Virus record (IMG/VR): IMGVR_UViG_3300032560_000102
Location: 1-26,435 of that record
DNA: 26,435 bases
DNA from: a virus
Taxonomy: Duplodnaviria; Caudoviricetes
Reading direction: 5' to 3' (one strand)
Below the pieces are notes generated by a model. That model did no database searches, was not told where the DNA came from, and saw only the letters and a program-made list of their open reading frames with translations. Positions 1 through 26,435 of the stretch are shown piece by piece. The position numbers were made by a program, and so were the translations under genes. Position 1 is the stretch's first letter, and each line of letters opens with the position of its first letter.

Positions 1-506
1 GCCTGAGATGGTGTCAAGCCCGCAGCCTCAGGTTCTTTACCTAGTAACGGTCCAACAGGTTTTGAGAATTGTCCAGCAAGAATAGATTGCATATTCATGC
101 CTTTCATTCCGCCACCCCAGACCGCTGCGTCACCAGGGCGGGCTTCCCTTGGGGCTTCCGCTTGCGGGGTTGGGACTTGACGCTTGAGCTTGTCTTTGTC
201 AACTCCTTTTTTACGGGTTGCGAACTTTTCGGCATCTGCGTATTCTTTTTCGGTGAACTTGTTTTTCTTGGCGAGGAAGCCTTCTTGGTGCTCGCCTTCA
301 CGGGTGGTTTTGATGTCTGACATTCCGAACTCCATTGCGAGTTGCTTGGTGGACTTGTCCGTAAATCTTGTTTTGGCGCTGACCAAGTTAGGAGCTTGCA
401 AAAATACGACCATAACTTCTTCATTACATCCTTTCATGGGACATTTAGGAGTCCTCGATTCAAAATAACCGTGTTTAGCACAGTGAAAATCATTTACTAC
501 AGCCAT
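1..506 (-). CDS. Hypothetical protein with N-terminal zinc-ribbon-like motif, truncated at the left window edge (not in the ORF track)
   Basis: Manual translation from ATG 506: MAVVNDFHCAKHGYFESRTPKCPMKGCNEEVMVVFLQAP... open to position 1. AAGGGG SD upstream, 2 nt after the stop of the 509-919 ORF. CxxH and CxxxxC metal-ligand pattern. Confidence 0.75.
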   Translation of the reverse strand, partial: MAVVNDFHCAKHGYFESRTPKCPMKGCNEEVMVVFLQAPNLVSAKTRFTDKSTKQLAMEFGMSDIKTTREGEHQEGFLAKKNKFTEKEYADAEKFATRKKGVDKDKLKRQVPTPQAEAPREARPGDAAVWGGGMKGMNMQSILAGQFSKPVGPLLGKEPEAAGLTPSQ

Positions 507-508
507 TG

Positions 509-913
509 TTATATCCCCTTCAATTGCTCGTCAAGTGTTAAATCAGAATAATCATACTTCGGTTTGATACCCATATTAATCTTAATCTCCCCGTTAATCA
601 ATGTCAATTTACTGGATTTATGAAGTATGGGCTTGGCTTCTTTGCGATATTGAACAAATAATGAGGTGTCACGGTTCTGCATAATGGCTACTTCCCCATT
701 AATCCATTCTTGATAGGATTTTGACACCCTTCTTTGGACATATTCAGTCAATGGTTCACTCTCATTGATAAAAACATCCCGTATATGGGATGTAGATAAC
801 CCAGCAAGCTCTGCAAACAAAGGAATAGAGATTCCTCGGTTCTTATCCTTGAGAAATCTCTTAATAATCCTTCTAAGGTCAGTTCTACTGTGGATTACCA
901 GTGGCATTACCAT
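509..913 (-). CDS. Hypothetical protein with possible helix-turn-helix
   Basis: ISIPLFAELAGLSTSHIRDVF resembles an HTH. It overlaps the terminase 3' end. Start ambiguous (907/913/919). Confidence 0.6.
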   Translation of the reverse strand: MVMPLVIHSRTDLRRIIKRFLKDKNRGISIPLFAELAGLSTSHIRDVFINESEPLTEYVQRRVSKSYQEWINGEVAIMQNRDTSLFVQYRKEAKPILHKSSKLTLINGEIKINMGIKPKYDYSDLTLDEQLKGI

Positions 914-2666
914 AAACACCTATCCTTTTAAGGTAATCGGACACATTTCGACCTACAGTGAGCTGTTCAGGGGTGAAATCATCCTGTACACGGGATACTC
1001 TGCGAGTGAGCTTTTGATTTATCAATCTTGGCTGTACTTGTTCAGCATAAGCAGCGCAAGCTAGGGCTGTAGCGATCACACGGTCATCTTTGTTGCGACC
1101 AGATGCTTCAATTGAGCTGCCATCACGAATAGTGGTTTTCATTTCATCAATGGTATCCAAATCGTAGATGTCTAACATCCCACGCTCAAAGTAATCCTTC
1201 ATGTAGGTGAGCATCCTCTCTTTGGTAGCTGCCGTTGTCATCCAGCCAATCGAGTTAGACAAGCCACCCATCGTATCGTTCCTGCGCCAGATGTAGTTCT
1301 GCATATTGCCGTACACATCCATGAGGTCTTTACCCAAAGCTGTACCCATCGCAGCAGCTTGACGCTTGAGGTTGCGTAGTTCATTGATGACCGCCTGACC
1401 TGGACCATTGATCTCAAGGTTAAGAGTAGAGTTTTTGTAAGCGCCAGCAAGGTGGGCTATTACCCAGGCAAATTGGTAGGTGTTCATTTCAGAGGTGGCA
1501 AATGAAGCCACCTGCTCAAGCCCGTCTGCATATACCCGCAGCACCTGAATACAGAATCTATCAGCCCAGTCGCTAGATCCATAAGCAGGATCAGCACCGA
1601 TAACATAATAAGCAGTGTCCACAGGTTCTTCCCAAACCTTGAGCGTGGCAAGACGCTCAGTGGATTTAAGTACTTCCGTGTCTTGAAAGTTAACTCCAAA
1701 AGAATATCTATAGGACTCATAGGGTACTTTCTTTAGTTTTTTCATGGCATCCGTACATCTTGCATTAGAAAAGAAAGAAGTGCCAGTCATCACAAAGGCG
1801 TAGTCCTCAGTAGGCGGAAACTCTTGATACATGAGGGAGTCATCCTTAATACCCTCTAGCATCTTCCAGCGCCACCAGGCAATCTGACGGGAATTGATTT
1901 CAACACCGTAGAGCTTTTTGATGTCACGCACCCATTCTTTTTCTTCACCTGTGAGCTTGCCATCCCAATAGACTTTGTAAGTCTGACCTTCAGGATCTAG
2001 GGAATACAGTTCGTTACGCCACCAGCCACAAAAGATAGCCCGTTGAGTCCGAGCCTTCTTAGCAGTAGTGTACATTTCGTGAAACATATTAAAGCCCCGT
2101 GCTGTGGACTCAAAAGTGTACAGACGATCAGGGTTAGTTTCCGCAAGGGAAGCTAGCAAGGAAGCTAATCCTTCTTCATCTCCCCAGCTTGAGGTTTCCG
2201 TTCCATGAAGGTATGTAATAGCCTTACCACGACCCAGACTTCCTTTCGCTCTAAGCCCAGCGACTTGATAAAAGATACGGCTGCGGTTTTTGAGGGAAAG
2301 CTGATTTCGGTTGTGAGCAAGGATCGGGATTTTGAACTCTTTGGGCAAACCATCCATATACATGGCAAGGGTTGTTCGGAACATATCCCTATTTTCTTCC
2401 GTATCTGTTGTGAGTGTGCCTTGAAGCCCTGGGTGCATGAAGTGCCAGTAGAGGTCAAGTGCGAGGGAGATAGTCGTGATTCCAAGTTGCCTTCCTTTCA
2501 AGATAACAAAAAAGTGGATGTCCTCCTCCAAGCCCTTTGCGATTTCATTCATCACATAGGTTTGACTACCAAGAAGGTTATCCATCTTGCGTAAGCCTTG
2601 CTCTTTAGTTTCAATCTTGAGCTGCTTACAAAAGTAGTAAAAATGCTGGAGGTTAAATTTACTCAT
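885..2666 (-). CDS. terL: Terminase large subunit
   Basis: 593 aa. Walker A-like LKGRQLGITT, Walker B-like YLHGTE, FESTARG coupling motif, RNase H-like nuclease YVIGADPAYG, NLEING and C-terminal KDDRVIA. Confidence 0.93.
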   Translation of the reverse strand: MSKFNLQHFYYFCKQLKIETKEQGLRKMDNLLGSQTYVMNEIAKGLEEDIHFFVILKGRQLGITTISLALDLYWHFMHPGLQGTLTTDTEENRDMFRTTLAMYMDGLPKEFKIPILAHNRNQLSLKNRSRIFYQVAGLRAKGSLGRGKAITYLHGTETSSWGDEEGLASLLASLAETNPDRLYTFESTARGFNMFHEMYTTAKKARTQRAIFCGWWRNELYSLDPEGQTYKVYWDGKLTGEEKEWVRDIKKLYGVEINSRQIAWWRWKMLEGIKDDSLMYQEFPPTEDYAFVMTGTSFFSNARCTDAMKKLKKVPYESYRYSFGVNFQDTEVLKSTERLATLKVWEEPVDTAYYVIGADPAYGSSDWADRFCIQVLRVYADGLEQVASFATSEMNTYQFAWVIAHLAGAYKNSTLNLEINGPGQAVINELRNLKRQAAAMGTALGKDLMDVYGNMQNYIWRRNDTMGGLSNSIGWMTTAATKERMLTYMKDYFERGMLDIYDLDTIDEMKTTIRDGSSIEASGRNKDDRVIATALACAAYAEQVQPRLINQKLTRRVSRVQDDFTPEQLTVGRNVSDYLKRIGVYGNATGNPQ

Positions 2667-3375
2667 TGGTTAGCCAAGGTAATTTGTTGTTGTATTTCTC
2701 AAGCATGGTCTTATTCCCTTGTTCAAAGAAGTCACGACCTACTGAGTATTCGTTACCACCAAGCCTAAAACAAAAAGTGTTTTGTCCTGACCAAGCAAAG
2801 TTGGGATATACCTGAGTAGCTGCTGCGTAGAACTTTCGATCACCACCCCATCCTGGCTGAGAAAGAATAATGGCTAAAGTCTTGAGGCACTCCGTTTTCA
2901 TGCCCCACATACACCAATCCACAAAGCTATGACCTGGTGCGTTCCAGCAGTCGTGAAGGCTTCCAAGGGCTTCGCAGTTATCTTCGCAGATAAACCGCCC
3001 TTCCTTCTCGTACACAGAGCGTAGGCAATAGACCCAATCATAATCTTCTTCCATTTTGGTCATAATGGACTCTACATGATTAGGCTTGTACCAATCGTCA
3101 TCGTTGCAAAAGAAAGTCACATCTTCATTCACAAGAAAAGCACTTGCAGCATAAAGCCTTCTGCCTTCTACATCTTTGCCCCCGACCTTACCATCCCAAT
3201 AGCAGATCTTTAATTCTGGGTATAGCCTTCTTAGTTCTGCGTATTGATTAAAGCCTTCATCGCAAACAATGTAATGCACCACTGGATAAGTCTGGGCTTT
3301 TACACTAGCAATGCAGTTTGCTAACTCCCAGTGGCGCTTCCCGTTGGTAACTGTGACTACGGCTGCGGTTTTCAA
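2659..3375 (-). CDS. Glycosyltransferase family 2 (GT-A fold)
   Basis: N-terminal AVVTVT...CIASVKAQTY...YIVCDE, DxD-like FFCNDDDWY, and GGDRKF motif typical of GT2. Confidence 0.85.
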   Translation of the reverse strand: MKTAAVVTVTNGKRHWELANCIASVKAQTYPVVHYIVCDEGFNQYAELRRLYPELKICYWDGKVGGKDVEGRRLYAASAFLVNEDVTFFCNDDDWYKPNHVESIMTKMEEDYDWVYCLRSVYEKEGRFICEDNCEALGSLHDCWNAPGHSFVDWCMWGMKTECLKTLAIILSQPGWGGDRKFYAAATQVYPNFAWSGQNTFCFRLGGNEYSVGRDFFEQGNKTMLEKYNNKLPWLTNE

Positions 3376-3623
3376 TTGTGTTTACCTAGTTTTTTGATTT
3401 CAAAGTTAGGAAGATCCCAATACGCCACCTTAAGCCTAGCGGTGTGATTCCTGGCTAGGTCAATCAAGGCGGTATAGGTCATGGGGCTAAACCGTTCCTT
3501 CCATTCTTTTGCTAATGCGATCTTTTGCTTCTTGGTTTTGCAAGACAAGGCTCTCATCATTTCTGTCTTGTACATCTGGCGTTCTTCGCACAGGCGCTCC
3601 CAATCAGTGTACGCAATCACCAT
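3372..3623 (-). CDS. Hypothetical protein
   Basis: 83 aa ORF overlapping both neighbours in an operon-like arrangement. Confidence 0.65.
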   Translation of the reverse strand: MVIAYTDWERLCEERQMYKTEMMRALSCKTKKQKIALAKEWKERFSPMTYTALIDLARNHTARLKVAYWDLPNFEIKKLGKHN

Positions 3624-3834
3624 CTTCAGGCTCTAGCAGTTTCTTGAGATGCAAAATCTCCGCTTCAGCCATCATGAGCAGTTCAGAGGACTTGGCATGA
3701 ACACGCATCAACTCATGGAAGATGTCATCTTTAGTCATAGCCCATATTCTGGTCATGTATTCCTTCTTAGCAATGTCCCCAGCCTTCTCAATGTATTGCT
3801 GGACTGATACTGCATCTTTTATTCCGTTCTCCAT
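3604..3834 (-). CDS. Hypothetical helical protein
   Basis: 76 aa ORF, GAAGGA SD, overlapping neighbours. Confidence 0.65.
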   Translation of the reverse strand: MENGIKDAVSVQQYIEKAGDIAKKEYMTRIWAMTKDDIFHELMRVHAKSSELLMMAEAEILHLKKLLEPEDGDCVH

Positions 3835-4034
3835 ACTCTTATTCCTTCTCCGTCTTTTCTAGCAATAAACTTCCGATTCAATTGTTTGCCTGTTCTGTAG
3901 TTTGCATTACAGACAATTTGCAGCTTCCCCGCTGGTACAAAGAATGATTCACCGATCTCCATAATCCTATATGGGTACACATTGCGCTTTTTCTCAGGGG
4001 GTATGGGAATATTTTTTTCTACTTCAATAGTCAT
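3819..4034 (-). CDS. Small conserved phage putative DNA-binding protein
   Basis: Start revised to ATG 4034 (AAGGAG SD). MTIEVEKNIPIP...YPYRIMEIGESFFVP...GIRVWR is a pattern common in small phage proteins. Confidence 0.7.
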   Translation of the reverse strand: MTIEVEKNIPIPPEKKRNVYPYRIMEIGESFFVPAGKLQIVCNANYRTGKQLNRKFIARKDGEGIRVWRTE

Positions 4035-4058
4035 GCTATTCTCCTTATAACTTAACTC

Positions 4059-4088
4059 ATCATACACTACCATGATACACACATACAA
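4059..4088 (-). promoter_or_regulatory. Putative sigma70-like promoter for the leftward terminase operon
   Basis: Minus strand TTGTAT-18 nt-TATGAT upstream of the SD of the gene starting at 4034. It overlaps the start of the divergent + gene. Confidence 0.35.
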
Positions 4089-4797
4089 CGAATATCATCT
4101 AGGCGATAACCTTATTCATCTGAACTATTTGCGTAAGGTTTGTGAGCAAGATAGTGACATGGACTTTGTTCACCATTGCCATCCGCAGTACCATAGCCAG
4201 CTACAACCCTTGTGTGAGGGCGTAAGCATCCTCTTAGCAGATCTATCCATCCCACCAGGCTCTATTAACGCTTGGATTGGCAGGGACAACTACTTTCACA
4301 ACCACCCTCTTAGACGGCAGTGGGCGCAATTTCACATGGAATGGTTTGACCATCTATCAGACCTGTTAGAAGTTTCCTCGCCTATAGCTTGCAAGGAAGA
4401 TCTCTTGTTCGAGTATCCTGCTCTGAGAGAGCAGTCTAGGTATGAGTTTGACCTCCTAGTCATTAACTCTCCCCCACAGTCAGGGCAATTACCAGACTTT
4501 AATGCGGATTTCTTTAAAAAACGGGTCATGGAATTAACAAATGAGGGGTTAAAAGTCATTACTACCCATCCTACAGGCATCGTTCCTAGCACTCTTGAGA
4601 GCCATTACACGGTCACTGACATCGGTGTGCTTAGCAAAGGCGTGCAGTTAATCGAGGGTGTGGATACTGGTCCAATGTGGACTACCCACAATATCTTCAA
4701 TCAAGACAAGGTGTTATCACGCCTGATCTACACCAACGCCTCTGATTCATTCGATCTGTCAAAGAATGTCATCGTTAAGCAAAGTCTAAAAAACTAG
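4072..4797 (+). CDS. Glycosyltransferase family 9-like (GT-B) protein
   Basis: N-terminal HLGDNLI and C-terminal GVDTGPMW match the GT9 heptosyltransferase signatures (xLGD; GxDSGxxH). Confidence 0.6.
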   Translation: MIHTYNEYHLGDNLIHLNYLRKVCEQDSDMDFVHHCHPQYHSQLQPLCEGVSILLADLSIPPGSINAWIGRDNYFHNHPLRRQWAQFHMEWFDHLSDLLEVSSPIACKEDLLFEYPALREQSRYEFDLLVINSPPQSGQLPDFNADFFKKRVMELTNEGLKVITTHPTGIVPSTLESHYTVTDIGVLSKGVQLIEGVDTGPMWTTHNIFNQDKVLSRLIYTNASDSFDLSKNVIVKQSLKN

Positions 4798-5079
4798 AAT
4801 TTTTTTTGGGGTGGAATGGGAGAGGGGTACGCTCTCCATCAAGTCCAGTCCCATTCACTTGGGCGGATTCAGTCAACGATCTAGCAACAATCAACGGGTA
4901 ACCATTACCAGTTACGCCTATAGATACTATATAAGGCATTGAGCTAGTGATGACAGGGATACCCTTTAGGAATTATGTAAAACAACAGAGTGCGGAGAGT
5001 AGTCTACCTTTCCAGGCTTCGGCATACCCAATCTCTTATCTATGTATCTATCTACTAACTTACATAATTACTATATAAA

Positions 5080-5140
5080 TATAGAAACTATAGAAGCCTA
5101 TGAAGTATAGAAAATAGACTATAGACCTATAGATTATAGA
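5080..5140. repeat. AT-rich cluster of six TATAGA repeats
   Basis: TATAGA at 5080, 5089, 5106, 5120, 5128 and 5135, plus one at 4919, within a 490 bp non-coding gap. Confidence 0.8.
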
Positions 5141-5214
5141 AGATAGACTATCACCTGGATCATAGCATAAGACTATTGGAAATAAAACAACAATTAAAAA
5201 ATACAATGGTATAG

Positions 5215-5237
5215 TATAATCATTCTATGCTTATAAT
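5215..5237 (+). promoter_or_regulatory. Putative early promoter region (two TATAAT boxes)
   Basis: TATAAT at 5215-5220 and 5232-5237 with A-tracts upstream. No good -35 box. Confidence 0.4.
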
Positions 5238-5260
5238 CATACCTATGAGAGCTAATCTCA

Positions 5261-5270
5261 TAACCTAACT
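5261..5270 (+). promoter_or_regulatory. TAACCTAACT leader motif, copy 1
   Basis: Directly after the hairpin ATGAGA-GCTAA-TCTCAT and before the GAGGA SD of ardC. Confidence 0.65.
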
Positions 5271-5286
5271 ACTAAGAGGATCTACC

Positions 5287-6165
5287 ATGACTACAGCACA
5301 AGTAAACCGCATTAGCGTATATGACAGCGTTACCAACAATATCATCGCTAAATTAGAGGCAGGGATCACGCCTTGGATTAAACCCTGGAAATCAGGCAGC
5401 GTAGGCGGAGCTGATCGCAATATCGTATCTAAAAAAGAGTATTCAGGCGTTAACCGTTTAATTCTAGGTATGTCAGGTTACAGCTCACCTATCTGGGGAT
5501 CATTCAAGCAATGGCAGGAAATGGGCGGGAATGTGCGCAAGGGCGAAAAGGGTACGCAAGTAGTATTTTATTCTCAGGTTACTAAGAGCGAGATTAAGCC
5601 TACTGATCTAAACCCTGATAAATCTACTTATGCCTTGCTGAAGTCTTACTATGTTTTCAATTCAGATCAGATTGAGGGATTAGAGATCACTAAACCTGAG
5701 CCTGTCATCGCTACCTTTAATCCAGTACCCGCCTTAGATGATCGCATTATTAAGACTGGCGCTCAGATCTCGCACGGTGGTGGTAGGGCATTTTATAGAC
5801 CTAGTTCAGATAGCATCACAATTCCTGATCGCTCTACTTTTTTAAGTGAGAGCCACTACTATGCCACTGTATTGCATGAGCTGACTCACTGGTCAGGCGC
5901 TGAGCATCGTTTAGATCGTACAAAAGGCAAACGCTTTGCTGATAGTGCTTACGCTTTTGAGGAATTAGTAGCGGAAATGGGCGCTGCATTTTTATGCGCT
6001 GATTATGGTATTGAAGGTGAGCTGCAGCACGCTGACTACATCGGCAATTGGCTACAGTGCCTTAAAAATGACAATAAGGCGATATTTAACGCTGCAGCAC
6101 TGGCACAAAAGGCAGCCGATTACATCAACAATTTAGATGCAATAACTAACCAAGCAGCAGCCTAA
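5287..6165 (+). CDS. ardC: ArdC-family antirestriction ssDNA-binding protein with zincin-like C-terminal domain
   Basis: PWIKPW, YSGVNRLIL, WGSFKQW..GGNVRKGEKG, YYVFNSDQ, HELTHW metal motif and YAFEELVAE. Confidence 0.92.
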   Translation: MTTAQVNRISVYDSVTNNIIAKLEAGITPWIKPWKSGSVGGADRNIVSKKEYSGVNRLILGMSGYSSPIWGSFKQWQEMGGNVRKGEKGTQVVFYSQVTKSEIKPTDLNPDKSTYALLKSYYVFNSDQIEGLEITKPEPVIATFNPVPALDDRIIKTGAQISHGGGRAFYRPSSDSITIPDRSTFLSESHYYATVLHELTHWSGAEHRLDRTKGKRFADSAYAFEELVAEMGAAFLCADYGIEGELQHADYIGNWLQCLKNDNKAIFNAAALAQKAADYINNLDAITNQAAA

Positions 6166-6175
6166 ACAATGCCGT

Positions 6176-6226
6176 CTTATAGATCCTTGATACCAGGGAT
6201 CTATAGGGCTTGCATTGTGCAAGTCT
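6176..6226 (+). other. Two tandem intergenic RNA hairpins
   Basis: 14-bp stem CTTATAGATCCTTG/CAGGGATCTATAGG (6176-6207, two G-U pairs on +), then GGGCTTGCA-TTG-TGCAAGTCT. Confidence 0.65.
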
Positions 6227-6236
6227 TAACCTAACT
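6227..6236 (+). promoter_or_regulatory. TAACCTAACT leader motif, copy 2
   Basis: Exact copy after a hairpin, before the GGAGG SD and ATG 6249. Confidence 0.65.
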
Positions 6237-6248
6237 ATTGGAGGATTT

Positions 6249-6449
6249 ATGGATCAAGTAAGAGCCGATATAAAACTATCTACTGGCAGGATAGTAAAAC
6301 ATACTAGGCAGGAAAATGGATCACAACTTGCAACACCTACACCAGGATGCTATGAAATGACTAATCAGGAATGGATAGAGTATTGCAAGATCATTAACGG
6401 AGGTTACATACCACGCTATCCAATTCTAGGGGAGGATCTAACAGCATGA
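6249..6449 (+). CDS. Hypothetical protein
   Basis: Start revised to ATG 6249 (GGAGG SD): MDQVRADIKLSTGRIVKH... Confidence 0.7.
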   Translation: MDQVRADIKLSTGRIVKHTRQENGSQLATPTPGCYEMTNQEWIEYCKIINGGYIPRYPILGEDLTA

Positions 6450-6562
6450 GCGCTAGGGATAAATACAGCGCTTATCGTTACTTATGTGCTAAGCAAGGTA
6501 TCACAGCGCTAAGTTATAACGCCTGGCGATCTACAGTTAAACAGGGCAAATTGTGGCAATAG
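6446..6562 (+). CDS. Small hypothetical protein (38 aa, not in the ORF track)
   Basis: GGAGG SD and ATGA overlap. MSARDKYSAYRYLCAKQGITALSYNAWRSTVKQGKLWQ. Confidence 0.65.
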   Translation: MSARDKYSAYRYLCAKQGITALSYNAWRSTVKQGKLWQ

Positions 6563-6615
6563 AGCGCTTTACGGGTTTAGTGGTACTCAGGTATCACTTA
6601 CCCTGTGAAAACGCT
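6563..6615 (+). other. Long imperfect hairpin (processing site or terminator)
   Basis: AGCG..TTTAC-GGGT..AGTGGTAC-TCAG-GTATCACT..ACCC..GTGAA..CGCT. G-U pairs favour the + strand, and T-rich tracts follow. Confidence 0.55.
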
Positions 6616-6665
6616 GTAGCGTTTGTTTTAAAGTGTTTTAAAGGTATTTAATAGTTTTATCTTAC

Positions 6666-6675
6666 TAACCTAACT
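6666..6675 (+). promoter_or_regulatory. TAACCTAACT leader motif, copy 3
   Basis: Exact copy before the GAGGT SD and ATG 6692. Confidence 0.65.
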
Positions 6676-6691
6676 AATTTTCGAGGTATTT

Positions 6692-6850
6692 ATGAGAAAT
6701 AATGATATTTATACTATTCAACGCAAAATCTTTATAAAGAAGAAATATTCCCCCATGCGTGTGCAAGGGCTGATAAGTAAAGATCAGTTAATTGACTTAG
6801 TAGCTGTATTTGGTGGTTTGCTACTGGTTTGGCTACTGTTAGCATTGTGA
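6692..6850 (+). CDS. Small membrane protein (52 aa, not in the ORF track)
   Basis: GAGGT SD. MRNNDIYTIQRKIFIKKKYSPMRVQGLISKDQLIDLVAVFGGLLLVWLLLAL has a basic N-terminus and a C-terminal TM helix. Confidence 0.65.
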   Translation: MRNNDIYTIQRKIFIKKKYSPMRVQGLISKDQLIDLVAVFGGLLLVWLLLAL

Positions 6851-6851
6851 G

Positions 6852-7153
6852 AACCCCAAGACCCCATGAACCCCGAGAGAATAAGAACCTTACCCGCCTT
6901 ACGGTGGGGGATCTCTTTTCAGAGAGTGGTTATCGTTTATCTATGGCACTTAACTAAAGCGGTGCTGTCCAGTAACGGTCCGCCAGATGGTAGCTGCCTT
7001 GTTTATCCCTATCCATCACCACAATGTTTAGGAGGGCTGGGTTATAGCCCCGTAGTAGTTCGCTTTAATGGTGGTTTTAATGGTGAGTGGTCTTAAATCG
7101 TTATGGATGCCCCCATCGCATAACTAACCTAAAACCACCACTAAAACAAACTT
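6852..7153 (-). ncRNA. Candidate structured non-coding RNA, antisense to the early arm
   Basis: 23-bp stem 7130-7152/7057-7079, uninterrupted only on the minus strand (3 G-U pairs). Further hairpins at 7100-7124, 7034-7050, 6913-6924 (GAAA loop) and 6893-6908 (GUAA loop). A promoter lies directly upstream. 3' end uncertain. Confidence 0.6.
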
Positions 7154-7159
7154 AATCGG

Positions 7160-7188
7160 ATTAGATCATACTTTTTAAAGGAGTGCAA
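7160..7188 (-). promoter_or_regulatory. Putative leftward sigma70-like promoter
   Basis: Minus strand TTGCAC-17 nt-TCTAAT with a TGn extension. Predicted +1 at about 7152-7153, the first base of the long stem. Confidence 0.5.
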
Positions 7189-7192
7189 CAAA

Positions 7193-7351
7193 ATGAACAA
7201 AGCAGATAAAGATGCGCAGAAGTGGCAAGAGATGAACCAAGCAGCTCAGTACCGAGAATGGATCAGAGCAACAGAAACAGGTACGCCTTATTACATCAAT
7301 CCCCAAGGCGATGTAGTGACCGAAGATAAAAAAACAACACCTAACAAATAA
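7193..7351 (+). CDS. Hypothetical protein (52 aa, not in the ORF track)
   Basis: AAGGAG SD. MNKADKDAQKWQEMNQAAQYREWIRATETGTPYYINPQGDVVTEDKKTTPNK. Confidence 0.7.
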   Translation: MNKADKDAQKWQEMNQAAQYREWIRATETGTPYYINPQGDVVTEDKKTTPNK

Positions 7352-7352
7352 A

Positions 7353-7381
7353 TTGCACTAATCGTAGTAATGTAGTAATGT
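7353..7381 (+). promoter_or_regulatory. Putative rightward promoter for the recombination operon
   Basis: TTGCAC-17 nt-TAATGT, with the same -35 hexamer as the leftward promoter at 7183-7188. Confidence 0.45.
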
Positions 7382-7425
7382 TCTAACTGTAGTACATCAA
7401 AGCCTAACTATATAAAGGAAATATC

Positions 7426-7644
7426 ATGGAATATTGCGTTAATTGCAAACACCTAGACCAAGACACTTTACAGTGCTTGTCACCCCAACGCCCTCACGAC
7501 ATGGTGACGGGACTACAAAAGAAAATGACAGCAAACAATAGCCGTAACTTACCCATAAGCGGATGCGGGGAAGATGCGAAGTGGTTTGCTTTTATTGAAG
7601 TAGAGGATCTTGACGATCTTTCAGCAATCCCTTTTGGTAAATAA
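7426..7644 (+). CDS. Small Cys-containing hypothetical protein
   Basis: CVNCKH...C...CGEDAKWF pattern. AAGGA SD preceded by CCTAACT (7403-7409). Confidence 0.75.
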   Translation: MEYCVNCKHLDQDTLQCLSPQRPHDMVTGLQKKMTANNSRNLPISGCGEDAKWFAFIEVEDLDDLSAIPFGK

Positions 7645-7651
7645 CCTAACT
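7642..7651 (+). promoter_or_regulatory. TAACCTAACT leader motif, copy 4
   Basis: Exact copy before the GGAG SD and ATG 7665. Confidence 0.65.
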
Positions 7652-7664
7652 AATGGAGTTAATC

Positions 7665-7931
7665 ATGTCAAAAACACCAAGTAGCAAGAATGAACCTAAG
7701 TTTCCAGTAAATAAAGTTGATAAGAAGATCAATGATGCTTACACCAAAAAAGAAGTAGATCGCCTTAAAAACCTAGTGGCAAGGCAAGACGATCAGATCA
7801 TTCAGATGTGCGATGAGCTAAACGAGTTTAAAAAGAGCATTGAGGAATCAGATGAGGAGATCTCAGTTCTTATTGGTCGCATTGAAAACTATCGTGAAAT
7901 CATCAAAACTATCTTGGAGATCACAGAATGA
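7665..7931 (+). CDS. Coiled-coil hypothetical protein
   Basis: Start revised to ATG 7665 (GGAG SD). Heptad-rich C-terminal half. Confidence 0.7.
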   Translation: MSKTPSSKNEPKFPVNKVDKKINDAYTKKEVDRLKNLVARQDDQIIQMCDELNEFKKSIEESDEEISVLIGRIENYREIIKTILEITE

Positions 7932-8128
7932 AAGCATTTCCAAATCCTATGACGCTAGATCGTAGCGGTAGAACTGTTGAAAATCAAGTCGGCATGGACT
8001 TACGAGATTACTTTGCATCCAAAATAATTGTTGCTTTAATACCTAATAATCAATCACCCGAGATGATTCCTTATGTATGCGAGGCAGCATATAAATGGGC
8101 TGACACAATGATGGAGGCTCGCAAATGA
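7928..8128 (+). CDS. Conserved phage hypothetical protein (AFP...GMxLRDYFA family)
   Basis: MKAFP...GMDLRDYFAS...AYKWADTMMEAR, with ATGA overlaps at both ends. Confidence 0.8.
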   Translation: MKAFPNPMTLDRSGRTVENQVGMDLRDYFASKIIVALIPNNQSPEMIPYVCEAAYKWADTMMEARK

Positions 8129-9024
8129 ACGATCAAGCAGATTTTGCACCAGAGATAAGGCGTTCTGCTATCTGGTCTGGTGACAGTCGTAAGGTCGCTA
8201 ATGGCAAGATGGTAGATGTGATCCTAGAGAAGCAAGGTAAGAAAGAGTTAAAAGACCTCTCAGGCGTGGAAGCAGTGCAGATGGGTCATGTTATGCAACC
8301 CCTGATTGGCAAGCTGGCTCAAGATCGTTTAAAGATGGAGTTAAAAGATGCTGATTATTCGATTACCCATTCAAAGCATACTTGGTTTAAATCTCATTTT
8401 GATTTCATTAGTGCTGATGGTGGTGTGCTTGTTGAAGCTAAAAACTACAACGCAGCAGTTCGCTCTAAGTTTGATCCCGACACTAATCGGATTCCTGATG
8501 CTGATTACGCACAACTTGTCCACGAAGCTGCTTGCCACAATGTTAATCGGATCTTTTTGGCTGTTTTATTTGGTGGTCAAGAGTTTCATACCTTTGAATT
8601 TACTATTTCAGACCAAGAAAAAGATGATCTCATACAGAAAATGGCTACAGTTTGGGGTCATTGCCAAGCGGGTACGCTTCCGCCAGCAGAAACAATTGAG
8701 CAAACTAAGATCATTTACCCGTCATCCTCTACTGCGGTGGTTACGGCTACACAGCAAGTTGAGTTGGCTATCGCTCAATTACGGGATGTCAAGAATCAGA
8801 TTAAACACCTTGAAGCTACTGAGGAGCAGATTGAAGTGGCTGTCCGTAATCTTATGGGAGAGTGCCAGGAGATTAGAACAGTGGATGGACAGACATTAGT
8901 TTCTTGGAAGTCCTCTAAAAGCTCTAAGAAGTTCTCAGCATCACTGTTTCAGAGTGCCATGCCTGATATTTATGAGCAGTTCGTAGTAGAAACAATGGGC
9001 AGTAGGAGATTTTTGGTGAAATAA
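8125..9024 (+). CDS. YqaJ-like viral recombinase exonuclease
   Basis: RRSAIWSGD, MGHVMQP, SHFDF, LVEAKN and YAQLVH match lambda-exonuclease/YqaJ motifs. Confidence 0.85.
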   Translation: MNDQADFAPEIRRSAIWSGDSRKVANGKMVDVILEKQGKKELKDLSGVEAVQMGHVMQPLIGKLAQDRLKMELKDADYSITHSKHTWFKSHFDFISADGGVLVEAKNYNAAVRSKFDPDTNRIPDADYAQLVHEAACHNVNRIFLAVLFGGQEFHTFEFTISDQEKDDLIQKMATVWGHCQAGTLPPAETIEQTKIIYPSSSTAVVTATQQVELAIAQLRDVKNQIKHLEATEEQIEVAVRNLMGECQEIRTVDGQTLVSWKSSKSSKKFSASLFQSAMPDIYEQFVVETMGSRRFLVK

Positions 9025-9111
9025 ATGAACAACATTGACCTCGCAATATATGTAATGGCTGCATCCTCAGTCATCGACACAATCCTAACTTTAGCGGAGA
9101 AATTTACATGA
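9025..9111 (+). CDS. Very small hydrophobic ORF (28 aa)
   Basis: MNNIDLAIYVMAASSVIDTILTLAEKFT exactly fills the gap, with an ATGA overlap to the next gene. Confidence 0.45.
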   Translation: MNNIDLAIYVMAASSVIDTILTLAEKFT

Positions 9112-9932
9112 GCAATATCGTTAGTTTTAACGAGATGGAGCAGATGGCACAAGCAATAGCTAAGTCTGGTCTGTTTGGTATGAAGGACACTAATAGTGTT
9201 TTAGCACTAATGGCGGTAGCACAAGCGGAAGGTTTACATCCTGCAACGGCAGCTCGTGACTTTCACATAATCCAAGGCAGACCCGCATTGAAGGCTGATG
9301 CGATGCTTGCCCGTTTCCAAAATGCAGGTGGCAAAGTCGAATGGAAGGAATACACAGATGAGCAAGTTACAGGAGTTTTTTCACATCCCAACGGGGGTAA
9401 CCTTGCGGTTACATGGACCATTGGACAAGCTACCAAAATCGGTCTTGTTAAACCAGGAAGCGGATGGCAAAAGTTTCCCAGAGCGATGCTCAGAAGCCGT
9501 TGTATTTCAGAGGGGATTAGATCAGTTTTCCCTGGATCTGTTACGGGGTTCTACTCGCCAGATGAAGTCGAAAACTTCGAAACCCAGACCGTCAAGCCTA
9601 CCGTATTAAAAGACATGGGATCAGTCATTCCTAGCGTAGTGGATCTTTCCGCTATTCCTGATGACATCCCTGATATGGCATTGCCGATGTATGTTCCTGG
9701 TAATGATGTTCCGTATGCGCATTATGTTTGTAAAGATGATTGGATTGATGGTTTCGCAGAGATGCACGCCAAGATCCATGAATCTACCAAGATGACAGCA
9801 GAGGAAAAATTCACCAAGATAAAGGCGTTTAGAGATGTCAATGAAGCCTATACAAAAACATTTGACGGCAATACTACAGCAAAGTTTTTATCAAAACTCC
9901 AAGCAATTAGAAAGGAAATCAACAATGGCTAA
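9108..9932 (+). CDS. RecT/Red-beta-like single-strand annealing protein
   Basis: Follows YqaJ. HIIQGRPALKADAM, WQKFPRAMLRSRC and GFYSPDE are typical of phage annealases. Confidence 0.78.
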   Translation: MSNIVSFNEMEQMAQAIAKSGLFGMKDTNSVLALMAVAQAEGLHPATAARDFHIIQGRPALKADAMLARFQNAGGKVEWKEYTDEQVTGVFSHPNGGNLAVTWTIGQATKIGLVKPGSGWQKFPRAMLRSRCISEGIRSVFPGSVTGFYSPDEVENFETQTVKPTVLKDMGSVIPSVVDLSAIPDDIPDMALPMYVPGNDVPYAHYVCKDDWIDGFAEMHAKIHESTKMTAEEKFTKIKAFRDVNEAYTKTFDGNTTAKFLSKLQAIRKEINNG

Positions 9933-10194
9933 TGGTCATATCGCCCAGATGGGCAAAGGTGTTCTGTTTCAGAACGAAAAGAAAACCAATGAGCGCTCTC
10001 CTGATTGGAAAGGTACGCTATTGCTCTCAGAGGACTATAAAGCGGGTCAAACCCTGAAGATTGCTGGCTGGACTAAGCAAACCCCTAAAGGTAGTTTGAT
10101 TAGCTTGTCTGAGGATAACTGGAAGCCTGATACAGGTGGCGCTTATCCAAAAGAAGTGAATAAGCGTGTTGATGATTCTGATGTACCATTTTAG
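9925..10194 (+). CDS. Putative single-stranded DNA-binding protein (DUF736-like)
   Basis: Start revised to ATG 9925. GVLFQNEKK..PDWKG..IAGW..ISLS, with an SSB-type acidic tail DDSDVPF. Confidence 0.75.
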   Translation: MANGHIAQMGKGVLFQNEKKTNERSPDWKGTLLLSEDYKAGQTLKIAGWTKQTPKGSLISLSEDNWKPDTGGAYPKEVNKRVDDSDVPF

Positions 10195-10229
10195 TTTAGA
10201 ATGGGTATAATGGCACAAAGGAGGTAGCC

Positions 10230-10667
10230 ATGAAAACTTGTTTTAAATGCAAAAAAGAAAAGCCGTTAGCCGATTTTTATAAACACAAAATGATGGCTGA
10301 CGGTCATCTTAATAAATGCAAAGAATGTACCAAAAAAGATGCAACTGAACACAGAAATAAAAATATTGAAAGGGTTAGAGCGTATGACAGTGAACGAGCA
10401 AAACTTCCTCACAGACAAACACTCAAAACAGAGCAAACAAGATTTTGGAGAGCAGAAGATGCCCGAAGAAGCAAATGTCATAGAGCTGTGGCACTTGCCA
10501 TAAAAAAAGGGGAGCTTGTGCGAAAGGATTGTAATAGATGTGGAGAACCAAAAAGTCTTGCTCACCACGAAGATTACGACAAACCCCTTCAAGTTATTTG
10601 GCTCTGCCAGCCATGCCACAATCGTAGGCATAAAGAAATGAAACTTATATTAAACAAAGGATTCTAA
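10230..10667 (+). CDS. Zn-finger HNH endonuclease
   Basis: CFKC...CKEC, then CNRC...AHHEDYDKPLQVIWLCQPCHNRRH. AAGGAGG SD and its own TATAAT at 10206-10211. Confidence 0.85.
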   Translation: MKTCFKCKKEKPLADFYKHKMMADGHLNKCKECTKKDATEHRNKNIERVRAYDSERAKLPHRQTLKTEQTRFWRAEDARRSKCHRAVALAIKKGELVRKDCNRCGEPKSLAHHEDYDKPLQVIWLCQPCHNRRHKEMKLILNKGF

Positions 10668-10828
10668 TGAAAAATTTTATTGTGCTAATTATGGTAGCCG
10701 TTACATTCTTGATGTTTGGAATCTCTCAATGTCATGCAGCTACTAAGTGTGAGCGTGACTATACAGGTGGTATCTGTTGTTGGGATACCAATACCGAAGG
10801 ACCATTTAAACCAATGAGCTGCTATTGA
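10667..10828 (+). CDS. Small secreted Cys-rich peptide (53 aa, not in the ORF track)
   Basis: MKNFIVLIMVAVTFLMFGISQCHA|ATKCERDYTGGICCWDTNTEGPFKPMSCY. TAATG and TGATG coupling to its neighbours. Confidence 0.7.
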   Translation: MKNFIVLIMVAVTFLMFGISQCHAATKCERDYTGGICCWDTNTEGPFKPMSCY

Positions 10829-11211
10829 TGGTTGTTTTAAATTTACCTTACCCTCCCAGTATCAATAACTACTGGATCGCTTCAGGAAACAGACGGTTTA
10901 TCTCTAAGCGGGGTAGGGAATTTAAAAATGCAGTCGCAGAGTATTGCGCTGAGTTCAGAGTTCCTAAATTTGGCGATAAACAAGTTTGGGTAGATATTTT
11001 TCTCTATCCACGCTCTAAAAAGCTCATGGATGTTGATAACTGCATAAAACCAATATTAGATGCCTTGCAAGATGCTGGTGTATTTGATGATGATGTTCAA
11101 GTTCACTGGGTTCGCATTGAGCGAGGTATGGTTAAAAAGAACGGTGGTTGTTTAGTCATGATTGATTATTTGGAAGAATCACCAGCTCAAGGGGAATCTG
11201 GCGTGAATTAG
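10828..11211 (+). CDS. rusA: RusA-family Holliday junction resolvase
   Basis: LPYPPSINNYW and DVDNCIKPILDALQDAGVFDDDVQV signatures. Confidence 0.92.
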   Translation: MVVLNLPYPPSINNYWIASGNRRFISKRGREFKNAVAEYCAEFRVPKFGDKQVWVDIFLYPRSKKLMDVDNCIKPILDALQDAGVFDDDVQVHWVRIERGMVKKNGGCLVMIDYLEESPAQGESGVN

Positions 11212-11277
11212 CCAGGTAGTTAGGGGTTGAGCCAGCCAACTTCTTGGGCAAGCTGGCACTCATTTAAGGGGATATTT

Positions 11278-11514
11278 ATGAACAATAAACCAGTAGCGTG
11301 GATGAACGCACACACAGGGCATTTATGTAGTGGTGGTTTTTTGATGACCAAAATGCAAGATTACATTCCACTCTACACCCATCCAGCAAAGACACTAACA
11401 GATGAGGAAATACTAAATATTGCCCATCAAATTCGTTTAATAGATAGGCAAACTGCTGATGATGGGCATTTATATTTTGCTAGAGCAATACTAAGAAAGG
11501 CACAAGAGACATGA
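11278..11514 (+). CDS. Hypothetical protein, PVAWM/PLYT/KTLTD family, copy A
   Basis: Start revised to ATG 11278 (AAGGGG SD). Paralog of 11705-11947. Confidence 0.75.
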   Translation: MNNKPVAWMNAHTGHLCSGGFLMTKMQDYIPLYTHPAKTLTDEEILNIAHQIRLIDRQTADDGHLYFARAILRKAQET

Positions 11515-11708
11515 AACCTTTAATAGATAGATTGCAAATAGCACAAGGTAACAATAATGCGGATGAGTTAATTCCAGAGGTTATTGAAATGCTTTGCCAG
11601 CAACAAGCTGAAATAGAGGTGTTGAAAGCCAAGCTAAAGCAATATCATTTAAAAGAAGATTTAGATAGAAACCTAAATTTAATTTATGGCAAGGAGTTTG
11701 TTAAATGA
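11511..11708 (+). CDS. Hypothetical coiled-coil protein
   Basis: ATGA overlaps on both sides. QQQAEIEVLKAKL. Confidence 0.7.
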   Translation: MKPLIDRLQIAQGNNNADELIPEVIEMLCQQQAEIEVLKAKLKQYHLKEDLDRNLNLIYGKEFVK

Positions 11709-11947
11709 ACAATGAACCAGTAGCGTGGATGCTTAAAACAGGTCATGGCACAAAGATTGTAGAGAAGAAGCCTTATTGTGAAGTTGATTATTGGAAACCA
11801 CTTTACACACAGCCAACAAAGACACTAACAGATGCTGTAGTAAACGAATTGTGGGCAGAATCGCATGAAGATGGGATTGCTATGCAACACGGATTTACTA
11901 CGCAACAACATTATTTTGCCCATCTAATACTAAGAAAGGCACAATAA
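11705..11947 (+). CDS. Hypothetical protein, PVAWM/PLYT/KTLTD family, copy B
   Basis: Shares three near-identical DNA blocks with copy A. Confidence 0.75.
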   Translation: MNNEPVAWMLKTGHGTKIVEKKPYCEVDYWKPLYTQPTKTLTDAVVNELWAESHEDGIAMQHGFTTQQHYFAHLILRKAQ

Positions 11948-12039
11948 TGAAATTTTGGAAAAGAAAACAGATGAACGGCAAGACTTTTGAGATTGTGCAG
12001 ATTTTAGGTGATCTCATCATTGTTAAAGAGTTCAAATAG
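11947..12039 (+). CDS. Small hypothetical protein (30 aa)
   Basis: MKFWKRKQMNGKTFEIVQILGDLIIVKEFK, with TAATG coupling upstream and TAGTG downstream. Confidence 0.45.
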   Translation: MKFWKRKQMNGKTFEIVQILGDLIIVKEFK

Positions 12040-12482
12040 TGAATGGATCAAACTCCTACGCAGAACGGCAAACCGTTGCTAACAAAGGTGAGGTTCTATT
12101 TCAGGAATGGTGTCAATTTAACGGCTATCAAGTCAGTAGGATTGGCTTTGATGAAAAGCATGGAAATGTGGCTAATTTTTTCAATTTGCCTTGTCTTTTA
12201 CGCAATTTACCTGATTTTGTTATCAGTAGAGGTGATGAAACGATGGTGGTTAATGTCAAAGGAACAGCCAATTTTAAGGAAAAAGAAATAAAGATGATTC
12301 CGATGTTTCTGGAATGGTTTAGCAGTAAGAAAGCACCACTGGTTTATGCTTTTTGCTTTGAGGGTTGCGATCCCTTGTTTGTTTATCCAGAGAAAGTAAT
12401 TTATCTGTATGAAAAAGCTACTAATCGCAAATGGAATGATGGAGTGATCTATCGCAACTTAAACTTTATGGAATTATTATGA
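12039..12482 (+). CDS. Putative PD-(D/E)xK-fold nuclease
   Basis: GEVLF...LPDFVI...VVNVKGT pattern, with N at the canonical D/E position. Confidence 0.55.
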   Translation: MNGSNSYAERQTVANKGEVLFQEWCQFNGYQVSRIGFDEKHGNVANFFNLPCLLRNLPDFVISRGDETMVVNVKGTANFKEKEIKMIPMFLEWFSSKKAPLVYAFCFEGCDPLFVYPEKVIYLYEKATNRKWNDGVIYRNLNFMELL

Positions 12483-13234
12483 CCGATCTATCTCAAGTAA
12501 AAATATTTGTGGCTAGCCCTATGTACGGAGGCATGTGTGCTGGTTACTACACTCAATCAGTGATGCAAGCTCAAATGGTGTTTTCTCATTACAAAATAAA
12601 CAGCTCTTTTAGTTTTATGTTCAATGAGAGCCTAATTACCCGTGCCAGGAACGCTTTAACAGCAACTTTTCTCAAAGGTGAATATACGCACCTCATGTTT
12701 ATAGATGCAGACATCAAGTTCAATCCTCACGACATTGTAAAAATGATTGAGGCTGATAAAGACATTATTTGCGGTATTTACCCTAAAAAAGAGATTAACT
12801 GGGATACAGTAAAGAACGCAATGGATGCTGGTGTGCCTAATGATCGTTTAAAGCACCATACAGGCTCTTTTGTGGTCAATTTGGTAGATTACCAAGGAGA
12901 AGTCACTGTGCCTGTTGCAGAGCCTGTAGAGATCTTTAATGGCGGTACTGGATATATGCTGATTAAGCGTGAAGTTTTTGAAAAGTTAGCAGATCATGTG
13001 CCAACTTACTTTAATGATGTTTTAGACCTTGCTGGCACTGTTGGGCAGCGTGATGAGATTAAAGAGTTCTTTACTACTTCGATTGAGCCTGAAACTCAGC
13101 GCTTGTTGTCAGAGGATTACCACTTTTGCCGTATTTGGAGGCAAATTGGCGGTAAGGTTTACGCTGCTCCCTGGTGTGATCTCGCTCATATAGGTACTTA
13201 CGCCTTTGAGGGTAAATTGATCCCTGCTGGTTAA
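12479..13234 (+). CDS. GT-A fold glycosyltransferase (GT2-like)
   Basis: IFVASPMYGG, ESLITRARN, LMFIDADI (DxD), GTGYMLIKREVF and LSEDYHFC. Confidence 0.85.
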   Translation: MTDLSQVKIFVASPMYGGMCAGYYTQSVMQAQMVFSHYKINSSFSFMFNESLITRARNALTATFLKGEYTHLMFIDADIKFNPHDIVKMIEADKDIICGIYPKKEINWDTVKNAMDAGVPNDRLKHHTGSFVVNLVDYQGEVTVPVAEPVEIFNGGTGYMLIKREVFEKLADHVPTYFNDVLDLAGTVGQRDEIKEFFTTSIEPETQRLLSEDYHFCRIWRQIGGKVYAAPWCDLAHIGTYAFEGKLIPAG

Positions 13235-13263
13235 TGTTGCAGTGCAACAATTTAATTTTGTTT
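13235..13263. terminator. Possible terminator at the convergence of the two arms
   Basis: TGTTGC-AGT-GCAACA hairpin followed by T-rich sequence. Confidence 0.3.
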
Positions 13264-13302
13264 GGGGAGGAGAAGCCCCATTCAAACCTAGCACCCAATG
13301 AA

Positions 13303-13494
13303 TCATAGTTTAATATTTACCCAGATACGCTCATGTAGCCAATACAGGGCTATCTTGGTAAATAACTCTATAAACGCAATGGAGAAAGCAAGGGAGGCAT
13401 GACCAGTGATAATCCAAGACAAAACAAATGTGTCAAGGCTACCTGTCATGCGCCAAGTAACTGCTTTAGCTAAAGACTTGTAATGAGAGTCGAT
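13303..13494 (-). CDS. DUF2061-like small membrane protein, apparently lacking a canonical start codon (not in the ORF track)
   Basis: (ATC)DSHYKSLAKAVTWRMTGSLDTFVLSWIITG...ELFTKIALYWLHERIW matches the DUF2061 pattern. Confidence 0.65.
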   Translation of the reverse strand: MDSHYKSLAKAVTWRMTGSLDTFVLSWIITGHASLAFSIAFIELFTKIALYWLHERIWVNIKL

Positions 13495-13498
13495 GATC

Positions 13499-13651
13499 CT
13501 AACCCCTTTTACTTGCTCGCTTGGATCGTTTTGATTTACGCTTTTCTGATAGCGCTATTGCTACCGCTTGTTTTTGCTTTCGACCTTCTCCTATCAGCTT
13601 GCGGATGTTTGCTGACACAGTCTTATTTGTTACACCTTTAGCGAGTGGCAT
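13499..13651 (-). CDS. Small basic phage protein (50 aa, not in the ORF track)
   Basis: GAGGT SD. MPLAKGVTNKTVSANIRKLIGEGRKQKQAVAIALSEKRKSKRSKRASKRG matches the widespread KQAVAIALS family. Confidence 0.75.
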   Translation of the reverse strand: MPLAKGVTNKTVSANIRKLIGEGRKQKQAVAIALSEKRKSKRSKRASKRG

Positions 13652-14063
13652 TGTTTACCTCATCATATTGTTTGTAACAAGACTCTAGTGCTGCCCGCAA
13701 TCCGTCTGCCCTGGCAGCTTCCCTGTCAAGAAAAGCTGCATCCTCGGCAGAAAGGAACAGCCCAGTTCCACCTTGTCCATTGTTGGCGCTGTACTGACTA
13801 CGACTGGGTCTTGAGCGCAACTTGATAAGAGCATCAGCAAGCTGATTGTTGATAGCGTTAATTTGAGCATCTTTTTCTCTCCTAATCTGATCGGCTGCTT
13901 GTTGATTTTCCTTCTCTTTGGCTGCTATTGCTTGTTCCTGAGCTATTTTCTGAGCTGCATCTTTCTTTTGATAGCGCCATCCGTTGACAGTCCAGCCAGC
14001 AGAAAATGTCAAGACTACTGCAACGATGTAAGCAATCAGTTTGAATTGGATGGAAGCGAACAC
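13638..14063 (-). CDS. Rz-like inner-membrane spanin
   Basis: N-terminal TM helix, coiled coil, AARADGLRAALESC, directly after the endolysin. Confidence 0.8.
   Translation of the reverse strand: MFASIQFKLIAYIVAVVLTFSAGWTVNGWRYQKKDAAQKIAQEQAIAAKEKENQQAADQIRREKDAQINAINNQLADALIKLRSRPSRSQYSANNGQGGTGLFLSAEDAAFLDREAARADGLRAALESCYKQYDEVNNATR
13685..13870 (-). CDS. Rz1-like outer-membrane spanin lipoprotein nested in Rz
   Basis: Signal peptide with lipobox LSSC, Pro-containing mature part, alternate frame fully inside Rz. Confidence 0.75.
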   Translation of the reverse strand: MLKLTLSTISLLMLLSSCAQDPVVVSTAPTMDKVELGCSFLPRMQLFLTGKLPGQTDCGQH

Positions 14064-14500
14064 TTTTCATATTCCTCTTGTCTGCGTTTTAAAAGCCCTG
14101 GCTCTACTTTACCGCCAGCAGTATCCCATTTCAACAACTCTTTGCAAGCACCTGCATAGTCCATGCTATTAAGTTTTTTATTAAGGGTTGAGTAGCAGAA
14201 AGCAGACACCCCAACATTATAGGTAAAATCCAAATAAGCATCGTATTCTCCTTGAGAAATAGGCACATGAATACACTTCACCATGCCTTTAGCGTGTTCA
14301 TCAAGACTTTCTTCTAGCTTGACTAACGCTCTTACGGGATCTGTTTTATCACCCTTTTTGACACCGTCAGCTTGACCATAACCAACGGTATAAACACCGC
14401 CTACATCTTGGTAAGCAGTGCCACTATATCCTTCATGTACAGCAACTCCAACAAGCACCGCTGCGCTTGCAATTATGGCAGCAGCGGGCTTTCTATCCAT
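14036..14500 (-). CDS. SAR endolysin, GH24 lysozyme
   Basis: Weakly hydrophobic Ala-rich N-terminus, E-x8-D-x5-T triad (HEG..YQD..YTVGYG), FTYNVG and GLLKRR. Confidence 0.92.
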   Translation of the reverse strand: MDRKPAAAIIASAAVLVGVAVHEGYSGTAYQDVGGVYTVGYGQADGVKKGDKTDPVRALVKLEESLDEHAKGMVKCIHVPISQGEYDAYLDFTYNVGVSAFCYSTLNKKLNSMDYAGACKELLKWDTAGGKVEPGLLKRRQEEYEKCSLPSNSN

Positions 14501-14694
14501 TACTCGGCTGGAGTTTGCTCTACTGGTGTTACATCAGCGGGAGGAGCAACTTCAGGAGCTATTTCGGTAATTGCTTGTGCTTCCTCTTGTGGTTCAGCAT
14601 GAACAGCAAAACGCTGTAATAGCTGATGAATAGCGCTACCCATTTCAATACATTCTTTACTAACAAAAGATTCAATTTTATCTAATAAGCTCAT
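14500..14694 (-). CDS. Hypothetical protein with acidic Pro-rich tail
   Basis: 64 aa, translationally coupled on both sides. Confidence 0.65.
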   Translation of the reverse strand: MSLLDKIESFVSKECIEMGSAIHQLLQRFAVHAEPQEEAQAITEIAPEVAPPADVTPVEQTPAE

Positions 14695-15041
14695 AATCCT
14701 TCTCCTGGGGTGATATAAACAGACGCATTGGCAGCATCGCCAATAATTCTTGCATACACATTGCCTGACTGACTTACTTGAGGTCCAGTAATTACTCTAT
14801 AAGCGTATGGTGGCAAAGGAATGACATAATTAGGACCATTATCTGGTAACGCCACATTAAAAGTATTGGTAGGGTTGATCCAAACATAAACAGCATTATT
14901 AACATCAGCATTAGAAATAAAATACTGGTTAACAGGGCTGTCTGCTGTGATGGTATATACATTGGACTGCGTGTTGGCAGCACCGTTAACGGCTATTTTT
15001 ACCGTTTTTCCCATCGGTTGAAAAGCGATATTATTAGCCAT
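14691..15041 (-). CDS. Putative beta-rich virion protein, paralog of 24230-24574
   Basis: AFQPMGKTV...NQYFISN...ASVYITPGEGL. Confidence 0.6.
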   Translation of the reverse strand: MANNIAFQPMGKTVKIAVNGAANTQSNVYTITADSPVNQYFISNADVNNAVYVWINPTNTFNVALPDNGPNYVIPLPPYAYRVITGPQVSQSGNVYARIIGDAANASVYITPGEGL

Positions 15042-15295
15042 TAGTAGATACTCTTTTTACCAGCGTTGCCTGGCTTAGTAGTTTTAGAATCTTTGGTGTT
15101 TGTATTGCCATCAAAGTTAAAAACAGACATATAGCCTGAAGGCATCTTGCCAGTTAATGCTGTATTAATTCCGCCAGCAGAACCATCTCTAGGCAACTGA
15201 GGGCGAATAGCATGAGCAACCTGCTGATTGTATTCAGTAGGTCTTTTATGAGGTTGACCACCACTACTCCCCTGGGTTTTCGGTTTTAGGCTCAT
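15041..15295 (-). CDS. Hypothetical protein
   Basis: 84 aa, AAGGA SD, coupled to the next gene. Confidence 0.6.
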   Translation of the reverse strand: MSLKPKTQGSSGGQPHKRPTEYNQQVAHAIRPQLPRDGSAGGINTALTGKMPSGYMSVFNFDGNTNTKDSKTTKPGNAGKKSIY

Positions 15296-15488
15296 TTTTA
15301 ATCCTTTCTTTTGTCTTGACTACAAGGTAGCAAAAAACTACAAATATTGCTAGTGTTGTTACTCTTTCCCACATGGGATTCCACATTGTCCAACCGCACA
15401 TAATGCTTGCTGCTATTAAACCTAAAATCGTTATCAAACGGTCTGTAATGACCCCTAACGCTAGGCGTACCAATGCTACTGCTTCCAT
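15264..15488 (-). CDS. Two-TM membrane protein, holin/pinholin candidate
   Basis: Two hydrophobic helices and a charged C-terminus, AGGGG SD, upstream of the SAR endolysin. Confidence 0.5.
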   Translation of the reverse strand: MEAVALVRLALGVITDRLITILGLIAASIMCGWTMWNPMWERVTTLAIFVVFCYLVVKTKERIKNEPKTENPGE

Positions 15489-15528
15489 ATTTATCCCCTA
15501 TGAACTTGTTAAAGATCACAGTTTAACC

Positions 15529-15735
15529 CTACTCATCAATATCATCAATACTGCCAAAACCACTACCCCACTCATCGTCAGAAATCTTCTGCTTGAGCTT
15601 TTCGATGTTCACCATACGGTCAATCACCTTACACTTGTCAGTGAGGGAAGCCATTTCATCTGCCATGACTTCTCGTAGCAGTTTTGCAACGGCATCCTCT
15701 AGATCGGGGTTTAAACCTTTAGATTTCTTGCTCAT
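15529..15735 (-). CDS. Hypothetical helical protein
   Basis: Start revised to ATG 15735 (ATGA overlap): MSKKSKGLNPDLEDAV... Confidence 0.65.
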   Translation of the reverse strand: MSKKSKGLNPDLEDAVAKLLREVMADEMASLTDKCKVIDRMVNIEKLKQKISDDEWGSGFGSIDDIDE

Positions 15736-17507
15736 TTTCCTAGTAATCCAGATGCAACATGACCAGTGGTGTAAAGACCAGCAGCTCCAAGAGCTATTCC
15801 TGTCCACTTTTTAACAGATTGCTTCATTTGTTCAGCATTAACAACGCCTTGAACTTCATTTAAGAATTGATCTCTTTGCTCAATAGGCAAGTAATCAGCC
15901 AATTTTTGGGCTTGTTTGTTAATGTAATTAATCTTCTCTTTAGCGTCAGTAATCTTGTCTGCACGGTCAATATCTGATTGCAAAATACGCAGTTCACCTT
16001 CAATTTTGCGTTGATCGGCAGCAGTTTTGGTTCTAGTCTTGCCACGCTCTAATGCGGTAACACCACGCTTTTCAGCTTGCTCTAATTGACGGACATAGTT
16101 ATTAGCCATGTCATAAGATCCAGTTTCCTTGAGCATTGCACGGGTATTTCTGTCATCAATAAACTTTCTTGCTTGAGATGCGTCTTTGCCTTGTAATTGA
16201 CCAGCAAAGTATTTTTGTGCTTCAGACTGGGCTAGTTTTTTGTCACCGCCAATAGCATCAACAAAGTTATCAAAGTTTTCTTTGTTTTTAAATACGGCTT
16301 TAGGAATGTCTTGAGCAGCAGTAGTAGCAATCGTTGTGCCTTTTTGCTCACCAACTAAAGACTTACCTAATTTGCTTTGGAAAGCCTGTAATGGAGCTGA
16401 ATCCTTGCGATATTGGCTAATAAAAGTCTTGATACCTGGAGAAAACTCCTCCATTACTCTTTCAATAGAGTCAGCCAGCTTGCCAGCCTTTTGTTGATTG
16501 ATAGCGTCAAAACCCTCAGCAGGTAATCCATAAGAGCGATCACGCAAAAACCTGCGTAAATCTTCCATACCTTCAAAGCTAATAGGTTTGCCACGAACAA
16601 TGCCAGCTTCATCCACATAACGAGGATCTAGCGCTCTCTTGATCTGCAATAAAGGATTTTTGATAGGTTCTAAAGTAGCTACAGCCAATTTGGTTTCAGG
16701 GTCATTTAACATACCCTTAATTTCTTTCATGACTTGTTTGTAAGATTCAGTATCTTCAACTTTAGCGCCAGCAAGTTCTTTTTGTTTTGCAGCGTTAAAA
16801 GCAGCAGCTTTATTTTTTTCGGCATTTGCTGCTCTAGTGCTTTTTAGCTTGTTGTAAACATCATCTGCTTTAGTTTTTAATCTTTGACCAATAGTTACAT
16901 CTGCTTCAGCAATTTTATTTTGAACGCCAGGCAATTGACCGTAAGCAGCTTCACCTTTACCAGCTTCACGCTCTGTAATCTTCTCAGCAGCGCCAGCACG
17001 CTTCTCAGCAGTGGTAGCTTTCTTGCCAGCAGCAGCAATTTCTTCAGCAGTTTTACCAGCAGTAGTAGCCTGTAGTTCAGCAGCAAGGTCTTTGCCACCG
17101 CCAATCATTTTTCCAACACCTTTAACTCCAGCTTTAGTTAAATCGTATGCGAGCTTTCCGCCTCCAGCAATTGCAGGTAACAATTCTCCAGCTTTTTGAT
17201 AACCGCTAACTTCTTTTCTTGGTTTTGGAATACCGAATTTGCCGTAAATTTCTTGAGCTTCTTCCGTTGTGGGAAAAAATGTTGAATGACCTTTTAATGC
17301 GCCTTCGCCTTTAGCTTCAGTAGGATAAAGGGCTTGCTCAATATCTCCACCAGTACCTAAAATGCTTGTGCCTAATCCATAGGCAGTTGCTCCAGCTTTT
17401 TCAAGTGCGCCTGGAGATTCATAAACAGGAGCTTTAGGCGTAGCCAATAAGTCACGCCCACCGCCTGAAGAAGTATCTCCAGCAAGAAGATCCTTTCCTT
17501 CAGCCAT
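15732..17507 (-). CDS. Putative internal virion/ejection protein
   Basis: 591 aa, Ala/Lys/Gly-rich and helical, N-terminal GKDLL/GRDLL repeats, last of four ejection-type genes. Confidence 0.65.
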   Translation of the reverse strand: MAEGKDLLAGDTSSGGGRDLLATPKAPVYESPGALEKAGATAYGLGTSILGTGGDIEQALYPTEAKGEGALKGHSTFFPTTEEAQEIYGKFGIPKPRKEVSGYQKAGELLPAIAGGGKLAYDLTKAGVKGVGKMIGGGKDLAAELQATTAGKTAEEIAAAGKKATTAEKRAGAAEKITEREAGKGEAAYGQLPGVQNKIAEADVTIGQRLKTKADDVYNKLKSTRAANAEKNKAAAFNAAKQKELAGAKVEDTESYKQVMKEIKGMLNDPETKLAVATLEPIKNPLLQIKRALDPRYVDEAGIVRGKPISFEGMEDLRRFLRDRSYGLPAEGFDAINQQKAGKLADSIERVMEEFSPGIKTFISQYRKDSAPLQAFQSKLGKSLVGEQKGTTIATTAAQDIPKAVFKNKENFDNFVDAIGGDKKLAQSEAQKYFAGQLQGKDASQARKFIDDRNTRAMLKETGSYDMANNYVRQLEQAEKRGVTALERGKTRTKTAADQRKIEGELRILQSDIDRADKITDAKEKINYINKQAQKLADYLPIEQRDQFLNEVQGVVNAEQMKQSVKKWTGIALGAAGLYTTGHVASGLLGK

Positions 17508-18892
17508 TATTGCTCTCCCTCAATCTTAAATCCTGCTTCTCTCAAACGCTTCTTAGCTTCATCTTCAGTAATCTTTTGACCTTTAGCAGTAGCAGAAACA
17601 TCGGCTGCTGTAGCGACTTTAGGCGCAGTAGGTGTAGCATCTTGTTTATTGTCCAAAGGCAATTCAGCACGCTTATAAATGTTTTTGCCGTATGCGTACA
17701 GTTCAGGACCAGTAATTGCAGGGTCTTTAGCTGCTGTAGCACGGGCAACTTCATTCATTTGCTCATTCATCAATTGTGAAAAACCTGCTGCATTAAATTG
17801 ATCTTGTGACATCAAAGTATTAAAGCGATTCTGGAATTGTTGTGTCATACCACGATTGCTACCCGCCAATGTACGCTCATATCCAACAAGATACGCTGCA
17901 TACTTTTTAGCAAAGATCAGAGCTGGCTGACCTTCATCTGGCATGGTTTCAATATCTTGAGTACCGCCACTAGCCTTCCAAGAATCAATGTATCTATTAA
18001 CATTTTGAGCAATCTGACCTTGCCTACCAAGATATTGAGGGTTTTCTTTAGCGTATTGCTTTAGTTCATCAGCGGTTGCAAGAGATAACGCTCCAGCATT
18101 AATAGAGTTTTTCTTATCTTCATTCTGAGAAGGTGTACCAGTAAATTGCAATCCTGGGAAAAAGTCAGTCATGCCAGCGCCTTTACCGCTAACGCCAGTT
18201 TTAATCGACTTAACCATAATTTCAGAGTACAACTTTGAATTAGCTTTAGCAATTTCTAAAGCATTTTGTGTTTGACCTGTTTCTATAGCCTGTTTAATAA
18301 GAGGACCGTTTAAAGCAACAATTTCTCCAGCTTTTAACATGGCTGCTTCTTTGTCAGTAACCCTGAGCTTTTGATATTGCTCTAAGTCTTTTAATAAAGC
18401 ATCGTTGGCAGCTTTCATTGAAGCCATTTCTTTATCAAAAGTAGCTTGCTCTTTAGCAAACAAGTCTTTTTTACCTTGCTGATAACCCTTGAGCATACCG
18501 CCCATAGCGTTCATAGCATTTAATCCAGACAGCTTTCCTGATCCGCCCAAAGCAACGCCCATTGTGGCTACCATGCTAAATATTGCTCCAATGTCAGCAG
18601 CATTATCTTGAGTTGGCTTAAACTCAGGAACTGGTTTTAATTGGCTTTTAACATCTTCATAGTGCGCTTTATCTTCAGCAGATATTCCCTCAAGAGCTTC
18701 TCTTTTAGCTCCTAATTCAGTAGCAGCTTTATTTGATTCGTATTCAGATTTAGCTTTTACAGCTTCATCGCCAGCTTTTTTCTGAGTTTGCAAAAAGCCT
18801 GGCAATTTACCTAAATTAGTATTCAAAGAGCTGCTTAAAGCAGAATTGTCTGTTGTTGATTCTGCTGTTGCTAGTGGTTGTGTATCAGCCAT
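17507..18892 (-). CDS. Putative internal virion/ejection protein
   Basis: 461 aa, helical Ala/Gln/Lys-rich with a hydrophobic Gly-rich segment. Confidence 0.65.
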   Translation of the reverse strand: MADTQPLATAESTTDNSALSSSLNTNLGKLPGFLQTQKKAGDEAVKAKSEYESNKAATELGAKREALEGISAEDKAHYEDVKSQLKPVPEFKPTQDNAADIGAIFSMVATMGVALGGSGKLSGLNAMNAMGGMLKGYQQGKKDLFAKEQATFDKEMASMKAANDALLKDLEQYQKLRVTDKEAAMLKAGEIVALNGPLIKQAIETGQTQNALEIAKANSKLYSEIMVKSIKTGVSGKGAGMTDFFPGLQFTGTPSQNEDKKNSINAGALSLATADELKQYAKENPQYLGRQGQIAQNVNRYIDSWKASGGTQDIETMPDEGQPALIFAKKYAAYLVGYERTLAGSNRGMTQQFQNRFNTLMSQDQFNAAGFSQLMNEQMNEVARATAAKDPAITGPELYAYGKNIYKRAELPLDNKQDATPTAPKVATAADVSATAKGQKITEDEAKKRLREAGFKIEGEQ

Positions 18893-19965
18893 TATGGAGT
18901 CCTAGTTGCAGGTTGAGCAGAGCCAAAAGTAGCGGGAGAACCACCGACCATTTGAGCCAATTGACCATAGAAGTTAGTGGTTGCTTGATTGAGCTGTTGA
19001 TCGAGTTGTAAACCAGTTTTAATAGCGCCAAGAGCAATATTGTCACCAATCTGCATAACTTGCAATCCGTATGTGTATTGATTGTTGAGCAATGTTTGAT
19101 AAATTTGAGCTTCTTGATTTGCAGCTTGCTGAACTCCAACACCGCCACGATTAGCAATGCCTTGATTAATCTGAGCTTTGGCAGCTTGGAACGCTTGTTG
19201 GCTTGCAGGACTTAATTGACCAGCTTGAGCCTGATTAACTAATGTTTGACCTTGTGTCTGATAAGGCTGTGCTAGCGCTTGCTCTTGACCTTGTGCAGCA
19301 TTAACTTGACCAGCAGTCTTACGAGCTTGTGAAGCGCCAAATAAACCTAAACCACCTGCTAAACCTAATTTAGCCAATGTATTCGGATTGGTTAATTGAT
19401 TGACCACATTGCCGAAGAATCCAGATTGAGGAATTGTGGCTTGTTGGCTTGCAGAAGTTCCGCCTAAACCAGTAGCTCCAGCAGGACCTGTTGTATCAGC
19501 AATTTGTTGACCAATTGGAGTCGTTGCTGCTGGTTGCAATTGACCGTAAGTGCTTGGAGTAAAACTGCCGTAAGCCTGATTTAGATAATCAGCAGTCTGA
19601 CCAGCACCAGGAGCGCCAGTAAGGTCAGGAGTTGCGCTTTGTGCAGGTGCGCCAGTAGAAATGCCAAAGTTACCACCGCCTGTATCAGAGGTTGTGGGTG
19701 CAGGAGCAGCTTCAGCGGGAGCTGGTGCAGGTGCTTGTTCAACAGGGGCTGGCGCTTGCTCTACAGGAGTAAAGTCAAAGCCATCATCAAACTCAGGCAA
19801 TCCTGTAGCAGGGTTGATACTGCCTCTACCGCCTCTACGCTTTAAAAGAGCAGCTTCTTGAGGAGTAATGTGAGCAAGAACGGAGTCTTTTCCACGACCT
19901 TTTGAACGCAATAATTTAGCTAAAGCAGCTAAATCCGTTCCTAGAGCTTTATTTAAGTTTGCCAT
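18892..19965 (-). CDS. Putative DNA transfer/ejection protein
   Basis: DSVLAHITPQEAALLK..GGRGSINPATGLPEF motif common in podovirus virion proteins, and a Gln/Ala-rich C-terminus. Confidence 0.7.
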   Translation of the reverse strand: MANLNKALGTDLAALAKLLRSKGRGKDSVLAHITPQEAALLKRRGGRGSINPATGLPEFDDGFDFTPVEQAPAPVEQAPAPAPAEAAPAPTTSDTGGGNFGISTGAPAQSATPDLTGAPGAGQTADYLNQAYGSFTPSTYGQLQPAATTPIGQQIADTTGPAGATGLGGTSASQQATIPQSGFFGNVVNQLTNPNTLAKLGLAGGLGLFGASQARKTAGQVNAAQGQEQALAQPYQTQGQTLVNQAQAGQLSPASQQAFQAAKAQINQGIANRGGVGVQQAANQEAQIYQTLLNNQYTYGLQVMQIGDNIALGAIKTGLQLDQQLNQATTNFYGQLAQMVGGSPATFGSAQPATRTP

Positions 19966-21438
19966 TTATATTCCTAATGCTCCTCTTAATGATTCCTCAT
20001 TCCAAACATTTTTTCTCTGACCATATCCTAATTGGTCTTGAGATCCAGTGGCTTCGGCTGGGTTTACGGCTTGTGAGCTGCCTAATAAAGCAGATGACAA
20101 TGCGCTTGATCCAGAACCAGAACCGCCTCCTGTAGAACTACCGCCTAAAATATTGGCAATAGTGGTCATAAATGGCGCTTTTGTGTAATCGGTTTGATTA
20201 TCACCTTCACCTGTACCGTCTCCAGTACCACCGCCACCAGTTCCGCCAGTACCGCTAGCGCCTGATCCAGTGCCACCACCGCCACCAGCTTTACCAGCGG
20301 AAACAGATTTAGCGCCTGTGCCGTCACCTGATTTAACTCCTGTGCCACCTGATAAGGTTGCAGTAGGAGCGGATGTTCCGTTGCCTAAATTTGTTCCCAA
20401 GGCACTGCTTAAAGCATCTGTGGATGTGGGTGTAGATGTTGGCGTTCCTGAAGATGAGCTTCCAGAAGTTGATTGAGTTGTAGTGTTCGGTACAGTCGCA
20501 ATCTGAGGTGCATTTGTAATGTCAGATGGCGTTGAAGTATTTGACGCAGTAGTTGACGGAGTCTGATATGTCGCATCCGCTGGCAATTGTGCGTTTGTAT
20601 TGACTAAAGTATTGCTGGAGTCATATTGATAATATGAACCTTGACCATTATCAACATAGTAATTACCAGCTCCATCGGTCAATCTTGGCGATACTTGCTG
20701 AACAGTAACAGATCCAGTTGGCACAAGAGGCTCTGGAACATCGCTTGTGACAGTTGATGCAGTTGGTGCGTATGATGTTGTTGCAGCAGGAGTGCTTTGT
20801 AACGAACCTCCTACAGCATTGCCCAAACCTGAAGCTAATGCAGATTCAGCCACATTTTGACCACCTGTAGCAGCCTTAGCAGCACCGCCTAAAGCACCAG
20901 CAACAGAAGTGGGAGCGCCAGCTTCAGCAGCGCCAGTGCCTACAGCACCACCAACAGCGCCAGCAACAGGATTACCACCAGTAATGGCAGCCTGAGTAGC
21001 GCCAACAGCAGAGTTAGCAACAACGCTAGCAACATCACCTCCAACGGCAGGAGCAATCGCTTGAGCAACAGTAGATGCAGATGCGCCTACAGCACCAGAT
21101 GCAGCACCTTCAGCAGCAGCCGTAGCAATCTGATCTGCACTTCCGCCATTAGCAGCAACAACCACCGCATTAGTAGAAGCGCCTACAGCAGCAGCACCTA
21201 CCGCAGCAGTAGCAGCAGCAGAAGCGTCAGTAACGCCAGCCGTTTCCATAATTGCAGCGCCAACTTCAGGTCCAGCAACAACAGATGCAGCAACGGCTAC
21301 AACTGGGGTGGCAACAGCGACAATAGTTTGAATAGGTGACTTTCCACCGCCTCCGCCTTTGCCACCACCGCCTCCTCCACCGCCGTAGAGCATATATTGG
21401 TCAACAAAGAACCATTTAAGAGTGCTAAATAAACTCAT
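19966..21438 (-). CDS. Gly/Ala/Ser/Thr-rich putative pilot/ejection protein
   Basis: Poly-Gly after an 18-aa leader, long GxxxG/Ala hydrophobic region, Ser/Thr-rich linker. Confidence 0.65.
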   Translation of the reverse strand: MSLFSTLKWFFVDQYMLYGGGGGGGGKGGGGGKSPIQTIVAVATPVVAVAASVVAGPEVGAAIMETAGVTDASAAATAAVGAAAVGASTNAVVVAANGGSADQIATAAAEGAASGAVGASASTVAQAIAPAVGGDVASVVANSAVGATQAAITGGNPVAGAVGGAVGTGAAEAGAPTSVAGALGGAAKAATGGQNVAESALASGLGNAVGGSLQSTPAATTSYAPTASTVTSDVPEPLVPTGSVTVQQVSPRLTDGAGNYYVDNGQGSYYQYDSSNTLVNTNAQLPADATYQTPSTTASNTSTPSDITNAPQIATVPNTTTQSTSGSSSSGTPTSTPTSTDALSSALGTNLGNGTSAPTATLSGGTGVKSGDGTGAKSVSAGKAGGGGGTGSGASGTGGTGGGGTGDGTGEGDNQTDYTKAPFMTTIANILGGSSTGGGSGSGSSALSSALLGSSQAVNPAEATGSQDQLGYGQRKNVWNEESLRGALGI

Positions 21439-21839
21439 AAAACAATCTCCATCATTGTCGTTTTTCTCAGAACGCCAACTCTTTCATATAGTCTTGCAAC
21501 GGAATCCGTTACATATCCTTGAACCCTATCAGCGCCATATTCTTTTAGTAGCTGCATAAACTTTGCATAATTACTAGGTTTTATTAACCCTTTTCCACCA
21601 ATACAAGTGACAAAAGCCACATGAGATCGTGGATACACTACAAAAGACACTACAGCACCACCAATTACTACTTCATTCTCAACAAAAGCAAATAACTTCC
21701 AATTACCTTTTGTTACATACAACTTCAAGTCGTTCAGTTCAAACTCAGCATCATGCCTATCCAAAGCCCTTTGAAAGTAAGGCTCTACTTGTGACCATAC
21801 ATAGTCAACAGCTTCAGCAGGAACGCAGTAAGCCTCCAT
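21435..21839 (-). CDS. Putative GNAT-fold protein
   Basis: VWSQVEPYFQRAL...AFVTCIGGKG...GADRVQG...VARLYERVG resembles the acetyltransferase-like proteins that precede ejection genes. Confidence 0.55.
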   Translation of the reverse strand: MEAYCVPAEAVDYVWSQVEPYFQRALDRHDAEFELNDLKLYVTKGNWKLFAFVENEVVIGGAVVSFVVYPRSHVAFVTCIGGKGLIKPSNYAKFMQLLKEYGADRVQGYVTDSVARLYERVGVLRKTTMMEIVL

Positions 21840-22210
21840 TAGATACCTTCTTCAACAAGTTGCTCCGTTAACTTTCCGACAGTAATTGCATATCCTAAAA
21901 TCTTGTAATTAATTCCCTGACCGACTTCCTGAGGGGTTGCTAATTTGTACTTTACAGCCATCTCCATTGCCATTTTGTAGGCAACAGGATCACGCAAACC
22001 TCGTTGGGCAAGTTTTCCAGCCTGAATTAAGGTGTTCGGATCTAATTTGTATTGAACGATGTATTGGCGAATCTGCTCTTTTGCTTTTTCAACAACAGCG
22101 GGTTGTTTAGGTTTTCCCTTGTTTTTCAACAAATCCATTACTTCTGGGTTCATTTGTTGCGTTGCAACATTTGAATTTTGTTGGGGAGGGGAAGAAATAA
22201 TATTTGACAT
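21839..22210 (-). CDS. Hypothetical protein
   Basis: Start revised to ATG 22210 (TAATG coupling): MSNIISSPPQQ... Confidence 0.65.
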   Translation of the reverse strand: MSNIISSPPQQNSNVATQQMNPEVMDLLKNKGKPKQPAVVEKAKEQIRQYIVQYKLDPNTLIQAGKLAQRGLRDPVAYKMAMEMAVKYKLATPQEVGQGINYKILGYAITVGKLTEQLVEEGI

Positions 22211-22551
22211 TAACTTAGTCCTAAAGCGGTAGCAATTTCCTGATGGATAGTGTAATGCGTTCCCACCCAATCGTAAAACTGTTCTTCGTTATTAAAGTCC
22301 ACATCGAGCATATTAAAAGGGTTTTCAAGACCTAAAATCTCGGCTAAAGCCTGATGCTCTACTTGGTGAGCAAGAAGCCAATCATCCAAATTAGCTGGAT
22401 CAGCGTCTGTAATTGGCAATTTGCTGTATGTAATGTTGTTTTGGGCTAATTTGTTCCAAAATGTTTGATGTTCCAGTCCATTTTCAAAAAGAAAGTCATT
22501 TAATGATTCAATATCACCAAATTTGACAATGGATAATGTATCGAAATTCAT
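22210..22551 (-). CDS. Hypothetical protein with repeated W/F-xxx-H-xxx-H motif
   Basis: FLFENGLEHQ / WLLAHQVEHQ / WVGTHYTIHQ. Confidence 0.7.
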   Translation of the reverse strand: MNFDTLSIVKFGDIESLNDFLFENGLEHQTFWNKLAQNNITYSKLPITDADPANLDDWLLAHQVEHQALAEILGLENPFNMLDVDFNNEEQFYDWVGTHYTIHQEIATALGLS

Positions 22552-22772
22552 TACTTATCCGCTTTACCATCTAGCCTATCAAAGATGCGGGCTAACATAC
22601 CTTTAATATCGGCAATATCAATGCGGTAATCATCTTTCATTACATAGCCTCGTTCAATTTCTTTAACATCTTCTTTCAAGTCACGAATAGCATCCCAAAG
22701 GACTTTAAAAAGCCATCCAGCAATAGTTCCGACAATTGAAAGTGCAATATTGAAAAGTAATTGAAAGTCCAT
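22551..22772 (-). CDS. Single-TM plus coiled-coil phage membrane protein (holin-like candidate)
   Basis: N-terminal TM helix, YVMKDDY...IFDRLDGKADK. Confidence 0.6.
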   Translation of the reverse strand: MDFQLLFNIALSIVGTIAGWLFKVLWDAIRDLKEDVKEIERGYVMKDDYRIDIADIKGMLARIFDRLDGKADK

Positions 22773-22774
22773 GT

Positions 22775-24229
22775 TTATACCGAGTAATAAGGCACTTTAA
22801 CAACAGTACCGTTAAGGTCAATTTCAAGAAATCCAGCAGGTACAAGCAAAAGACTAGATGTGGCGTAAGTAGCGTTACCAGTAGTAGTTGCTGTTAAGTT
22901 AGTGGCTTGCACATTAATCGTACCGCCTGTAATTGCTACATTATTGGCATTTTGAAACGCCATAGTGCCAAGACCGCTGACACCAATAGTGACATTAGCT
23001 TGACCAGTACCAGGACTGTCAGCCGTTGAAATCGTGATGTTTGCGCCAGGAATAAAGTTAATTGCTGGTTCAGATCCAACTAAAACGCCATTGTTTTGAA
23101 CGGTTACTTTTTGGTTTACAGAGTTGGCAGTGACCGATAAAGTCACATTGCCTGTCAATGCGCCACCGCCTGATAAACCTGATCCTGCCAATACATAAGT
23201 TGTGTTAGGTACTGCGCCTGATACAGCAGCTACACCAATTGCAATAGCCACATTTGCTGCGCTTGTAGCCCTGCCTTTAGCGTCAAAAGTAACTTGAGAT
23301 ACTTGTGAGGCTGTACCGTAAATACCTGCCGTAACACCACTTGTGTTCAAAGTAGGGTTAGGGTAAGTACCTGTTAAATCGCCACCAGCAGTACCACCTG
23401 GGGATGTTCCTGTGATGGTGACATTAGAAGCGGATGTAATACGACCTTTTGCATCTACAACAATTTGAGGAGATGCCGTTGCAGTACCGTAAGTACCTGC
23501 TGTAACGCCAGAAACATTAAGGCTGGGATTAGGATAGCTACCAGTAAGATCACCACCAGCAGTTCCTCCAGGAGTAGTGCCACTAATCGTAACATTGCTT
23601 GCATTGGTTATTCTTCCTTGTGCATCAACAGTAAATACACCGTTGATCGTGGCGTTTCCGTAAGTTCCCGCTGTAACAGCAGTATTGGCAAGGCTAATAG
23701 TTCCGCTAGTGGTGATTGGACCACCAGTTAAACCAGTGCCAGTAGCAACGCTAGTAACAGAACCGTTCCCCGTTCCTGGGGTAAATCCAAGTGCGGTAAC
23801 AATATCACCGCTAGTAAGAGTGACATTGCCTGTACGAGTGTTAAATGTAAGAACGCCAGCATTAGTTAAAGTTACATTTCCTGTTAATCTACCACCACCA
23901 GAAAGTCCAGTGCCAGCAATGACATAAGCAGTATTAGGTGTTGCGCCAACATCATTAGCGCCTAAAACAACAATACCTGTTTGACCGTTTACAGAGGTGA
24001 CAGCGCCAGTCTGGTTATCTACTTTCTCCCAAACATTGCCGTCAAATACTGCCCAATCGCCTACTTTCCATGATGTAATACCGTTTAAATTGGTACTACC
24101 AGCAACGGAAACAACATAATAAAAACCTTTAGTACCGACTGAACTTTGCAAAAATGGAGTGTTTGAGTTCGCATCCCAAGTAGATTGGTATGTTAACGAT
24201 CCCGCAAAGTTGCCAGATACCTTGAGCAT
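22775..24229 (-). CDS. Tail fibre/spike-like protein with internal repeats
   Basis: Gly/Thr-rich. [18 protein letters not shown], repeated VTAGxYG...[12 protein letters not shown] and [15 protein letters not shown] modules. Confidence 0.8.
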
Positions 24230-24574
24230 TTACATTCCATCGCCATTGACAATGTACAAAGTTGCGTTGTTAGCAGCAGTAATGGCTGTGAACCACGCAT
24301 TAGGAACAAAAGTAATGATTTCGTCTGTATTAGGCAATATGTACAAGGTAGTTGTACTGTTACCACCTGTAGGAATAACGCAATTTGCTTGCGCTACTGC
24401 TGCCGTTTGTGCATACGATAAAAAACATCCTTGAGTAGTAGATGCGTTAATAATGCGATATTGGTTGCCACCAAAGCTGCCGCTCGAATTAACTTGAACG
24501 GCAGAAGGTGCAGAGGTAGCAGCCGTAATCACTACGGTGTTACCTAGTGGAGTGAAGGCTGCTGATACGCTCAT
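24230..24574 (-). CDS. Putative beta-rich virion protein, paralog of 14691-15041
   Basis: AFTPLGNTV...NQYRIIN...ATLYIVNGDGM. Confidence 0.6.
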   Translation of the reverse strand: MSVSAAFTPLGNTVVITAATSAPSAVQVNSSGSFGGNQYRIINASTTQGCFLSYAQTAAVAQANCVIPTGGNSTTTLYILPNTDEIITFVPNAWFTAITAANNATLYIVNGDGM

Positions 24575-24741
24575 TGTACGGTTTCTTCCTGTGATGGAGC
24601 TTCTTCTTTTGAAGGAAGCTGTAAGTTGTATTGATCTGCCAATTTAGTAAACAAAGGTGCTGTACCAGTGTTGTTTGGCAAACCACCAATTTGATTAATG
24701 ATAAATAAGGCTTCGTTATCTTCTAATGTAAAAGTTTTCAT
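24571..24741 (-). CDS. Small hypothetical protein (56 aa, not in the ORF track)
   Basis: AGGGG SD. MKTFTLEDNEALFIINQIGGLPNNTGTAPLFTKLADQYNLQLP..., with ATGA overlap. Confidence 0.7.
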   Translation of the reverse strand: MKTFTLEDNEALFIINQIGGLPNNTGTAPLFTKLADQYNLQLPSKEEAPSQEETVQ

Positions 24742-24770
24742 AGGTATCCCCTAAAGTTGTTGTTAAAAAT

Positions 24771-25085
24771 TCATGCTGGCAAAGTTGTATTTGAAACCCA
24801 AGGTAATCCAGTTTCTTGTACAGGGTTCTTTTGTGCTTCAATCTGTGCAGTTAGACTAGCTTCTACTGTGTCTTTGCCTAGTGACTCTTGTACCCAGCCA
24901 ACAACTTCAGCTTGGGTTAAATCAGCGTAAGGCACATACATTTTATCTTCTTGTGTATAGCCTACTGTGCCATAGGTAGAGGCAGTAAATTCACCATCAA
25001 CAGCATCGACTGTGTAATGAACAGTTACTACAAAGCCATCAGAAGTTAATCTGTCCATCTGTACTACATTCCATGTAAAGTTCAT
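24771..25085 (-). CDS. Tail fibre-associated protein (possible assembly chaperone)
   Basis: MNFTWNVVQMDR...VPYADLTQAEVVGWV...GLPW, a family usually found right after fibre genes. Confidence 0.65.
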   Translation of the reverse strand: MNFTWNVVQMDRLTSDGFVVTVHYTVDAVDGEFTASTYGTVGYTQEDKMYVPYADLTQAEVVGWVQESLGKDTVEASLTAQIEAQKNPVQETGLPWVSNTTLPA

Positions 25086-25086
25086 T

Positions 25087-26435
25087 TTATTTAGCCTTTA
25101 AAGTTGCAATTTCTACGGCTTGTGCATCTACTTCTGCTTTAAGTTCTTGAATAGCAGCAGTTAATGTAGCTACTAAAAATGAAGTGTCAATACCTTGATA
25201 AATTGGATTTCCTTCAGCATCTACGGCATCTTTTTCGCCAGTTACGCAATCAGGCACTACTTCAGCTAATTCGTGTGCTATGAAACCTTGACCATTTGAA
25301 TTATCCAATTTCCATTTATAAATAACAGGTTTTAATGCAGAAACAGTAGCTAAAGCACCTGTCATCGGTGCAATTTGTTCTTTCAAGCGATAGTCTGAAA
25401 AGGTATTATATAAAGTAGCTGTATTGTTTCCAGTAATACTACCAATTCCAGTTCCGTTGTATCTAAAAGAATGAAAATATTGTGTTGTTGCATTTGGAAA
25501 ATCAGAAGTCATGCAATAGTTACCAGTTGCATCACCTTTTACATAAACTCTAGAATCCCTGCCAGCAACAAAACTTGTAGTACCAACTAACAAATTACCA
25601 CTAGAGTCAATACGCATCCGTTCTGTGCCATTAGTCCAAAACAGCATTGGATAAGCACCACTCATATATAAATTACCTGAATATGCTGCATTTCCAAAAA
25701 CGCTTGCTGTGCTACTGTCCAAGCCAGCAGTAAATATTCCACCACTTGTAGTCATTTGCAAATAGGTTGCCGCAGTTGTGCTTCCAGTCATTGATATTGC
25801 ATTAACTGTTGCGGCAGAAGATGTGACTTGTAGTTTTGTAGAAGGACTACTTGTACCAATACCTACATTTCCACTAGCATCTTTATAAAACTGTCCAGAA
25901 CCTAGATTAACTACTCCTGTACCGCCTGTGAGAGTTCCTGTGTATGCAGCATTAAGAGTAGTTAAGGTAGAGCCATCAAAGGTCAGGTTAGCAGAACCAG
26001 CCAATAAGCCAGAGCTATTGTATTGAACTTGGGTGTTTGAACCGCCAGCACCACCGATTACAGAAGAGGCTAATACCCATGTCGGAGCAGAACCATTGGA
26101 CTGCAAAATATAGCCATTAGTACCAATTGCTAATTTAGATAATGCAGTGCCTGTACTGTAATACGGTAAATCACCAGCAGTAAATGAAGTTAATCCAGTA
26201 CCGCCATAAGAAGTAGTAAGCGCATTAGTTAAATTTAATGTATTTGCAGTTAATGTAGTGCCGTTGAATGTAAGATTTGCTGAATCTTGCAATAGCCCTG
26301 CTGTTCCCGCATAGGTAACACGACCAGAAGTCAGACCTGTGTCGGTTAGGCTTGTAAATGCGCCTGTAGAAGGCGTTGTGTTACCGATTGGAGTATTGTT
26401 AATCGTATCTAATGTTACTGACACATTCTGAATAG
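25087..26435 (-). CDS. Tail fibre with C-terminal intramolecular chaperone (peptidase S74), 5' truncated by the window edge
   Basis: GNVGIGT and ERMRIDSSGNLLVGT fibre repeats, FSDYRLKE autocleavage site, GFIAHEL, terminal coiled coil. The frame is open to 26435. Confidence 0.88.
   Translation of the reverse strand, partial: IQNVSVTLDTINNTPIGNTTPSTGAFTSLTDTGLTSGRVTYAGTAGLLQDSANLTFNGTTLTANTLNLTNALTTSYGGTGLTSFTAGDLPYYSTGTALSKLAIGTNGYILQSNGSAPTWVLASSVIGGAGGSNTQVQYNSSGLLAGSANLTFDGSTLTTLNAAYTGTLTGGTGVVNLGSGQFYKDASGNVGIGTSSPSTKLQVTSSAATVNAISMTGSTTAATYLQMTTSGGIFTAGLDSSTASVFGNAAYSGNLYMSGAYPMLFWTNGTERMRIDSSGNLLVGTTSFVAGRDSRVYVKGDATGNYCMTSDFPNATTQYFHSFRYNGTGIGSITGNNTATLYNTFSDYRLKEQIAPMTGALATVSALKPVIYKWKLDNSNGQGFIAHELAEVVPDCVTGEKDAVDAEGNPIYQGIDTSFLVATLTAAIQELKAEVDAQAVEIATLKAK

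Follow-up and report, generated by a model that had tools for sequence, protein, structure and literature searches.

What occupies a gap without genes in the early region of a tailed phage, and could it be the place at which copying of the genome begins? The gap lies in IMG/VR record IMGVR_UViG_3300032560_000102 (26,435 nt; Caudoviricetes; 73% complete), the whole of which was analysed and is called the window in what follows. An earlier note, made from the letters of this DNA, had pointed to a promoter-driven structured RNA on the minus strand that ends in G-tracts, and had proposed it as a candidate for either an RNA-primed phage origin of the ColE1 kind or a regulatory RNA.

Genomic Setting

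The minus strand of the window encodes the terminase and virion genes; the plus strand carries an early block, in the order ArdC-like gene, small ORFs, RecE-like gene, RecT-like gene, SSB, HNH and RusA; complete relatives of the phage measure 34-40 kb. Two 52-codon ORFs flank the slot, and the gap between real genes, given as 340 bp in the earlier note, is indeed free of genes over 342 nt (6851-7192; Table 1). A tRNA/tmRNA search of the window returned none. The view that the phage has no visible replication genes also holds, as no match to an initiator, helicase, primase or polymerase was obtained in the close lineage. DnaB, Pol A and Toprim domains were found in 0 of 23 genomes (17 of these at least 90% complete) by a search whose positive controls gave matches, no initiator occurred among the scanned ORFs of the close genomes (88 + 67 ORFs from partly overlapping sets, a subset of their ORFs), and the 147-aa ORF at 12039-12482 bears no likeness to initiators.

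Two further features of these genomes may be recorded here. Relatives carry E1-dehydrogenase/transketolase-like, radical SAM and glycosyltransferase-like genes (L310 17646-19878, L308 10951-13174), and the window stretches 2659-3375, 4072-4797 and 12479-13234 belong to this group; it perhaps represents a pathway of DNA or virion modification. Furthermore, a repeated ACCTAACTA / CCTAACT motif lies just 5' of the ribosome-binding sites of early genes (window 5263, 6229, 6668, 7644), is also seen at 7403 and 9084, and occurs in relatives of all slot types.

Table 1. Anchors, slot boundaries and elements of the RNA in the window, ordered by position.
Feature	Position	Strand	Remarks
ArdC-like anti-restriction / ssDNA-binding gene	5287..6165	+	PF08401, PF18818, phrog_7245; left synteny anchor
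Small ORF left of slot	6692..6850	+	homolog flanks DnaA-box module in L052 and L066
Three GGGG runs	6854..6874	-	optional slot-boundary repeats, outside the RNA family
Conserved tail	6882..6891	-	conservation ends; putative RNA-to-DNA switch point
P6 hairpin and conserved CGGGT (6896-6892)	6892..6909		CGGGT is putative partner of the ACCC loop (PK2)
P5 hairpin	6912..6925	-	87% paired, alignment imperfect; tandem DnaA boxes here in some remote members
PK1 downstream partner of L3	6926..6930	-	99.3% paired; 4/5 pairs double-changed, 2 pass tree null
Second motif GATAAACGA(T)	6932..6941	-	invariant in 60 cores
P4 domain	6945..6998	-	outer stem, inner stem, small hairpin
First ATAAAC motif	7001..7006	-	conserved in close and remote members
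P3 hairpin with loop L3 (7022-7018)	7007..7033	-	two helices, 95% and 100% paired
P2 hairpin	7034..7050	-	follows invariant ACGG core start; loop ACCC 7042-7039; 100% paired, 3/4 pairs double-changed
P1 leader hairpin	7057..7152	-	23-bp outer stem, inner hairpin 7124-7100; optional exchangeable module
P1 bulge	7080..7085	-	complementary to L3; alternative upstream partner
Promoter-like site	7160..7188	-	TTGCAC 7188-7183, 17-nt spacer with TRTG-n, TCTAAT 7165-7160; predicted +1 at 7153
Small ORF right of slot	7193..7351	+	homolog flanks DnaA-box module in L052 and L066
RecE-like exonuclease	8125..9024	+	phrog_434 and others; right anchor; then RecT-like, SSB, HNH, RusA

A Family of Phage RNAs

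Scans anchored on RecE or on a sequence pattern gave 220 loci including duplicates, which reduce to 63 non-redundant homologs at 95%; the RecE, ArdC and pattern sets overlap and contain near-identical contigs. The first remote member was found by a covariance model, and a looser pattern matches about 490 viral stretches, from which a subset of 119 loci (20 close, 99 remote) was analysed; 97 distinct remote segments collapse to 31 non-redundant members. The RNA occurs in both orientations relative to the genes, and some remote copies lie 5' of genes on the same strand.

An Rfam scan, which the earlier note had proposed, gave no match in the window at the gathering threshold and four chance matches at E up to 10, and no Rfam family matched the element in 20 remote loci. 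Along these lines, blastn against annotated phages and plasmids returned chance matches only, with no homolog in 72,556 plasmids, and a pattern scan of GTDB returned a single match that is not a homolog. A literature search found no published description of this RNA within its coverage, although the supplement of PMC5737381 could list the motif; four short motifs taken from the element are absent from six supplementary files of PMC10690425, whose files 1, 2 and 4 could likewise hold it. No publication was found that combines phage origin, RNA primer, structured RNA and ColE1. As judged by comparison of homologs, the element is a real, uncatalogued and widespread family of phage RNAs.

Architecture of the RNA Core

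Taken alone, the window sequence folds modestly better than its shuffles (z -1.77 on the minus and -1.34 on the plus strand), and the structural model was examined in an alignment of 60 distinct cores of close homologs, one further core lying outside the extraction pattern. Over these 60 cores the model structure pairs 97.1% of the cells, compared with 78.3% in shuffles and 41-59% in slid controls; 27 of its 39 pairs show double changes, and 11 of the 39 pass a tree-based null (our own implementation modelled on R-scape, with 60 simulations), as does one pair outside the model. The covariation extends over seven helices and a long-range pseudoknot, so that the minus-strand structured RNA put forward earlier is borne out by stems that covary among homologs. 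The 23-bp stem (7152-7130/7079-7057) with its three G-U pairs on the minus strand is there as described, and so are the inner hairpin at 7124-7100 and the hairpins at 7050-7034, 6925-6912 and 6909-6893; the last of these, with its GUAA loop, exists, but it has an A-C mismatch when read on the minus strand, and 46 of the 60 cores give it a better fold on the plus strand. The extent of the element had been recognised in part; what had been overlooked are P3 and P4, which form the main core, the two long-range pseudoknots and the pair of ATAAAC motifs.

Within P3 the pairs 27-47, 31-43 and 33-41 pass the tree null, and within P4 the pairs 59-113, 60-112, 63-110, 76-98 and 77-97. The P4 domain is bracketed by the two ATAAAC motifs and is highly variable in sequence and size among remote members, the span between the motifs ranging from 27 to 157 nt in 31 of them. 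The first of these motifs is part of the loose search pattern for the family; the second is found in 93 of 97 distinct remote segments, though it lies outside that pattern. Loop L3 pairs with its downstream partner, as pseudoknot PK1, in 26 of the 31 non-redundant remote members, which use 22 different 5-mers as the partner (null mean 2.9, maximum 9). A second pseudoknot, PK2, would join the ACCC loop (7042-7039) to GGGT (6895-6892) and is 100% paired in the 60 cores; one pair varies, from C-G to A-U in six related sequences, and fails the tree null, and (C/G)GGGT is present in 30 of 31 remote members. From these patterns PK2 probably exists in the fold. The conserved tail includes the hexamer AAGCGG (window 6893-6900, 38 of 63 homologs), which is known from PriA primosome sites and is here a candidate for such a site.

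The earlier note had named a conserved coding signal as an observation that would speak against an RNA. The 76-codon ORF at 6866-7096 is without codon periodicity and its frame shifts among homologs; the variation by codon position is 0.22, 0.21 and 0.19, on which the protein-coding reading of 6866-7096 was rejected. Core lengths fall in all three frames, and the frame of 6866-7096 is free of stops in 42 of the 60 cores. In view of the positions of promoters and leaders in remote members, the core can be delimited as ACGG to CGGGT and is most simply understood as RNA, with P1 as an add-on.

Promoter-Like Site, Leader and 3' End

The promoter-like layout occurs at the same place in all 63 of 63 non-redundant close homologs, with a spacing of 17 nt in 61 of them (none with A at -11) and TATAAT at 18 nt in the other two, and it is retained even where the neighbouring gene and its ribosome-binding site are missing. 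The leftward promoter of the earlier note has the hexamers, the TG-n and the spacing ascribed to it, all conserved, but a consensus promoter scan does not call the site at 7160..7188, where the -11 base is C and not A. An A at -11 is important for the strength of sigma-70 promoters, and by this rule the promoter is predicted to be weak. Of 31 remote members, 15 have a consensus promoter whose end lies 5-8 nt ahead of the ACGG start (background 104/9300), 12 have a U-tract leader in front of the ACGG core, and 4 have neither. As a separate observation, the consensus scan called 0 sigma-70-type sites in the window between 4000 and 9000, where 12.5 are expected, and the apparent promoters of the window phage use TTGCAY at -35.

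The P1 leader is absent from 15 of 31 remote members and replaced by a longer U-tract leader in 25 of 63 close homologs; 10 of its 26 pairs show double changes among 28 short-type homologs. In the short types the P1 bulge can form at least five Watson-Crick pairs with L3 in 34 of 38 (shuffle mean 11/38) and its sequence tracks the changes in L3, whereas none of the 25 long types has such a match. Since L3 is complementary both to the bulge and to 6930-6926, it has two mutually exclusive partners. In the long types, the P1 of which ends in a U-tract, the bulge matches the loop of an extra 5' hairpin with at least six pairs in 18 of 25, the search pattern having chosen the wrong loop in the remaining 7. 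This long leader consists of a 5' hairpin and a U-tract hairpin whose 7-nt bulge pairs with the loop of the first; as a mobile module it stands before at least three different RNA cores (window 7134-7160 compared with L018 3975-4090, L466 and L045).

At the other end of the transcript, conserved G-runs are a hallmark of the mitochondrial CSB II-type R-loop, and the earlier note had drawn on this likeness. The G-runs it listed (6895-6893, 6874-6871, 6865-6862 and 6857-6854) are present, but the three GGGG runs do not belong to the conserved element: in 35 of 63 homologs no GGGG occurs within 45 nt after the conserved 3' motif. A G-quadruplex or CSB II model was rejected as a family feature on this count, and the rationale built on G-tracts falls with it. 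The left flank of the slot carries at least two ACCCC copies in 22 of 58 RNA-type loci, 19 of 21 AT-only loci and 2 of 26 DnaA-type loci.

Exchange of the Slot with Other Modules

The slot sits in a variable early region in which unrelated cargo also swaps, a point that speaks against the origin reading. Among 80 RecE-anchored loci, with varying flanking genes, 53 hold the RNA only, 14 a DnaA cluster only, none both and 3 neither, the remaining 10 being too short. The DnaA-type slot consists of three to four perfect DnaA boxes spaced 11-12 nt next to an AT-rich tract; in L052 and L066 three boxes stand between homologs of the two small ORFs that flank the slot in the window. Looked at from the other side, 0 of 119 triple-box loci, 24 of which are related phages, match the close-family profile. 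We take the DnaA-box module to be a putative origin, from the DnaA-box consensus and the AT-rich neighbour.

A tree of RecE with 62 rows places 6 changes on the RNA label and 7 on the DnaA label, at least 4 of each being forced by strong branches; RecE may itself recombine, so the tree shows repeated exchange and not the order of events. The loci anchored on ArdC, which overlap with the RecE set, comprise 45 with the RNA, 1 with boxes, none with both, 24 with neither and 10 not spanned, and most of those with neither have an AT-rich repeat tract without boxes. With 24 of 70 informative ArdC loci lacking both RNA and boxes, the alternatives in the slot are not all recognisable origins.

Some of these modules deserve description in their own right. 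The oriC-like modules (L052 1984-2015, L066, G003:C1:13730-13761; about 210 viral stretches) contain three to four phased perfect DnaA boxes and an AT-rich tract with TAG repeats; replication genes were not detected in the phages that carry them, and a palindrome in many related loci may be comparable to a Fis site. The AT-rich repeat module without DnaA boxes occupies the ArdC-RecE slot in L463, L469, L474-L495, L503 and L031; in most cases three ACCCC repeats mark its left edge. The slot at L466 5790-6180 and L509 4110-4500 (also L510) holds a third structured element, which is preceded by a similar leader and has no Rfam and no plasmid match.

The slot is also filled by a catalogued RNA. 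Betaproteobacteria-1 (RF02932) lies there in G004 (L312 3896-4015) and G007 (L512 7443-7561), a similar stretch is found between ArdC and RecE in GenBank MW202753 (32546-32680), and about 200 viral stretches match its pattern. It resembles the present element in a consensus that ends in GCGGGU and in the same long leader in L018, and differs from it in the layout of stems. The two never occur together (0 of 119 and 0 of 120 loci), and the Betaproteobacteria-1 model has no match in G000, G001 and G002 at E up to 1 (threshold 49.4 bits). The slot of L018 and L019 had been considered as one for a Rep or HNH gene; this was discarded, since the HNH domain there stands behind Betaproteobacteria-1 (tested in G004, seen in L018). 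No publication among those covered by a literature search mentions Betaproteobacteria-1, although the supplements of PMC5737381 and PMC10690425 could hold notes on it. The connection with this RNA suggests Betaproteobacteria as hosts of the phage. None of 5 records matched the covariance model of Polynucleobacter-1 (RF01718), with E allowed up to 10.

A Proposed RNA-Primed Origin and Its Alternatives

As a DnaA-box cluster stands in the same place in relatives, the element is likely to be an RNA that starts the copying of the genome, and we lean, with some reserve, towards the reading that it works as an RNA-primed, R-loop replication origin with a built-in folding switch. In 5 of 31 remote members the stretch directly after the PK1 partner holds tandem DnaA boxes, with one mismatch at most; the background is 6 of 1915 windows, a count that includes those same sites. 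An initiator-like wHTH gene (140-210 aa, E down to about 1e-9) adjoins the RNA in 27 of 102 remote loci, and was found in 0 of 175 close, 0 of 120 Betaproteobacteria-1 and 0 of 119 triple-box loci, so that in the sets examined the family stands only beside remote members of the RNA; examples such as L587 3602-4228, L543 3607-4206 and L599 1934-2548 are candidate binders of the RNA or of the origin. With this gene in a quarter of the remote loci, the RNA is not always a substitute for an initiator, and the protein-independent origin envisaged at first fits the close lineage but not all remote members. Furthermore, the window copy points away from same-strand genes and both orientations occur, which argues against a gene leader.

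In the favoured reading, a leftward transcript from about 7153 would fold during its synthesis and remain paired with the template DNA close to the conserved CGGGT tail, and host enzymes would extend it. PK1 (L3 with 6930-6926) would set the active fold, and the ACCC loop could pair with GGGU in the RNA or in the displaced non-template strand and so hold the R-loop open. The host replisome would be loaded, as in ColE1, by RNase H and Pol I followed by PriA or DnaA. The P1 leader may limit firing, in that its bulge would compete for L3 in the short types; in the long types the U-tract terminator would attenuate, and the weak -10 would lower output.

The closest competitor, to which we assign a minor chance, also makes the element part of an origin and differs in the primer: transcription or the folded RNA would open the duplex or recruit a protein, which may be DnaA or PriA of the host or, by way of the twin AUAAAC motifs, the wHTH protein of the phage, and primase would prime. 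The slot exchange, the DnaA boxes and the initiator-like neighbours fit this too, and two invariant unpaired AUAAAC motifs suit the binding of a protein; the close lineage, however, has neither the wHTH gene nor DnaA boxes, and conservation stops sharply just after CGGGT, as is expected near the end of a primer.

A similarly small chance goes to a trans-acting phage RNA with a task outside replication, be it a protein decoy, an anti-defence factor or a ribozyme, that happens to reside in an exchangeable slot of the early region, the true origin then being an AT-rich tract common to all types. In this context the tract itself has to be described: TAG/CTAT repeats at 5030-5160 of the window, 5' of ArdC, are shared by RNA-type and DnaA-type genomes and lie at the switch in gene direction, and could be a packaging site, a genome end or part of an origin. 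The minimum of the cumulative GC skew falls near 5030-5160 and not at the RNA; genes also switch strand there, the cumulative skew follows gene direction, and the skew at fourfold sites follows codon usage. Tract and skew minimum would suit an origin upstream of ArdC, and a promoter-like site of its own, free orientation, a compact knotted core and AT-only slot alternatives devoid of DnaA boxes agree with an RNA acting in trans. Such an RNA would nevertheless leave unexplained why it never co-occurs with the separate DnaA cluster in the close group, why some members contain DnaA boxes and why others have initiator-like neighbours, and it lacks a conserved intrinsic terminator at its 3' end.

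Much less probable is a signal for initiation on single-stranded DNA, a site for a primosome or primase that would take up its fold once the minus strand lies exposed. DNA tolerates G-T pairs, DnaA boxes within hairpins suit a role as DNA, and Weinberg et al. (PMC5737381) raise such a role for plasmid motifs. Against it stand the constant spacing between promoter and 5' end, seen in close and remote members alike, and the U-tracts in which the long leaders end. The least probable reading is control of early genes in cis, by an attenuator or an antisense switch like c4 of phage P1 (which acts by an antisense mechanism) or CI of P4. In its favour are the single loop with alternative upstream and downstream partners, the long leader with its U-tract and with a 5' hairpin resembling the second c4-a1b1 hairpin, and some remote copies 5' of same-strand genes. 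Against it, the RNA of the window and of the close family faces away from the genes and has nothing downstream to regulate, Rfam C4 gives no match, and the leader is optional and shared with other cores.

Comparison with Known Systems

With RNA II of ColE1 / pMB1 (PMC3640518, PMC3035462) the element has in common a structured RNA, here predicted to be driven by a promoter and to need no phage or plasmid initiator, completion by host enzymes (a prediction in the present case), alternative pairings in the 5' part and, in some members, a DnaA box near the 3' end; in ColE1 a DnaA box lies close to the primosome site (PMC3640518). In contrast to ColE1, there is no sequence match, the core measures about 175 nt, the fold has long-range pseudoknots, the carriers are tailed phages and priming is a prediction. 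An opposite-strand promoter for an RNA I (TTG-16/18-TAnnnT) was found in 0 of 63 homologs, that strand has a U-rich run following P1 in a single one of the 63, and Rfam RNAI has no match in the window. The detailed likeness to ColE1 drawn in the earlier note is not supported, since no RNA I promoter was found; without conserved G-runs and an evident RNA I, the element is not a member of the ColE1 group.

Among other systems, RNA II / RNA I of MRB in Vibrionaceae is comparable as an origin of a few hundred bases with a structured RNA and no Rep gene; what defines MRB (PMC3035462) is an antisense RNA I of 68 nt, with a terminator, and a conserved RNA I region of about 110 bp, and the present element differs in having no evident RNA I and no plasmid homolog. 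The oriF and oriG of T4 are phage origins primed by an R-loop-forming transcript (PMC3016281). That paper describes a T4 replisome of its own, R-loops independent of a specific sequence, and a promoter followed by an AT-rich unwinding element; the present fold, by contrast, is strongly conserved, no replisome genes were found, and beyond the conserved 3' end the 63 homologs have no AT-rich tract that is conserved. ARRPOF and PAGEV are structured motifs of 200-350 nt in replication regions that need no Rep (PMC5737381); these are plasmid motifs of Fusobacterium and Vibrionales, and the element has no Rfam match. Finally, P1 c4 / c4-a1b1 is similar in a loop with up- and downstream partners and in the 5' hairpin of the long leader (PMC2864571), and dissimilar in that RF01695 does not match and the close family has no same-strand gene downstream.

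Implications for Phage Replication

Many small uncultured phages show no replication genes, and the element offers a candidate for where their replication starts. A wider reading, to which we would give slightly less than an even chance, is that the origins of small tailed phages lacking replication genes are interchangeable plug-in modules. One class of these would be a widespread and compact primer RNA with a double pseudoknot, which clamps its own R-loop and has a folding switch on the same strand in place of an antisense RNA; this would make it the third independent family of RNA-primed replicons after ColE1 and MRB. If this is true, Betaproteobacteria-1, an orphan RNA of Rfam, would gain a role as an origin primer. 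If confirmed, priming by structured RNA would extend beyond two plasmid families, and a compact pseudoknotted model for the formation of R-loops would be added.
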